Source: Gammaproteobacteria bacterium (GTDB taxonomy: Bacteria > Pseudomonadota > Gammaproteobacteria > Natronospirales > REEB76). Taken from it: DNA of 64,000 nt. Location of the stretch: assembly GCA_050739415.1 (NCBI GenBank), contig JBOIBD010000001.1:760-64759 (forward strand), written 5' to 3'. Below the pieces are notes generated by a model. That model was not told where the DNA came from. It was given only the letters and a program-made list of their open reading frames with translations, and ran no database searches. Position numbers and translations under genes: made by a program. Below, in pieces: positions 1-64,000 of the stretch. Position 1 is the first letter of the stretch. Every line of letters begins with the position of its first letter.

Positions 1-248
1 CCGTCACCGTGTGCACCGCCAATCCAGAAGCCACCCTTGCCGATGGAAGGATAAATAGCGTACCCGTAGGCCTGATCAAAAAATCGCTGCATGCTGGGAT
101 CACGCTGCTTGAAGCTCGCAATCGCGGCATTGACCTGGGGCGTCATAGTGTCGGCCTGCTCGTGGGTCACCGTGCCGCTGCCCGGCTGCCAACCGACACA
201 GGCGGCCAGTACTACCAAAGCCGCAAGCGACACACTCCGAAATATCAT
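1..248 (-). CDS. SYLF/Ysc84-like (DUF500) lipoprotein, N-terminal part (gene runs off the left edge)
   Basis: Hand translation of minus strand from ATG (complement of 246-248): MIFRSVSLAALVVLAACVGWQPGSGTVTHEQ...FFDQAYGYAIYPSIGKGGFWIGGAHGDG. Signal peptide with LAAC lipobox, then the GKGGF-x-GG motif typical of SYLF domains. Absent from ORF track because no stop lies in the window. Confidence 0.65.
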   Translation of the reverse strand, partial: MIFRSVSLAALVVLAACVGWQPGSGTVTHEQADTMTPQVNAAIASFKQRDPSMQRFFDQAYGYAIYPSIGKGGFWIGGAHGD

Positions 249-306
249 TCTGATTGGTGAAAACTGCATCATGATAAACACCTGCTTCTGCATCAAGGTT
301 AATGTT

Positions 307-654
307 TCAATTAAAAATGCGTCGCCATGGAACGAAATCACTCCTGTCGGCATCCGTTATCTCGACGCCAAGCAGGTAAGCATCGTCCTCTTGTGCCGGG
401 CGGCACCATCGGATTTCACCGCTCAAGTGAAAAGAATCACCATAGCCTTCGACATTGATAACGACATCAACATGCTCGCCGGGATGCAATTCTTTCTTGG
501 CACGGGCTTGGAATCCCGCGGCTGAAATATCCACGGTCTTGCAATACAAAACATTGTTGGCCGGGTCTTCATCCGTATTGTCCATCTTGCGTATCACAAC
601 GCGTTCTTCCCTGCGCAAGCGCGGAAATTTTCTGCGCTCCTCAGGTTTGCTCAT
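307..654 (-). CDS. PilZ domain protein (c-di-GMP receptor family)
   Basis: ORF 307..708(-) trimmed to ATG at 652-654 (MSKPEERRKFPRLRR...). Carries RxxxR (RRKFPR) and D-x-S-x-x-G (DISAAG) PilZ signatures. Confidence 0.75.
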   Translation of the reverse strand: MSKPEERRKFPRLRREERVVIRKMDNTDEDPANNVLYCKTVDISAAGFQARAKKELHPGEHVDVVINVEGYGDSFHLSGEIRWCRPAQEDDAYLLGVEITDADRSDFVPWRRIFN

Positions 655-863
655 GGTTTTTCTTCCAACATCAGGTGATTCCATTGTGTCTCCCGCCGGA
701 AGCCTCACCGCGGGATGCGGCCGGCACGCGTTTAAAGTAACGAATGCCGTCGATTACTGCAACTGGCTGCCACGCGAGCGGTGGAGACAGGTCGATTAAC
801 GCGATAAAATACGCTCATCGGCGCGGCTGTGCTCCTGTCAGCTGCCTCCCTTCCCGAAAAGGC

Positions 864-1796
864 ATGTTCGTGGTTACCCAATATCCTGCGTATATCTGGC
901 ACAACGGCAAAATCAAGCCCTGGGCCGAGGCGACTACCCATGTGATGGCTCACGCGCTGCACTACGGCTCATCGGTGTTCGAAGGCCTCCGCAGCTACCC
1001 GACACCGAAAGGCGTGGTTATTTTCCGGCTGGCGGATCATATGAAACGCCTGTTCAATTCTGCGAAAATCTACGACATTCCTATGCCCTATGATAAGGCG
1101 ACGCTTACCGCGGCCTGTCGTGAAGTGGTGCGCGTCAACAATCTCAAAAAAGCCTACATCCGCCCTATCGTATTTCGCGGTGCTGGTAATCAGGGTGCCA
1201 GCCTGAGTGCGGTAACCCCCACCGAGGTGGCCGTGGGTGCTTGGGAATTAGGCAGTTATCTGGGTAATGACGTGATCGAGAAAGGCATAGATGCCTGCGT
1301 CTCATCCTGGCAGCGTCCCGCGCCCAACACGATACCCGCCGGCGCCAAGGCCGGCGGCAATTATCTTTCCGGTCAATTGATCGCCCGCGAAGCCCGGCGG
1401 TTGGGTTTCGGCGAAGGTATCGCGCTGGCCAGCAGCGGCTTGCTCTCGGAAGGTGCCGGCGAGAATCTGTTTCTGGTGTTCAACGAAACATTGCACACCA
1501 CGCCGGTAAGTGCTGCCATCCTCAGCGGCATCACGCGTGATTCACTCATGCGGCTCGCGCGGGGTACGGGTATTGAGGTGGTGGAACGGGAGCTGCCGCG
1601 CGAATATCTGTATCTGGCAGACGAAGTGTTCATGTGCGGCACCGCTGCAGAGATCACACCCATCCGCTCGGTGGATGGTAAACCCGTGGCCGACGGCAAA
1701 CCGGGACCAGTTACACGCAAAATGCAGCAATTATTTTTTGGCTTATTCGAGGGCCGCACACCAGACAAATATCATTGGTTGGAACCGGTCGAATAA
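864..1796 (+). CDS. ilvE: branched-chain-amino-acid aminotransferase
   Basis: ORF 744..1796 trimmed to ATG 864 (MFVVTQYPAYIWHNGKIKPWAEATTHVMAHALHYGSSVFEGLRSY...). 310 aa, class IV aminotransferase pattern, same length class as E. coli IlvE. Confidence 0.93.
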   Translation: MFVVTQYPAYIWHNGKIKPWAEATTHVMAHALHYGSSVFEGLRSYPTPKGVVIFRLADHMKRLFNSAKIYDIPMPYDKATLTAACREVVRVNNLKKAYIRPIVFRGAGNQGASLSAVTPTEVAVGAWELGSYLGNDVIEKGIDACVSSWQRPAPNTIPAGAKAGGNYLSGQLIAREARRLGFGEGIALASSGLLSEGAGENLFLVFNETLHTTPVSAAILSGITRDSLMRLARGTGIEVVERELPREYLYLADEVFMCGTAAEITPIRSVDGKPVADGKPGPVTRKMQQLFFGLFEGRTPDKYHWLEPVE

Positions 1797-1823
1797 GCGC
1801 GCGTCGTACTATGGAATCAATCG

Positions 1824-2201
1824 ATGAGTGAAAGCGCCACGTCCAACCAAAGAGACCTGCTGTCCACACCGCTGACGCGGCTGCTCTTTTGGTTGCCTTG
1901 GGTGTTGGTACTGATAGGCTGCTTCATCGACGGTGTGACCCGTACGGTACTGTGGACCATTGGCTTTGGCGTGGCCGGTGCAGCTTGCCTGGAAAACCTC
2001 CGTCGTTGCGGGCGGCGATACTGCTTGTACGCTGGTCCGCTATACATCCTGGCAGCGCTCGCTTCCCTACTGTATGGCCTGCGTGTTCTACCGCTCGGCG
2101 TGTACGGTTGGCTCTGGATACTCGGCATCACAGTGGTGGCAAGTCTGTTCTTCGGCTTTGTCCTGGAAAAGAAGCTGGGCAAATACACCGGCTCCCAGTG
2201 A
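1824..2201 (+). CDS. small integral membrane protein, unknown function
   Basis: ATG 1824, 125 aa, 27 nt after ilvE stop. Several hydrophobic helices (LLFWLPWVLVLIGCFI, VLWTIGFGVAGAACL, WLWILGITVVASLFFGFVL) and a Cys-rich loop LRRCGRRYC. No family recognised. Confidence 0.55.
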   Translation: MSESATSNQRDLLSTPLTRLLFWLPWVLVLIGCFIDGVTRTVLWTIGFGVAGAACLENLRRCGRRYCLYAGPLYILAALASLLYGLRVLPLGVYGWLWILGITVVASLFFGFVLEKKLGKYTGSQ

Positions 2202-2294
2202 CTCTGGTTTTCCGGATTACTTTCCGCATGGGATCGCGAACGAATGCTGCGCCCATGTTGTCGATGGTCACACAATTTTGACGGATCCCGATAT

Positions 2295-2960
2295 TCACGG
2301 ATGCTTGCGTGCCAGCGTCAGGCCATCTCCAATGGGCAACACGCTGAGCTCAATACGCCGATCTGCGTGCAAAGTTTCGTTAAATTTGCGTATGGCGACG
2401 GTATCCTCGCTCTTGTCCTTCTTGTCTATCACGCTTCCGCTCCACAATACGTTGTCCACTGCAACGACGCCGCCGGGGCGCAGCAGCTTGATCACCCGTT
2501 CGTAATAATTCAAGTAATTGCTCTTATCCGCGTCTATGAAAGCGAAATCGTAGCGTCCCTGTTCGCCGTGCTTGAGCATTGCATCCAGCGTCTCCGTCGC
2601 CGGTGCCAGACGTAGCTCGATCTTGCGCTCCACTCCCGCCTCCTTCCAGTAACGCCGTGCCACGGCAGTGAATTCTTCGCTCACATCGCAGGCAATGATG
2701 CGGCCTTCGTCCGGCAGCGCCAACGCTACCGACAGACTGCTGTAACCGGTGAATACACCGACCTCGATGCAGCGGTTGGCCCCCATCAATCGCACTAACA
2801 GGCGCATGAACTGGCCCTGCTCAGGTGAGATTTGCATACCGTGCTTGGGATGTTTCGCGGTTTCCTCCCGCAGTCGCTTGAGGATTGGTGGCTCCCGCAG
2901 GGAGACTTTCAACAGGTACTCGTAAAGCTGATCGGTCATGGAGATGGTACGATTGGACAT
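2295..2960 (-). CDS. class I SAM-dependent O-methyltransferase (caffeoyl-CoA OMT-like family 3)
   Basis: ORF 2295..2984(-) opens with TTG; first ATG at 2960 gives 221 aa (MSNRTISMTDQLYEYLLKVSLREPPILKRLREET...). SAM-binding EVGVFTGYS and DADK / DNVLW motifs. Start could also be 2939. Confidence 0.85.
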   Translation of the reverse strand: MSNRTISMTDQLYEYLLKVSLREPPILKRLREETAKHPKHGMQISPEQGQFMRLLVRLMGANRCIEVGVFTGYSSLSVALALPDEGRIIACDVSEEFTAVARRYWKEAGVERKIELRLAPATETLDAMLKHGEQGRYDFAFIDADKSNYLNYYERVIKLLRPGGVVAVDNVLWSGSVIDKKDKSEDTVAIRKFNETLHADRRIELSVLPIGDGLTLARKHP

Positions 2961-2983
2961 GGACTGCACCGCGTTAGTAACCA

Positions 2984-3748
2984 ATGTGTGCTGATTCTAC
3001 TCCCGTCCGCTTACTGCAGATTACCGATACGCATCTGTTCGCGGAGTCGGACAAAACGCTCTACGGTGTCAACACACGGGAATCCTTGCGACATGTGCTG
3101 AATGCCGCGATGCGACATCCCAAGCCCGATTTGGTATTGGCCACCGGTGACCTGGTACACGATGAGTCACCCGCAGGCTACAGTGCCTTATCCGACATGC
3201 TGCAAAGCCTGAACGCGCCGGTGGCCGCCATCGCCGGCAACCATGACGCACTCACTCCCTTGCAATCGATCACCAACCCGCAAATTCATGTGGGAGGCGT
3301 ACACACGCTTGGCGCCTGGCAGATCATCTTGCTGAATACGCTGGCATCAGGGAAAGTCGGTGGTCACCTCGACGAGGCTGAATTGGAATTCCTGGAAACC
3401 GCACTGGCACATGCGCAGATGTTCAATGTGCTGATAGCCTTGCATCATCACCCCGTATCCATCGGAAGCGCCTGGTTGGATCGCATCGCGCTCGACAACG
3501 CTGGTGAATTCTTCGAGGTTGTGGACCGCTTCGACAACGTGCGCGGTATACTCTGGGGCCACGTTCACCAGGCCTTTGAATCGGAACGCAAAGGAATACG
3601 GCTGCTGGCGACGCCTTCCACCTGCGTTCAGTTCCTGCCGGGTTCGGAAAAATTTGCTACTGACAACAAGCCGCCCGGCATGCGCTGGCTGACGTTGCAT
3701 GCGAATGGCCGTTTCGACACAGAGGTTGAGCGGATACAAAACCTGTAA
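2984..3748 (+). CDS. cpdA: 3',5'-cyclic-nucleotide phosphodiesterase (metallophosphoesterase)
   Basis: 254 aa with calcineurin-like phosphoesterase motifs ITDTHL, GDLVHD, GNHD, HHHP, GHVH in CpdA order. Confidence 0.85.
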   Translation: MCADSTPVRLLQITDTHLFAESDKTLYGVNTRESLRHVLNAAMRHPKPDLVLATGDLVHDESPAGYSALSDMLQSLNAPVAAIAGNHDALTPLQSITNPQIHVGGVHTLGAWQIILLNTLASGKVGGHLDEAELEFLETALAHAQMFNVLIALHHHPVSIGSAWLDRIALDNAGEFFEVVDRFDNVRGILWGHVHQAFESERKGIRLLATPSTCVQFLPGSEKFATDNKPPGMRWLTLHANGRFDTEVERIQNL

Positions 3749-3801
3749 GATACGTTCATGCCACCGCTATACTCTCTTTTCCATATGATCAGATCCCAAA
3801 A

Positions 3802-4746
3802 ATGAAACAGATCATACGTACTTTCTTGTTTCTACTTGGCGCGATTGCAACTACCGCTGCATACGCAACCGGTATCACTCCAGCCATTACACCTGCGCCA
3901 AGCAGCAACACCTCGATCGCAGCGGCTGCATCCAGCATTCCTGCGCATCATTTCCTGTGGCGCATCAGCCGCGGACACGAGAGCCTGTATCTGGTCGGTT
4001 CAATCCACGCGCTCAACCCGGACGATTACCCGCTGCCGGGGGAGATGGAAGCTGATTTCGCCCATTCAACAGCGTTGGTTGAAGAAATCAATCTCACCAT
4101 GGTGGATCCGGCCAGCGTGAATCAAGAAGCACTGAGAATGGGCGCCTTCCCGAGGGGTAAATCCCTGCGAACTGAACTGTCGCCCGTGGTTTATCAGCAA
4201 GTGGCGGCTGGCGCGCAAAAGCTCGGAATCGACATGGCGCGGCTGGACCGCTTGCGCCCGTGGCTGGGCAGCATCGCCGTACTGCAGATGCAACTGACCC
4301 GAGCGGGATTCCATGCGAGTGACGGCGTGGATCATCATTTCGCCGACGAAGCACAAATGATGGGCAAGCGTGTCATTGGCCTGGAGACGCCCCATTACCA
4401 GCTCGAACTGCTGGCACGGCTACCCGATAAAGTTCAACAAGACATGTTGCTGGAATCCCTGAGTGAAGCCGAACATTTCGAAGCGGAAATGCATGCCCTC
4501 ATTACGGCTTGGGAGAATGGAGATACGGGGGCATTAGAGAAAATCATGCTACAGGATTTCAAAAACTATCCGCTGGCCTACAAATTGCTGATCGCGGATC
4601 GCAACCGTACCTGGATGCCGCGGCTGGAACGATTGTTGCGTAGCGGCCGGCGGTATTTCGTTGTGGTAGGCGCGTTGCACATGGTGGGTCCGGACGGCCT
4701 GCTCGCACACTTTGAAAAAGCTGGATACAAGGTAGAGCAATTATAA
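3802..4746 (+). CDS. TraB/GumN family protein, secreted
   Basis: 314 aa; N-terminal signal peptide (FLFLLGAIATTAAYA) and the family-typical LWRISRGHESLYLVGSIHAL block. Confidence 0.75.
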   Translation: MKQIIRTFLFLLGAIATTAAYATGITPAITPAPSSNTSIAAAASSIPAHHFLWRISRGHESLYLVGSIHALNPDDYPLPGEMEADFAHSTALVEEINLTMVDPASVNQEALRMGAFPRGKSLRTELSPVVYQQVAAGAQKLGIDMARLDRLRPWLGSIAVLQMQLTRAGFHASDGVDHHFADEAQMMGKRVIGLETPHYQLELLARLPDKVQQDMLLESLSEAEHFEAEMHALITAWENGDTGALEKIMLQDFKNYPLAYKLLIADRNRTWMPRLERLLRSGRRYFVVVGALHMVGPDGLLAHFEKAGYKVEQL

Positions 4747-4853
4747 AAAGATACGGCATGCAAAGAATGTTGCCGTTATCTCAGATTTGCGGATAGCAGA
4801 CGTTCCTTAGGGGAACCAGTTAAGTAATTCGTTTCTCAAAAACATGGATACGT

Positions 4854-5825
4854 ATGATAATTTCCTTGGACGCAAAGAGGGTGATTGGTCTAACTATTTC
4901 CATAATACTTGTTGTATCAGGGTTGTTTGGCTGTTCACAAACACCTAAAACGCCGGCTGAGTTGAAGAAATCCGCGATTGAATGCATGCGCAATCAGGAT
5001 TTTGAGTGTGCGGAAGAAGACTGGCAAGCCTATTCCCGCCTGCGCCCGAATGACGGAAACGCCTTGGCCAGTTTAGGCATCGTTCAAAACCATCGTGGTG
5101 AAGATAAGCAAGCCGTGGCGCAATTCCAGAAAGCGATCTCACTCGGTGAGGGCACTTACGATCTGTTCTATTATTACGCGGATAGCCTCGCTAATCTCGG
5201 CAAGACGGACGATGCGATAGATTGGTACTACAAGACGCTCGACGTGGTTCCCTCCTTGGTTGATGCCCGCGGTAACCTGGCAAAGCTGCTTGTTCAGAAG
5301 AAGCGCTACTTTGAGGCTCTGGCATTACTCGCATCGTTCGACAATCACCTAATCGCGATGGGTCAGTCGCCTTATTTCGATGGCCAGCGTATTGCGATCG
5401 AATCGGACATACAACAAGCTAATCCTAAAGAATTTGAGGAGAAAACCCAGCTCAGATTGTCGAAGACCTACGGTAACTTTTACGCACCGGTCAGCCTAGG
5501 TCAATCGCGCGTGACCGCCTTTATGGTTGATACCGGTGCGACAGTGTCTGCCGTCAATGACAAATTCTTGCAGAAATCAAAAGCTAAATACGAGGTCATA
5601 CACTCGCCGGTGTACGCACAGACCGCTGATGGCCGGCGAATTCTGGCGCGTCTGATTAATATCGACTCGATGAAGGTAGGGGCCTTCAATCTCAAGAATG
5701 TTATGGCGCTTGATTGTTCTGATTGTCAGTTATTGTTGGGCCAGAAAACCCTATCAAAATTCGACATTTCTTCTAGCAAAATTGAAGGCGTGGAATTTTT
5801 AACGCTGAGGCTACGGAAACTTTAA
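4854..5825 (+). CDS. TPR-repeat lipoprotein with C-terminal retropepsin-like (clan AA) aspartic protease domain
   Basis: 323 aa; lipobox LFGC; TPR-like helical repeats; C-terminal FMVDTGATVSAV (D-T-G-A catalytic motif) as in TIGR02281-type bacterial retropepsins. Confidence 0.75.
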   Translation: MIISLDAKRVIGLTISIILVVSGLFGCSQTPKTPAELKKSAIECMRNQDFECAEEDWQAYSRLRPNDGNALASLGIVQNHRGEDKQAVAQFQKAISLGEGTYDLFYYYADSLANLGKTDDAIDWYYKTLDVVPSLVDARGNLAKLLVQKKRYFEALALLASFDNHLIAMGQSPYFDGQRIAIESDIQQANPKEFEEKTQLRLSKTYGNFYAPVSLGQSRVTAFMVDTGATVSAVNDKFLQKSKAKYEVIHSPVYAQTADGRRILARLINIDSMKVGAFNLKNVMALDCSDCQLLLGQKTLSKFDISSSKIEGVEFLTLRLRKL

Positions 5826-5893
5826 GTGTATGGGCGCTATATTGTGAGATATCTTCATGTTATGGAAACTCTAGATTCATTTCATTTCTGTTG

Positions 5894-5916
5894 CTCCCGC
5901 GAAAGCGGGAACCCAG
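5894..5916. repeat. REP-like hairpin repeat, family 1 (TCCCGC-GAAA-GCGGGA core)
   Basis: ctcccgcgaaagcgggaacccag. Same core as copies at 15809-15836, 24052-24078 and 27886-27911, plus a degenerate copy at 20023-20048. A second hairpin cccagc-ttta-gctggg lies at 5936-5951. Confidence 0.7.
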
Positions 5917-6023
5917 AAAGATCAAACCCCCGGATCCCAGCTTTAGCTGGGTGGTAACGAATTTATCAGAGGTTCCTTGGCTCATTTTTTTGTTCTTCTA
6001 ACGCCTCATCCCTCACCTCTTTG

Positions 6024-6188
6024 TTATATCTCGATCATCTCAAAGTCTTCCTTGCCAGAGCCGCAATCTGGACAATGCCAGCTGATCGGCACATCTTCCC
6101 ATTTCGTGCCTGGAGGTATGCCGCTCTCCGGATGGCCTTTGGCCTCCTCGTAGACGAATCCACAAATAACGCACATAAAGGATTTCAT
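6024..6188 (-). CDS. rubredoxin
   Basis: ORF 6024..6224(-) trimmed to ATG 6188 preceded by AGGA. 54 aa MKSFMCVICGFVYEE...WHCPDCGSGKEDFEMIEI with the two CxxCG iron-binding knuckles. Confidence 0.92.
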   Translation of the reverse strand: MKSFMCVICGFVYEEAKGHPESGIPPGTKWEDVPISWHCPDCGSGKEDFEMIEI

Positions 6189-6316
6189 CGTTATCCTGTT
6201 AGCAACTGGCTCTGTAACGATCATGTCTGGTGACTCGCATGAATTTTCGACTTGTAGTAGTTATATTTTCGCACGCAAATCCCGGCGGTGGAACCCGTCC
6301 GGGGTAAAATTCATGC

Positions 6317-7105
6317 ATGCATGCGTCCACCTCGCCACCCGTGGTACTGATCATCGCCGGTAACGACCCCTCAGGTGGCGCCGGTCTTGCGGCGGACATG
6401 CAAGCAGTGACCGCGCTCGGCGCACATCCGGCGCCGGTGATATCAGCAATCACCGTACAAGATACGGTGAATGCCATGCGCGTGGAGGCAATCCAGCCGC
6501 AACTTGTTGTACAGCAAGCAGAAGCTGTGTTGGCGGACATGCCGGTAGCCGCCATCAAGCTGGGATTGCTGGCCAATACCGGCATCGGCGAGGCCGTGGC
6601 GCAGATGCTGCGCGCTCATGGCGAAATCCCCGTGGTGCTGGATCCAGTACTGATTGCAGGCGGCGGTGCGTCACTCGCGGAAGAAGCACTGATCAGAGTG
6701 TACCTGGAACTATTGCTACCGCTCGCAGCCATTGTCACGCCGAATGCATATGAAAGCGGCCGGCTGGCACCGCAAGGCACCGACGCAAAATCACGCGCAG
6801 CTGCATTGCTGGCACGCGGCTGCCAGCATGTGCTCATCAAGGGTGCTGATGAAGATACTGTTGATGTACAAAATTTCCTGCTCAACCATGATGGAACGCA
6901 AAAAAGTTTCTCCTGGCCTCGGCTGCCCGGCAAGCATCATGGTTCCGGTTGCACCCTGGCATCTGCCATCGCCGCTCTGATTGCCAGACACTACTCACCA
7001 CTCGAAGCAATTGAACAGGCCCAGCGCTACACCTGGGATGCCTTGAAACAGGGTTGGCGACTGGGCAAGGGTCAAATCATTCCAAATCGTCAAATCAAGC
7101 CATGA
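6317..7105 (+). CDS. thiD: hydroxymethylpyrimidine/phosphomethylpyrimidine kinase
   Basis: 262 aa, VVLIIAGNDPSGGAGLAADMQ N-terminus and GSGCTLASAIAA C-terminal motif typical of ThiD. Three nested ATGs (6313/6317/6321); 6317 is in frame. Confidence 0.9.
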   Translation: MHASTSPPVVLIIAGNDPSGGAGLAADMQAVTALGAHPAPVISAITVQDTVNAMRVEAIQPQLVVQQAEAVLADMPVAAIKLGLLANTGIGEAVAQMLRAHGEIPVVLDPVLIAGGGASLAEEALIRVYLELLLPLAAIVTPNAYESGRLAPQGTDAKSRAAALLARGCQHVLIKGADEDTVDVQNFLLNHDGTQKSFSWPRLPGKHHGSGCTLASAIAALIARHYSPLEAIEQAQRYTWDALKQGWRLGKGQIIPNRQIKP

Positions 7106-7734
7106 GTGCCTACAGCCGAACACTGCGGGGCTTGTACGCGATCACTGACAGCCAACTGACACCTGAGGAAAAGCTGCTGCCTGCGGTGGAGGCCGTCATT
7201 CGCGGCGGTGCGTGCCTGGTGCAATACCGCGACAAGTCCAATGAGAAAGCACGTCGTGAACGCGAAACCCGGGCACTGCTGCAACTGTGTCACGATCACG
7301 ATGTACCGTTGATCATCAACGACGACGTGAACCTCGCAGCTGTCATCGGTGCCGACGGCGTGCATCTTGGCCGAGACGACACATCGTTCCAGGAAGCACG
7401 GGTGCAACTTGGGCCGCGCGCCGTCATCGGTGTATCGTGCTACGGTTCATTGGAACAGGCTGTGGATGCAGTCCACGCCGGCGCGGATTACGTAGCCTTC
7501 GGCAACTTCTTCCTCTCGCCTACGAAACCCGAGGCAGTGTCTGCGTCGCTTTCCATATTGAGGGAAGCACGTCAGCAACTAAATGTGCCCACCTGCGCCA
7601 TCGGCGGCATTACTCCAGATAATGGCGGGATAGTAATCAATGCTGGAGCAGATATGCTAGCTGCCATCAGTGGGCTGTTCGCCCAGGATGATATCGAAGC
7701 TGCCGCGCGCCGCTATGCGCGGCTGTTTCAATGA
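7102..7734 (+). CDS. thiE: thiamine-phosphate synthase
   Basis: ORF 7054..7734 trimmed to ATG 7102, forming an ATGA overlap with the thiD stop. LRGLYAITDS start and AIGGIT C-terminal motif typical of ThiE; 210 aa. Confidence 0.88.
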   Translation: MSAYSRTLRGLYAITDSQLTPEEKLLPAVEAVIRGGACLVQYRDKSNEKARRERETRALLQLCHDHDVPLIINDDVNLAAVIGADGVHLGRDDTSFQEARVQLGPRAVIGVSCYGSLEQAVDAVHAGADYVAFGNFFLSPTKPEAVSASLSILREARQQLNVPTCAIGGITPDNGGIVINAGADMLAAISGLFAQDDIEAAARRYARLFQ

Positions 7735-7748
7735 ACTGCTGCCGTCAA

Positions 7749-7820
7749 TTGTGGGAGCGATGGTCTCCATCACGATTCCTCACTTTCAGAATCGCGGCGA
7801 GTATCGCCGTTCCTACAAAA
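7749..7820. repeat. palindromic intergenic repeat, family 2 (TGTRGGAGCG...CGCCGYTCCTACA)
   Basis: ttgtgggagcgatggtctccatcacgat...atcgcggcgagtatcgccgttcctacaaaa. Homologous to the copy at 18068-18129 (ttgtaggagcggtcgtctcgaccgcgat...cgcggcggataccgccgctcctacaaaa). Confidence 0.75.
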
Positions 7821-7844
7821 TGCTTAAATAATCAGGATTAGTGT

Positions 7845-9128
7845 ATGCCAGACAATCTATTCGCTGAAGCCCAACGCTATATTTCCGGCGGTGTGAATTC
7901 GCCGGTGCGCGCCTTCAAAGGCGTCGGTGGCGAGCCGATTTTCATCTCCCGTGCAGAAGGTGCGCACCTGTATGACGTCACTGGACGACGCTACATTGAT
8001 TACGTGGGCTCCTGGGGACCGATGATCGCGGGACACGCCCATCCGCAGGTGGTGCGCGCCGTGCAAGACGCAGCAAAAAACGGCTTGAGTTTTGGCGCGC
8101 CCACGGAACTAGAAACACAACTCGCGAAGCGCATCTGCGAATTCATGCCGTCCATCGAATTGCTCCGCATGGTGAATTCCGGCACCGAAGCCGCTATGAG
8201 CGCCATTCGCCTGGCACGCGGATTCACCGGACGCGACCGGATCGTGAAATTCGAGGGTGGTTATCACGGCCATTCGGATGCGCTGTTGGTGAAAGCCGGT
8301 TCCGGCGCCCTGACATTCGACGTGCCCAGCTCGCCGGGCGTGCCAGCGGCGCTCGCCGCGCTTACGCTCACCTTGCCCTACAACGATAGCGACGCAGCAC
8401 GCGCGGCATTCAAACAATGCGGCCGGGAGATCGCTTGCGTGATCGTCGAACCGGTTGCCGGCAACATGAATTGCGTGCCGCCGCTACCGGGTTTTCTTGA
8501 AACCCTTCGCGAGTTGTGCACACGACACAGCAGCGTACTCATTTTCGATGAAGTGATGACCGGCTTCCGCGTGGCGCGCGGTGGAGCTCAGGCGCTGTAC
8601 AACATCAAACCCGATCTCACCACGCTCGGCAAGATCATCGGCGGCGGTTTACCGGTGGGCGCCTTCGGCGGTCGGCGCGACATCATGGAGAAACTCACGC
8701 CGCTTGGTCCGGTATATCAGGCAGGAACACTGTCGGGTAATCCTTTGGGCATGACAGCAGGGCTCGCAACTTTGAAGCTGCTCGATGCGCCGGGTTTCTA
8801 CGAGAAACTGGAGAGCCATACCAACAGACTCGCGGAAGGGCTGCGTGCCGCCGCAAAGGCGGCCGGCATTCCGTTCACTGTCAATCAGCTGTGTGGCATG
8901 TTCGGCTTCTTCTTTACCGACACATCGAACGTAAGTAATTACGCCCAAGTCACCCGCTGCGATGTGGAACGCTTCAAACAGTTTTTCCACAGCATGCTGG
9001 CTGAAGGTATATATCTTGCACCCTCCGCATTTGAAGCTTGTTTCCTGTCAAGCGCACATACGTCGACCGACCTGGACGCAACCGTGGCTGCGGCACGCAA
9101 GGTATTCAAATCACTGGCGCAAATGTAA
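7845..9128 (+). CDS. hemL: glutamate-1-semialdehyde 2,1-aminomutase
   Basis: 427 aa; [11 protein letters not shown]-terminal motif and PLP-lysine context [12 protein letters not shown], full-length HemL pattern. Confidence 0.95.
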
Positions 9129-9144
9129 CACGTCTACGGCAGCT

Positions 9145-9741
9145 CTATTTGCCGGTCTGTTCATGCAATAGTGTGCCGATGATATCCAGCCGCATACGTG
9201 CATCCGAGATCTCCAGAAGATTCTGCTGCTGGGTGATTGGCAGCGGCAATACTTCTGCCAGGCGGCAGCCGACCCAAGTCGCATCCTCATAGGCAGGTGT
9301 GACCATCGCATACCGATCCTGCATGTTCGCGAGCACCTGGCGTAGAAATTCAGCCAGCGGCTTTGCGTTATCTGGCAACGGTACCGCAGGCTCATCCGGC
9401 AGCCACTCCACCTCGCCGAGATTCAAGCCATCGTGCTGCACGCGCAGACGCGTCACTCTGAAACGCCTTTCGCCCAGCGCCATGATGTTGAGCAGTCCGT
9501 CCGGACCATTGCTCCAGTCATGGATCAGCGCCAGTGTGCCTACGGTGTAGGTGTGTGCCGGGCCGGTCTCGCTGCCCTGCTCAATGAGGCACACGCCAAA
9601 ACCAGCTTCCTGTTTCAGGCAACGACTCACCATGTCGAGATAGCGGGTCTCAAAAATACGCAGCGGCAAGGGGCCACCTGGGTATAGGACGGTGTTCAGT
9701 GGGAAGAGAGGGATTTTGTCCACGCCGAACAGCGTCCTCAA
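9145..9741 (-). CDS. LON peptidase substrate-binding (Lon N-terminal) domain protein
   Basis: 198 aa; IPLFPLNTVLYPGGPLPLRIFETRYLDMV is the canonical LON-N start. Initiator is TTG at 9741 (alternative GTG at 9723). Confidence 0.8.
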   Translation of the reverse strand: MRTLFGVDKIPLFPLNTVLYPGGPLPLRIFETRYLDMVSRCLKQEAGFGVCLIEQGSETGPAHTYTVGTLALIHDWSNGPDGLLNIMALGERRFRVTRLRVQHDGLNLGEVEWLPDEPAVPLPDNAKPLAEFLRQVLANMQDRYAMVTPAYEDATWVGCRLAEVLPLPITQQQNLLEISDARMRLDIIGTLLHEQTGK

Positions 9742-9749
9742 GCCGCCAC

Positions 9750-10142
9750 TTAGCCAGCGGCTGCAAAATTTAATTCGATCCCAATACCAGCTGGATCGCG
9801 AAGAAATATCTGCACCTGATTCAAGTGCGGCACTTCGGCCAACTCATATTCGATGCCACGTGCCTTGAGACGCTCAATGGCCTGAGGCAAGTGTTCGCAC
9901 TGCAAGGCAACGTGACTAAACCAACCAGTCTGCTGTGATTCAAATTTTGAATCTGTGTCTGGATTGAATCCCGTCAGATGCAACAAAGGCTTATCACCCG
10001 CGTACAGCCAATACCCGGAGGAACGGAATGCCGGTCTGAAACCTACTCTGAGACCAAGAACATCTGTATAGAATGCAGTGAGTTCTTGCAGAAAGGAGAT
10101 TGGTACACGAATGTTGTAATGGTCGAGACCAGTAATTCTCAT
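9750..10142 (-). CDS. VOC (glyoxalase/bleomycin-resistance/dioxygenase) family protein
   Basis: 130 aa; MRITGLDHYNIRV...VLGL...HVALQC...IFLRDPAGIGIEL pattern of single-domain VOC proteins. Confidence 0.8.
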   Translation of the reverse strand: MRITGLDHYNIRVPISFLQELTAFYTDVLGLRVGFRPAFRSSGYWLYAGDKPLLHLTGFNPDTDSKFESQQTGWFSHVALQCEHLPQAIERLKARGIEYELAEVPHLNQVQIFLRDPAGIGIELNFAAAG

Positions 10143-10210
10143 CAGTATCTCCTTTATCCCTCAACCCGCTTTTCCCTGAGAGGGAGAAGAAACCATGTTG
10201 TGGAATCCAT

Positions 10211-11584
10211 TTAATGTTCTGCTGCTGCGTTGCGTTGCAGGCGATCAATCAGTTTGTCGTGAAACCCATCAAAGCCACCATTACTCATTATCAATATATG
10301 ATCGCCGCGTTGGATCTCGGTGGACACGCTGTTGACTAGCTGCTCTAGATCATGACTGATACTGGCGCGCGTACCCAAGGCCTGCATCGAAGCGGCCACA
10401 TCCCAAGTCACATTCGGCGCTTGATACACGAACACGCGATCCGCAGCTTGCAGCGAGGCCGCCAGAGTGGCCTGATGCACCCCAAGTTTCATGCTGGCTG
10501 AGCGTGGTTCGAGTACAGCGAGAATGCGTGCGTCGCCTACGCGCTGACGCAATCCCGTGAGTGTGGCAGCGATGGCAGTCGGATGATGAGCGAAATCGTC
10601 ATATACAGTCACCCCATCTATCCGGCCGCGCACTTCCAAACGCCGTTTCACGCCCTGAAAACGGATGAGCGCTTCCGCAGCTCGCCCAGGTTCCACGCCG
10701 ATATGATGCGCTGCGGCGATGGCGGCGAGTGCGTTTTGCACGTTGTGCAAGCCAATCAAGTCCCATTCCACTGCAGCTGCGGTCTTGCCTCGATACATGA
10801 CATTGAACGTGCTGCCATCCCCGGAAATGTGCCTGGCCGTCCAATCCGCATCTTCAAGTGCAAAAGTCTCTTGCGTTGTCCAGCAGCCGCGCTCTATCAC
10901 GCTTTTCAGATTGATGTCGGCACCATTGACCACGATCAAACCGTTGCCTGGGACAGTGCGAAGCAGATACTGGAACTGCGTCTCGATGCTGGCGAGATCC
11001 GGGAAGATATCGGCATGGTCGTATTCGAGATTATTAAGAATAAGCGTACGCGGCCGGTAATGTAAAAATTTGGAGCCCTTGTCGAAAAATGCGGTGTCGT
11101 ACTCGTCGGCTTCCACCACGAAAAATTTGCCAGTGCCCATGCGCGCAGTGAGGCTAAAATCCCGCGGTACACCGCCAATGAGAAATCCGGGATGCAAGCC
11201 CGCGCATTCCAGTATCCAGGCCAGCATGCTGCTGGTAGTGGTTTTGCCGTGGGTGCCCGCCACCGCCAGCACATGCTGATTTTTCAGTATATTTTCTGAC
11301 AACCATTGCGGACCGGAGACATACGGCAACCCGCGCACCAACATGGCTTCCACCGCTAGATTGCCACGAGAGAGCGCATTGCCCACCAGCACACAGTCGG
11401 GTGTGGGTTTCAAATGCTCCGGAAGATAACTTTCATGCAACATGATGCCCAGGGCTTCAAGCTGCGTACTCATAGGTGGATAAACATTGGCGTCCGAGCC
11501 GCTAACCTCATGCCCGGCGGCTTTGGCCAATGCCGCAATACCGCCCATGAAGGTGCCGCAGATGCCGAGGATATGGATACGCAT
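10211..11584 (-). CDS. mpl: UDP-N-acetylmuramate:L-alanyl-gamma-D-glutamyl-meso-diaminopimelate ligase
   Basis: 457 aa; MRIHILGICGTFMGGIAALAK start and AVAGTHGKTTTSSM ATP-binding motif, Mur-ligase architecture typical of Mpl. Confidence 0.92.
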   Translation of the reverse strand: MRIHILGICGTFMGGIAALAKAAGHEVSGSDANVYPPMSTQLEALGIMLHESYLPEHLKPTPDCVLVGNALSRGNLAVEAMLVRGLPYVSGPQWLSENILKNQHVLAVAGTHGKTTTSSMLAWILECAGLHPGFLIGGVPRDFSLTARMGTGKFFVVEADEYDTAFFDKGSKFLHYRPRTLILNNLEYDHADIFPDLASIETQFQYLLRTVPGNGLIVVNGADINLKSVIERGCWTTQETFALEDADWTARHISGDGSTFNVMYRGKTAAAVEWDLIGLHNVQNALAAIAAAHHIGVEPGRAAEALIRFQGVKRRLEVRGRIDGVTVYDDFAHHPTAIAATLTGLRQRVGDARILAVLEPRSASMKLGVHQATLAASLQAADRVFVYQAPNVTWDVAASMQALGTRASISHDLEQLVNSVSTEIQRGDHILIMSNGGFDGFHDKLIDRLQRNAAAEH

Positions 11585-11585
11585 G

Positions 11586-12101
11586 TCAACCCTTGATGGG
11601 GAAAAACACCGCGAACAACACCAGATTCAGCAAAGTGTAGGTACCCGCGATGACGATACCGATGGTCAATCCCGTATCCAGAGCATGCCGGGCTATATTA
11701 CCCATGACCAGGATACTCCAGGCAAGAATACCGTAAAGCAGCACCTGGGCTATATCAACAACAAATGAAGCCGGTAATAGAGTTGCTGCAAAACTAAGCG
11801 GCACAGCCACCAACATAATGATCGTTCCGGTGCCCAATAGGGCGGTCGTTGTCTGATTAAAGCGCGGCAATTTCCGCCAGATACCCAGCACCAGTATGAA
11901 AAATACCAGTTGCAATGCCGTATCACACAGGGTTTCTGTGATGATATCAATACCACGCAATCCCTGGGCGACAAACAGGATTACATCGGCCACGAGATAG
12001 GTAACCAGCATGATGACAAACAACGACCAGGAATACGGGAATGCCTGCGGTCCCTTTCTAAGCAGGCAAATCTGCCAGCAAGTGCGTACAATCGTTTTCA
12101 T
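11586..12101 (-). CDS. polytopic inner-membrane protein (Yip1-like)
   Basis: 171 aa, five predicted hydrophobic helices, starts 1 nt upstream-adjacent to mpl (stop 11586, mpl start 11584). Family assignment is tentative. Confidence 0.6.
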   Translation of the reverse strand: MKTIVRTCWQICLLRKGPQAFPYSWSLFVIMLVTYLVADVILFVAQGLRGIDIITETLCDTALQLVFFILVLGIWRKLPRFNQTTTALLGTGTIIMLVAVPLSFAATLLPASFVVDIAQVLLYGILAWSILVMGNIARHALDTGLTIGIVIAGTYTLLNLVLFAVFFPIKG

Positions 12102-12178
12102 CTTGGTTCAATTCCTCGTGATCGCCGCACATCATACCGTGCAGCGCAGGCAGGGCAAACGGGTACGCAGGGTTTCTC

Positions 12179-13324
12179 ATGGCTGATGATTATTTATTAG
12201 TTGAAACCGACGACGCATTGAGCGGTCTGTGCATGCGGCTGCAAGCTACAACTTGGTTGGCGCTGGACACGGAATTCATGCGCGAGCGGACCTATTACCC
12301 GCAACTGTGTCTGGTGCAGATCGCCACACCCGACATAGTGGCCTGTGTCGATGTACTGGCGATCCAGACACTCGATCCCTTGTTCGACTTATTACTGAAT
12401 CCACAAATCATCAAGGTGCTGCATTCCGCGCGTCAGGATCTGGAGATGTTCTTCCATCTGACCAACCGCGTGCCGGCGCCGATCTTCGACACCCAACTCG
12501 CGGCCAGTTTCGCGGGTTTTCCAGATCAGGCGGGTTATGCCGCGGTGGTGCAAGGGCTATTGGGTGTGACGCTGGAGAAAAGCCATACCCGTGCCGACTG
12601 GTCGCGCCGCCCGCTACTGGGCGCAGTGCTGCAATACGCCGCGGATGACGTGCACTATCTGCGGGAGATTTATCCGCTTCTTAGACACAAGCTCGAAAAC
12701 CAGAACCGCCTTGGATGGCTGCAAACGGAAACCTCACGGCTCACAGATGCAGCACTCTACCGCCCTGATCCAGATACCGTCTGGGAACGTCTGCGCGGCT
12801 TACAACGTCTCAAACCACGACAGTTCGCCGCGGCCAAGGCGCTCGCTGCCTGGCGTGAGCGGCAGGCGATGACCGCGAATTTGCCGCGCCAGTGGATAAT
12901 CAAGGATGAAGTGCTCACCGACCTGGCGCGACAACTGCCAACAGATGTCGAGGCGCTGCATTCTATCCGCGGCATCCAGGAAAGCCTGATACGCAAACAT
13001 GGTGAAGAATTGCTCGCGCTCATGACCACAGCGCATGGCGATGCCAAACCAGCACAGTCACTGGAACGACTGACAGCGCAGGATGAAGCGCTGGTGGATG
13101 CACTAATGGCGGTGGTGCGTATCAAAGGTGCCGAGGCCGGCGTTAGTCCCGCTCAACTGGTAACACGCAATGAACTCGAGCAACTGGTGCGCGGCCGTTT
13201 CGATAAAGAAGTGTTACAGGGCTGGCGTCTGGAAACCGTTGGCCACACGTTGCTTGAATTGATGGAAGGAAAAACTATGCTTGCCGTACAGAATGGTGTG
13301 CTGCGGATAAAAAACGTGGACTGA
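12179..13324 (+). CDS. rnd: ribonuclease D
   Basis: 381 aa; DEDD 3'-5' exonuclease motifs (LALDTEF, YAADDV) followed by an HRDC-like region. Confidence 0.9.
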   Translation: MADDYLLVETDDALSGLCMRLQATTWLALDTEFMRERTYYPQLCLVQIATPDIVACVDVLAIQTLDPLFDLLLNPQIIKVLHSARQDLEMFFHLTNRVPAPIFDTQLAASFAGFPDQAGYAAVVQGLLGVTLEKSHTRADWSRRPLLGAVLQYAADDVHYLREIYPLLRHKLENQNRLGWLQTETSRLTDAALYRPDPDTVWERLRGLQRLKPRQFAAAKALAAWRERQAMTANLPRQWIIKDEVLTDLARQLPTDVEALHSIRGIQESLIRKHGEELLALMTTAHGDAKPAQSLERLTAQDEALVDALMAVVRIKGAEAGVSPAQLVTRNELEQLVRGRFDKEVLQGWRLETVGHTLLELMEGKTMLAVQNGVLRIKNVD

Positions 13325-13356
13325 GATCAGCAACTGCACTGCTTGTGAAGCGATAT

Positions 13357-14256
13357 TTATTTGCGGCCGCGACTCTTTTTCGGTGTGTGTTTCAGGGTTT
13401 TGGCCCGCTTTGTAACAGGCCCTTTCTTTGCAATCGCTTTCTTCTTCTTTTTCAATACTTTCTTTGCTGATACGTGTTTCGACTTCGGCTTGACCGGTCT
13501 CACCCGTGATTTGATGACAGCCTTAGTCGGCTTGCTTTTTATAGAAGCCGCAAATTTTACCGGCTTCACGGCCGGCTGCGGAGCTAGTTTTGGTTTGCGC
13601 TTACCTTTCGCGATGGGTTCCAGCACCGTAAGCAGGCGCTTGAAGATTGCGTCCACCTCGCCCACACCATTGACCGTTTCCAGTCGCCCCTGAACGCGGT
13701 AAAAATCGATCAGCGGTTTGGTCTGGGCTTCATATACTTTGAGACGATTGTTGATGGTCACTTCGTTGTCGTCGGCGCGATGATGCAGCGTCGCACCGCA
13801 GCGATCGCACTGCTCGTCCAGGCGCGGCGGATGCGTGAAGATGTTATATGTTGCGCCGCAGTTCTCGCAGTTGCGGCGCCCCGCCAAGCGCTGCATGAGC
13901 ACATCGAAATCCACGTCAATGAGTACGCCGCAATCCAACGGCTGATTGAGATTGCGCAGCATGGCATCCAGCGCCTGGGCCTGGGCGATGTTGCGCGGGA
14001 ACCCGTCAAGGATGGCGCCCTTTTTAGCATCGTTCGCACGCAGGCGTTCGCGGATGATGCCCAGTACGATGTCATCTGAAACCAGCTGGCCAGCGTCCAT
14101 CGCCGCCTTGGCCTGCAGCCCCAAGGGCGTGCCGGCGGCCAGTGCCGCCCGCAGCAGGTCTCCCGTGGAAACATGCGGGATGCGGTATTTCTCCGCCAGT
14201 TTTTTGGCTTGGGTCCCTTTGCCGGAACCAGGCGCTCCGAGCAGCACAATTCTCAT
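13357..14256 (-). CDS. adk: adenylate kinase with 4-Cys lid and 82-aa lysine-rich C-terminal extension
   Basis: MRIVLLGAPGSGKGTQAKKLAEKY P-loop, GDLLR, ILDGFPR motifs. Lid is RRNCENCG...EQCDRCG. ORF continues to 299 aa with tail GKRKPKLAPQPAVKPVK...KKVLKKKKKAIAKKGPVTKRAKTLKHTPKKSRGRK. Confidence 0.93.
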   Translation of the reverse strand: MRIVLLGAPGSGKGTQAKKLAEKYRIPHVSTGDLLRAALAAGTPLGLQAKAAMDAGQLVSDDIVLGIIRERLRANDAKKGAILDGFPRNIAQAQALDAMLRNLNQPLDCGVLIDVDFDVLMQRLAGRRNCENCGATYNIFTHPPRLDEQCDRCGATLHHRADDNEVTINNRLKVYEAQTKPLIDFYRVQGRLETVNGVGEVDAIFKRLLTVLEPIAKGKRKPKLAPQPAVKPVKFAASIKSKPTKAVIKSRVRPVKPKSKHVSAKKVLKKKKKAIAKKGPVTKRAKTLKHTPKKSRGRK

Positions 14257-14428
14257 GAGGTGTCTCGTGTAAATCCAGGGAGGCCCAGAACGCCCGAAAA
14301 TCCAGTGCTTCCGGACCGGTAGTCTACAAGGCAGGCGGTAAAGTACCCGTTGCCCCTGGCAACGTCAACGCATGGATGCCATGGCGGCAGCTTTATTCGT
14401 TCATTATTGTCGAATCCGTTGCGGCATT

Positions 14429-14457
14429 TTTGGCAATTCTGCGGCACCCCGCTACAA
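14429..14457 (+). promoter_or_regulatory. sigma70-like promoter upstream of pfp
   Basis: TTGGCA (14429-14434), 17-nt spacer, TACAAT (14452-14457), about 60 nt upstream of the pfp ATG. Confidence 0.45.
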
Positions 14458-14518
14458 TGCCCGGCGGCTCGCGGCGCGCGCTGCCCAAGTACAGAACAAA
14501 TAAAGAGACTCCCGAGTA

Positions 14519-15784
14519 ATGGCTTCTAAAAAGAACGCTTTTTACGCCCAGTCCGGAGGTGTGACCGCTGTCATCAACGCCAGCGCCTGCGGCGTGATCG
14601 AGACCGCGCGACAGCACAAGAATCGCATCGCCAAGGTCTATGCCGGCCGCGATGGCATCATCGGCGCCCTCACCGAAGACCTGATCGACACCGGCAAGGA
14701 ATCCGCCAGCGCCATCAAAGCTCTCCGACACACCCCCGGCGGCGCCTTTGGCTCCTGCCGTTACAAGCTCAAGGGTTTGGATGAAAACCGCGCCCAGTAC
14801 AAGCGGCTCATGGAAGTATTCAAAGCTCACAACATCGGTTACTTCTTCTATAACGGCGGCGGTGATTCCGCCGATACCTGCCTCAAGATTTCTCAGATTT
14901 CCGAGAAGCTCGGCTATCCTCTCCAGGCCATCCATGTTCCCAAGACTGTGGACAACGACCTGGCCGTAACCGATTGCTCGCCCGGGTTCGGTTCCGTGGC
15001 GAAATACGTGGCGGTCTCCATCAAGGAAGCTGCGCTGGACGTGAAATCCATGTCCAAAACTTCGACCAAGGTATTCGTCATGGAAGTGATGGGACGGCAT
15101 GCGGGCTGGATCGCTGCCGCGGCTGGACTGGCGCAGAAAAGAACAGGCGATGCGCCGCACATCATCCTGTTTCCGGAAATCCTCTTTGACCAGACGGCCT
15201 TCATTAATAAAGTCAAAGACAGCCACGACCGTTATGGCTATTGTGTGATCGTGGTTTCAGAAGGCGTACGTGATGCGCACGGTAAATTCCTAGCGGAAGC
15301 TGGCACAAAAGACGCCTTTGGCCATACCCAGCTCGGTGGCGTGGCGCCCTACATCGCGAACCTGGTGAGGGAGAAACTCGATTACAAATACCACTGGGCG
15401 GTGGCGGATTATCTGCAACGTTCGGCGCGCCATATCGCCAGCAAGACCGATGTCGAACAGGCGTATGCCGTAGGCAAAGCGGCAGTGGAATTTGCGCTCA
15501 AGGGGCACAATGCCGTGATGCCCGCCATCGTGCGCAAATCAGATAAACCTTATAAATGGTCCATCGGCATGGCAAAGCTTATTGACGTGGCCAACCGAGA
15601 AAAGATGATGCCGCGCAATTACATCACGCAGGACGGTTTGGGTATCTCCGAAACATGCCGGCGCTATCTTGCGCCGCTCATCCGGGGCGAGGATTATCCG
15701 CCCTACAAAGACGGTATGCCGCAATACGTGACGCTCAAGAATACGGTAGTGACGAAGAAGCTGAAAACAGAGTTCAAAGTTTGA
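14519..15784 (+). CDS. pfp: 6-phosphofructokinase, probably pyrophosphate-dependent
   Basis: 421 aa PFK-family protein (FYAQSGGVTAVINAS, NGGGDSADT, PKTVDNDL, MGRHAGW). PPi specificity is inferred from the roughly 420-aa subfamily and adjacency to hppA. It is not proven from specificity residues. Confidence 0.8.
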   Translation: MASKKNAFYAQSGGVTAVINASACGVIETARQHKNRIAKVYAGRDGIIGALTEDLIDTGKESASAIKALRHTPGGAFGSCRYKLKGLDENRAQYKRLMEVFKAHNIGYFFYNGGGDSADTCLKISQISEKLGYPLQAIHVPKTVDNDLAVTDCSPGFGSVAKYVAVSIKEAALDVKSMSKTSTKVFVMEVMGRHAGWIAAAAGLAQKRTGDAPHIILFPEILFDQTAFINKVKDSHDRYGYCVIVVSEGVRDAHGKFLAEAGTKDAFGHTQLGGVAPYIANLVREKLDYKYHWAVADYLQRSARHIASKTDVEQAYAVGKAAVEFALKGHNAVMPAIVRKSDKPYKWSIGMAKLIDVANREKMMPRNYITQDGLGISETCRRYLAPLIRGEDYPPYKDGMPQYVTLKNTVVTKKLKTEFKV

Positions 15785-15808
15785 GGAATCACTGAATAAT
15801 TGCTGCAT

Positions 15809-15836
15809 CGTCATTCCCGCGAAAGCGGGTATGACG
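15809..15836. repeat. REP-like hairpin repeat, family 1
   Basis: cgtcattcccgcgaaagcgggtatgacg, a near-perfect palindrome 25 nt after the pfp stop; could double as a transcript-stabilising or terminating hairpin. Confidence 0.7.
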
Positions 15837-15872
15837 AATAAATTCAGAGATTCCGGAGGAATTAAGTAACCA

Positions 15873-15955
15873 TGTAGGTTGGGCTGAGTGTAGTGATGCC
15901 CAATATAACAAGGTCGGATTGTTGGGTTTTGGCCAATGCCTCAACTCAACTTACA
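15873..15955. repeat. palindromic intergenic repeat, family 3 (TGTAGGTTGGG...CCTCAAC..TACA)
   Basis: tgtaggttgggctgagtgtagtgatgcccaat...ggattgttgggttttggccaatgcctcaactcaacttaca. Related to the copy at 18207-18293. Confidence 0.7.
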
Positions 15956-15992
15956 CGAAAGAAACTTTCGCGTCTTTAACTGGAGAATCAAA

Positions 15993-18023
15993 ATGACGAT
16001 TGAATACGGCTTGTATTTCGCGCTGGCCTGCGGCGTGCTCGCTATCCTGTACGGAATCGTTTCCGTAGGCTGGATCCTGAAACAGCCCGCCGGCAACGAG
16101 CGCATGCGCGAGATCGCTAGCGCCATCCAAATCGGTGCGAAAGCCTATCTCAACCGCCAGTACCGCACCATCGCCATCGCGGGCGTGGTGTTATTTCTGC
16201 TCATCGGTTTTGTGTTGCACAACTGGTGGGCCGCCATCGGCTTTGCCATTGGCAGCATCTTCTCTGGCGCGGCGGGTTACATCGGCATGAATATTTCAGT
16301 GCGTGCCAACGTGCGTACTGCGGAGGCCGCGCGCAACGGTGTGAAAGCAGCACTCAAGGTCGCGTTCCGCGGCGGCGCCATCACCGGCATGTTGGTGGCC
16401 GGGCTGGCGTTGATCGGTGTGTCCGGTTATTACTTCATTCTGAGTCATCAAATCGGCGAGGATGCGGCGTTGCATGCGCTCATCGGCCTGGCCTTCGGTG
16501 CCTCATTGATTTCGATCTTTGCACGTCTGGGCGGCGGTATCTTCACCAAGGGCGCCGATGTCGGCGCGGATCTCGTCGGCAAGGTGGAAGCCGGCATTCC
16601 CGAAGACGACCCGCGCAACCCGGCGGTGATCGCAGACAACGTGGGTGACAACGTGGGCGATTGCGCCGGCATGGCCGCGGACCTTTTCGAGACCTATTGC
16701 GTCACCATGGTGGCATCCATGCTACTCGGTGGGTTGATGATCAAGGAGCTGGGCGTCAACGCGGTAATCTACCCGCTAGCACTCGGCGGCGTATCCATCA
16801 TCGCCTCTATCATCGGCGTATTCTGCGTGCGTGGTCGCAAAGGCGGCAAGATCATGAATGCGCTCTACACCGGCGTGGTCGTGGCGGCAATCCTTTCCAT
16901 CATCGGCTTCTACTTCATCGGCCGCTGGCTGATGTTCGACATGCCGAGCATCGGTTACATGGGTCTGTTCTGGGCCGCAGTCGTAGGGCCAGTACTGACC
17001 GTGGTGCTTGTTGGTATCACCGAGTATTACACCGGCACTCAGTTCAAGCCGGTGCGTCACATTGCGCAGGCGTCAACCACCGGCCATGCGACCAACATCA
17101 TCGCGGGTCTCGGCATCTCCATGAAAGCCACAGCGCTGCCGGTGATCGCCATCTGCATCAGCATCGGCGTGGCGTATGCGTTCGCCGGCTTGTACGGTAT
17201 CGCCATTGCCGCCGCCACCATGTTGTCCATGACTGGTGTGGTCGTAGCGCTCGACGCCTACGGCCCGATCACCGACAACGCCGGCGGTATCGCCGAGATG
17301 GCTGACCTGCCGAAAGAAGTGCGTGCCGTCACCGATCCGCTGGATGCGGTCGGCAACACCACCAAGGCAGTCACCAAAGGTTACGCCATCGGCTCGGCAG
17401 CGCTGGCTGCGGTGGTGCTGTTCGCCGATTACACCCACAATCTCACGGCGCTGGGCAAATCCTTCACCTTTGATCTGTCTGATTACAGAGTCGTCATCGG
17501 CCTGTTCATCGGCGGATTGATTCCGTATCTGTTCGGCGCCATGGCCATGGAAGCGGTGGGACGTGCCGCCGGATCAGTGGTGGAGGAAGTACGCCGCCAG
17601 TTCAAGGAGATCCCCGGCATCATGACCGGCAAGGCCAAGCCGGATTACTCGCGCGCCGTGGACATGCTCACCAAGGCGGCCATCAAAGAAATGATCATTC
17701 CCTCGCTGCTGCCGATCCTGGTGCCGATCATCGTCGGCGTCGCCTTCGGCGCACAGATGCTAGGCGGCGTGCTCGTTGGCACCATCGTCACCGGATTGTT
17801 CGTGGCCATCTCCATGACCACCGGCGGTGGCGCCTGGGACAATGCCAAGAAATACATCGAAGATGGCAACTACGGCGGCAAGGGTTCCGATGCCCACAAG
17901 GCAGCGGTCACCGGCGATACCGTCGGCGATCCCTACAAGGACACCGCCGGACCGGCCATCAACCCCTTGATCAAAATCATCAACATCGTGGCGCTGTTGA
18001 TCATCCCGCTGCTGGTGAAATAA
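15993..18023 (+). CDS. hppA: membrane-bound proton-translocating inorganic pyrophosphatase
   Basis: ORF 15936..18023 trimmed to ATG 15993 (GGAGA 7 nt upstream): [21 protein letters not shown]... 676 aa, about 16 TM helices, GGG[14 protein letters not shown] and DNVGDNVGD motifs of H+-PPases. Confidence 0.95.
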
Positions 18024-18067
18024 AAATGCGCGTTAGGAACGGCCGACCGACGTACATAAAACATCTG

Positions 18068-18129
18068 TTGTAGGAGCGGTCGTCTCGACCGCGATACCTT
18101 TCGCGGCGGATACCGCCGCTCCTACAAAA
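18068..18129. repeat. palindromic intergenic repeat, family 2
   Basis: ttgtaggagcggtcgtctcgaccgcgatacctttcgcggcggataccgccgctcctacaaaa; second copy of the element at 7749-7820. Confidence 0.75.
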
Positions 18130-18172
18130 GACAGGAACGCCAAGAGCAAACTGGCCCTGATTTGCCAATCCA

Positions 18173-18200
18173 AGCGCCACCGCAAGGTGGCGCTTTTTTA
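18173..18200 (+). terminator. rho-independent terminator of hppA
   Basis: agcgccacc-gcaa-ggtggcgct perfect 9-bp GC-rich stem followed by ttttttatttc. Confidence 0.8.
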
Positions 18201-18206
18201 TTTCGA

Positions 18207-18293
18207 TGTAGGTTGGGTTGAGGCATCGCTGAAACCCAACAATCCAGCAGCTTTATCAGGTTGGAGTTCGCTTTACTCACCTCAACCTATACA
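18207..18293. repeat. palindromic intergenic repeat, family 3
   Basis: tgtaggttgggttgaggcatcgctgaaacccaacaatcc...cacctcaacctataca with terminal inverted repeats tgtaggttg..gagg / cctcaacctataca. Confidence 0.7.
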
Positions 18294-18312
18294 TCACTTT
18301 GTTCGTGGCTTC

Positions 18313-19173
18313 TCAGAATTTGTTGAGGGGAATCTTGAGGTAGCTCACGCCGTTGGCTTCGGGTTCCGGCAGTTGTCCGGCACGGATATTTATCTGCACC
18401 GCGGGCAGCAGCAGCGCCGGGACGTTCAAGGTCTTGTCACGAGCGGTGCGCAGCTTGATGAATTCCTCGCGGGATACGCCGTCGTGTACATGGATATTCG
18501 CGTGCTTCTGCTCCGCCACGCTGGTTTCGTTCTTGTATTCACGTCCGCCAGTCGCATAGTCGTGGCATAGGAACAGGCGTGTATCCGCAGGCAATTTGAG
18601 TATTTTCTGAATGGAATCATACAGACAGCCGGCATCACCGCCAGGGAAGTCACAGCGCGCGGTGCCAGTATCCGGCATGAATAAAGTATCGCCCACGAAA
18701 GCCGCGTCGCTAACCACATAGGTCAGGCTATCGCTGGTGTGCCCGGGCGTAGCCATAATCCAGGCCGCCAGATTACCGATGCTGAAAGCCTCGCCATCCT
18801 CGAATAGATGATCAAACTGGCGACCGTCGGCAATTACCTGGGTTTCAATATTGTATAGCTTGGCAAAGCTAGCTTGAACCTGGCGGATGCCTGCACTGAT
18901 AGCGATTTTGCCACCAAGTTCTTTCTTTATATGCTGTGCGGCACTTACATGATCTGCGTGTGCATGCGTTTCCAGTATCCAGTCCAGCTTCAGTTTCGCG
19001 TTTCGTAAATATTCGATGATCGCATCCGCAGAAGCTGTGCTGGTGCGCCCTGCTGCTACAGCATAATCCAGTACTGGATCAATGATGGCAGCGTGACTTG
19101 TTGCGGGGTCAGCAACAGCATATGAAAACGCGGATGTGGGCTTGTGGAAGAACTTGGTGATTACTGGAGACAT
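18313..19173 (-). CDS. MBL-fold metallohydrolase, persulfide-dioxygenase-like (type II PDO/ETHE1 family)
   Basis: 286 aa; FFHKPTSAFSYAVAD start and ETHAHADHVSAA (HxHxDH) zinc/iron motif. PDO call is by resemblance and by the TauE/rhodanese neighbours. Confidence 0.65.
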   Translation of the reverse strand: MSPVITKFFHKPTSAFSYAVADPATSHAAIIDPVLDYAVAAGRTSTASADAIIEYLRNAKLKLDWILETHAHADHVSAAQHIKKELGGKIAISAGIRQVQASFAKLYNIETQVIADGRQFDHLFEDGEAFSIGNLAAWIMATPGHTSDSLTYVVSDAAFVGDTLFMPDTGTARCDFPGGDAGCLYDSIQKILKLPADTRLFLCHDYATGGREYKNETSVAEQKHANIHVHDGVSREEFIKLRTARDKTLNVPALLLPAVQINIRAGQLPEPEANGVSYLKIPLNKF

Positions 19174-19262
19174 GAGACAATCCAGGTATGGTTGAAGAAT
19201 CTTCCTTATGAAGATCTATGCAACTGGTGAAGCTATCCGGACAATAACGGATAATCGATCGA

Positions 19263-19925
19263 TTATTTAAAAATCCGTGTTACACCATCCACCGTCATGG
19301 TGATCTGCAGTGTTACGATATATCCAACTGTATTCATCAGGTAGCAATCTGATTCTGGAGATTTACTCCCATTAATCGTAAATACGGTATCCAGGCATGC
19401 GAATGCGATCGGCTGGTTTGGCTGCAAAGGATATTCTTCAGTGTCCCACGTAGTCGTACCGGTTGCGTAAACCACACTTCTCGTACTGTCTGTATAGGTC
19501 GTGTCAGTGTCGAATGCACCTGTCATGTTTATCAACGAATAATCCGGCAGTGCTGTCTGATTAGCATAGACAGTTTCCTGCCCGTTGGCATCTATAATCC
19601 CTACCCGGGTATATGGACCGATAGTGTAATAAAGCGTTTGGCTATCATCCGAAATGACCGTTCCATTTTTTGACAATGTTTCAGTTTGATCTGATGTGTA
19701 GGCAGATACGCCATCGAATGTGGATAAGCCACTACCCGGAATGGAAGTAATTTGCAGAGTATAGGTGTCACTACCCGAGGTTGCAGTCAGAGTGAAACTC
19801 TCATTGGTCTGTTCATAATATGTGAATGCGCCATCCAAAGGGAATTGATACCCGGAAGAGGAACTGGAACCCCCACACGCGCATAGCGCAAGTATGGAGC
19901 AGATTGTCAGAATTTTCAGATACAT
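19263..19925 (-). CDS. Thr/Ser-rich lipoprotein, unknown function
   Basis: ORF 19263..20009(-) trimmed to ATG 19925: MYLKILTICSILALCACGGSSSSSG (signal peptide plus lipobox Cys). 220 aa, beta-rich T/S/Y composition, visibly lower GC than neighbours. Confidence 0.6.
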   Translation of the reverse strand: MYLKILTICSILALCACGGSSSSSGYQFPLDGAFTYYEQTNESFTLTATSGSDTYTLQITSIPGSGLSTFDGVSAYTSDQTETLSKNGTVISDDSQTLYYTIGPYTRVGIIDANGQETVYANQTALPDYSLINMTGAFDTDTTYTDSTRSVVYATGTTTWDTEEYPLQPNQPIAFACLDTVFTINGSKSPESDCYLMNTVGYIVTLQITMTVDGVTRIFK

Positions 19926-20163
19926 GGTTTCTGCCGTTTCCTGATTGCGTAGGGTACCTGATGCCACCCTTGTTTGAATGTCGACCCGCAGCCGATCTTC
20001 GCTGCTCAATATAGCCTTGCATTATTCCCACTTGAAAGCGGGATATCCAAATGCGTTTGAATAGCGGATTGCTGTACTAACCGGGGTTTATCACTACGAT
20101 CGCAAGATGCATATTCTATATATACTGTCGCCGTTAATCCCGGAATATCCGTAAGATTCTCTG

Positions 20164-20925
20164 ATGATCTTTGCCATAGTCGGTGCAGTGCTGATTGGGC
20201 TGACCCTGGGACTGCTGGGTTCCGGCGGCTCCATCCTCACGGTACCGGTGCTGTTATATCTGGCACACATGCCCGACAAGCTAGCCATCGCCAGCTCGCT
20301 CGGCATCGTGGGCGGCATTAGTTTCGCGGGCGCCATACCGTATGCCTGGCAGCGGTTGGTGCAATGGCGCTTTGTACTGTTGTTCGGCATACCCGACATG
20401 GCGGGAGCCTGGGCCGGCGCCTGGATAGGGGAATTTCTGCCGGGCGCGCTGCAGTTGCTGATTTTCGCAGTGGTGATGCTGACGGCCGCAATCGTGATGT
20501 TGCGTCAGCCCGCACTCAATCCGGATTCAGCGGTGCGCCACGCGGCCTGGAAAATCGTGCTCAGCGGATTGGGCGTGGGTGTCATCGTGGGCACTGTGGG
20601 TATCGGCGGAGGTTTCCTGATCGTGCCCGCGCTGGTAATCCTCGGTAGGCTCATGATGCGCCAGGCGGTGGCCACCAGTCTGGTCATCATCATACTGGCG
20701 GCTTTCACGGGTTTCATCCGCCATCTGCTCTCGTTGTCCACCCATGGCCAGCATGTGGACTGGCGTATTATTGGGCTGTTCATTATTGTGGGCGCGCTGG
20801 GCAGCTTCGCCGGTCACCAGATATCAGAACACATTCCGCAGACCCTCCTCAGGAAACTATTTGGCGTATTCCTGATCCTGATGGGCATATACATCGTTTT
20901 GCGCACACTGCCACGTCTATTCTGA
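20164..20925 (+). CDS. TauE/SafE (DUF81) family sulfite/anion exporter
   Basis: 253 aa, about 8 TM, LLGSGGSILTVP and GIGGGFLIVPAL repeated motifs typical of TauE/SafE. Confidence 0.8.
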   Translation: MIFAIVGAVLIGLTLGLLGSGGSILTVPVLLYLAHMPDKLAIASSLGIVGGISFAGAIPYAWQRLVQWRFVLLFGIPDMAGAWAGAWIGEFLPGALQLLIFAVVMLTAAIVMLRQPALNPDSAVRHAAWKIVLSGLGVGVIVGTVGIGGGFLIVPALVILGRLMMRQAVATSLVIIILAAFTGFIRHLLSLSTHGQHVDWRIIGLFIIVGALGSFAGHQISEHIPQTLLRKLFGVFLILMGIYIVLRTLPRLF

Positions 20926-20941
20926 TCGCAGGGAGAAAACC

Positions 20942-21298
20942 ATGACTGCCGCCACTGAACCAGTCACCCAAGCCAAAACCGGGATACGCGAAGTCACGCC
21001 AGGCGAAGTCGCAAAGAACCGTGACAAGTGCATCATCATTGATGTACGCGAACCGGCAGAGTATGCGACCGGCCACATCCCGGATGTGGCGAATATCCCG
21101 CGCGGCCTGCTTGAATCCAGCGTGGACAAACACCCGCTGCTCTGCGACCGTGACATGGCATTGGTGCTGCACTGCCAAAGCGGCGGACGTTCAGCACTCG
21201 CCACATTGGCATTACAGAAACTCGGCTTCAACAACGTCAGTAATATGGTCGGCGGGCTGCGCGCCTGGGAAGCGGCCGCATTACCAATAAGCAAGTGA
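20942..21298 (+). CDS. rhodanese-like sulfurtransferase domain protein
   Basis: 118 aa; DVREPAEYATGHIP and active-site loop LHCQSGGRS. Confidence 0.85.
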   Translation: MTAATEPVTQAKTGIREVTPGEVAKNRDKCIIIDVREPAEYATGHIPDVANIPRGLLESSVDKHPLLCDRDMALVLHCQSGGRSALATLALQKLGFNNVSNMVGGLRAWEAAALPISK

Positions 21299-21305
21299 TC
21301 AACGC

Positions 21306-22217
21306 TTGATACCCCATCACAGCCATCCGTTGCATCAAGGCGATACGCGCGGCCGCCAGCCGTTCATCTACGCATTGTTGCTGACCCTTGGATTCGCGTT
21401 AATCGAAGCCATAGCCGGCGGCTGGGCAAATTCGCTAGCCTTGCTGGGCGACGCTGGCCATATGGCCACAGACAGTCTCGCGCTCGGCGCCGCGGCACTC
21501 GCTGCCTGGATTGCACTCAAACCTGCCTCCGTGCGTCACAGCTATGGTTTCGGTCGCGCGGAGGTGATGGCCGCGCTGCTGAATACCTTTTTCATGCTGC
21601 TCATCGTAGTGGCCATCTCCGTCGAAGCTGTCATGCGTTTTCGTCATCCACCCGTAGTGCATGCGCCGGTGGTGATAATTGTTGGTGGGCTCGGCCTCCT
21701 CGTCAACATCATCGTTTATGTAGTGTTACAGCACGGTGACTCATCACTGAATATGCGAGCCGCGTTGCTGCACGTGCTGGGCGACATGCTGGGCTCGCTG
21801 GCTGCCCTCGTCAGCGGTATTGTGATTTTTTTAACCGGCTGGTTGCCCATTGATCCACTGTTGTCACTATTCATTGCGGTGTTGATTCTGATATCTAGTC
21901 TGCGATTGCTGCGTGACACCAGCTGTGTGTTACTTGAAGGAGTACCACGCGGCCTGGATCTGGCCGAAATTGGCCACAGCATGGCGCGCGTGGACGGTGT
22001 ACGTTCGGTGCACGATCTGCACGTCTGGTCCCTGTCCTCAAATGAAGTTTCGCTGTCCGCCCACATCGTCATAGATGAAATGGGCTCCTGGCAAGGTGTG
22101 CTTTATCGTTTGCAGAACCACTTGCATGAGAGCTACAGCATTGAACACGCTACTCTGCAACCGGAACCGGCAGTGCTGGCGCGCGTCCCGCTGGAAAGTC
22201 TGAGGCGGCGGTACTGA
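21306..22217 (+). CDS. czcD: cation diffusion facilitator (CDF) metal efflux protein
   Basis: 303 aa; His-rich N-terminus (IPHHSHPLH), LLGDAGHMATDSLALG and HVLGDMLGS motifs. TTG initiator at 21306, so the exact start is uncertain. Confidence 0.8.
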   Translation: MIPHHSHPLHQGDTRGRQPFIYALLLTLGFALIEAIAGGWANSLALLGDAGHMATDSLALGAAALAAWIALKPASVRHSYGFGRAEVMAALLNTFFMLLIVVAISVEAVMRFRHPPVVHAPVVIIVGGLGLLVNIIVYVVLQHGDSSLNMRAALLHVLGDMLGSLAALVSGIVIFLTGWLPIDPLLSLFIAVLILISSLRLLRDTSCVLLEGVPRGLDLAEIGHSMARVDGVRSVHDLHVWSLSSNEVSLSAHIVIDEMGSWQGVLYRLQNHLHESYSIEHATLQPEPAVLARVPLESLRRRY

Positions 22218-22350
22218 AGTATCGTAAGGATTATCTCGTTTTGACTTAATCTGGTTTGCCAAGCCTTGAGGATAGTAATAAGATTCGCTTGCTCTCTGTC
22301 ACGGCAGGGATGCTGTAGACTCAAACACAACTCTATGGAGAAATATAGCT

Positions 22351-22713
22351 ATGAAGAAATTCATGATCCCATTATTGTTCGCCATGGCCGCAGCCGCATT
22401 GATGTTCTCGTCCAGTGCTTCAGCCGCGGAAGGTAAGACCATGACTCCGCAGCAGGAGAAGATGGCTACATGCTCACATGAATCCAAGGGCATGAAGGGC
22501 GAAGAGCACAAGAAGTTCATGAGCGACTGCATGAAGGGTAACACCAAGGCAATGAAGACTGACGAGGCCGCTGCTGCCAAAGGCGAGACTCATCACATGA
22601 CAACGGCACAAGAAGAAAAAATGAAAACTTGCAACGCCGAAGCCAAGAGCAAGAAGCTCAAGGGCGAGGATCGCAAGCAATTCATGAGTAAGTGCTTGAA
22701 AGGCGGAAAATAA
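22351..22713 (+). CDS. psiF: PsiF-repeat protein (phosphate-starvation-inducible PsiF family), secreted
   Basis: 120 aa; signal peptide, then two PsiF repeats (TPQQEKMATCSHESKGMKGEEHKKFMSDCMKG and TAQEEKMKTCNAEAKSKKLKGEDRKQFMSKCLKG). Confidence 0.8.
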   Translation: MKKFMIPLLFAMAAAALMFSSSASAAEGKTMTPQQEKMATCSHESKGMKGEEHKKFMSDCMKGNTKAMKTDEAAAAKGETHHMTTAQEEKMKTCNAEAKSKKLKGEDRKQFMSKCLKGGK

Positions 22714-22735
22714 GAATCCGCAGAGTTGAATGAAT

Positions 22736-22766
22736 AACGGGGCGCAGTATGCGCCCCGTTTTTTAT
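22736..22766 (+). terminator. rho-independent terminator of psiF
   Basis: aacggggcgc-agta-tgcgccccgtt stem followed by tttttt. Confidence 0.85.
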
Positions 22767-22804
22767 GCCGATACGCTACGCCTGCGCAGCTTACGCATCA
22801 TGAC

Positions 22805-23560
22805 TCACCAGGGTCGTCCGGCGCGAATATGTAACGGCCATCTAACCTGATGTTTATCCATCGAAGACCCCCATATCTCATTCAGATTATTTCCGAAATC
22901 CTTCACCGGATCCCAGCCGTTCTGCTTGATAAACCTCCGCACTGCAGACCAGGTATCCAGATATGCCAGGAACTGCTGTAAATTCCAATGCTGGTTCATA
23001 CTGAAAGCTGGTGTCGGGACATCTTTAAATGGAAATTCAATCGTGCGATAGCCCTCGTCAATCAGCACCCGCTCGGGCGGCCAATAGGCGCCTATCGCAT
23101 TGTTGTAGAAAGACTGCACCACAGCATCAATCTCCGGCGTGATCGAACACAAACCATAGCACCACACAGCGATAACACCGCCGAGTTTGAGCACTTGGTC
23201 CACTTGCTTGTAAAAAGCCGGCCGGTTAAACCAGTGAACCGCCTGGGCGACAGTCACCAGATCAATGGACTGCGGTTTGATCATGGGTGATTCCGCCACG
23301 GTGACGCGGTAACTGATCCGTTCGTGGGGAAAGGCGTTCCCGATCTGTTCTTTACTGGGATCGGTTGCGATGACATGCTTATAATGCGCCGCGAGACCCA
23401 ATGCAGCCTGGCCATTTCCTGTGCCGCAATCCCAGGCTACATCATGGTTCACCGTCAATGTTGCCAGCCACGCAAACAGTTCATCCGGATAGCGCGGTCG
23501 AGCGTCTGCGTAAGCAGCAGCATGTCCGGAGAAATAGTCCTTAAATCCTGCTTGGCTCAT
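22805..23560 (-). CDS. class I SAM-dependent methyltransferase (Methyltransf_11-like)
   Basis: ORF 22805..23596(-) trimmed to ATG 23560 (MSQAGFKDYFSGHAAAYADARPRYP...), which forms an ATGA overlap with the MAPEG stop. DCGTGNGQAA SAM-binding motif; 251 aa. Confidence 0.8.
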   Translation of the reverse strand: MSQAGFKDYFSGHAAAYADARPRYPDELFAWLATLTVNHDVAWDCGTGNGQAALGLAAHYKHVIATDPSKEQIGNAFPHERISYRVTVAESPMIKPQSIDLVTVAQAVHWFNRPAFYKQVDQVLKLGGVIAVWCYGLCSITPEIDAVVQSFYNNAIGAYWPPERVLIDEGYRTIEFPFKDVPTPAFSMNQHWNLQQFLAYLDTWSAVRRFIKQNGWDPVKDFGNNLNEIWGSSMDKHQVRWPLHIRAGRPW

Positions 23561-23982
23561 ACCTGATGATAAAGTCTCACTGCGAAGATAATCCACATGG
23601 TCAGCAGCACGAAAAAGCTGGCGGCATAAACGGGAAAGCGATGCATGATCTTATTGTAGGTCACATGGATCAGGGAATGCACAATCCGCAGTCCTAAATA
23701 AAGCCACGCCAGAACCAATAACGTTTCCGATACGGTGTGTGTCATATACGCAGCAAGGCACAGTACGTAAAACAGCACCGGCATCTCGAACAGATTGATG
23801 AAATTGCGGCCCGGCAGGCGCACATCCATCGGCACCTCCGTTGATTCACCGGCCTTGTATTCGCCGCGCTTGATACGCCCGGCGAAACCAGCAGACCAGC
23901 GTTTGTAGGTCATAAGTAACATGATCAAGAAAGTCCAAGCTACCAAGGCCATCATCGGGACAAATATTGCTTCTGGTTTCAT
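23557..23982 (-). CDS. MAPEG-family membrane protein
   Basis: 141 aa, four hydrophobic helices, NFINLFEMPVLFY and HSLIHVTYN motifs resembling bacterial MAPEG proteins. Family call is of moderate certainty. Confidence 0.6.
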   Translation of the reverse strand: MKPEAIFVPMMALVAWTFLIMLLMTYKRWSAGFAGRIKRGEYKAGESTEVPMDVRLPGRNFINLFEMPVLFYVLCLAAYMTHTVSETLLVLAWLYLGLRIVHSLIHVTYNKIMHRFPVYAASFFVLLTMWIIFAVRLYHQV

Positions 23983-24051
23983 ACAATCCTCATCTTTATT
24001 GTGACTTGTTTATGGCAGTAACGTCAGGGAGCTCTGACTCACTCTTTTTCT

Positions 24052-24078
24052 GTCATTCCGGCGAAAGCCGGAATCCAG
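24052..24078. repeat. REP-like hairpin repeat, family 1
   Basis: gtcattccggcgaaagccggaatccag between the cyclase stop and the MAPEG start. Confidence 0.7.
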
Positions 24079-24163
24079 TAAATGAAATACTTCCTGAATA
24101 CCGACGTTCACCGGTAGATTGAGTGGGTTCAGTATGGAGATTCGGGCTTCCTTGATTATTGAG

Positions 24164-24829
24164 TTAGATAATCGCATAGGCGCGTACCGGAAAGGTGCCG
24201 AACTTCTTTACTTTCACCGGCACGGCGTGAAACCGGAAGCCGTGGTCGGGTAGCCGCTCAAGGTTACACATATGTTCACAGACAGGTATATCGGCGCCCA
24301 GTAGAATCGAATGGACCGGACGTCGCAAGTCGGCGGTGTCGTCGATGTTATAAGAATCGATCCCCACGAATACCGCGCCCTGCTCTTTCAGATAGTTCGC
24401 CGTGGCCTCGGTCAGAAATGGGTGGCCTTCGAAATATGCATCTGCGCGCCAGTGCTTCGCCCACCCGGTATGCACCAACACTGCTTTGCCCTGCACTTGA
24501 GTACCCTTAAACAACTCCGGTCCGATGGCACGTTCGTCTTTACCCGTATGAAAGAGCAAGCCTTCCAGATCTGCCAAGGACTCCAGCGGCAATTCGGATA
24601 AATCCTTGCCATCGGTATACCGATGGAACGGGGAATCCACATAAGTGCCGGTGTTCGCTACCATCTCGATCTTGCCGATATAGAAGGTCGTGTCTTCGCT
24701 GTAATGAGTCCTGGAGGCTTCCCGGGAAAGGTAGTCGCAGATGATCGGTGCCGGCAGACCTTTATAGGTGAGCATGCCGTGCTCGACCGTGTGGCTGAGA
24801 TCAATGATTTCTGAAGTATGTGATTTCAT
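24164..24829 (-). CDS. cyclase family protein (kynurenine-formamidase-like fold)
   Basis: ORF 24164..24838(-) (TTG) trimmed to ATG 24829, forming an ATGA overlap with the decarboxylase stop. NTGTYVDSPFH resembles the HxGTHxDxPxH cyclase motif but with altered His positions; 221 aa. Confidence 0.7.
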   Translation of the reverse strand: MKSHTSEIIDLSHTVEHGMLTYKGLPAPIICDYLSREASRTHYSEDTTFYIGKIEMVANTGTYVDSPFHRYTDGKDLSELPLESLADLEGLLFHTGKDERAIGPELFKGTQVQGKAVLVHTGWAKHWRADAYFEGHPFLTEATANYLKEQGAVFVGIDSYNIDDTADLRRPVHSILLGADIPVCEHMCNLERLPDHGFRFHAVPVKVKKFGTFPVRAYAII

Positions 24830-26181
24830 TGCTTGCAACCTTTTGCGATACCCAGCATAACCTTCAACGATAGCTCTACATCCTCATCGGTAGTTGCCCA
24901 AGAGCACACGCTGATGCGCATAGCGGTCTTGCCCTGCCACATAGTCCCGCCGCACCAACAAGTGCCGTCGTTCTGAATCTCGGCAATCACACGATTGGTC
25001 ATGGCCGCATCACCGAAGGACACCAGCACCTGGTTGAGCACCACCTCGTTGAGGATTTCATAGCCAGCAACTTTGAAGCCTTCCGCAAAACGCCGCGCCT
25101 GGCGGCAGTTGCGCACGATCATCTCAGAGACGCCAGCGCGACCAAGCGTCTTTAGCGCTGCCCACACTTCGATACCGCGCGCGCGCCGCGATAATTCCGG
25201 CACGAAGTCAGATGGATTGCGGCGTGAACTATCGGTGGGCAGGTATTCCGCAGTGATGGCCATGGCCGCGCGCAGCGCATCCGCATCGCGGACGAAGGCG
25301 ATGCCACTGTCATAGGGGACATTCAGCCATTTGTGGAAATCCGTGGCCCAGGAATCCGCTTTCGCCATACCCTGTGTCAGCTCGGCCAATTCAGGTACTG
25401 CCATCGCCCAGAGACCGAAGGCGCCATCCACGTGCACCCAAGCGTCGCTGGCATGTGCAATCTCGCAGATTTCGCCGATAGGATCGAAGGCACCGGTGTT
25501 CACGTTGCCGGCTTGGGTACAAATAATCGTCGGACCGGACATGGGCGGCAAGGCATCGGCACGCAGCCGACCTTGCGAATCCACAGGTACTTTGAACAAA
25601 CGGTTGCGGCCAAGTCCCAGTAACCCAAGTGATTTGGTCAAAGTAGGATGAGCTTCACCGCCTACGATCACCGTGATGGGCGGCGCACCGATCAGACCAT
25701 CCGCCTCCACGTTCCAGCCCGCACCTTCCAGCACTTTGTGGCGCGCAGCCGCCAGCGCAGTGAAATTCGCCACCGTCGCACCTGTGACGAATCCGCCGCC
25801 CGTCTCGCGCGGCAAATGCAGGATATCCAACAGCCAGCCCAGCGCGACCTGCTCCAGATACGCTGTAGCCGGCGTGACGTTGTAAAGCGCCGAGTTCTGG
25901 TCCCAGGCTCCGGCCAGCCAATTAGCCGCCAAGGTCACGGGCAGCGAGCCACCGATCACGAAACCGAAAAAGCGCTTTCCGGCGATCCCCATAGTGGCGC
26001 CTGAACACACTTCATCCAGAAGCCTCAGTACCGATTCAGGTTTATTGGGTTGTTCGGGTAATGGCTGATCAAGTATAGAAAGATTCGTTACGGCATCCGA
26101 CAAGGGTGCGACGGGTCTGGCATCAACATTTTCCAGATATGTGATGGCGCGTTGCGCTGCGTCTTCTAGAAGATTCCTCAT
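24826..26181 (-). CDS. pyridoxal-dependent (group II, aromatic-amino-acid-type) decarboxylase
   Basis: 451 aa; GGSLPVTLAANWL, HVDGAFG and PLP-lysine context SWATDFHKWLNVPYDSG. Confidence 0.8.
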   Translation of the reverse strand: MRNLLEDAAQRAITYLENVDARPVAPLSDAVTNLSILDQPLPEQPNKPESVLRLLDEVCSGATMGIAGKRFFGFVIGGSLPVTLAANWLAGAWDQNSALYNVTPATAYLEQVALGWLLDILHLPRETGGGFVTGATVANFTALAAARHKVLEGAGWNVEADGLIGAPPITVIVGGEAHPTLTKSLGLLGLGRNRLFKVPVDSQGRLRADALPPMSGPTIICTQAGNVNTGAFDPIGEICEIAHASDAWVHVDGAFGLWAMAVPELAELTQGMAKADSWATDFHKWLNVPYDSGIAFVRDADALRAAMAITAEYLPTDSSRRNPSDFVPELSRRARGIEVWAALKTLGRAGVSEMIVRNCRQARRFAEGFKVAGYEILNEVVLNQVLVSFGDAAMTNRVIAEIQNDGTCWCGGTMWQGKTAMRISVCSWATTDEDVELSLKVMLGIAKGCKQ

Positions 26182-26293
26182 CAGAATATCTCCTTAATCA
26201 TCGTCTAATGTAAATAATAAAGCTCTCACCCTATACGATATCAACTACAGGCAATAACCGTATTTAGTCGTATGATGACCTAGATGGAGCTAA

Positions 26294-26791
26294 TCATCTT
26301 GAAATAAAATATTGAATGTCTATTATATTTTTTATTTTCCTTTCTAAATCATTTAGATCTTTTTCTCGTGGGAATCCAGTACAGCCATAATTGTGATACA
26401 AATACTTAGATTCACCATGGTACTGAAATCGCATCTCAGATGATGGCGCATCCATGGCGAGATTCTTGCAATCATCATAACGATGATTCCATATATCGGG
26501 GTAACCATCCCTGAACCCCTGAATATCATAATCTTTCATAGTATTCACTATCTTCCGAAATACATCTGGTGATAACGACCCCGTGTAAATACCTTTATAT
26601 TTCACGTGGTCCAAACCATCAAACAGATAAGCTCCATCTGGGAATATATAAATCCTATATACCGGGCAGCTACCAAGACAACCAAATTCCGAATAATAGA
26701 AAACATCTTTTGCTAGCGGCTTATTTGCCGCAGATACCGCAATTGTAAATAAAAGAAATAAGCAAGCAGGAAATCCTATAATTCGCGGCAT
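26294..26791 (-). CDS. small secreted Cys-containing protein, unknown function (possibly DUF6438-like), AT-rich
   Basis: Only the last 165 codons of ORF 26294..27190(-) are credible: ATG 26791, MPRIIGFPACLFLLFTIAVSA signal peptide, GCLGSCPVYRIYIFPDGAY motif. Strongly AT-rich relative to flanks. Confidence 0.6.
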   Translation of the reverse strand: MPRIIGFPACLFLLFTIAVSAANKPLAKDVFYYSEFGCLGSCPVYRIYIFPDGAYLFDGLDHVKYKGIYTGSLSPDVFRKIVNTMKDYDIQGFRDGYPDIWNHRYDDCKNLAMDAPSSEMRFQYHGESKYLYHNYGCTGFPREKDLNDLERKIKNIIDIQYFISR

Positions 26792-26868
26792 CGCTATTCT
26801 CCCAGTAGGTGGTCGGTATAAAGTCCGGACAATATTCCTAGCAATTGTTCCTAATCTTACTCTGCTGT

Positions 26869-27732
26869 CTATTCTCCATCTGCCACACTTAACTTGAAAC
26901 GCCATTCGCCGAGTATCACCGCGGCGATCACCATCGCACCGCCCACAAAACCGCGTACTCCGAGAACCTCGTGCAGCCACAACCATCCGAATAACGCTGC
27001 AAACACGGGCTCCATTGCGTAGATCACTGCGGCTTTCTCCGCCGAGACGTGGCGCTGCCCCACCGCTTGCAGAAACAGCATGCCGGCGCTGGCAACGACG
27101 CCAAGATAGAGCAATGATGGCCACGCAGGCTCTGCTCGTGCGATCAAGGTCGCGAGCGCGCCACCGTGCATATGCGTAACCAGCAACCACAAAATGCTGA
27201 TTATCGCCATGGCAACGATCTGGGTAGCGGCCAGCGTGCGCGAATCATGTGCTTGGATGCGGCGCGACAAAATAATGATGTAGATTGCATACGTGAGCGC
27301 ACATATCAAAGTAGCACTGTCGCCGATCAGACTGCCGCCGCTCTCCCATGACATGAGACCGATGCCGGCGCAAGCCAGTACAGCCGCACTCACGATTTGC
27401 AGGCCCAAGCGAGCGCCCAACAATAGCCCGATGAAGGGCACCATCAGCACGTTGAGGCTGGTTAGGAACGCGCTGCGGTTGGACGAGATATATTCCAGTC
27501 CCACCGCTTGTGTCACATACGAGGCCAGTGCCACCACGCCCAAGAGAATGCCATCCCGCCAGGCGGTGCGAGATGCTTTGAATGCGAAGGGCAACATGCA
27601 CACACCAGCCACTAGGAAACGCACAGCCGTAATCTCCGCGCCACTGAGATGCGATGTCGCCGCACGGATGATTGGGAACGTAGTGCCCCAGACCAGGGTC
27701 ACGAACAGCAGCACTAGCACGCTGAAACTCAC
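26869..27732 (-). CDS. EamA/DMT-family transporter
   Basis: 287 aa, 10 TM helices, two EamA-like halves (LVWGTTFPIIRA...). Confidence 0.85.
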   Translation of the reverse strand: MSFSVLVLLFVTLVWGTTFPIIRAATSHLSGAEITAVRFLVAGVCMLPFAFKASRTAWRDGILLGVVALASYVTQAVGLEYISSNRSAFLTSLNVLMVPFIGLLLGARLGLQIVSAAVLACAGIGLMSWESGGSLIGDSATLICALTYAIYIIILSRRIQAHDSRTLAATQIVAMAIISILWLLVTHMHGGALATLIARAEPAWPSLLYLGVVASAGMLFLQAVGQRHVSAEKAAVIYAMEPVFAALFGWLWLHEVLGVRGFVGGAMVIAAVILGEWRFKLSVADGE

Positions 27733-27788
27733 CGGTCTCTCCCCAAGAAGACGGTGGCAATTTTACAGGATTGGATCAATACATTTTC

Positions 27789-27911
27789 CGTCATGCCGGC
27801 GTGACCGCCAGGGATGGCGAAAATGCCGGAAACACAAGAGTAGTTTCCGGTAAAAACCAGCATCCAGTAAGTAATAATCGGTCCTGGATTCTGGCTTCCG
27901 CCGGAATGACG
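27789..27911. mobile_element. MITE-like 123-bp element bounded by family-1 terminal inverted repeats
   Basis: cgtcatgccggcg (27789-27801) and cgccggaatgacg (27899-27911; reverse complement cgtcattccggcg) match 12/13. Internal perfect 8-bp hairpin ccggaaac/gtttccgg (27826-27850). No coding capacity. Confidence 0.55.
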
Positions 27912-27967
27912 AAGTTGGGATATACACGAATTATTCAGAGCTTCCCTAAACAATAATCCGTTGATGT

Positions 27968-28050
27968 TGAGCGTAGCGAAGCGAAATCGAAACATCATCG
28001 CCACCGCTGAAATTCTACCCTTCGACTCCGCGCCCATGGCGCTACGCTCA
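27968..28050. repeat. 83-bp palindromic element (family 5)
   Basis: tgagcgtagcg (27968-27978) and cgctacgctca (28040-28050) are a perfect 11-bp inverted repeat. Single copy in this window. Confidence 0.5.
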
Positions 28051-28076
28051 GGGCGAACGGTGTGTTTGTAACTTCT

Positions 28077-28742
28077 TCAATTTTTATTTGCCAATTCAAC
28101 GCACTTGCTCAGGAATACATGCATTGCGCGTTCGCCCCCGACGTACTTCTCGCACTTGTAACCCAAAGCACGCATATCGATGCCATTCAGGAGATGTTCC
28201 CCGGATCCGAGTAATACCGGCGAAATAGCGAGATGCAAATCGTCGATTAGACCGGCTTTCAGATATTGGCGTATGGTGGAGACACCGCCACCGAGCCGCA
28301 CGTCGCGGTCGCCTACAGCCGCTTTCGCCTGCTTCAAAGCAGAATGAATGCCGTCGGTGACAAAGTGAAACACCGTGCCACCCTTCATCTGGATCGGCGC
28401 CCGTTTGTGATGCGTGAGTACGAACACCGGCATGTGAAACGGTGGATCGTCGCCCCACCAACCTTTCCAGCTTTCGTCCGGCCACGGCCCGCGGATCGGG
28501 CCGAACATATTGCGCCCGAGAATCCAGGCACCGATTCCTTCAAAGCCTCTTTCGGCAATCCCGTTATCAACACCGATCTCGCCACCCTCCTGGCCTTGCA
28601 TCTTTTGCCACGCAAGCGTGTGGAAGAACCATTCCATCAGCTCCTGGCCTCTCATGCCCACCGGATTCTGGAGATCCTGGTCCGGCCCGGCACCGTAGCC
28701 GTCAATGGAGATCGCGAAACTCAGGACACGAAGTCTGAACAT
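28077..28742 (-). CDS. dihydrofolate reductase family protein (RibD C-terminal domain type)
   Basis: 221 aa; MFRLRVLSFAISIDGYGAGPDQDL start and GGGVSTIRQYLKAGLIDDLHLAISPVLLGSGE C-terminal block typical of RibD_C/YyaP-like reductases. Confidence 0.8.
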   Translation of the reverse strand: MFRLRVLSFAISIDGYGAGPDQDLQNPVGMRGQELMEWFFHTLAWQKMQGQEGGEIGVDNGIAERGFEGIGAWILGRNMFGPIRGPWPDESWKGWWGDDPPFHMPVFVLTHHKRAPIQMKGGTVFHFVTDGIHSALKQAKAAVGDRDVRLGGGVSTIRQYLKAGLIDDLHLAISPVLLGSGEHLLNGIDMRALGYKCEKYVGGERAMHVFLSKCVELANKN

Positions 28743-28830
28743 GGAATGTCTCGCTATTCCGTAGGGACGATACAGTTTAATGCCGTTCGCCGCTGGATGG
28801 CGTAGGATTCGCGCTCAAACGGAGACTGCC

Positions 28831-30579
28831 ATGTCACATTCCTTCGCCACTCGGACGTTCATCTCCATCCTTTTACTCGCCAGCGGCGTCTGGGCTTTAT
28901 GGGGCTCATTCAATAGCTACGACCTGCCATTTTCCTTAGGTATTGTGGATGCCCGAACTGCGGTGGTGCATCCCAACCCGGGCTTGCCAATGCCACCCGG
29001 CATCCAGGCCGGTGACCGGATCGATCTGAAAGCACTGGATCCGTCGGCCCGCGCCGCTGTCGTCATCTACGACATGCAGGGCACCCTGCCAGCGGCGCAA
29101 ACCTACCCGTTCGTCGTTCGCCGGGGAGACACAAGCATCACCGTGCCGGTGACCACGATACGCTACGCTCTCAGCCAGCGTGCGTTCATTTCCTTTTGGA
29201 TCTTCTTGGGGAATACGTTGCTTGTCACAGTTCTGGGGCTGCTGGTCCTGTGGCGCGGTCGGGACCGGGCCGCAATCTATATGGCGGTATGGCTGATACT
29301 TACGATGCTTGGCTTCGCGTTGAATTACGGTTTCGGAACCGATGGCACGTTCGGCCTTTGGATGCAATCACTCGCCATCGGCGCTTATGGCTTCGGCCGC
29401 GTCGTTTTTTACCTCATGATCGAAACCCTTTTGGGCGCGGCCCTGACACCGCGCGCCCGGCTGTTCGCTCGCATCGGTTTTGCCCTGATCCTGGCTGTGG
29501 GTGTGACCACCATGCTGGGCGGACATCTCATCTATGTCATGAGCGGCTGGGCCGGGCTGATGCGTCCGGCATTTGGCATCCTGTTCACAGCCGCCTATCT
29601 AGTCCCGGCGCTTATGCTGCTCTTCGGTTATAGCCGCGCCGTGCAGATCCAAAAGCCACGGTTGCGATGGCTCCTGTTTAGCACCGCGGTGCTGCTGGTG
29701 AGCATATTCTTAAGCAACACGTCAGTGATGGACATCGTCACGACACTGGCCGTGCAGAGCACGTTCATCGGCATCGGTTTCTGCGGTTTTACCTACACGG
29801 TGCTGCGTCACCGGGTGGTGGACGTTTCCGTGGTGCTGGACCGCACCCTGGTATACGGCGCCACCACCGCGCTGGTGGTGGGCATCGTGGCTGCCATGAA
29901 CAGCGTGGCTTTGCGTGCGACACTCGGTGAGCACACCGGCCTGCTGCTGCAAGTCGTGATTCCTCTGGCCCTCGGTATCGTGCTGGGTAAGGTGCGCATC
30001 TACATGGACCGCGTTGTCGAGCGGGTGTTCTTCCGCAGGAAATATCTTGCGGAGAGCGCACTCAAGGCCTTCGCCCGCCAGGCGGGGCACATGGAAAGCG
30101 CTTCGAAATTGCTGGATGCTGCGGTGCGCGAGATCCAGCGGAACATGAATGCACCGGCGGTCGCCATCTATTCAGCGGAGAAACAGGGCTACAAACGGCT
30201 CCGGCAAACGGGTGCGGACGAGTTCCCGGAAGAATTGGATATCGACGACGCGGCGCTGGTGGCGCTGCGCACCGAACGCGCGGCGGTGGAGTTGCCGGAT
30301 GTGGGCAGCGCCATGGGTGACGATGGCTGCGTGTTCCCCATGATCGTGCTGGGTAACCTGCGCGGCGCCGTGGTATGCCTGAACCAGCCGAGCGTGCATT
30401 ACGCCATGGATGAGAAAATGTTATTGACACAGGTGGCCAGTGACGTGGGCGCTGCGCTGCGCATCCTGCGCGCGCGTGATAACGAAGCTATCGTCGCGGA
30501 ACTGGTGGAAGGCAAAGTCCCGACTCGTGAACTCCGCGAGCGGGCCCGTGCTGTGCATCTCGCCCGGGCGGGTGCGTAA
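28831..30579 (+). CDS. polytopic membrane sensor-like protein with C-terminal GAF-like domain, no recognisable output domain
   Basis: ORF 28780..30579 trimmed to ATG 28831 (GGAGA 6 nt upstream). One TM, a periplasmic segment of about 110 aa (GIQAGDRIDLKAL), a multi-TM core, then a cytoplasmic region of about 170 aa resembling GAF (LDAAVREIQRNMNAPAVAIY...LLTQVASDVGAALRI). Confidence 0.65.
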   Translation: MSHSFATRTFISILLLASGVWALWGSFNSYDLPFSLGIVDARTAVVHPNPGLPMPPGIQAGDRIDLKALDPSARAAVVIYDMQGTLPAAQTYPFVVRRGDTSITVPVTTIRYALSQRAFISFWIFLGNTLLVTVLGLLVLWRGRDRAAIYMAVWLILTMLGFALNYGFGTDGTFGLWMQSLAIGAYGFGRVVFYLMIETLLGAALTPRARLFARIGFALILAVGVTTMLGGHLIYVMSGWAGLMRPAFGILFTAAYLVPALMLLFGYSRAVQIQKPRLRWLLFSTAVLLVSIFLSNTSVMDIVTTLAVQSTFIGIGFCGFTYTVLRHRVVDVSVVLDRTLVYGATTALVVGIVAAMNSVALRATLGEHTGLLLQVVIPLALGIVLGKVRIYMDRVVERVFFRRKYLAESALKAFARQAGHMESASKLLDAAVREIQRNMNAPAVAIYSAEKQGYKRLRQTGADEFPEELDIDDAALVALRTERAAVELPDVGSAMGDDGCVFPMIVLGNLRGAVVCLNQPSVHYAMDEKMLLTQVASDVGAALRILRARDNEAIVAELVEGKVPTRELRERARAVHLARAGA

Positions 30580-30668
30580 GCTATCTGCCTCTTGATTAAG
30601 ACCAAAAGCTAAGGCCGTGGCCTGTTCCACATAAATTTGCACTAGACGACATATGATTCGGCGTGACG

Positions 30669-31280
30669 TCAGGTACGCGGCGTGATGTCCAGTTCGATCG
30701 TTGAATGAGCCGCGTCTTCCAGCCGGATGACGGCCTCCTGCTTGTTGCCTGTCAGGACTGTTGGAGAAGCAATCAGCTGGTAATCCTGCTTTTTATCGTA
30801 AGTATAGATGTTGGCCTTTATACGCACCTGCCCTCCCTTGGTAATTTCAGGCAGCAGGATCAATTTTAGTTGCTTGTCGATGCGCACCTCGCTGGTCTTG
30901 CCAGCTTCGTTTAGCAGGTGTACAGAGGCGAGCTGTGTCTTGTCCTTGAGCACCGTAACATCGAGCATCACAGGAGCTGCCGTCACATGTGAAACATATA
31001 GCAGAGAGAGGGCTGCCGCAGCAAACGCCCCCAGTCCAAACCGAATCGGCCAGCGCAGTAGCATCATCCGTCGTTTTACAGGTTCGACCAGCAAATGTTT
31101 AGGCGTGATATCGAATGCCGAAGACACGGCCTTTACAGATTCGTAGGAGCCGCTGCCGTAGGTCTCCATACGCTGCACGGTCCTCAGGCTGAGGTTGGCA
31201 ATTTCCGCCAGCTGCTGCTGGCTCCAGGCTCTGGATTGCCGTAGGTGAATGAGCTTACTGGTATCTATGTGCATGTCCAT
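30669..31280 (-). CDS. membrane-anchored XRE-family helix-turn-helix regulator
   Basis: ATG 31280 with GGAGGA upstream. N-terminal HTH_3 (LIHLRQSRAWSQQQLAEIANLSLRTVQRMETYG), one TM (FGLGAFAAAALSLLYVSHV), extracytoplasmic beta-rich domain of about 100 aa. Confidence 0.75.
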   Translation of the reverse strand: MDMHIDTSKLIHLRQSRAWSQQQLAEIANLSLRTVQRMETYGSGSYESVKAVSSAFDITPKHLLVEPVKRRMMLLRWPIRFGLGAFAAAALSLLYVSHVTAAPVMLDVTVLKDKTQLASVHLLNEAGKTSEVRIDKQLKLILLPEITKGGQVRIKANIYTYDKKQDYQLIASPTVLTGNKQEAVIRLEDAAHSTIELDITPRT

Positions 31281-31387
31281 CACGATTCCTCCCCGTAAAT
31301 GAGGTGATCATTCTGGGAGGAAAACCCTGGTTGTATACGTCAGTCTTGCGACATTCGCGTGCTATTTATACGCCAGACCCCCGAACA

Positions 31388-31597
31388 GCGCCATCGTTTG
31401 TCTGAACCGGCCAAGCACGCATTACGCTATGGATGAGAAAACGCTATTGACGCAAGTGGCTAGCGATGTGGGCGCTGCGTATCCTGCGTGCGCGTGACAA
31501 CGAAGCTATCGTCGCCGAACTGGTGGAGGGCAAGATCCCGACGCGTATACTCCGTGAGCGGGCTCGCACCCTGCATCTTGCCCGGGCGGGTGCGTGA
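31388..31597 (+). pseudogene. remnant of the 3' end of a paralogue of the GAF-domain gene
   Basis: Aligns to 30365-30579 at roughly 83-86% identity (hand count over 78 + 119 nt), including the stop region (gggtgcgtGAgc vs gggtgcgtAAgc). A 5-nt deletion near 31480 breaks the frame. No upstream continuation. Confidence 0.75.
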
Positions 31598-31783
31598 GCC
31601 TAAGTTTTATTATCTTACCTTGCTGTGCGTAAGGCCATTGAGCCATACTCGATTCGGGCGATTTTCTGCAATTTAGATATGAACGATAATTAAATAAGGT
31701 CTCTCAAGTTCAGGTCGATATATTCTCAACTACACTCAGGCGGAATATAAATAACTGCTTTCCTTGATGACAAGGAGAATAAA

Positions 31784-32212
31784 GTGGAAAGTTACCTGAT
31801 TAGCGTTTCCGGCATGGCCGTCATATTTCTCGCACTGCTGGTGCCGCTGTTTTTGCTTGCATTCCTGACATCGCCCCGGCCCGCGCGCTTGTCTCCCCTG
31901 TTGCTATTTGCCGTTTTCCTGACGCTGGATATAGCCCTAATATTCCTGTTCAAGATCGTCAAGGTTGTACCCGACTGGGGCGGTTGGAACTGGCAGGGCA
32001 AGCTGTTGGAAGTAGTCTGGCCGTTGCTGTTGCTGGCGTTCGTGCCGAGATTCACCGCTGCCTACACAGGCCTGAATTTCAAAACCATTCAGGGAAGCTG
32101 GTGGGTGCTGCTAATCGCTTGCCTGATCTACATTGTAGTGAACACGCCGATCCAGTACTTATTCGGTCAGCATTTCGGCTTGCATGTGAAGTTGTCCACA
32201 TTCCTGAGGTGA
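31784..32212 (+). CDS. small integral membrane protein, unknown function
   Basis: GTG 31784 with AAGGAGA 5 nt upstream; 142 aa, four hydrophobic helices; the stop abuts the MITE at 32213. Confidence 0.55.
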   Translation: MESYLISVSGMAVIFLALLVPLFLLAFLTSPRPARLSPLLLFAVFLTLDIALIFLFKIVKVVPDWGGWNWQGKLLEVVWPLLLLAFVPRFTAAYTGLNFKTIQGSWWVLLIACLIYIVVNTPIQYLFGQHFGLHVKLSTFLR

Positions 32213-32289
32213 AATAAAGGGGTCAGAGCCTTTAAATTGCCCCAGACAGATGTTAATGGTCAACACTTAAGGGCTCCGACCCCTTTATT
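32213..32289. mobile_element. 77-bp MITE-like element (family 4; AATAAAGGGGTCRGAGCC termini)
   Basis: aataaaggggtcagagcctttaa ... ttaagggctccgacccctttatt; terminal inverted repeats match about 21/23. Confidence 0.6.
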
Positions 32290-32319
32290 CTTGATGAAAG
32301 AACCTGATGCCAGTCAACC

Positions 32320-33606
32320 TTACTCGCCGCGATAAGCTAGCACACTCGTTAATTGAGACTCACTAGCTCCGCTAGTATGTAGTGCCTTTCTAAGAATTTC
32401 TAACCCGACCTTTGGTGATCGTGGCACTACTCCAGATGAATAATATTTCTTTTCGAACGAATACCCATCTTCAGTCACTTTTTCTATGATTTGTATCGAT
32501 CCTGGAGATTGCTCATAGTCTTCCTTATACTTCCATGGTCCATTGGCTTTGACTTCAACCTCATCTGGAATTGCATCCAATACTGCGTCAATGAGACGAA
32601 AATTTAAATGAGGACAGAAGCGAAACCGAAAAAGGTTCTGTTCGAGTTCATGACGAATTCTTTTTTTGTCGAACGCGAAAATGACTTGCTTATTTAGAAC
32701 GCCAGCCTTGCGAAATTGTCCGTATGAGAACCAATTCCCCCATATTACCCAATCCATATTCGCTTGCTTGCAACCCCAAACGTTAAAACGCTTCTCGTCT
32801 ATTCCAAAGCAATATTCAACAGGGCGATACGCAGTGTTTCGCTGTTCACTGCACCATACGAAACCAAAAACGTCATCCCAATGCGATTCTTGTCCATCCA
32901 CCCATACCTTTCGATTCCGCATGCCTTTTATGTCTCCTACAAGCTTTGCGGCCTCCCCAATCTGTTCTCTCGGCCATGCCGCCAAATACCACGTTTTCTT
33001 TCCTCTAATACAAGTTGCGTTGATTGGTGCTCCCTGCGCCCTTTTTACAGCATCCGCAAACCCACTTGCGCTTGATTCAGAAAATTCAATAGCTACGCCC
33101 TTCACAGGTATCTTATACGTTATGAGGACCGCGGATTCTTGGTCAGATTTTGTAAGTGAACTGCCGCACGCTGGACAAAATTTTGCATCTTCAGATACAG
33201 AAGCAGCGCAACTTGGACAAGCTCGCATATTATGTGATGGAGCCATATTTGTCTTGACCTGCGCGATGATGATCTGAAATTGCTCCTTAGTGACTCCAGC
33301 TTTGCGAGCAAACTCAAGAATCACCAGCTCTTCTGCCTGATCTAACTTGCCGTCCATGAGAGACACGACAATCATATCCTCAAGATTGGAAATCCTAGTT
33401 GACAATAGACCAACGGGTGATGGCATGTATCCGGTAGTTTCTACAACGGTTTGGGCTTTGCTTAGCAAAGTTTTGGTTGCACCAATTCGCTTCTGGGTGT
33501 TGGTTATGGCCTGCATTTCATTTGGTGTGACTCGGCCATCCGCACGTGCCACAGCTAGCAGATTCGCGAGATACGCGATCTTATCTTCGTCATTCATCCT
33601 TCTCAA
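32320..33606 (-). CDS. TerB-like domain + zinc-ribbon + uncharacterised Trp-rich C-terminal domain protein
   Basis: 428 aa. N-terminal TerB/DjlA-N-like repeats (IAYLANLLAVARADGRVTPNEMQAI; IVVSLMDGKLDQAEELVILEFARKAG), CxxC-x9-CxxC ribbon (CPSCAASVSEDAKFCPACG), then about 280 aa with no motif I recognise (WDDVFGFVWCSEQRN, NVWGCKQANMDWVIWGNWF). AT-rich. Confidence 0.7.
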   Translation of the reverse strand: MRRMNDEDKIAYLANLLAVARADGRVTPNEMQAITNTQKRIGATKTLLSKAQTVVETTGYMPSPVGLLSTRISNLEDMIVVSLMDGKLDQAEELVILEFARKAGVTKEQFQIIIAQVKTNMAPSHNMRACPSCAASVSEDAKFCPACGSSLTKSDQESAVLITYKIPVKGVAIEFSESSASGFADAVKRAQGAPINATCIRGKKTWYLAAWPREQIGEAAKLVGDIKGMRNRKVWVDGQESHWDDVFGFVWCSEQRNTAYRPVEYCFGIDEKRFNVWGCKQANMDWVIWGNWFSYGQFRKAGVLNKQVIFAFDKKRIRHELEQNLFRFRFCPHLNFRLIDAVLDAIPDEVEVKANGPWKYKEDYEQSPGSIQIIEKVTEDGYSFEKKYYSSGVVPRSPKVGLEILRKALHTSGASESQLTSVLAYRGE

Positions 33607-33756
33607 TTCCTGATGTTGTCACGCTCAAAATTGCGCCGAGTCAGTCGGAGAAGTTCAGAAAAAATTAATGCATACAATTTAATGCGATAAGTCATAAATG
33701 CCGGAATACGGTTTGCTATTATGCATGATTGCTATTCCCGCCAGTCTGCGACACGG

Positions 33757-34224
33757 CTATTCACAAGTCACTTTATTATCTTGCGCAGAGATAATCTGCC
33801 ACTTTCCATTTCGCTTCAGCCAGGTGTCCGTCCAGACCAGGCAGTGTTTCAAATCGGCGCCGTCCTTTTTATTGCTGATGCTACTCTCGCTGCCGTAAGC
33901 CATCGCCACTGAATCCCCAAACAGCCGGATTTGGATTTTCTGGAGTTGGCAGTCAGTATTATCGCCCTTCCCACCCCAATCACCCGTTGGCTTTCCGTAG
34001 CGTAGGCCACTCGGGGCTGTGCCCTGAAAATCTTCATCAAAAGCAGCTTTGAGGGCATCGGGTACTGAGCTGCAGGCTGTGTGCGCCCACAGATCTTCCA
34101 AAGTAGTGATGGTTTTCGCAGTCGGGTCGGTGGGCGACAGCCAGCGTCCCGTGTTATCCGCGGCATGCGCTGTGCCGATTCCAATCAAGATAATTGCTAC
34201 CATTACCAGAAATGAGTTCTTCAT
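33757..34224 (-). CDS. secreted SnoaL/NTF2-like (DUF4440-type) protein
   Basis: 155 aa; signal peptide MKNSFLVMVAIILIGIGTAHA; C-terminal CLVWTDTWLKRNGKWQIISAQ typical of DUF4440/NTF2-like folds. Confidence 0.65.
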   Translation of the reverse strand: MKNSFLVMVAIILIGIGTAHAADNTGRWLSPTDPTAKTITTLEDLWAHTACSSVPDALKAAFDEDFQGTAPSGLRYGKPTGDWGGKGDNTDCQLQKIQIRLFGDSVAMAYGSESSISNKKDGADLKHCLVWTDTWLKRNGKWQIISAQDNKVTCE

Positions 34225-34276
34225 TCGCTGTCTCCCATTTAATATATCGAGAATTCATCAGTCAGAATCAAACGCT

Positions 34277-34657
34277 TTAAGCCCAGCGGTTTGCGTTCTT
34301 GGGAAATCCAGGCCGCTGCACGCGCACCACACAAAATCGTTGCCCGGTCGGGGCCTGCATTACCACCCAACGCTCCAGCCGGCTGACCACGCTGGCGCCC
34401 AATTTTTCCAAGCGCAGTACCTCAGCGGGGATGTCATCGGTTTCAATGTCAATGTGAACCCTGCTCTCGTGGCTAACGCGCTGGATTTGTACGATCGGTT
34501 CGTCCGCTGGCGTCTCCAACATGCGGTAGTTGCCGCGCGTACCCGGATGATCAGAGTCTATTGGTCGGCCCAATGCCTCGGCCCAAAAGCTGGCGGCCTG
34601 ATCAACATCAGGTGTATTGCAGTCAATCAGCAGGGCGCAGAGTCTTGAATGATGCAT
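34277..34657 (-). CDS. VOC/glyoxalase-like domain protein
   Basis: 126 aa; LCALLIDCNTPDVDQAASFWAEALG ... RVHIDIETDDIPAEVLRLEKLGA pattern of glyoxalase-like (VOC) proteins. Confidence 0.7.
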   Translation of the reverse strand: MHHSRLCALLIDCNTPDVDQAASFWAEALGRPIDSDHPGTRGNYRMLETPADEPIVQIQRVSHESRVHIDIETDDIPAEVLRLEKLGASVVSRLERWVVMQAPTGQRFCVVRVQRPGFPKNANRWA

Positions 34658-34843
34658 TGTCGCTTCTTCCTAGTTCAGATATCGAACGTATTCTCAAACG
34701 ATCACATGTTCCTGATATAGCTCCGTCCCCTCTCTTTCAGAACCGCGCCATCAAACAAGGTACTTTTCAATGTCGCGTGTCCCATGGAATACGCAAAGGA
34801 TGCAGGTATTTTATGGCCGGCGTAAGGGTTTGCATGCACTGTA

Positions 34844-34860
34844 ACATTGAGCTACAATGT
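34844..34860. promoter_or_regulatory. candidate antitoxin operator (6-5-6 palindrome)
   Basis: ACATTG-agcta-CAATGT, perfect inverted repeat 26 nt upstream of the dinJ-like ATG. Confidence 0.4.
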
Positions 34861-34885
34861 AGCCCAACCTATGGAGAAAAACCTC

Positions 34886-35149
34886 ATGAAAGCCAATACC
34901 GTCGTCCGCGCCAGAATCGATGCCGAGACCAAGGAAGAAGCGGCCGTGGTGCTTGAAGCCATGGGCCTCACCGTGTCGGATGCCTTCCGCCTCATGCTCA
35001 CCCGCATTGTTCACGAGAAGGCTCTGCCTTTCGAGCCGTTGGTTCCCAATACCAAAACGATTGCGGCGATGAAAGAAGCCCGCCACGGGAAACTGCGCAC
35101 CGCCAAAAGCGTGAAATCCCTGATGGCGAATCTCGATGCGGACGATTGA
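34886..35149 (+). CDS. dinJ: type II antitoxin, RelB/DinJ family
   Basis: ORF 34847..35149 (TTG) trimmed to ATG 34886 (GGAG 9 nt upstream): MKANTVVRARIDAETKEEAAVVLEAMGLTVSDAFRLMLTRIVHEKALPFEP, collinear with E. coli DinJ. Overlaps the toxin gene by 14 nt. Confidence 0.88.
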   Translation: MKANTVVRARIDAETKEEAAVVLEAMGLTVSDAFRLMLTRIVHEKALPFEPLVPNTKTIAAMKEARHGKLRTAKSVKSLMANLDADD

Positions 35150-35417
35150 GTATACCCGGCAATTCAAACGCGACTTCAAACGTGAATCTTGGGGCCCACA
35201 TCGGAATACGTTTGAAACCGTATTCCCACGATTGTTTGACACCCTCTCCCGCGATCAGCCCCTGCCTGCCAAGTACCGAGATCACCCGTTAACGGGCGAA
35301 TGGAAGGATTTTCGTGACTGCCATATCCGTCCAGATTTGGTCTTGATCTACCGTAAACAAGGAGACAGTGTGTTGCAGTTGGTCCGCCTCGGCTCACACA
35401 GCGAACTCAGTCTGTAA
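35136..35417 (+). CDS. yafQ: type II toxin, YafQ family mRNA interferase
   Basis: 93 aa; IEYTRQFKRDFKR ... PLPAKYRDHPLTGEWKDFRDCHIRPDLVLIYR matches the YafQ signature (DHPL-G-WK-RD-H-PD-LIY). Confidence 0.88.
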   Translation: MRTIEYTRQFKRDFKRESWGPHRNTFETVFPRLFDTLSRDQPLPAKYRDHPLTGEWKDFRDCHIRPDLVLIYRKQGDSVLQLVRLGSHSELSL

Positions 35418-35446
35418 ACTAGTCGTCTGCAACGCACACTTCACTC

Positions 35447-37312
<1,866 letters not shown>

Positions 37313-37352
37313 TCATGGACCGAGCGCAGGCAAGAATGGGCGGCGGGGAGAC

Positions 37353-37582
37353 CGTCGGAGCATTCCCTACGCCGGTGTTGACCAGGTTCAGGTTCCAAGG
37401 GTTCCAACCAACCTGCAAAACCTACTGCGCTTGCCATGACGGCGTTGCTCGCACGCTCAAAATCCTCATGTACTAGCGTGTACACTCCGGTTTTTCGCAT
37501 GCTCGCGCCTTGTCCTGCCTGCGCTCGCTACGGTTTTGCTGGCGGTTGTATCTCAGCCCTTTCGGGCACCCCCAGCTCGACG
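37353..37582 (-). promoter_or_regulatory. TPP (THI-box) riboswitch in the thiC leader, with a large internal insertion
   Basis: Minus-strand RNA: CGUCGAGC-UGGGGUGCCCGAAAGGGCUGAGA...(about 148 nt)...ACCCUUGGAACCUGAACCUGGUCAACACCGGCGUAGGGAAUGCUCCGACG. Conserved GGGGUGC, CUGAGA, ACCUGA and GCGUAGGGAA blocks and a P1 pairing are all present. TATAGT -10-like hexamer at 37589-37594. Confidence 0.85.
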
Positions 37583-37720
37583 GGTGTAACTATAGCAAAA
37601 GATACAGACTAAGGTTTGATGCTTCGGTGCGTGCATTCATACCAATGCTCCTGTCTGCAGGCAGGAGAGGGTCAAAGCGCTGGGAATAAATCAGGTATCG
37701 ACGGTGTATGACCGGACGGA

Positions 37721-38698
37721 TTACAGCGATCCAGATGCCAAAGCCGCCTTGGCTTGCTTGTAATCCGGATCGAGGTCGAGCGCGGCAACATACTGAGCTT
37801 TCTCGCTGATCTTGTCGCCGGCGATGGCATACAACATGCCAAGCTGATAATGCGCCTGTTTGTAGGTGGGTGTCCCAGGCAGCCAGTCATGCGGCAACGT
37901 CAGGAATTTCTGCAAGTCCTGAATGCCTTGCTGCACTTGAATCTTGCCAAGTGCTGCCGCCTGACCGACACCGTAGTAGTTGGCGCTATTTGTGGGCTTC
38001 TTGGTAATGCCATCATTGAATGCCGCAATCGCATCGCTATAGCGATTCTGACCCACGAGGAACACACCCAACCAATAATCACTGTCTCCGGACTTGTCGA
38101 GATTAGCAGCCTTGCGCAAGTATGTTTCAGTTTTCTGGTTGTTCTTGTCTTCCTGCGCCCGGGTCGCGCGTACCACCGCCGCTTGCACTGGATCAAGCTT
38201 GTCCAGGGCGGCAATCTGCTCATCGGCTTTGTTGATACTGCCGCCGGCGATACCCGGCGCCAGAATGTAATACTTGGCAAGACCGGCGCGTGCCTGGGCA
38301 TTATCGGGGTCGAGTTGCACAGCCTGCTGAAACGCATCACGAACCTTGTATGCGATACCTAGCTGGCTGAAGATGCTCACATCGTGAACGTACTGTCCGT
38401 AAGCGACGCCTAGCAACATCTGGTAGGTCGCATCCTGGGGCGCGAGCGCAATCGCCTTGTGCGCCCAATCAACACCGGCTTTGTTCTGCCCGCGCGCCAG
38501 GCTGACCGTCGCCATACCCGCCGCCGCTGCGGCGTCGTTTGGGTCGTTTTGCAAACCGGTCCGGAAATACGCCTGCGCGCCGGCGTAATTTTCCATTTCC
38601 AGCATCTGCATACCGGGGCCATCAAGTGCCTTCGCGTGTGCAGAGAAAGCCAAGGCCATTGCCAAACACGTTAAACCTGCAACTGCAAAAGATTTCAT
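37721..38698 (-). CDS. secreted TPR-repeat protein (paralogue 1)
   Basis: ORF 37721..38764(-) trimmed to ATG 38698 (GGAGAG upstream): MKSFAVAGLTCLAMALAFSAHA signal peptide, then TPR-like repeats. Shares GMQMLEMENYAGAQAYF and many blocks with 39156-40127. Confidence 0.8.
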   Translation of the reverse strand: MKSFAVAGLTCLAMALAFSAHAKALDGPGMQMLEMENYAGAQAYFRTGLQNDPNDAAAAAGMATVSLARGQNKAGVDWAHKAIALAPQDATYQMLLGVAYGQYVHDVSIFSQLGIAYKVRDAFQQAVQLDPDNAQARAGLAKYYILAPGIAGGSINKADEQIAALDKLDPVQAAVVRATRAQEDKNNQKTETYLRKAANLDKSGDSDYWLGVFLVGQNRYSDAIAAFNDGITKKPTNSANYYGVGQAAALGKIQVQQGIQDLQKFLTLPHDWLPGTPTYKQAHYQLGMLYAIAGDKISEKAQYVAALDLDPDYKQAKAALASGSL

Positions 38699-39155
38699 CC
38701 AGCTCTCCGTAACATCCTGCCAAATCCGATCACTACGCACGCACTTCTCCACGACCCAGTGCACCGCACAGGGCTTCGCCCGTTACCCCTGTACGCAGGG
38801 ATTCAAGGCGCCTCCAGTAATCTTTTTGAGTTCTTATTCTCGGTCGGGGAAGACCGGGTCACGGCATCCATTATACAAAATGCATGCTCGAATGTAGAGG
38901 AGTCCGACGGACGGAACAGAAAAGCCGATGGACGGCAACCACTAGCTGCGACGATAGCTCATCGTCTTGCCGGGAAAAACGGCATCAGTCTAGTGTTTCA
39001 GGGCAAATACGTCTGAGCCAGCGAGGTAAATGAGGCACCGGCAGGACAACCAGCACTTGCAGGATAATTCCGGCAAAATCACTACATCGCAACCGCACGA
39101 GAGGGCAAGTCGTTCCTCGTTACTGCTCACGTCTGAGTGTCAATCGCTCATAGCC

Positions 39156-40127
39156 TCAAATGGTCGCCAACGCTTTTTTTGCTTCCTTGAAATCTGGATC
39201 GAGCTTCAGCGCGGCTTCGTATTGGGCTTTCTCATCGACCTTGTCACCGGTGGCACCGTACAGCATACCGAGCCGGTAGTGCGCCCATTTGTAAGTTGGG
39301 GTGTCCGGATGCCAATCATGTGGCATGGTTAGATATTTCTGCAGAGCCTGCATTCCTGCCTGCACATTGTTCTTGCCAAGCACCGCACTGAGGCCGACAT
39401 AATAATAGTTGATACTATTGTTCGGATCTTTGCTGATTCCGTCCTGCAAGGCAGCAATCGCATCGTTAAACCTTTTCTGATTCAAGAGAAACAAGCCAAG
39501 CTGAGTATTGGCTTCGCCGGTCTTGTCGAGTTTAACGGCAGCACGCAGGTAACCCTCGGCTTGCTTGTTATCCTTGTTTTTCATGGCCAATGTGGCGCGA
39601 GCAATGGCAGCCTGAACGGGATCGAGCTTGTCCAATGCCGCAATTTGTTCCTTCGCCTTGTCGGTACTGCCACCAGCAATGCCTGGTGCCGCGATGTAAT
39701 ACTGGAACAAACTGAATTGCGCATCGGTACTCTCCGGATCCGCTTGCACGGCCTGTTGGTATGCCGCGAGGATCTTGTGGGCGATACCGAGCTTACTAAA
39801 AAAGCCCACATCATCGACATACGCTGCATATGCATCGCCCTGCAAAATTTGATAGCTGGCGTTTTTAGGTGCAAGTGCCACGGCTTTCTCGGCCCAGTCC
39901 ACGCCGGTTTTATTCTGTCCCTGGGATAGATAGACCTTGGCCATATCTGCTGTCGCTGCCGCGTCTTTTGGGTCTTTCTGCAAGGCCATCTGGAAATACG
40001 CCTGGGCGCCAGCGTAATTCTCCATTTCCAGCATTTGCATACCCGGATTAGACGGAACTGCCGCGCTGGCGCTTATGGCCAATATAAGCCATGCGATGGT
40101 AAGTCCGATTTGTAATGGATATTTCAT
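39156..40127 (-). CDS. secreted TPR-repeat protein (paralogue 2)
   Basis: ORF 39156..40169(-) trimmed to ATG 40127 (GGAGAT upstream): MKYPLQIGLTIAWLILAISASA signal peptide. 323 aa, roughly half to 60% identical by eye to paralogue 1. Confidence 0.8.
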   Translation of the reverse strand: MKYPLQIGLTIAWLILAISASAAVPSNPGMQMLEMENYAGAQAYFQMALQKDPKDAAATADMAKVYLSQGQNKTGVDWAEKAVALAPKNASYQILQGDAYAAYVDDVGFFSKLGIAHKILAAYQQAVQADPESTDAQFSLFQYYIAAPGIAGGSTDKAKEQIAALDKLDPVQAAIARATLAMKNKDNKQAEGYLRAAVKLDKTGEANTQLGLFLLNQKRFNDAIAALQDGISKDPNNSINYYYVGLSAVLGKNNVQAGMQALQKYLTMPHDWHPDTPTYKWAHYRLGMLYGATGDKVDEKAQYEAALKLDPDFKEAKKALATI

Positions 40128-40155
40128 CTCAATATCTCCATAAAACTTATGAAAT

Positions 40156-40722
40156 CTAGTCATTTCCACTGAGCCTTTGCTGGCAGTCTGTCACATCCTT
40201 GTCCTGAATCACGGCATATTGCTTGAAAGCTGGAACATCCGCGGCAATCGCGTCCTGTAGATGCTCGAGCTTTTGTGCGCTGATGCAGATCGGCAGTACT
40301 GTTTTTTTGAACTCAGCGGCACTCTGATTGGCTTTCTGTTCAATGTCCTTTTCGCTTTTGCCGTTGAATAGGCCACTGAATACGTCGCCGACGATGCCTG
40401 CTGCAAAACCACCTGCATGCTTGGCAATCGTCAATCCTTCTTTTTCCATTTGTTGCGTAGTCTCAACGTATTGCGCCAGGTTATCCTTAACCTTCGGCAC
40501 GACGGCAATACTTTTGTTTTCGATCGCCAATGTGCCATCCTGCGTGATGACAGCCTGATGACCTTCATCATTAGTGATAATTACCTGCCCGTCCTTTGTT
40601 TCTATGCTGTGATGTCCGTTGTTGAACAGGTAATTGAAATTATTACCGGCTTGCGGTGTACCTCTGGAGCATCCGGAAAGAACAAATACGGACAAGGCAA
40701 ATAGAAATACTCCAGCTTTCAT
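40156..40722 (-). CDS. lipoprotein, unknown function (weak resemblance to YggN/DUF2884 periplasmic proteins)
   Basis: ORF 40156..40776(-) trimmed to ATG 40722: MKAGVFLFALSVFVLSGCSRG (lipobox LSGC); 188 aa. The ITNDEGHQAVITQDGTLAIENKSI pattern recalls DUF2884, with low certainty. Confidence 0.6.
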   Translation of the reverse strand: MKAGVFLFALSVFVLSGCSRGTPQAGNNFNYLFNNGHHSIETKDGQVIITNDEGHQAVITQDGTLAIENKSIAVVPKVKDNLAQYVETTQQMEKEGLTIAKHAGGFAAGIVGDVFSGLFNGKSEKDIEQKANQSAAEFKKTVLPICISAQKLEHLQDAIAADVPAFKQYAVIQDKDVTDCQQRLSGND

Positions 40723-40756
40723 GAGACACCTAAAACTACTGTATTGCTGATACATA

Positions 40757-41917
40757 TCATGCATTCCGCAAGGCATCGGCCACCTGCAAGCGGCTCATTC
40801 TCAACATGGGTATCAAACCCGACAACAATCCAAAGATAATGCTTAGTACGACCCCCAACCCAGCTGCAGACCAAGTCATACCGAAGGCTCTAAGGGTATA
40901 GCCCACATAAGGCATCAACATACGTGTCACTGCATACCCCAAGATCAGACCCAGAACTCCGCTCGAAACGACTAATAGCAAAGATTCCCGCAACACCAGC
41001 CATACCAGCCATGACGGTTTGAAACCAAGTGCCCGGAACATGGCGAATTCCGCGATGCGTTCCTGAACCGACTGAGCCATGGTGTTGCCGATGATAAGCA
41101 GCATGCTAAAGAATACAGCGATTCCTACGTAGGTAACTATGGCGCTGATGTTGGCAAACTGCCTTAGATAACCGATAGAAGATGCTTCCTCAGATTGCGT
41201 CACGGTCTGTGGTGTGGAATTTTCAAATAGTCTGTCGATAGCACCGGAAATCTGAGCAGCATCGCGCGGATCTTTGATCCGCTCCCTGTAGTTGCCAACC
41301 CTGTTCTGCTTCTGAATGTTGCCAATTGCCTGATTGTAGTATTGATAGTGCGCCGCAAAATAACTCTGGTAGGTTGTAGGTAGATCCGCATGGTAAATAC
41401 CGTCAAGATGGAAATACCAGGTGGTGCTGCCATCTTTTTGCATAGGACCGTCTTGCAGGGGGATGGTTTCGCCGAGTTTCCAGCCCATGTGCTTGACCAG
41501 TTGTGCACCAGCGATGGCGCCCTGCTGGTCCGCCAGCCATGCCTGTATTTGGGCTGTCGGCACATGAAATTCTGGGAACACCTTGAGATATTGGTCGACG
41601 TTGGTTACATCAACTGAAAACTTGTGCTTTGTATCCCTGAAGTAACCGTGGAACCCGGCTAGATAAACCACCGCGGTCACGCCTGGCACAGCGGCAATCT
41701 TTTTGTAATAACTCAAGGGCAGCCCCAAGTCTGCGGTTACATCATTTAAAGTAACCAGGCGCTCCGCAATATTGAACCGCAGTTGCCCCAACATACCCTG
41801 ACGCACTGCCGCCAATACACAGAACAACGTGAAGGCCACCACTACTGACAGGAACGTGAATATCGTTCTCGCTTTGCGGCGCTTCAAAGCTCCCCACACC
41901 AATGTGAAAGCATGCAT
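40757..41917 (-). CDS. ABC transporter permease, FtsX/MacB type (permease C, paralogue of permease A)
   Basis: 386 aa; N-terminal TM (IFTFLSVVVAFTLFCVLAAV), periplasmic domain of about 230 aa, C-terminal 3-TM FtsX domain (EFAMFRALGF...LQVADALR). Confidence 0.85.
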   Translation of the reverse strand: MHAFTLVWGALKRRKARTIFTFLSVVVAFTLFCVLAAVRQGMLGQLRFNIAERLVTLNDVTADLGLPLSYYKKIAAVPGVTAVVYLAGFHGYFRDTKHKFSVDVTNVDQYLKVFPEFHVPTAQIQAWLADQQGAIAGAQLVKHMGWKLGETIPLQDGPMQKDGSTTWYFHLDGIYHADLPTTYQSYFAAHYQYYNQAIGNIQKQNRVGNYRERIKDPRDAAQISGAIDRLFENSTPQTVTQSEEASSIGYLRQFANISAIVTYVGIAVFFSMLLIIGNTMAQSVQERIAEFAMFRALGFKPSWLVWLVLRESLLLVVSSGVLGLILGYAVTRMLMPYVGYTLRAFGMTWSAAGLGVVLSIIFGLLSGLIPMLRMSRLQVADALRNA

Positions 41918-41968
41918 TCCTGTGCCCTCACCATTCCATCTCGCATCAAGCTAGATGTGTAACGGTAA

Positions 41969-43132
41969 TTATGTCTCCCGCAAGGCTGTTGCCACCGGCA
42001 GGCGTGCGGCGCGAATGGCGGGGAAGATGCCGCCGATGAAACCCATGACGATTGCCAGTATCAATGCTGTCACGATCAATGCAGGCGTCACCGAAAAAGT
42101 AAACGCCATCATCGCGCCATTGCCAAGCGTACTGGCCTGATATCCATTAAAGACCAGATAAGCGATGATGGAAGCCGCGATGCCGCCGGCGAGACCCAGC
42201 ACTACGCCTTCCAGCACTATCGCGAACAGGATAGGAAAGCGCGCAAAACCCAGGGCCCGCAAGGTAGCAATGTCCTGCATGCGGTTGGCGATGTTGGAAT
42301 ACATGATGTTGATGGCACCGAATATGGCACCGATGCCCATGAGCAAGGTAATGATGCCACCGATCAGGTTAATCACGGTATTCAGATCGCCGCCGCTCTG
42401 CTCGAAACTGGTGCTTTCACGCACTACGTCAACACTCAACTGAGGATTGTGTTCCAGGGCTTTCTTGAAAGTTGCGAATGCGGCGGGTGATGTAAGACGC
42501 ACATAGGAATTGGAGTACTGATTGGCGGTGTTATAAGCCATCTGCAACTGGTTCACGTCAGTCCAGATTTCCGATTCCCGGATACCACCACTCTTGGCGA
42601 ATATACCTACGACTTTCCAGTCATGGTGATTCCACTTGAAGATATCACCGATGGACAACCCCCTGAATAAACGTTCCGCTTGCTGGCCGACGATAATCTC
42701 GTCCAGGCCAGGCTTGAACATGCGTCCCTGCACGATGTGAAAGCGCGGCCACACACCCGGCATATTCGGGCCCACACCGCGGAAAGTCGCACTGCCCAAC
42801 AGTCCGCTGCTGCGCGTGGGAATCTGCGCAGTCGCAAGGAATAGTCCCATCACCAGCGGACCGTTGGAACCCTGGGCTACGCCAGGCGCCTGACCAATGG
42901 CACGCAGCGCATTACCATCCAGCGTGCCGTTGTTCATGCTGACAATGGCGACATCGTCCGATCCGGTGTTGTCCAGCACAGCGCTGATGCCCTTCTGGAT
43001 GGATAGCACTGCAACGAATACCAGCACCACACCGAAGAAACCCGCTACGGCCACGAGAGAAGGTTTGAGCCGCCCACTCATGCTGCGCAGATTCCAGGCA
43101 CTTACCGCAAAGGTTTGCCGTAATCCAGCCAT
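41969..43132 (-). CDS. ABC transporter permease, FtsX/MacB type (permease B, distinct subfamily)
   Basis: ORF 41969..43153(-) trimmed to ATG 43132, 1 nt after the permease A stop. 387 aa; MacB_PCD-like periplasmic domain and FtsX C-terminus (IATLRALGF...LPVATALRE). Confidence 0.85.
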   Translation of the reverse strand: MAGLRQTFAVSAWNLRSMSGRLKPSLVAVAGFFGVVLVFVAVLSIQKGISAVLDNTGSDDVAIVSMNNGTLDGNALRAIGQAPGVAQGSNGPLVMGLFLATAQIPTRSSGLLGSATFRGVGPNMPGVWPRFHIVQGRMFKPGLDEIIVGQQAERLFRGLSIGDIFKWNHHDWKVVGIFAKSGGIRESEIWTDVNQLQMAYNTANQYSNSYVRLTSPAAFATFKKALEHNPQLSVDVVRESTSFEQSGGDLNTVINLIGGIITLLMGIGAIFGAINIMYSNIANRMQDIATLRALGFARFPILFAIVLEGVVLGLAGGIAASIIAYLVFNGYQASTLGNGAMMAFTFSVTPALIVTALILAIVMGFIGGIFPAIRAARLPVATALRET

Positions 43133-43133
43133 G

Positions 43134-44285
43134 TCATGACCTCCGCAATGCATCGGCCACTTGCAGGCGGGTTATCCGCTGCATTGGTACCAGTGCCGCC
43201 AGTATTCCGAAAATGATGCCCAGGATGATCCCCAAAACCGCCGCATTCCAGGTCATGCCAAACGTCAGCAGGACTTGTCCCGCCGCGGGCGCGAGTAGTC
43301 GTGTCATTCCAGCGCCCAGAATCAAACCGACGATAGCGGCAATTACTATTAACAACAAAGATTCCCGCAATACCAGCCAAGCCAACCACAGACGCTTGAA
43401 TCCCAGGGCCCGGAACATGGCGAACTCCGAAGTGCGTTCCCGTACCGACTGGGCCATGGTATTGCCGACAATGAGCAGCATGGTGAAAAACACCGCCAGC
43501 CCGACGTAAATCACCATGGCGCTGATATCGCCGAACTGGCGTATTCGGCTTACAGCCTCAACCGCTTCCGACTGGGTCAGAGTCTGTGGCGAGGAATTTT
43601 CAAACAACTTGTCTATCGCACTCGAAATTCGGACGCCATTACGCGGATCGTCCACGCGCTCAATATATTGAAACACCAGGTTCTGAAGCTTGACGTCGGC
43701 AACGCCCTCGTTGAAATATTTGTAGTGACTGATGAAAAAACTCTGGTAGGCGGCGGGTAAATCAGCATGGTAAATGCCGTTTAGATGGAAATACCAGGTG
43801 GTGCTGCCGTCTTTCTGCGCAGTCGTGGACTGGATGGGAATGGTATCGCCCACTTTCCAGCCCATGCGCTTCGCCAAAGACGGACCGACGATCACGCCCT
43901 GCCGGTCCGCCAGCCACGCCTGCACCTGCGCGGGTGGTACGACAGCTTCTTTGTATACTTGAAGAAACGTCGGTGAAAAGAACAGAGCCTGGAAACTGTT
44001 ATTCTTGTTCTTGAAATAGCCTTGGATCCCATTCAGATAGGTAACCGCCGTTACGCCCGGCACCGTTACGATCTTGTCGTAATAACTCAAGGGCAGCAGG
44101 CCCTGCGCCTTACTGTTCGTATCCAGTCGTTCCGCTACGCTCACACTTAATTGGCCCAACATGCCCTGACGCACGGCCGCCAGGACACAAAACAAAATAA
44201 ATGCCACCACTACGGACAGGAAGGTAAAAGTGGTGCGCGCCTTGCGACGTTTAAGTGCGCCCCAGATCAAGGTTGTCGTATTCAT
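43134..44285 (-). CDS. ABC transporter permease, FtsX/MacB type (permease A)
   Basis: 383 aa; its ATG forms an ATGA overlap with the ATPase stop (44282-44285). The first 45 aa are nearly identical to permease C (WGALKRRKART.FTFLSVVVAF.LFCVLAAVRQGMLGQL). Confidence 0.85.
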   Translation of the reverse strand: MNTTTLIWGALKRRKARTTFTFLSVVVAFILFCVLAAVRQGMLGQLSVSVAERLDTNSKAQGLLPLSYYDKIVTVPGVTAVTYLNGIQGYFKNKNNSFQALFFSPTFLQVYKEAVVPPAQVQAWLADRQGVIVGPSLAKRMGWKVGDTIPIQSTTAQKDGSTTWYFHLNGIYHADLPAAYQSFFISHYKYFNEGVADVKLQNLVFQYIERVDDPRNGVRISSAIDKLFENSSPQTLTQSEAVEAVSRIRQFGDISAMVIYVGLAVFFTMLLIVGNTMAQSVRERTSEFAMFRALGFKRLWLAWLVLRESLLLIVIAAIVGLILGAGMTRLLAPAAGQVLLTFGMTWNAAVLGIILGIIFGILAALVPMQRITRLQVADALRRS

Positions 44286-45001
44286 GCTTCCGGTTCCTGG
44301 CTCAGCACGCCCTTGTTCATGAACAGCGTACGCTCGGCCTTGGCGGCCGCATGCGGATCGTGGGTGACCATGATGATGGTCTTGCCATGTTCTTTATTGA
44401 GCAGCTGCAACAGTTCCAGAATCTCGTCGCCGGCTTTGCGATCCAGGTCGCCGGTGGGTTCGTCGCAAAGCAGAATCGTGGGATCGGTAACAATGGCGCG
44501 CGCGATGCCGACACGTTGCTCCTGGCCGCCGGATAGTTCGGAGGGTTTGTGTTTGGCGCGCTCCTCGAGGCCCACTAGTGTGAGCGCCGCCAGGGCACGT
44601 TTTTTGCGCTCGTGACCGCTGAGTTTGGTGAGCATGAGCGGCAGCGCCACATTCTGTTCGGCATTCAGCACCGGCAGTAAGTGATAGAGCTGAAACACAA
44701 AGCCCACATGGCGCGCGCGCCAACTGGAAAGTGCGCTATCGCTAAACTTGCCGATGTCCTGTCCGTCCACGATGACCGCGCCGGAAGTCGGCCGATCCAG
44801 GCCGCCCAGGAGGTTCATGAGCGTGGTCTTACCTGAGCCTGAAGGCCCCATGAGCGCGAGAAAATCTCCACGCGGCACATCCAGATCGAGGCGCTTCAGC
44901 ACTTCGACGGTCTCGGAACCGCGTTTGTAGAGCTTGGTGACGCCCTGCAGGCTCACCACATTGTCCGGCGCGGATTTGCTGTTCGCGGCAACTGTATTCA
45001 T
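44282..45001 (-). CDS. ABC transporter ATP-binding protein (MacB/LolD-like)
   Basis: ORF 44282..45016(-) (TTG) trimmed to ATG 45001 with AGGAGA 5 nt upstream. Walker A GPSGSGKTT, signature LSGGQEQR, Walker B ILLCDEPT; 239 aa. Confidence 0.92.
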   Translation of the reverse strand: MNTVAANSKSAPDNVVSLQGVTKLYKRGSETVEVLKRLDLDVPRGDFLALMGPSGSGKTTLMNLLGGLDRPTSGAVIVDGQDIGKFSDSALSSWRARHVGFVFQLYHLLPVLNAEQNVALPLMLTKLSGHERKKRALAALTLVGLEERAKHKPSELSGGQEQRVGIARAIVTDPTILLCDEPTGDLDRKAGDEILELLQLLNKEHGKTIIMVTHDPHAAAKAERTLFMNKGVLSQEPEA

Positions 45002-45068
45002 GGATTTCTCCTGCAATAATTTGCAAATTTCAAATGATAAACTTCATTGGCGTTCGGCTTGACCACCT

Positions 45069-46304
45069 TCACGGGCTCCCGTCTGCTTGAACACGTACCG
45101 ACTCGCCGTCGTGCAATGGCGATTTCGCGGAAACCACCAGAGTTTCGCCGCCCTTCAAACCGGAGAGTACGGTGACTTGACCGCTTGCGCCCGGCAAGGT
45201 TTTCACGCTTTGCTGTTTCACGCGGTTCTGCTCCACGAGATACACGTATTGGTTATTACCGTTACCGTGCACCGCGCTTTGGGGAATTGCAATCGTTACG
45301 ACACTCGGCTGGGCCTGGTTGTTCTGCTCAGCGTAGAACCATACCTGCACGCCCATCTGCGGCAGGATGCGCGAGTCGAGTTTGTTGAAGGCAATGCGCA
45401 CTTTGACGGTGGCTTTTTCCTTGTTGGCAGTCGGTACCACGCTGATGACGTGCGCAGGTATGTGCCAGTTGGGATACGCATCGAGCACCGCATCCACGCG
45501 CATGTCGTTATGTACGCGCTGGATGTAAGCCTCGTTCACATCTACATCTACTTCCAGCGACTGCATATCCACGAGTGTGCAAATTCCGGTCTGAGTGAAG
45601 CCGCCGACTGCGGCCGGTGAGATCATCTCACCAGGATGGGCGTATTTCTCAGTCACCACACCTGAAAACGGCGCTTGGATCACGGTATAACTGAGACCGA
45701 TGGTGGCCGCGTGCACATTGTCCTCATCCACTTTGACCTGCCCCTGGGCGTGCGCCAAAGTGGCTTTATCCATATCGACAGCCGCCTGAGCATTGTCCAG
45801 GTCTGACTGGCTCATCAAATGCTGCTGGGCAAGCGCCACGGTGCGTGTGAGATTCTGTTGATCCTTGAGCAATTGGGCCTGATTCTGGGCTACCAGCGCC
45901 TGATCGGCCTGTAATTGATTCTGGGCGCCGGCCAACAAGGCGCGCGCCTGACGATCATCGAGGCGCGCGAGAACTTCACCCTTTTTCACGCGCATGCCTT
46001 CCTGCGCATATACCGCGTTAATCATGCCTGTGATCTGTGAAGACACAGTGGCCTGCTGCTCCGCCACGACATAGCCTGATGCGTTCAGAATGCTGCCGCC
46101 GGACGCGTCGCCCCCCTGCACCACCACACTCTGCGTCTGGACCAGCACCGCACTCGGGTGCATAAACCACCAGGCCAGCACCACCGCGATAATCACAGCG
46201 ATGACCGCAATGCTACCGATCCACCAGCCACGGTGCACATGGCTGGGAGCCGGTGGTGCATCGCGGTCAATCTTCAGGGCGTTGAGTGCGTCTTTTTTGT
46301 CCAA
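45069..46304 (-). CDS. HlyD-family periplasmic adaptor (membrane fusion protein)
   Basis: 411 aa; TTG initiator with GAGGGG upstream; N-terminal TM (WWIGSIAVIAVIIAVVLAWWF), coiled-coil hairpin (LLAGAQNQLQADQALVAQNQAQLLKDQQNL), beta-barrel C-terminus. Confidence 0.88.
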   Translation of the reverse strand: MDKKDALNALKIDRDAPPAPSHVHRGWWIGSIAVIAVIIAVVLAWWFMHPSAVLVQTQSVVVQGGDASGGSILNASGYVVAEQQATVSSQITGMINAVYAQEGMRVKKGEVLARLDDRQARALLAGAQNQLQADQALVAQNQAQLLKDQQNLTRTVALAQQHLMSQSDLDNAQAAVDMDKATLAHAQGQVKVDEDNVHAATIGLSYTVIQAPFSGVVTEKYAHPGEMISPAAVGGFTQTGICTLVDMQSLEVDVDVNEAYIQRVHNDMRVDAVLDAYPNWHIPAHVISVVPTANKEKATVKVRIAFNKLDSRILPQMGVQVWFYAEQNNQAQPSVVTIAIPQSAVHGNGNNQYVYLVEQNRVKQQSVKTLPGASGQVTVLSGLKGGETLVVSAKSPLHDGESVRVQADGSP

Positions 46305-46331
46305 GGAAACCCCTCGTTAAATATGGTCTCG

Positions 46332-46371
46332 AATATAAATAGACAGGGTGAGCATCACAATGGAATTGTGA
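46332..46371 (-). promoter_or_regulatory. sigma70-like promoter of the HlyD/ABC operon with overlapping 7-3-7 palindrome
   Basis: Minus strand: TTGTGA (46355-46360), 17 nt, TATATT (46332-46337), 27 nt before the TTG start. Perfect palindrome TCACAAT-tcc-ATTGTGA (46355-46371) covers the -35. Confidence 0.5.
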
Positions 46372-46459
46372 CGAACCGTGGCGATGATGTGATGGAATGC
46401 AGATTGCGGAGCAATGACAGCACTGGCTTGGTCGCCGGATGCTTCAGGTTGCGCGGCAA

Positions 46460-47212
46460 TTAGACGGCGCCGAGAGCTGCTTCGGCCTTGTCGCGGTAGG
46501 ATCGGCTCATGGTGAGTTTACTGCCATCGCGCAGGATGACCACGCGGTCGCCATTGAACAACGGCTGAGTTTCCCGGATGGCTTCGATACGTACTATGGT
46601 CGAGCGGTGGATGCGTACAAATATCCGCGGATCGAGCTGGGATTCAATCTGGTTCATGGTTTCGCGCACCACGTGGGTTTCCTTGCCGGCGTGCAGGCAC
46701 ACATAGTTGCCGGCGGTTTCCAGCCAGTCCACGGCGTTGGTGCTCACAAACACGGTGCGACCCACGGACTTGACCGCAATGCGATTGAGATACGCGTTGG
46801 CCTGTTCTGGCGACGGTGAGGCAGTCGGCGAATTGGCTGCCCCCTTGGACTGAAGATGTTCCCGGACTTTTGCCAAGGCCTTGGCGAGGCGTTCACGATC
46901 AAAAGGCTTGAGCAGGTAATCCACGGTATGGCCGTCGAAGGCCGAGGCCGCGAATTCGGCAAACGCGGTAATGAACACCACTACCGGGCGCTGGTCTGCC
47001 GGTATTTTTTCCAGCAGAGCCAAACCCGTCATGCCGGGCATTTGCACGTCCAGCAACACCAGATCCGGCGTGAGCGTAGTGATGGCTTCCAGGGCCGCCT
47101 CGCCGTCGCCGCATTCGCCGATGATTTCCACATCAGTCACATCCGCGAGATAACGGCGGGTGCGCTGCCGGGATAACGACATGTCGTCAACGATCAGGGT
47201 ACGGATCTTCAT
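46460..47212 (-). CDS. LytTR-family response regulator
   Basis: Receiver domain (IRTLIVDDMSL, LVLLDVQMPGMTG, KPF) plus C-terminal LytTR DNA-binding domain (IAVKSVGRTVFVSTNAVDWLETAGNYVCLH...FVRIHRSTIV). Start ambiguous: in-frame ATGs at 47212, 47221 and 47230, all overlapping the kinase 3' end. Confidence 0.88.
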   Translation of the reverse strand: MKIRTLIVDDMSLSRQRTRRYLADVTDVEIIGECGDGEAALEAITTLTPDLVLLDVQMPGMTGLALLEKIPADQRPVVVFITAFAEFAASAFDGHTVDYLLKPFDRERLAKALAKVREHLQSKGAANSPTASPSPEQANAYLNRIAVKSVGRTVFVSTNAVDWLETAGNYVCLHAGKETHVVRETMNQIESQLDPRIFVRIHRSTIVRIEAIRETQPLFNGDRVVILRDGSKLTMSRSYRDKAEAALGAV

Positions 47213-48296
47213 TGAAGGCATAGGCTTCATGGAACGGGATGTTAAGTTGCGCGGTCAGTCCCTCTCCGGGATGGCTCCGCAATTCCAGGCTGGCAAGATC
47301 GCCATAAAGATACTGCAAGCGTGCGCGAGTGTTGGCGATGCCGATACCCTCGCGGTTCCCGCGCGGTTCCGAGATCACCAGGCCCCAGCCATTGTCTTCC
47401 ACTTCGATCACCAGCAGTTCACCTTTGCGTGCAGCGCGCACCGTGACACATCCGGTGCCGGTGCGTCCGATGCCGTGGGTCACGGCATTTTCCACCAGTG
47501 GTTGCAGGATCATACCAGGCACCCGAGCATTCAAGGTGTCATCGTTAATTTCAAGTTCCACGTGCAGACGCTCCCGCAACAATGTTTCCTGGATAGCGAG
47601 ATAGCGTTGCAGAAAATCCAGTTCACCACGCAAGGCGATTTCCTGCTGGTTGCTGTTGTCGAGAGATTTGCGCAGCAAACCGCTCATCTGGGTGATGGTG
47701 CGGTCGGCAGCCTCCGGATCTTCGTAGGCCAATTCTGAGATCGCATTCAGCGTGTTGAAAAGAAAATGCGGATTGAGCTGGTTGCGCAAGCGGCGTAGTT
47801 CTGAGTTCACCAACTGATGCTTGACGCGGGCATATTGGGGCAGCAATAGAATGATCTGACAGATTCCCCAAACACCAAGATATATGGCAAATCCGCGCGG
47901 CAGACCGGCACGCACCGCTGCTCCCAGATTCGGAGCCCGCAGAACATCCGCGAGCCCCAGTACCGGCCACAGCCACCAGCGCATCAACAACAACAGGATG
48001 AAGATCATAACTACGCCGAGAAGCAGTTCTCTGCCGAGCCACACTGTCCCAGTGTGCTTGCGATTCCGCGTCCATTGATTCAATACCAGCACCAGAAATG
48101 TCACCACACCCCAGGCAAGACTTGCCGTGAATGCCTGGCCGAGGACCGCATTCACGCTCAAAGGAAAATCCGACCATGTGCCGTCGAGATAAACTCCCGG
48201 CGCGATCAGCAGCGACAATACGATCCAGCCCAGGATTGCTATAGCTACCGGTCGGCGGTAGTTGTTGTAGTCCTTATCCGTGTTGGATCCCATCAC
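47187..48296 (-). CDS. LytS/AlgZ-type sensor histidine kinase (His_kinase PF06580 + HATPase)
   Basis: 369 aa; about 5-6 N-terminal TM helices, H-box LNPHFLFNTLNAI, ATPase motifs LVENAVTHG and DNGWG. GTG/ATG start at 48296/48293 after GAGGAA. Confidence 0.88.
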   Translation of the reverse strand: MMGSNTDKDYNNYRRPVAIAILGWIVLSLLIAPGVYLDGTWSDFPLSVNAVLGQAFTASLAWGVVTFLVLVLNQWTRNRKHTGTVWLGRELLLGVVMIFILLLLMRWWLWPVLGLADVLRAPNLGAAVRAGLPRGFAIYLGVWGICQIILLLPQYARVKHQLVNSELRRLRNQLNPHFLFNTLNAISELAYEDPEAADRTITQMSGLLRKSLDNSNQQEIALRGELDFLQRYLAIQETLLRERLHVELEINDDTLNARVPGMILQPLVENAVTHGIGRTGTGCVTVRAARKGELLVIEVEDNGWGLVISEPRGNREGIGIANTRARLQYLYGDLASLELRSHPGEGLTAQLNIPFHEAYAFNEDPYPDR

Positions 48297-48573
48297 CCCG
48301 TTCCTCTGCTGCCCTACTTAAAGATATGCGTATTGATCATGGCCTACGATACAGCGAAATTGGCTGTATGCGCTCCCATGAAACCCACGATTCACCCCAC
48401 TTCGGCCACACTTCGTCACATATCCATTGATTGCGCATGAAGGTTCACCTAGTGTTGAGGCTGTGCTCAAACGGGTGCCGCCAGTGTTCCAATATGCCAT
48501 TGCGGCTTGCCAAGGCCGGTCGAAGTGCTTACCCTTTGCAACCCTTCAAGACGATTTCTCTGCAGAACAATTC

Positions 48574-49227
48574 ATGGATACGCAATTTGCCCGCTATCAG
48601 ATGGTCACCCAACAGGTGCGCGCCTGGGATGTACTCGACTTGCGCGTGCTGGCGGTTTTCGACGCCCTGCCCCGTGAGCAATTCGTGCCCGAGCTTTACC
48701 GAAAACTGGCATTTGCCGACATGCAGATTCCGCTGCCCTACGGCCAGTTCATGATGGCGCCCAAGGTGGAAGGGCGGTTGCTGCAGGCGTTGGATCCGCG
48801 GCCGAATGAAAGCGCCCTCGAAATCGGCACTGGCAGCGGTTTTGTCACCGCCTGTCTCGCCAAGATGGCGGGCGAAGTGCTGTCGGTGGATATTTTTCCG
48901 GGATTCATCGATGCCGCCGGCAAAACTCTGAAGGATTTGGGTGTTCACAACGCAAAACTTGAAACCCGCGACGGCACGCAACTCGACTGGCTCACACAGC
49001 GTTTCGATGTGATTGCAGTAACCGGCTCGCTGCCAACCTATCAGGATATCTATGCCCGGCATCTCAATGTCGGCGGCCGCCTGTTTGTCATCACCGGAGA
49101 ACTGCCGGTAATGGAAGCGCTGCTTATCACGCGTGTATCGGAAAGCGCCTGGTCTCGGGAAAGTCTGTTCGAGACCGACCTTCCCGCGCTGGTGAATGCA
49201 GTCCGGCCACAGCAATTCCGTTTCTGA
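48574..49227 (+). CDS. protein-L-isoaspartate O-methyltransferase family protein
   Basis: ORF 48427..49227 trimmed to ATG 48574 (MDTQFARYQMVTQQVRAWDVLD...); SAM motif ALEIGTGSGFVTACLAKM; 217 aa. Confidence 0.8.
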   Translation: MDTQFARYQMVTQQVRAWDVLDLRVLAVFDALPREQFVPELYRKLAFADMQIPLPYGQFMMAPKVEGRLLQALDPRPNESALEIGTGSGFVTACLAKMAGEVLSVDIFPGFIDAAGKTLKDLGVHNAKLETRDGTQLDWLTQRFDVIAVTGSLPTYQDIYARHLNVGGRLFVITGELPVMEALLITRVSESAWSRESLFETDLPALVNAVRPQQFRF

Positions 49228-49237
49228 GAGGCACTGC

Positions 49238-49564
49238 ATGCCGGTCGTTTCACTGAGCCCGCGGGAAGTGGCCGAACTGCGAAGTAAATCCACGCAGACA
49301 GTGACCATCCTGGACATACGTGAACCTTGGGAATATGAACGTGTGCACCTGCCTGATTGTCTGCATATCCCGATGGACGATTTGCGCGAGCGGCTCGACG
49401 AATTGGACCGGGAACAAACCTACGTGATCCTGTGTCATCACGGTAATCGCAGTCTGCAAGTGTCGGCATTCATGCAGGCGCAGGGCTTCCGGGATGTGAT
49501 CAATCTGTCGGGCGGTATCGAGGAATGGGCCGTCAGCCTTGAACCAAACCTGCCCCATTATTAA
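49238..49564 (+). CDS. rhodanese-like domain protein
   Basis: ORF 49196..49564 trimmed to ATG 49238; 108 aa; ILDIREPWEYERVHLP and active-site loop ILCHHGNRS. Confidence 0.82.
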   Translation: MPVVSLSPREVAELRSKSTQTVTILDIREPWEYERVHLPDCLHIPMDDLRERLDELDREQTYVILCHHGNRSLQVSAFMQAQGFRDVINLSGGIEEWAVSLEPNLPHY

Positions 49565-49680
49565 ATACGGCGGGAAGCCGATAAAATCGCCATGTTTCGA
49601 GAGACTTGCATCAGAGATATAAATGTTATAGTGTTGTATCTTACCAGCACACCTATGAGAAATAGCTACAAGGAACTACG

Positions 49681-51144
49681 GTGAAAACTCTACGCACCTT
49701 ATTACCCGCTTTTTTGGCTGCCGGTCTGTTCGCCGCCATACCGGCCTACAGCGCCGACCTCTGGAATATCTACCAGCTGGCCCAACAAAATGACCCGACC
49801 TTCGCCCAGGCCCAGGCCAACTACGAAGCCGCCTTGGAAGATAAACCCATCGCCCGCGCGGGTTATCTGCCCAATGTGGTGCTTACCGGATCGCGTAACG
49901 TCACCAAGTCCAGCGGCAATGTGCCACTGGGTTACGATCCAACCACTAATAGCTATATCGAAGGTAACGGCAGTTTCCGCTCCTACACCACTGCTTACGG
50001 TGCGCAATTGACCCAGCCGATCTTCGATTGGAGTGCATGGCAAACCATCGAGCAGGCGGATGCCAGCGTGGCCCAGGCGCAGGCAACATTCGTCGCTGCG
50101 CAACAGGACCTGATCGTGCGCACCGCCACCGCCTATTTCAATGTGATCACCGCGCGTGACACCCTGGCAGCGGATCACGCCGCCACCCTGGCCAACCAAA
50201 AGCAGCTGGATCAGACCAAGGCCAAATATCAAGTAGGCATGAGCGCGATCACCGACGTACAGAACGCCCAAGCCGCCTTTGACCAATCAGTAGCCAACGA
50301 GATTGCGGCCCAGCAACAGGTCATCAACGCGGAAGAGAGCCTGCGCGCCATTACCGGTCAGCCGGTGGGTGTGCTTCAGGAGCCTATCACCGACATGCCG
50401 CTGCGTTCACCCAATCCCGACAATACTCAACAATGGGTAGACACGGCGCTCAAACAAAACCCAAATCTGATGGCCGCCCAGGCCGCCGCGAAGGTGGCAT
50501 CCAGCAACGTCTCCATCAAGCGCAGTGGTCATTATCCGACACTGGATCTGGTACTGAGTCACAACGGGAACAACAACAACTCAGTGTCCGACATTCAGGG
50601 AATGGAGTTTGGTCAGTTACAGGACATCACCGGCAATACCGCCATTCTGCAATTCAATATGCCGCTGTTCTCCGGCGGCGGTGTGTACGCACAGGTGACC
50701 CAAGCGCAACGCCAGTACGATGCGGCACAAGACCAAGTACAACTGGTCACGCGCCAAACGGTGCAACAGGCGCGTACCTCGTATTTGGGTGTACTCACCG
50801 GTATCTCCCAGGTCAGAGCCTTGCAGCAGTCGGTGAAATCCAATGAGACTTCACTGCAGGCTATGGAGACTGGCATGAAAGTCGGTACCCGCACTATCGT
50901 AGATGTATTGCTGGCGCGTCAGAACCTCGTGACCGCGCAGACCAACTACGCGCAGAGCCGTGATACTTACCTCACCAGCCTGCTGCAACTCAAGCAAGCC
51001 GCCGGCGTCTTGTCACCCCAGGACCTCAAACAGATCAACGCTATGTTGCAGGTACCCACGCCCATGTCGTCCATGGACACACAACTCGAACCCAGCGATG
51101 CTGTCACGCCTGGCACACCGCCACCATCAGGCAACGATAACTGA
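49681..51144 (+). CDS. tolC: TolC-family outer membrane channel
   Basis: 487 aa; GTG start; signal peptide ending AYSADL. LWNIYQLAQQNDPTFAQAQANYEAA start and the duplicated alpha/beta architecture typical of TolC. Confidence 0.9.
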   Translation: MKTLRTLLPAFLAAGLFAAIPAYSADLWNIYQLAQQNDPTFAQAQANYEAALEDKPIARAGYLPNVVLTGSRNVTKSSGNVPLGYDPTTNSYIEGNGSFRSYTTAYGAQLTQPIFDWSAWQTIEQADASVAQAQATFVAAQQDLIVRTATAYFNVITARDTLAADHAATLANQKQLDQTKAKYQVGMSAITDVQNAQAAFDQSVANEIAAQQQVINAEESLRAITGQPVGVLQEPITDMPLRSPNPDNTQQWVDTALKQNPNLMAAQAAAKVASSNVSIKRSGHYPTLDLVLSHNGNNNNSVSDIQGMEFGQLQDITGNTAILQFNMPLFSGGGVYAQVTQAQRQYDAAQDQVQLVTRQTVQQARTSYLGVLTGISQVRALQQSVKSNETSLQAMETGMKVGTRTIVDVLLARQNLVTAQTNYAQSRDTYLTSLLQLKQAAGVLSPQDLKQINAMLQVPTPMSSMDTQLEPSDAVTPGTPPPSGNDN

Positions 51145-51165
51145 TAACCACATTCAATAGAATCG

Positions 51166-51199
51166 GATGACTCACCCGGCTCAGGCCGGGTGAGTCATC
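51166..51199. terminator. 15-bp perfect hairpin between convergent tolC and waaA
   Basis: gatgactcacccggc-tcag-gccgggtgagtcatc. Overlaps the waaA stop codon (51195-51197); no strong U-tract on either strand, so terminator function is tentative. Confidence 0.4.
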
Positions 51200-52466
51200 T
51201 AAGGTTCAGCACCGAGGAGACGAGCTTGAGTGCCTTGTCGAGTGCGCCGCGATTGGCGATGACTGTCTGTTGCGCCGCCTGGCCGATGTGCTGGCTGGTG
51301 CCGGGATTACCCACCAGCCAGATGAACGCCTCGCCCAGGGCTTTGGCATCATTCACCACGATCAGACCACCCGCATCCTTGAGCATCACCGCGATGTCGC
51401 GCATGTTGTCCAGATGCGGGCCCGCCAGCACCGGCAACCCCAAAGCTGCCGGTTCCAACAGATTGTGCCCGCCCACTTCCACCAGACTGCCACCCACGAA
51501 TGCCACATGGGCGGCGGCATAGAAATGCGTGAGTTCCCCCAAGGTATCCAGCATCAGAATTTCGCCCGCCTTGAGCGGCATTTCACCGGCACTTCGCCGC
51601 CGGCACACTAACCCTTGGGTGCTGATGAGTTCAGCAATGCTAGCAGCGCGCTCAGGATGGCGCGGCGCCAGCACCAACACACAGTTCGGATGTTGTCCAA
51701 GCAGACTGCGGAACGCCTCGAGTATCTGTTGGTCTTCACCTTCGCGAGTACTACCGGCCACAATCACCGTGCACTTATTGAAAAGCTTGCTGCGCAGTAC
51801 TTGACCTTCCTGGAGCAGTGAATCAGGCAATTGCAAGTCAAACTTGAGATTGCCCATGACCGATAGGTGATCGGGCGCTGCGCCGAGTTGACGAAACCCC
51901 TCGGCATCCGCCTGCGTCTGCGCGGCGATGGCCATCACTTGGCCGAGTGCGCTTCGCATCAAACCAGGCAGGCGGCGATAACGCGTCAGGGCGCGCTCCG
52001 ACAAGCGTGCGCTCACCAGCAACAGCGGGATACGGCGGTGCGTACAAGCGGTAAACAGGTTCGGCCAGATCTCCGTCTCCATGATGATGCCGATGACCGG
52101 GCTGACACATTTCAACCAGCGGTTCACGCATAACGGTAGATCGTAGGGAAGCTGCGCCACCAGTGCCTGTGAACCAAATAGCGCCTGGGCCTGTACCCGG
52201 CCACTGCCAGTGAAACTGGAGACCAGCAGCGGATGCTTGGGGAAATTCTGGCGCAAGGCTTTCACCAACGGAGCCATCGCGCGAATCTCACCGACCGAAG
52301 CGCCGTGCAGCCAGATGACTTCATTGCGTGGTAGATACGGATAACTGCCGAAGCGCTCACCTAGTTTGTCGCCGTGGCTGGTCTGGCGCAGCGTGCGCCA
52401 GGACATCCATGCAAACGCAAATGGCAGCAGCAGCAACAGGACGAGTGAATACAGGAAACGCGCCAC
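51195..52466 (-). CDS. waaA: 3-deoxy-D-manno-octulosonic acid (Kdo) transferase
   Basis: 423 aa; N-terminal membrane anchor, IWLHGASVGE and GGSLVEVGGHNLLEPA motifs of WaaA/KdtA. Confidence 0.92.
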   Translation of the reverse strand: MARFLYSLVLLLLLPFAFAWMSWRTLRQTSHGDKLGERFGSYPYLPRNEVIWLHGASVGEIRAMAPLVKALRQNFPKHPLLVSSFTGSGRVQAQALFGSQALVAQLPYDLPLCVNRWLKCVSPVIGIIMETEIWPNLFTACTHRRIPLLLVSARLSERALTRYRRLPGLMRSALGQVMAIAAQTQADAEGFRQLGAAPDHLSVMGNLKFDLQLPDSLLQEGQVLRSKLFNKCTVIVAGSTREGEDQQILEAFRSLLGQHPNCVLVLAPRHPERAASIAELISTQGLVCRRRSAGEMPLKAGEILMLDTLGELTHFYAAAHVAFVGGSLVEVGGHNLLEPAALGLPVLAGPHLDNMRDIAVMLKDAGGLIVVNDAKALGEAFIWLVGNPGTSQHIGQAAQQTVIANRGALDKALKLVSSVLNLR

Positions 52467-52474
52467 GATCCGGA

Positions 52475-53893
52475 CTAGATCCCGCGGATCTTATCGAGGG
52501 TGGCGGTAGTGGATACGCCATCAATATATTTTAGGATGCGGACCTGTCCACCATTTTTCGTGACACAGCCGTAACCGGCCACCTGCTCGGGCTGGTAATC
52601 ACCGCCCTTCACCAGTAAATCCGGCAGAAGTTTGCAGATGAGCCGCTCAGGCGTATCCTCGGAGAATGGTACCACCCAGTCCACGCAGGCCAGGGCGGCC
52701 AGTACCAGCATGCGGTTTTGCAAAGTATTGATGGGGCGGCTCGCACCCTTGAGTCGCTTCACCGAAGCATCGTCATTCACCGCTACGATCAAGCGGTCGC
52801 CGAGTTTGCGTGCCTGCACAAGATAGCTCACATGACCGGCATGCAGGATATCGAATACACCGTTGGTCATGACGATCCGTTGACCCTGACTGCGGGCATG
52901 TGCGACGGCGTCCAGCATCGAGTTCTCGTCTAATACGCCGTTGCCATTGCGGTTGTGAGCAGCTAATCGCAGTTCCGTCGGTGTAACTGAGGCGGCACCC
53001 AATTTCGCCACCACCAAACCGGCGGCGAGATTTGCCAACGCTGCGGCCTCGGCAAAATCAAGTTTTGCACCCAGTCCGGCCGCCAGTAGCGCGATCACCG
53101 TGTCACCGGCACCGGTGACATCCGAGACTTCCTGTGCCTGGGTGGGCAGGTGCAGCGGTGCTTTGTCTGCTTCCAGCAAGGTCATGCCGTGTTCGCCACG
53201 CGTGACCAATAATGCATGCAGGCCCAATTCGAGACGCAGTTTCTCGCCTTTGCTGATGAGGGCGTTCTCGTCCGGACATTCACCCACCACAGCTTCCAGT
53301 TCTGCGTGGTTGGGTGTGATCGCGGTAGCACCTTTATATATGCTGAAATCCCGGCCCTTGGGATCCACCAGCACGGTCTTGTTGGCAGCACGCGCCGCAG
53401 CAATCAGTTCCTGCACCCCACTCAGACTACCTTTGCCATAATCGGAGAGGATCAGGACATCGGCATGGGTCAGTGCTTTCTTGAATTCCGGAAGCAGTGG
53501 TGCGTTGATCAAGCCGTCGTGATTCTGCTCGAAATCCAGTCGGATCAACTGTTGATTGCGCGACAATACGCGCAATTTGGTGGTGGTTGCGATATTCTTG
53601 AGGCGGGTGAATCGGCACTGCACGCCGCGTGCTTGCATATTGGCGCTGAGAGTATCGGCGGCGGCATCATCGCCGGTGATGCCCAGCACTGTGCATTGCA
53701 CACCCAAGCTCGCCAGGTTCACCGCCACGTTGCCCGCGCCGCCCGGACGTTCCTCTGTCTGATTCACATGCACTACCGGCACGGGCGCCTCGGGAGAGAT
53801 GCGGCCGGTAGCACCGAACCAATAGCGGTCCAGCATCACATCGCCCGCCACCAGCACGCGCACCTTGTCGAACTGCGGGATGCGGATGTTCAT
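52475..53893 (-). CDS. hldE: bifunctional D-beta-D-heptose 7-phosphate kinase / D-beta-D-heptose 1-phosphate adenylyltransferase
   Basis: ORF 52475..54025(-) trimmed to ATG 53893 ([25 protein letters not shown]). Ribokinase-like N-domain plus cytidylyltransferase C-domain ([16 protein letters not shown]); 472 aa. Confidence 0.93.
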
Positions 53894-54019
53894 GCAAACC
53901 CCATCGTACCTAGGAAAACGCGCCGCATCATAACATGGGCTAAACGCCGGTCGGACGTCTGTACCGGATGCATCGGGGCCGCTACACTGGCGCCCCATGC
54001 GACATAAATACCAGCACGC

Positions 54020-54907
54020 ATGCAATACCGTTTACTGAAACCCCAATACTGGCCCACCTGGATGTTGCTCGGCTTCATGCGACTGATAGTGTGGCTTCCG
54101 TATCCACTACAACTGGCCGTCGGTTACAGCATCGGACATCTGTCGCGGTTTGTAGCCCCCCGGCGCTGGCGCATCACGCTGACCAACTTGCGAATGTGCT
54201 TTCCGGAACTCGATGAGAAAGCACGTCGACGGATTGCGAAAAAACATTTCGCGTCTCTCGGCATGGGCATCATTGAATTCGGCATGTGCTGGTGGATGAG
54301 TGAAAAGCGTCTGCACAAACTTGCATGCGAAGTGCGTGGCGTGGAACATCTGCAGACGGCACGCGCACAGGGGCACGGCGTGCTGCTGCTGGCAGGTCAT
54401 TTCACACAACTGGAAATGGTTGGCCGCATTCTCGGCCTGCATACCGACTTGCATCTGATGTACCGACCTATCCCCAATCCGGTCATCGAAGAAATCATGC
54501 GCCGCAACCGCGAGCGGCTATTCGACCACGCCATTCCACGCAACGACGTGCGTATGCTGCTCAAGAGCCTCAAGGAAGGTAAACCCATCTGGTACGCGAT
54601 TGATCAAGGTTACCGTGGAAAGGGCAGCATCATGGTGCCGTTCTTCGGTATCCCTGCGCCCACTAGTCCGGCGCTTTCGCGCGTAGCGCACGCCAGCCGC
54701 GCACCGGTGGTGCCATTTTTCGGCGAACGCCTGCCCGGAACCCGCGGTTACCGTTTGTCCATCTACCCTGCGCTGGAAAATTTCCCTACCGGCGATCCCG
54801 TGGCCGACACGCTGCGCATCAACAAATTGCTGGAAAAACACATCCGCCGCACGCCGGAGCAGTATCTCTGGAGTCATGATCGTTTCAAGGTCGTACCGCG
54901 CGATTAA
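54020..54907 (+). CDS. lpxL: lipid A biosynthesis (Kdo)2-lipid IVA lauroyl/acyl-transferase
   Basis: 295 aa; N-terminal anchor ([18 protein letters not shown]) and acyltransferase motif [10 protein letters not shown] typical of HtrB/LpxL/MsbB. Confidence 0.85.
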
Positions 54908-55625
54908 TCACCCCGGGCGTGTTGTTGTAACCTCCAAGCAACGCCTCCCATGCATACCCATCCTCAGTGAGATCGGGAACAGGAAGTTTGCGCAGCGAGC
55001 GCAGCAAACGTTTCAGATTTGCTTCCTGCCACCGCACACTTGGTGAACGCTGCTCACCACGGTCGAAGTCAACCAGATAGACATCGTTGTGGCTATTTAT
55101 AAGAATGTTGTGAGCATTAAGGTCTGCGTGATAAACGCCGGCGTTGTGAAAACGACGGATGCAAATCCCAATCTGGTTCCAGGGCAGCGCTTCGATACGG
55201 GTATCCTGCAGATGTGCCGCAAGCGAACGCGTGTCAGGAATCAGGCGCGTGATCAGATCGCCGCGATACGCAGGGCCATGAAGTGTCACCTGCGCCGCTA
55301 CCGGCTGCGGCACCGGCAGGCCCTCTCTATATAATTCCGCGAGAAGTTTCCATTCGCGCCAGGGCCGGGTGCTCTCGAGCCCCCGCCACAGGTAATAATC
55401 CCGGCTGACATACCGCACCAATCCACCGCGGCGGTAATGTCGCAATACCCACGACTGCTCACCCCGCTCCACTATCCAGGTGTTGCCACGCCCGCCTACT
55501 GCACCACGCAACGACGAATGTCGTACCCAGTGGTGTGGAGAGAACAGTTCCTCGCCCGCATGGTTTGTGAGCGCATCATCGTATAGGATGAAACCCCATT
55601 TTGTGGTGACTGTGCGTTCAGCCAT
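54885..55625 (-). CDS. kdkA: 3-deoxy-D-manno-octulosonic acid kinase
   Basis: 246 aa; WVLRHYRRGG and kinase catalytic loop GVYHADLNAHNILI typical of KdkA / LPS-kinase family. Its 3' end overlaps the lpxL 3' end by 23 nt (convergent). Confidence 0.75.
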   Translation of the reverse strand: MAERTVTTKWGFILYDDALTNHAGEELFSPHHWVRHSSLRGAVGGRGNTWIVERGEQSWVLRHYRRGGLVRYVSRDYYLWRGLESTRPWREWKLLAELYREGLPVPQPVAAQVTLHGPAYRGDLITRLIPDTRSLAAHLQDTRIEALPWNQIGICIRRFHNAGVYHADLNAHNILINSHNDVYLVDFDRGEQRSPSVRWQEANLKRLLRSLRKLPVPDLTEDGYAWEALLGGYNNTPGVINRAVRP

Positions 55626-55630
55626 CCGTC

Positions 55631-56713
55631 ATGCCCCAAGTGATGAAACCGCCCGTTACTGTTTGCATCCTGCGTCTCTCCGCCGTGGGCGATGTGTGCC
55701 ACACGCTGCCGGTGGTGCGCAGTCTACAGGCTGCCTGGCCTGATACCCGTTTTACCTGGATTATCGGCAAACTGGAAGCGAGCCTGGTGGCGGATATTCC
55801 CGGCATCGAGTTTATCATCTTCGACAAATCCAAAGGCCTGGGCGCCTACCATGAGTTGCGTCGGACATTGCGCGGCCAGCGTTTCGACCTGCTACTGCAG
55901 ATGCAGATGTCCTTGCGCGCAAGCCTCGCGAGTGTATCCGCGATACATGCGCCGCTGAAACTGGGGTTTGATCGTCAGCGCGCCCACGATTGGCAATGGT
56001 TGTTTACTAACCGGCGCATCCTCTATAGACCACACCAGCATGTAATGGACAGCTTCTTCGGTTTTACCGAGGCTTGCGGTGTCAGAGAACGATTGCTGCA
56101 TTGGGATATTCCCATACCTGAGGAGGCTCAAGCCTTCGCCCAAATAAGAATACCGGACAATGTTCCAACTCTGGTCATCAGCCCCTGTGCCAACGCGCGG
56201 TTCCGCAACTTCCGAAACTGGCGCGCCGAACGTTATGCCGCAGTCGCCGACTACGCTGCCGATAAACTCGGTCTGCGGGTGCTGCTTTCCGGCGGACCCA
56301 GCGATGTGGAACGGGTCTACGGCAAGCAGATCGAAACTACCGCCCGCAGCAGACCGCTTAATCTCATCGGCCGCACAAATCTCAAACAACTGCTTGCGTT
56401 GCTCGCGCGCGCTACCGTGCTCATCTCGCCCGACTCGGGTCCTGTGCATATGGCGACCGCGGTGGGCACGCCGGTGATTGGCCTATATGCGGCCACCAAT
56501 CCGGACCGTGCTGGTCCGTATCTAAGTCAGCGCTGGCGCGTGAACCGCTATCCCGAGGTCATGCAGAAAATCAATCACGAGGATGCGGAACACGCGCCCT
56601 GGGGCACGCGAGTACGGGATCCGGCGGCTATGGATATGATCAAGGTCAATGACGTCACCGCCAAACTGGATGAATTCATGGCAACACGCCAACGTGGTGA
56701 GAATCTGCTTTGA
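55631..56713 (+). CDS. glycosyltransferase family 9 (LPS heptosyltransferase-like)
   Basis: 360 aa (alternative start ATG 55643, MKPPVTV...); ILRLSAVGDVCHTLPVV and SPDSGPVHMATAVGTPVIGLY motifs of GT9. Confidence 0.85.
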   Translation: MPQVMKPPVTVCILRLSAVGDVCHTLPVVRSLQAAWPDTRFTWIIGKLEASLVADIPGIEFIIFDKSKGLGAYHELRRTLRGQRFDLLLQMQMSLRASLASVSAIHAPLKLGFDRQRAHDWQWLFTNRRILYRPHQHVMDSFFGFTEACGVRERLLHWDIPIPEEAQAFAQIRIPDNVPTLVISPCANARFRNFRNWRAERYAAVADYAADKLGLRVLLSGGPSDVERVYGKQIETTARSRPLNLIGRTNLKQLLALLARATVLISPDSGPVHMATAVGTPVIGLYAATNPDRAGPYLSQRWRVNRYPEVMQKINHEDAEHAPWGTRVRDPAAMDMIKVNDVTAKLDEFMATRQRGENLL

Positions 56714-56773
56714 AAGCTGAATGTCAGCGAAGACAAACAACGCGTGCGACCTGAAAGCGTTGCAGAGGTAAAG

Positions 56774-57787
56774 TCAGCGGTCGTCGATTTTTAAAATCGT
56801 TCCGGCACGGGGATCACACACGAATACGTGCCCATCGTTGTCATCGGTAACGCAATGAGCCCTCTCGGCTGTTTTATAAACAGCGAGTGAGGTAAGTATG
56901 CCCGACGAAGCCACATTGAAAATTGTGAGCGTTCCGGCACGCGCGCCCGGCACGTATAAATGATGCAGAATCGGGCTGTAGCTGATGCTATCTATTCCGG
57001 CACCGGCCAGAATACTGGTCAGGACTTTCCCCTGGTCGTCTGGCGCGAGCGTTACGACCTTGCCTTCTCCGCAAGCCACGAACACATGATCGTCCACTTC
57101 GTCTATCGCGATACCATGCGAGCTCTTGCAGGTGTTTGGCCACTCGGCTAGCACTTTGTGAGTGCTAAGGTCCATTTCCACTGTTTTGCTTTTCCAGAGG
57201 TTGGAATACGCACGGTTACGCCGGTTGTCAATTTCCAGTGACTCCGGCCCACCGGCGATGTGAATTGCTGTTTTTGGTGTGAGCATCGGCTTCGAGTTTA
57301 CGGCTAATTTGAATACCTGGATTTGCTGTTTCCCGGGTTCTGTAACCCAGATTTCATGTGTGCGCGCCACGTAGCGCACATAGTCAGGTCCGCTTTCGAG
57401 CTTGAAACGGCCGGCGACTTTCCCAGTGCGTGGGTTGATGACCACCACCTCTGAGGGATCGTGGTCACTCGCAAACAGATAACCATCAGCATACACAGCA
57501 GAACTAGTGCCTTCGCGCCGTTGCTTTGTGTTAACCAGAGCGGTGGCCACACCGGGAATCACCGTGAGTGTGTTGGTGACCGGATCAATCATCACCAGAT
57601 TGCCAGTGTCGCCCGCCGGAATCATGACGCTATGCAGAGGTGCGGCATAGCCGATGTCGTCAAAACCGATACCGTGTTCCCCGCCCGGAATCTTGATCAC
57701 CTTCTGCGGAGCCAGCTGCGCTGACACCGCGAACGTAGACAGCGGCAATACGGCAGCAAACAGAATCGAGGGTAGTAGGATTTTCAT
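56774..57787 (-). CDS. secreted beta-propeller protein (YncE / YVTN-repeat-like)
   Basis: 337 aa; signal peptide MKILLPSILFAAVLPLSTFAVSA; repeated strands with HG/D motifs consistent with a 7-bladed propeller. Confidence 0.65.
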   Translation of the reverse strand: MKILLPSILFAAVLPLSTFAVSAQLAPQKVIKIPGGEHGIGFDDIGYAAPLHSVMIPAGDTGNLVMIDPVTNTLTVIPGVATALVNTKQRREGTSSAVYADGYLFASDHDPSEVVVINPRTGKVAGRFKLESGPDYVRYVARTHEIWVTEPGKQQIQVFKLAVNSKPMLTPKTAIHIAGGPESLEIDNRRNRAYSNLWKSKTVEMDLSTHKVLAEWPNTCKSSHGIAIDEVDDHVFVACGEGKVVTLAPDDQGKVLTSILAGAGIDSISYSPILHHLYVPGARAGTLTIFNVASSGILTSLAVYKTAERAHCVTDDNDGHVFVCDPRAGTILKIDDR

Positions 57788-58016
57788 GATTGAGGCCTCG
57801 TTATGGCTAAGGTGGAAGGCAAAATGTCCTGCGGAGTCTAATCCCGAATTTAGGTCCCTCGACAGACCGCTAAATTAAATTTCATTAATCTGCGAGTCAC
57901 CCTCATCCGAGACGAATATCAAAGTGGTGAGGGAGAAAATGAAGTCGTCCTATTTCGCTAAGACAGATAATCTGCTGAATAAGCGACTGACGGGCTCCAT
58001 AATATTTTGCCCAAGT

Positions 58017-61000
58017 TCATGCTGTTGATTTTATAGGCAGGCTACCACTACGCCTGCGGCGTCCACCCATGAGGAGATAGTAAATCACCGGCATGACGAT
58101 CAGCACTAACGGCAATTGCACCGCTTCGCCCGCGATGATGGCGATTGCCAAAGGCTGCTGCATGGCCGCGCCCCGCCCGATATCCAGTGCCAAGGGTAGC
58201 AACGCGAGAATTGTAGTCAGGGTAGTCAGTGCAATCGCCCGCATGCGATTCAAGCCGGCATCCACCAGCGCTGTTTCAAAATGTTCAGCGGGCTTCAATT
58301 CCACGAACTCCGAGAAATAGAAAATTGCCACTTCAGTAACAATGCCGATAATCATGGTCATACCCATCATGGCGGTGATGTTCAGCTCAATGCCTGTGAT
58401 CCAGAGCGCGAAGAACACAATGCCAACTGCCAACAACGGTGCTGTCATGATGGAGAGCACCACGCGAAAGCTTTCATACAGGAACAGCAACAACACGAAG
58501 ATCAGCGCCACCGCCGCCGCGAATACGATGGCCAAACCGCGGAAGGCAATTTGCTGCTGCTTGTATAGCCCGCCGAGTTGCACCTCGACATCTTTCGGAA
58601 TCAATCCGGGTGTGGCCAGTACTTTTTTTACATCATTTATGGTAGCCCCCAGACTCCGGCCGCTGATGCGTGCAGTCACGGCGAACATGCGCTTCAGGTT
58701 ATCCCGGTCTATTTCCGGCTGGCCGGTGACCGTAGTGATGGTCGCGACGCTTGACAAGGGATAGACCTTTCCGTCGGGTGCGCGGATTGGCAAGTTCCCC
58801 AATTGGCTTGTGCGTGAGCGCAAATCCGGTGGCGTCCACACGCGAATGCCGACAAATTTGACGCCTTGCTGCACCTGCGCCGCAACTGTGCCTTGCAGGT
58901 AGGTATCCAATTGTTGCGTGATGAGGGCCGGATCGAGCCCCAGCATTCCTGCCCTGGCGATGTCCACATGAATATCAAGGGCATCACCGGCATATACCAC
59001 ACCGTCAAACACGTCCACGATGCCTGGCACCCTGCTGATCGCATCGGCCACCTTTGGCGCAAGGTCCTGTATCTCCTGAGTATTGTCGCTGAAGAGCTTG
59101 ATTTCCACCGGCTGCGGCACGGAAGTCATATCGCCAATCATGTCCTCCATGAGTTGTGACAGATCAATGTCCAATCCCGGAACCTGTTCATTGATGGCGT
59201 CCCGCACTTCGTTCATGACTTTTTCGATGGACTCACGAGGGAAAGGCTTCAGGTTCACAAAGAAATCACCATTGTTGGCCTCGCTGACTCCACCGCCCAG
59301 TTGCGTGCCAGTACGCCGCGAGTAGCTCTCCACGTTTGGGTTCTGCTGCAGGATCTGCTCCACCTGCAGCAACAAACGATTGGTTTCCGCAAGCGAGGTG
59401 CCCGGAGTTGCCTGATAATCCAGAGTGAAGCCACCCTGATCCATATTCGGAAGAAAACCGCTACCAACGAAGTGATATCCCAGGATGCCCAGTGCCGCCA
59501 GCGGAATCAGGCCAGCAAGCAGCCATACCGGCCGGCGCAACAGCCGCGGCATGAGCCAGCTGTAGAACTGGTGGGCATTGCGCGCCAACCAGCCAAAATG
59601 CTCCGGTGCACCGTCCTTGTTCTTGAGCCACCAGCCTGCGAGCACCGGCACCACCAGCCAAGCGAGAAAAAATGAAAAGACAAGGGTGCTCGCCATGGTG
59701 AGAGACAAGGATTTGAAAAACGCGCCGGTGATACCGCCAAGAAATGCTAACGGTATAAAGATAATGATAGTGGATGCCGAGGAACCCATGAGCGGCCGGG
59801 TGAATTCCCGCGCCGCCCACGCGACCCGTTCGTGGGGCGGTTGTTCGCGCCTCTCGCGCAGTCGCCGTACGATGTGTTCGCACATCACCACCACATCATC
59901 TATGACCAGTCCCACGGCCGCGGCAATGCCGCCCAACGTCATGATATTGAAACTGAAATGCAATACATATAACAGCAAAATCGAGATCGCGATGGCCGAT
60001 GGCACGATCAGGATACTGATCAAGGTGATTTTGTAATTGCGCAAGAATATCAGTAGCACCAGCGCTGCCAGAATCACGCCTATGAAGATGGCATCGCGGA
60101 CACTTTTTGCTGAGGAGACGATCAGGTTGCTCTGGTCGTACCATTTACTGATTTTTACATCCGGCGGAAGTTTCGTGCGGTAGGCCTGTATCTTTTGTTC
60201 AACGTCACGGTCAATTTGTACAGTATTCGCGCCGGGTTGCTGAAAGATATTGAGCAACACTGCTCTGTGACCGTTTGAGGTAATACGAATCCACTGTGGC
60301 ACCGTCGATAGCGATACCTGCGCCACATCGCCTATGGTCACCAAACCATCTGGCCCATGCCGTAACACCACCTGTTTAATTTTCTGGATATCCTGCAAGC
60401 GTGTTTTGGACACCAACAGGAAGAGCTTGTAGTGATCTTGTAGCAGGCCCACGGCCGTAAGCACGTTGCCAGCGGATACCGTGTTCACCACATCAGCCAG
60501 CGACAAATGAAAGGCGCGCAGCTTCGCCGGGTCCACATCCACGTGATATTCCGCCTGCTGTCCACCCTGTACCATCACGCTCGCCACGCCAGTCACACGA
60601 GATAGCAGTGGCCGCAGCTGGTACAGACCAATATCCCGTAACTGCACCAGACTTTCGGTATTGGAAGTCAGGCTAAAGGCAATCACCGGAAATTCCGTCG
60701 GGTCACGACGTTCCACTGTAAAGCTAGTGCCTGCCGGTAGGTCCGGGAGCATCAAACTGATCTTGCCCTCGACTTCCAGCAGCGCCTGATACATATCCGC
60801 GCCCCAGTCGTAATTCACGGAGATTTGGGCGCTGCCTTGGCTGGTGATCGATTGCACCGACTTCACACCAGGAATTGCGCGTACGGCAATCTCGACCGGA
60901 CGAGTCACTTGTAGTTCCATCTGCGACGCGGGCCTGTCGCCGGCGTCGAGCAGTACCAGGATACGTGGCGATTGCACATCGGGCAGCATGGCCACCGGCA

Positions 61001-61094
61001 ACTTGAAGGCCGCGAATACGCCAGCGATGACCAAAGCTGCCGCCAGGAATACCAGCGAACGGCGGTGGCGTTGCAGGAACGCCGGAAAACTCAA
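58017..61094 (-). CDS. RND efflux transporter inner-membrane permease (CzcA/CusA/AcrB superfamily)
   Basis: 1025 aa, 12-TM/2-loop RND architecture. TM4 region GGIAAAVGLVIDDVVVMCEHIVRRL. Last gene of an OMF-MFP-RND (CBA-order) operon. Confidence 0.9.
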   Translation of the reverse strand: MSFPAFLQRHRRSLVFLAAALVIAGVFAAFKLPVAMLPDVQSPRILVLLDAGDRPASQMELQVTRPVEIAVRAIPGVKSVQSITSQGSAQISVNYDWGADMYQALLEVEGKISLMLPDLPAGTSFTVERRDPTEFPVIAFSLTSNTESLVQLRDIGLYQLRPLLSRVTGVASVMVQGGQQAEYHVDVDPAKLRAFHLSLADVVNTVSAGNVLTAVGLLQDHYKLFLLVSKTRLQDIQKIKQVVLRHGPDGLVTIGDVAQVSLSTVPQWIRITSNGHRAVLLNIFQQPGANTVQIDRDVEQKIQAYRTKLPPDVKISKWYDQSNLIVSSAKSVRDAIFIGVILAALVLLIFLRNYKITLISILIVPSAIAISILLLYVLHFSFNIMTLGGIAAAVGLVIDDVVVMCEHIVRRLRERREQPPHERVAWAAREFTRPLMGSSASTIIIFIPLAFLGGITGAFFKSLSLTMASTLVFSFFLAWLVVPVLAGWWLKNKDGAPEHFGWLARNAHQFYSWLMPRLLRRPVWLLAGLIPLAALGILGYHFVGSGFLPNMDQGGFTLDYQATPGTSLAETNRLLLQVEQILQQNPNVESYSRRTGTQLGGGVSEANNGDFFVNLKPFPRESIEKVMNEVRDAINEQVPGLDIDLSQLMEDMIGDMTSVPQPVEIKLFSDNTQEIQDLAPKVADAISRVPGIVDVFDGVVYAGDALDIHVDIARAGMLGLDPALITQQLDTYLQGTVAAQVQQGVKFVGIRVWTPPDLRSRTSQLGNLPIRAPDGKVYPLSSVATITTVTGQPEIDRDNLKRMFAVTARISGRSLGATINDVKKVLATPGLIPKDVEVQLGGLYKQQQIAFRGLAIVFAAAVALIFVLLLFLYESFRVVLSIMTAPLLAVGIVFFALWITGIELNITAMMGMTMIIGIVTEVAIFYFSEFVELKPAEHFETALVDAGLNRMRAIALTTLTTILALLPLALDIGRGAAMQQPLAIAIIAGEAVQLPLVLIVMPVIYYLLMGGRRRRSGSLPIKSTA

Positions 61095-62128
61095 GGAGCT
61101 TGCTCCCGGACCACCATACCGTTAGTGAGTTCGTAATTACCCAGCGTGACTACCCGGTCGCCCGCCTTGAGATCTCCGCTGACGGCGATCCAGGTCCCGT
61201 CGTCAATGCCGACTTTCACATCCACGCGATGTGCAATATGGTTCTTCACAATGAAGATGTAAGCGCCTTTTGCATCACGCAGCACCGACGAGCGCGGCAC
61301 CGCCAGCGAATGAACCTGCTGCACGATGATTTCAGCCGTAACCTGTGTGCCAGGCAGAAAAGCAGCAGCGGATTTGCCACTCACGGATGCCAATACATCC
61401 ACCAGACCACTGGTCGGATTAACCTGCCCGCCCACCTGAGTGATCTTGGTTTGTAAATCTAGTTGCGGATCAAAGGCTGAAGTGAGTGTCACCGGCATAC
61501 CGGTACCAATCATGGGCGCCTGCTGTGGAGTGACGCCCAGCCGCACAAACAAACCGCCCTGCTCCGCTAAAGTCAGCACGCTGGTATTGGCGGCTACGCG
61601 CGCGCCACTTGCGACATTCACCGCAGCCACAACGCCATCCGCTGGCGCACGTATCACCACGGCGTGACCACCGCCCATTTGCTGCTGGGCAGTGAGATTC
61701 GCCTCGGCATCAGCCAGGGCCTTTGCCGCCGCGGCTACTTGGTTTTGGGTCGCAAGTTTTTCCTTGAACAGGCTCTGGGTTCGCTTGAGCGCCGAGCGCG
61801 CGTAGTCCGCCTGTGATTTGGCCTGGGCATAGAGCACGGCGGATTCCGGCGTGGCTGCCAACGTTACCAGCGGCTGGCCGCGTTTTACCTGTGTACCGGC
61901 CATGACATCCAATTCCACTTCACTCGCGCGTGGCGCAGCGATTTCCTTGAGCTGCCGCGGACCTGGTTCGATGCTGCCGAACGTCTGCACCGTGTCCGCG
62001 ACCGTACGCTCGGTAATGCGGGTGATTTCAATCAGCGCACTGACGGGTTGACTGTTAGTCTCCGCGGCCTGGGCCAGCGACACGGTTGCCACGACCAATA
62101 CGCCTATAGATAAATACAGACGTGTCAT
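61091..62128 (-). CDS. RND efflux periplasmic adaptor subunit (MFP)
   Basis: 345 aa; signal/anchor MTRLYLSIGVLVVATVSLAQA, lipoyl/hairpin/beta-barrel pattern; 4-nt overlaps with both neighbours. Confidence 0.88.
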   Translation of the reverse strand: MTRLYLSIGVLVVATVSLAQAAETNSQPVSALIEITRITERTVADTVQTFGSIEPGPRQLKEIAAPRASEVELDVMAGTQVKRGQPLVTLAATPESAVLYAQAKSQADYARSALKRTQSLFKEKLATQNQVAAAAKALADAEANLTAQQQMGGGHAVVIRAPADGVVAAVNVASGARVAANTSVLTLAEQGGLFVRLGVTPQQAPMIGTGMPVTLTSAFDPQLDLQTKITQVGGQVNPTSGLVDVLASVSGKSAAAFLPGTQVTAEIIVQQVHSLAVPRSSVLRDAKGAYIFIVKNHIAHRVDVKVGIDDGTWIAVSGDLKAGDRVVTLGNYELTNGMVVREQAP

Positions 62129-63510
62129 GGCTGCTGCTCATTGATTGGGTGAGTGAGGTCCTGGGGCGGCAAACCCAGCAGGGTTTCCAGTGCGACATGC
62201 AATTTCTGCAGTTGGGCTCGGAGGTCTAGCGTAGCCAGTTGGCGGTTTAAGGCGGCGGTGGTCAGATCGTAATAGGCCGGAGCGGTGAGATTACCTTGCG
62301 CATATGCGCGTCGAGCGCCACTCAACATCTGGCGCGCATCCACAGCCGTCGCATCGGCTTGTCGAAGTTCATGATCCAACACGCCGAGGTCGGCGTGAAT
62401 CAGATGCACTTCACTGGCGGCTTCATCCAGCCGTTGCAGATACTGCGACCAGAGTGCGTCGCGACTGGCTTCCGCCGCGTGTACCGCCGCTGCGCCGCCG
62501 CTCAAGAATGGAAAGTTGAGGCTCACGCTGAAGCCGGTGGTATGCACGTCACTCGTATCACGAGCGCGATTGATGCCGAAACTGATGCCGGGAAACTGCG
62601 CAAGCACCGCGCGCCAGACTTCTTCATCTTGGCTTTGATAACCATATTGCAGTGCCAGAAGATCCGGACGGCGTTGTGGTAATTTCGCCAGGGCATCCTC
62701 CAACATCGCGGGTGTAGGCATGACAACGGTGTCTTGACTAGGTACCAGATCCAGCACTACATCCGGTTGCAGGCCAAGCATTTCATTCAGGGAGCGGCAG
62801 GCTGTGTTGCGGGCGGTGGCCGTTGTAGCAGTGCGTGTTTCCACGTCCTGCAACGCCGCGAGATCGAGTCCCAGTCTGTCCAGTGTCAGATCACCGTCAG
62901 CGGAAGCGCGCCGCTCGGCTGCATAACGCTGCTGCATGCCAGCACGCAGCCGGCTAAGCAGGCTCAACTTGCGCTCATTATTAAGACAATCCACATATAA
63001 CAAGCGCGCCTGCTGCGCCACTTGCCATTCCTGCCAAAGCAAATCCAAGTCCACCTGTCGGGCAGTGGCGCGCGCGGCACCTTGCGTTGCGCCGTGTGTA
63101 ACGAGCGCGGTAAGGTCATAGGCGAGACCGGCGCTGTGGGCATTCACATATTGCGGCCCCTGATTGGTAGGATGGTCCAGGCTGTAATTTATCTGCGGCC
63201 CCGGCAGCATTCCGGCCACGAACGCCTGAGCTTCACCGGCACGGGCCTGAGCACGGGCGGTTTTAAGCGCGGGATTATTCACCACGGCCAAAATGGCCAC
63301 ATCAGTCATGTCCAGGCCCTTTGATGGATCAAAAGGATGCGGCTTGAGTCCGGGCAAATGAATGTCGCTGACATCCATGCGCAGGGGCTGGATATCGTTC
63401 TGCAGGTCAGGCTTCTGCGGCAGCGGCCGGGCGTGATACAGCACGCAACCCGCTACACTACCCGCCAGCAGGCAGCAGATCAGAAACCGGCTTGTTCTGA
63501 ATAGGTACAT
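62125..63510 (-). CDS. efflux outer membrane factor lipoprotein (TolC/NodT/CzcC family)
   Basis: ORF 62125..63585(-) trimmed to ATG 63510: MYLFRTSRFLICCLLAGSVAGC (lipobox VAGC); 461 aa, duplicated OEP repeats. Confidence 0.85.
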   Translation of the reverse strand: MYLFRTSRFLICCLLAGSVAGCVLYHARPLPQKPDLQNDIQPLRMDVSDIHLPGLKPHPFDPSKGLDMTDVAILAVVNNPALKTARAQARAGEAQAFVAGMLPGPQINYSLDHPTNQGPQYVNAHSAGLAYDLTALVTHGATQGAARATARQVDLDLLWQEWQVAQQARLLYVDCLNNERKLSLLSRLRAGMQQRYAAERRASADGDLTLDRLGLDLAALQDVETRTATTATARNTACRSLNEMLGLQPDVVLDLVPSQDTVVMPTPAMLEDALAKLPQRRPDLLALQYGYQSQDEEVWRAVLAQFPGISFGINRARDTSDVHTTGFSVSLNFPFLSGGAAAVHAAEASRDALWSQYLQRLDEAASEVHLIHADLGVLDHELRQADATAVDARQMLSGARRAYAQGNLTAPAYYDLTTAALNRQLATLDLRAQLQKLHVALETLLGLPPQDLTHPINEQQP

Positions 63511-63661
63511 CGATCCAGCGTGAATTCCAATGATGCAGTAGCGTGCAGGCCATGATTTTAAGTGCTGTATGCCTGGATTACTCATTTATATTGATTAACA
63601 CTTGGTAATGTTGCAGCGGTATGGATGGATGAGAGACAGGGATTTGACCTATGCTTAAGCG

Positions 63662-64000
63662 ATGCATCTGCTCATCATCGAAGACGATACTGAGACCGCC
63701 TCGCACTTAGTGAAAGGTCTGCGGGAAAATGGTCACACGGCGGAAAGGGCTGCCACCGGACCAGATGGACTGCAGAAAGCCGCAGCATCCAATTACGATG
63801 CGCTCATCGTAGACCGCATGCTTCCGGGACTGGATGGCTTGAGCGTGGTGCGGGATTTGCGCGCTACCGGCAATAACACACCTGCCCTGTTCCTTACCGC
63901 ACTCGCAGATGTGAACGATCGGGTCATCGGACTGCAGAGTGGTGGCGATGATTATCTCGCCAAGCCTTTTGCCTTCGCCGAACTGCTGGCGAGGCTCGAG
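63662..64000 (+). CDS. OmpR-family response regulator (heavy-metal CusR/CopR/CzcR-like), N-terminal 113 codons; runs off the right edge
   Basis: Hand translation from ATG 63662: MHLLIIEDDTETASHLVKGLRENGH...DALIVDRMLPGLDG...DDYLAKPFAFAELLARLE. The receiver domain ends with the KPFAFAELLAR motif common in metal-responsive regulators. Confidence 0.85.
   Translation, partial: MHLLIIEDDTETASHLVKGLRENGHTAERAATGPDGLQKAAASNYDALIVDRMLPGLDGLSVVRDLRATGNNTPALFLTALADVNDRVIGLQSGGDDYLAKPFAFAELLARLE

What the first reader, a model, noticed from the sequence alone, without database searches (positions are those of the whole stretch)
32320..33606. Orphan TerB + zinc-ribbon protein with an unrecognisable Trp-rich C-terminal domain of about 280 aa: candidate single-gene stress or defence factor
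The N-terminus has two TerB/DjlA-N-like helical repeats, a module that comparative-genomic work links to membrane-proximal sensing in tellurite-resistance and conflict systems. It is followed by a CxxC-x9-CxxC ribbon. The rest (ITYKIPVKG...WDDVFGFVWCSEQRN...NVWGCKQANMDWVIWGNWFSYGQF...FRFRFCPHLNF...) matches nothing I can name. The gene is AT-rich, is flanked by a MITE on its 3' side, stands alone with its own 150-bp upstream region, and lies 1.3 kb from a toxin-antitoxin pair. Sensor plus unknown effector in an islet is the typical shape of newly described anti-phage or abortive-infection proteins.
Basis: partly seen in the sequence, partly recalled or inferred. Interest (0 to 1): 0.6.

Follow-up and report, generated by a model that had tools for sequence, protein, structure and literature searches.

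The report
Mobile TerB–zinc-ribbon protein, candidate phage-exclusion gene
This is a real, horizontally acquired single gene that joins a TerB domain and a zinc ribbon to a conserved four-cysteine domain with no known relative; its kin sit in prophage immunity regions, transposon- and toxin-antitoxin-rich islets and some defence islands, so it is a reasonable but untested candidate for a new phage-exclusion or defence protein.

Summary
The ORF is real: 32320-33597, minus strand, 425 aa from the ATG. TerB (aa 10-111) and a CxxC-x10-CxxC zinc ribbon pass Pfam cut-offs. Residues ~160-425 match nothing in Pfam, NCBIfam, PADLOC, PDB sequences, or by Foldseek in PDB/BFVD. A confident AlphaFold model splits this region into a ferredoxin/ACT-like subdomain and an unmatched alpha/beta domain with four cysteines invariant in 141-143 divergent representatives. 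The core defines a rare family (603 clusters at 50% identity). TerB is an accessory: 46 of 100 complete representatives have it, 9 have a C-terminal membrane anchor instead, never both, and 45 have neither. One-off fusions are to TerD and to a DEDD exonuclease. The gene is foreign (GC3 40% against 74% for thiC) and has no conserved neighbour at 78 loci. Close relatives lie in temperate-phage DNA, one after a repressor-like gene in a Mu-like phage; others lie in transposon/TA islets, inside a Wadjet operon, or beside Thoeris. The "MITE" is a single-copy terminator-like hairpin. The toxin-antitoxin pair is not linked. The best reading is a membrane-proximal exclusion or defence factor. The evidence is circumstantial.

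The parts
32320..33597 (-). CDS of 425 aa (stop codon included).
   Evidence: ORF list. The identical 425-aa protein P0001 and 207 homologues align from this Met. GC 0.45, GC3 0.405.
33265..33570 (-). TerB domain (aa 10-111): a helical bundle with two 'DG...E' repeats.
   Evidence: PF05099, E = 2.2e-9, 38 bits against a cut-off of 24.4. The top Foldseek hits are the TerB-like structures 2ou3 and 2h5n. pLDDT is about 85-94.
33145..33219 (-). Zinc ribbon (aa 127-151): C127-x2-C130-x10-C141-x2-C144.
   Evidence: PF13248 and PF13240 above cut-off. All four Cys are invariant in 75 homologues. Spacing.
32884..33105 (-). Ferredoxin/ACT-like beta-alpha-beta-beta-alpha-beta subdomain (aa ~165-238). It carries the conserved IEFxES and KKxWY strands.
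   Evidence: AF2 secondary structure: E168-173, H180-188, E192-198, E201-208, H210-222, E229-238. There are weak, non-significant Foldseek hits to the PHGDH ACT domain (2p9e, prob 0.93), the aspartate-kinase ACT domain and the NikR C-terminal domain.
32323..32880 (-). Cys4/Trp-rich alpha/beta domain (aa 240-425) with no known homologue. Invariant C249, C263, C276 and C328; motifs YCFG, NxWGC, FDKxRIRHE and CP; W355.
   Evidence: No hit in Pfam, NCBIfam, PADLOC or PDB sequences. No Foldseek hit at E <= 0.001 in PDB or BFVD. The four Cys are 100% conserved in 141-143 representatives.
32213..32289 (.).
   Evidence: 23-nt arms, 91% complementary. RNA fold -44.8 kcal/mol, z = -3.6, stem flanked by AAUAAA and UUUAUU. 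Single copy in the window and in 92 loci apart from the identical contigs. Homology to L009 ends at 32296.
33598..33756 (-). 159-bp AT-rich upstream intergenic region; presumed own promoter. No site has been validated.
   Evidence: Sequence and gap length. The consensus scan found no match in the 159-bp upstream gap; the nearest (33606-33578) overlaps the start codon.

Best explanation
What is shown:
- A horizontally acquired, stand-alone gene encodes a four-module cytoplasmic protein: an N-terminal TerB helical bundle, a long helix, a 4-Cys zinc ribbon, a ferredoxin/ACT-like subdomain, and an alpha/beta domain built around four invariant cysteines (a probable structural metal site).
- The last two modules form a new, rare domain family, usually preceded by a zinc ribbon.
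- TerB is an exchangeable N-terminal accessory. A C-terminal transmembrane anchor occurs in its place in another branch, and the two never co-occur.

What is inferred:
- The protein is a lysogen- or island-borne conflict factor, most likely a single-protein superinfection-exclusion or anti-phage defence protein.
- TerB (or the TM anchor) holds the core at the cytoplasmic face of the inner membrane.
- There the core binds an incoming phage component or a nucleic-acid or nucleotide ligand and blocks an early infection step.
- How the block is executed is unknown. No catalytic signature is evident.
For: Anatomy:
- Domain calls.
- Confident AF2 model: pLDDT 89.6 for the full chain and 81.5 for the C-terminus alone.
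- Four Cys are 100% conserved; H316 is conserved in only 66% and D310/K311/N272 in about 90%.

Modularity:
- Among 100 complete representatives: TerB only 46, TM anchor only 9, neither 45, both 0.
- Singleton fusions to TerD, to RNase_T plus a TM anchor, to HTH_26 and to TPR.

Foreign and mobile:
- GC3 0.405 against 0.743 for thiC.
- The gene's GC is below its flanks in 67 of 71 loci.
- It is 60-62% identical to copies in Planctomycetes, Betaproteobacteria and Bacteroidetes genomes, but only 48% identical to copies in other Gammaproteobacteria.
- 81 confirmed hits in 185,579 species genomes.
- Several copies are pseudogenised.
- The region differs from that of a close relative.

Conflict context:
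- TerB-type copies occur next to a terminase gene and, in a Mu-like phage, directly after a repressor-like gene.
- Neighbours on viral contigs include cI-like repressors, Ant, an excisionase and a RexA-like exclusion protein.
- P0308 lies between an HTH pair and an M78 peptidase plus a serine recombinase.
- Other copies sit inside a Wadjet operon with MazEF, beside Thoeris and a toxSAS-type gene, or among transposases and PIN/VapB pairs.
- One copy is on a Leptospira plasmid amid IS elements.

Literature:
- TerB domains occur in the validated systems Shango, Bunzi and Dionysus, and were proposed there to act in membrane surveillance.
Against: - There is no experiment of any kind.
- No neighbour or defence family recurs.
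- Several copies sit among ordinary genes (Thalassoglobus; Shewanella fidelis).
- No control-based enrichment statistic was computed.
- Viral contigs were found by searching a viral collection, so that sample is biased.
- There is no hit among 50,697 catalogued phage genomes.
- About 45% of the family lacks any membrane-targeting module, so a membrane-proximal mechanism cannot be general.
- No effector-like catalytic motif was found.
- TerB membrane association is taken from the literature, not tested here.
Confidence: 0.45

Rival explanations
1. It is a metal, metalloid or redox stress factor. TerB and TerD are Ter-system ligand- or metal-binding modules. The eight conserved cysteines (ribbon plus Cys4 site) would form redox- or metal-sensitive sites that report on or buffer chemical stress at the membrane.
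For: TerB is above the Pfam cut-off. One relative has TerD fused in its place (P0186). Four Cys are invariant, on top of the 4-Cys ribbon. The ferredoxin-like subdomain weakly resembles metal- or ligand-binding ACT and NikR domains. A review summarises TerB and TerD as ligand-binding sensors of the Ter system. Many hosts come from sulfidic or sediment settings.
Against: No ter genes (terC, terD, telA, terZ) and no metal-resistance genes recur nearby. The extreme rarity, the cross-phylum transfer and the placement in prophage immunity regions are not expected of a stress-homeostasis gene. Half of the family has neither TerB nor TerD.
Confidence: 0.2
2. It is a ligand-regulated nucleic-acid-binding regulator. 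The zinc ribbon plus an RRM/ACT-like fold and the Trp/Arg-rich domain would bind DNA or RNA to control expression of unlinked targets or of the carrying mobile element.
For: Zinc ribbon and ferredoxin-like fold. Rare fusions to HTH_26, a DprA winged helix and an RNase_T exonuclease. Location next to phage repressors.
Against: There is no recognisable DNA-binding motif in the core. Tethering by TerB or a TM anchor is odd for a transcription factor. No conserved target gene lies nearby.
Confidence: 0.12
3. It is selfish cargo or a mobile-element maintenance gene (an addiction-like or anti-defence function that benefits the element rather than the host).
For: Foreign composition, patchy spread and pseudogenised copies. 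Frequent transposase, TA and prophage surroundings.
Against: It is not tied to any one element type, since the transposase and integrase families differ at every locus. It is absent from catalogued, mostly lytic, phages. It has no partner antitoxin-like gene.
Confidence: 0.1

Closest known systems
TerB-domain proteins of validated multi-gene defence systems: SngA (Shango), BnzA (Bunzi), DinB (Dionysus)
   Same: All contain a TerB domain. All are found in accessory or defence regions. In those papers TerB is proposed to act in membrane surveillance.
   Different: Those are two- or three-gene systems with helicase/ATPase, TM or pore-forming partners. This is a single gene with no conserved partner. 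PADLOC gives only a weak TerB-region hit to candidate PDC-S48. Its C-terminal module is unrelated to anything in those systems.
TerB of the terZABCDE tellurite-resistance operon, and TerB-like structures 2ou3 and 2h5n
   Same: The N-terminal 110 aa match the Pfam TerB model, and these structures are the top Foldseek hits.
   Different: There is no ter operon or Ter partner genes here or at 78 other loci. TerB makes up only a quarter of this protein.
Prophage immunity-region exclusion genes (lambda cI-rexAB, P22 sieA/sieB)
   Same: Genomic position: relatives lie directly beside repressor-like genes in temperate or Mu-like phages, and one lies near a RexA-like gene. They are often membrane-associated.
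   Different: No sequence or fold similarity was detected (no hit in INPHARED or BFVD). The window copy itself is not in a prophage.
ACT/RAM-type ferredoxin-like small-ligand-binding domains (PHGDH, aspartate kinase, NikR C-terminal domain)
   Same: The predicted beta-alpha-beta-beta-alpha-beta topology of aa ~165-238, and the best (weak) structural matches.
   Different: All E-values are >= 0.03, there is no sequence similarity, and no ligand-binding residues can be matched. This is a generic fold resemblance only.

Membership tests
TerB domain (Pfam PF05099) | Score above the Pfam gathering threshold over most of the model | tested here: met
   38 bits against a cut-off of 24.4; model positions 2-114 of 118; aa 10-111.
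TerB domain (Pfam PF05099) | Helical-bundle fold like solved TerB-like proteins | tested here: met
   The top Foldseek PDB hits are 2ou3 and 2h5n (prob 1.00, target-normalised TM 0.47-0.62), although E is only 0.02-0.06.
Zinc ribbon (PF13240/PF13248) | CxxC...CxxC with an HMM score above cut-off and conserved cysteines | tested here: met
   28.8 and 28.0 bits against cut-offs of 27 and 25. C127, C130, C141 and C144 are invariant in 75 homologues.
Ter (tellurite-resistance) gene system | Genomic association with terC, terD, terZ, telA or the biosynthetic Ter genes | tested here: not met
   None among the window neighbours. No recurrent neighbour at 78 loci. None in the Pfam census of +/-1 neighbours. 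The only link is one TerD-core fusion protein.
Shango / Bunzi / Dionysus defence systems | Match to the system's HMMs and presence of the partner genes (helicase/ATPase, TM or pore-forming proteins) | tested here: not met
   PADLOC gives only PDC-S48, E = 1.4e-4, over aa 4-49. There are no conserved partners. Dionysus post-dates PADLOC 2.0 and was compared only by its published description.
Defence-island gene (guilt by association) | Statistically enriched proximity to known defence genes compared with background | tested here: inconclusive
   10 of 12 annotated non-viral-search contexts contain TA, transposase, prophage or defence genes. Single strong PADLOC hits occur among the +/-1 neighbours. 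No control set or statistic was computed, and many neighbours are housekeeping genes.
Prophage superinfection-exclusion / moron genes | Location in the lysogeny-control region of temperate phages | tested here: met
   Met for relatives: L099 (after a repressor-like HTH gene in a Mu-like phage), L094/L095, L100-L105. Not met for the window copy, which is chromosomal with no phage genes nearby.
Prophage superinfection-exclusion / moron genes | Demonstrated exclusion phenotype | not testable with these tools
   Needs phage challenge of an expressing strain.
MITE / REPIN | Multiple dispersed copies with terminal inverted repeats (and target-site duplication) | tested here: not met
   Only one copy in 64 kb, with chance expectation 1.3 for the arm motif. 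It is absent from all other loci, including the 92%-identical relative L009. Whole-genome copy number was not testable.
ACT/RAM ligand-binding fold | beta-alpha-beta-beta-alpha-beta topology with a significant structural match | tested here: inconclusive
   The topology is present in the model. The best matches have E 0.12-0.4 and prob up to 0.93 over about 80 residues.

The most novel reading that the evidence does not exclude
The zinc-ribbon + ferredoxin-like + Cys4 module is a previously undescribed fold family that by itself forms a single-protein superinfection-exclusion or anti-phage immunity device. It would be delivered to the inner membrane by interchangeable tethers (TerB, TerD or a TM helix) and spread by temperate phages and transposon-rich islets across more than 15 bacterial phyla.
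Probability: 0.3. Interest if true: 0.75.

Novelty: new variant of a known kind. Interest (0 to 1): 0.55.

Why it matters
If it is confirmed, this would add a compact single-gene immunity or exclusion protein built on a domain with no known structural or sequence relative. It would also give a second, simpler handle on what TerB domains do in phage defence, which the Shango, Bunzi and Dionysus papers leave open. The natural TerB-to-TM-anchor swap is a ready-made test of the 'membrane tether' idea. Cultured carriers (Shewanella fidelis, Microbulbifer rhizosphaerae, Thiocapsa roseopersicina, Denitromonas halophila, Leptospira interrogans plasmids) make the hypothesis testable. If it turns out to be a stress or regulatory protein instead, it still defines a new tetra-Cys domain family that deserves a Pfam entry.

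Tried and rejected
- Sequence homology for the C-terminus. I tried Pfam, NCBIfam and PADLOC on the full protein, Pfam at E <= 5 on 44 C-terminal fragments (no family hit more than 2 members), and phmmer and profile searches against PDB sequences. Nothing was found.
- Fold homology. I ran Foldseek with the full model against PDB and BFVD, and with a C-terminus-only model against PDB. No hit reached E <= 0.001. The I-OnuI/LAGLIDADG hits (E 0.03, prob 0.12, rmsd about 20 A) were rejected as spurious.
- Conserved operon partner. It was rejected by all-vs-all clustering of 525 neighbours.
- Link to the TA pair. It was rejected because the pair is absent in L009.
- MITE. It was rejected as unsupported.
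- A regulatory RNA near the gene. Rfam found nothing at the gathering threshold.
- A second copy or another TerB gene in the window. None was found.
- The Ter-system comparative-genomics paper (Anantharaman et al. 2012) could not be read, because it is not held. Statements about it come second-hand.
The tblastn search against 50,697 phage genomes (no hit) is the only proxy.
Full report
**1. The observation**

An uninterrupted ORF lies at 32320-33606 on the minus strand. A database protein identical over 425 aa (P0001, from a Gammaproteobacteria MAG) starts at the ATG at 33597, and 207 homologues align from that Met. I therefore take 32320-33597 as the CDS. The window is contig CCZDDD010000155.1 of MAG GCA_973743185.1.

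- Pfam places TerB at aa 10-111 (38 bits against a cut-off of 24.4) and a zinc ribbon at aa 127-151. NCBIfam adds a weak DjlA hit.
- The ribbon is C127-x2-C130-x10-C141-x2-C144. The spacing is x10, not x9.
- Residues ~160-425 hit nothing in Pfam, NCBIfam, PADLOC or PDB sequences, whether as a single sequence or as a profile.
- This region holds all 10 Trp of the protein, 3.7% of its residues.
- The gene is compositionally foreign: GC 0.45 against 0.56 in the flanks, and GC3 0.405 against 0.743 for the nearby thiC.

**2. The surroundings in the window**

The neighbours are:
- RibD_C;
- a 599-aa membrane protein with a weak GAF hit;
- an HTH_3 protein;
- a 142-aa membrane ORF convergent with the target;
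- the target itself;
- DUF4440;
- Glyoxalase_6;
- a RelB/YafQ pair, 1.25 kb from the target;
- ThiC.

A relative MAG (L009) carries a 95% identical protein. ThiC, the glyoxalase gene and the DUF4440-plus-target block are conserved there at 88-92% nucleotide identity. The other segments differ:
- In place of the TA pair, L009 has an IS200-like Y1 transposase gene.
- A GNAT gene is inserted.
- The 3.5 kb downstream of the target is replaced by 6.1 kb of unrelated DNA.

So the gene lies in a variable stretch, and the TA pair is not linked to it.

The '3' MITE' is an inverted repeat at 32213-32289. It occurs once in the window, and among 92 loci only in the identical contigs. It folds into a 19-bp G+C-rich stem (-44.8 kcal/mol, z = -3.6) flanked by AAUAAA and UUUAUU, and it sits between convergent genes. 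A bidirectional intrinsic terminator is the simplest reading. Homology with L009 ends at 32296, next to the hairpin.

**3. Structure**

An AlphaFold2 model built from 75 homologues is confident (mean pLDDT 89.6). It has five parts:
- a TerB helical bundle;
- a long helix (aa 104-123);
- the ribbon;
- a beta-alpha-beta-beta-alpha-beta subdomain (aa ~165-238);
- an alpha/beta domain (aa 240-425).

Foldseek against PDB returns only TerB-like structures (2ou3, 2h5n) and weak ACT-like matches. It returns nothing from BFVD. A C-terminus-only model (pLDDT 81.5) again gives no hit at E <= 0.001. The consistent weak matches are ferredoxin/ACT-type domains: the PHGDH ACT domain (prob 0.93 over about 80 aa), the aspartate-kinase regulatory subunit, and the NikR C-terminal domain. 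The aa 240-425 domain remains unmatched.

**4. The family and its modularity**

An exhaustive profile search with the C-terminal region finds 603 clusters at 50% identity with E <= 1e-3, of which 361 have E <= 1e-10. Among 100 complete representatives:
- 46 have TerB;
- 9 have a C-terminal TM anchor;
- 45 have neither (one or two zinc ribbons plus the core, or the bare core);
- none has both TerB and a TM anchor.

Rare fusions exist: TerD + core (P0186), RNase_T/DEDD exonuclease + core + TM (P0308), HTH_26 + two ribbons + core (P0240), TPR + core (P0230), a tandem core (P0252), DprA_WH and GYF_2.

Conservation across 141-143 representatives:

| Residues | Conservation |
|---|---|
| C249, C263, C276, C328 | 100% |
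| G293, P329, P344, W355 | 99% |
| N272, D310, K311 | about 90% |
| H316 | 66% |

This pattern indicates a tetra-Cys metal site, most likely structural, rather than a strictly conserved catalytic centre. The unit present in every member is the C-terminal core (ferredoxin-like subdomain plus Cys4 domain). It is usually preceded by a zinc ribbon, though a few members (P0186, P0252, L100/L101) lack one. TerB, TerD and the TM helix are exchangeable accessories. The mutual exclusivity of TerB and the TM anchor is consistent with TerB acting as a membrane tether. That step is inferred. The amphitropic, membrane-associated nature of TerB comes from the literature as cited.

**5. Mobility**

- The genome scan confirmed 81 copies in one-genome-per-species representatives of 185,579 species. 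They include Proteobacteria, Planctomycetes, Verrucomicrobia, Ignavibacteria, Acidobacteria, Nitrospirae, Firmicutes, Spirochaetes and others.
- The window protein is 60-62% identical to copies in Thalassoglobus (Planctomycetes), Denitromonas (Betaproteobacteria) and a Paludibacter MAG. It is only about 48% identical to copies in the Gammaproteobacteria Thiocapsa and Methylotuvimicrobium.
- The gene's GC is below that of its flanks in 67 of 71 loci, with a median difference of -6.4 points.
- Several copies are interrupted or truncated: L011, L042, L056, L072, L073 and L077.

**6. Neighbourhoods**

- No neighbour family recurs. Among 525 ORFs within +/-4 genes at 78 loci, the largest cross-locus cluster spans 3 loci.
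- The +/-1 neighbours are heterogeneous, with many housekeeping genes.
- PADLOC on the same set gives isolated strong hits and nothing recurrent: a DRT reverse transcriptase, a type II REase and MTase, a ThsB TIR protein, an OLD/GajA ATPase and PD-Lambda-5_B.

Contexts with Pfam or record annotation:
- Thalassoglobus: nothing notable.
- Denitromonas: beside Baseplate_J/DUF6519 tail-like genes.
- Methylotuvimicrobium: between the Wadjet jetABC and jetD genes, together with MazEF, Uma2 and a Y1 transposase gene.
- Electrothrix: near smpB and a Gp49/HTH pair.
- Two MAGs: ringed by transposases, one also with two PIN genes and a VapB antitoxin gene.
- One MAG: next to an integrase fragment.
- Leptospira interrogans plasmids: amid IS5, IS481 and Rpn genes and a helicase-caspase pair.
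- Shewanella fidelis: ordinary genes.
- Microbulbifer: an island with Thoeris, a RelA_SpoT gene and a Tse2-like toxin gene.

**7. Phage links**

There is no hit in 50,697 catalogued phage genomes. Eleven IMG/VR contigs carry relatives.
- The TerB-type copies lie in real phage DNA. In L097 the gene is about 0.8 kb from a large-terminase homologue.
- In L099 it lies in a Mu/D3112-like element, 3.4 kb from a transposase A homologue. It directly follows a co-oriented ORF with a repressor-like HTH.
- For seven viral contigs, the +/-6 neighbours are dominated by cI-like repressors, Ant, an excisionase, Mu Gam and a transposase. They also include one RexA-like exclusion protein, a terminase and a portal.
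- P0308 lies between an HTH_3 pair and an M78 peptidase plus a large serine recombinase.

Repressor-adjacent, lysogen-expressed positions are where exclusion genes such as lambda rexAB sit. That last point is established knowledge and was not tested here.

**8. Interpretation**

- Shown: the anatomy, the new core family, the accessory status of TerB, the horizontal mobility, the lack of a partner gene, and the recurrent but not universal placement in prophage immunity regions, mobile islets and some defence islands.
- Inferred: a conflict function, most likely superinfection exclusion or defence exerted near the inner membrane.

The exonuclease fusion hints that nucleic acid is the ligand or target. 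The main rival is a Ter-type chemical-stress role (TerB/TerD fusions, eight cysteines). Against it are the absence of Ter or metal genes nearby and the phage contexts. Regulatory and selfish-element readings are less likely.

The evidence has these limits:
- There was no control-based enrichment test.
- The viral sample is biased, because it came from searching a viral collection.
- I had no access to the model coordinates.
- I could not use AlphaFold DB or HHpred.

**9. Novelty**

Public records name every member only 'zinc ribbon domain-containing protein' or 'hypothetical'. No paper in the library describes the architecture. Known TerB defence systems (Shango, Bunzi, Dionysus) are multi-gene and share only the TerB domain. 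I rate it as a new variant of a known kind (TerB-associated conflict or stress proteins) that carries a domain family with no detectable relative.

Noticed in passing
window 30400-30581 and 31423-31599: The last ~180 bp of the 599-aa membrane/GAF gene recur 1.02 kb downstream at 86% identity. The two copies bracket the divergently oriented HTH_3 gene (30669-31283). This looks like the scar of an insertion or recombination that supplied a replacement 3' end.
   Followed up: no
window 34847-35417; L009 7801-8328: The RelB/YafQ toxin-antitoxin pair in the window occupies the position where the 88-92% identical relative L009 has an IS200-like Y1 transposase gene. The thiC-to-glyoxalase gap is therefore a swap site.
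   Followed up: partly
window 37304-38500: No TPP riboswitch, and no other Rfam family, reaches the gathering score upstream of thiC (35447-37303, minus strand). This is unusual for a thiC gene.
   Followed up: no
L007 1-11752 (Methylotuvimicrobium sp. KM2, CP150634.1): A ~7-kb block lies between the jetABC and jetD genes of a Wadjet system. It holds Uma2, MazEF, a Y1 transposase gene, a T2SSG-like gene, the TerB-ribbon-core gene and an unknown ORF.
   Followed up: partly
L011 10001-11278 (Amphritea atlantica); also L042, L056, L072, L073, L077: Several genomic copies of the gene carry an internal stop or are split or truncated. This suggests recurrent decay after transfer.
   Followed up: partly
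P0252 (549 aa): This protein has a tandem duplication of the core domain and no zinc ribbon. Both copies keep the four Cys but have lost the His of the FDKxRIRHE motif.
   Followed up: partly
L108 9001-18961 (Microbulbifer rhizosphaerae): A dense defence island lies downstream of the TM-type homologue. It contains a Tse2-like ADP-ribosyltransferase gene, an HTH_3 gene, a RelA_SpoT small alarmone synthetase gene, and a Thoeris ThsA (SIR2/STALD) gene with two ThsB-like TIR genes.
   Followed up: no
L089 10771-13954 (Leptospira interrogans plasmid pLiSL41): A DEAD/DEAH helicase gene lies next to a caspase-family protease gene, 1.5 kb from the homologue. It may be an uncharacterised defence pair on a plasmid rich in IS elements.
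   Followed up: no
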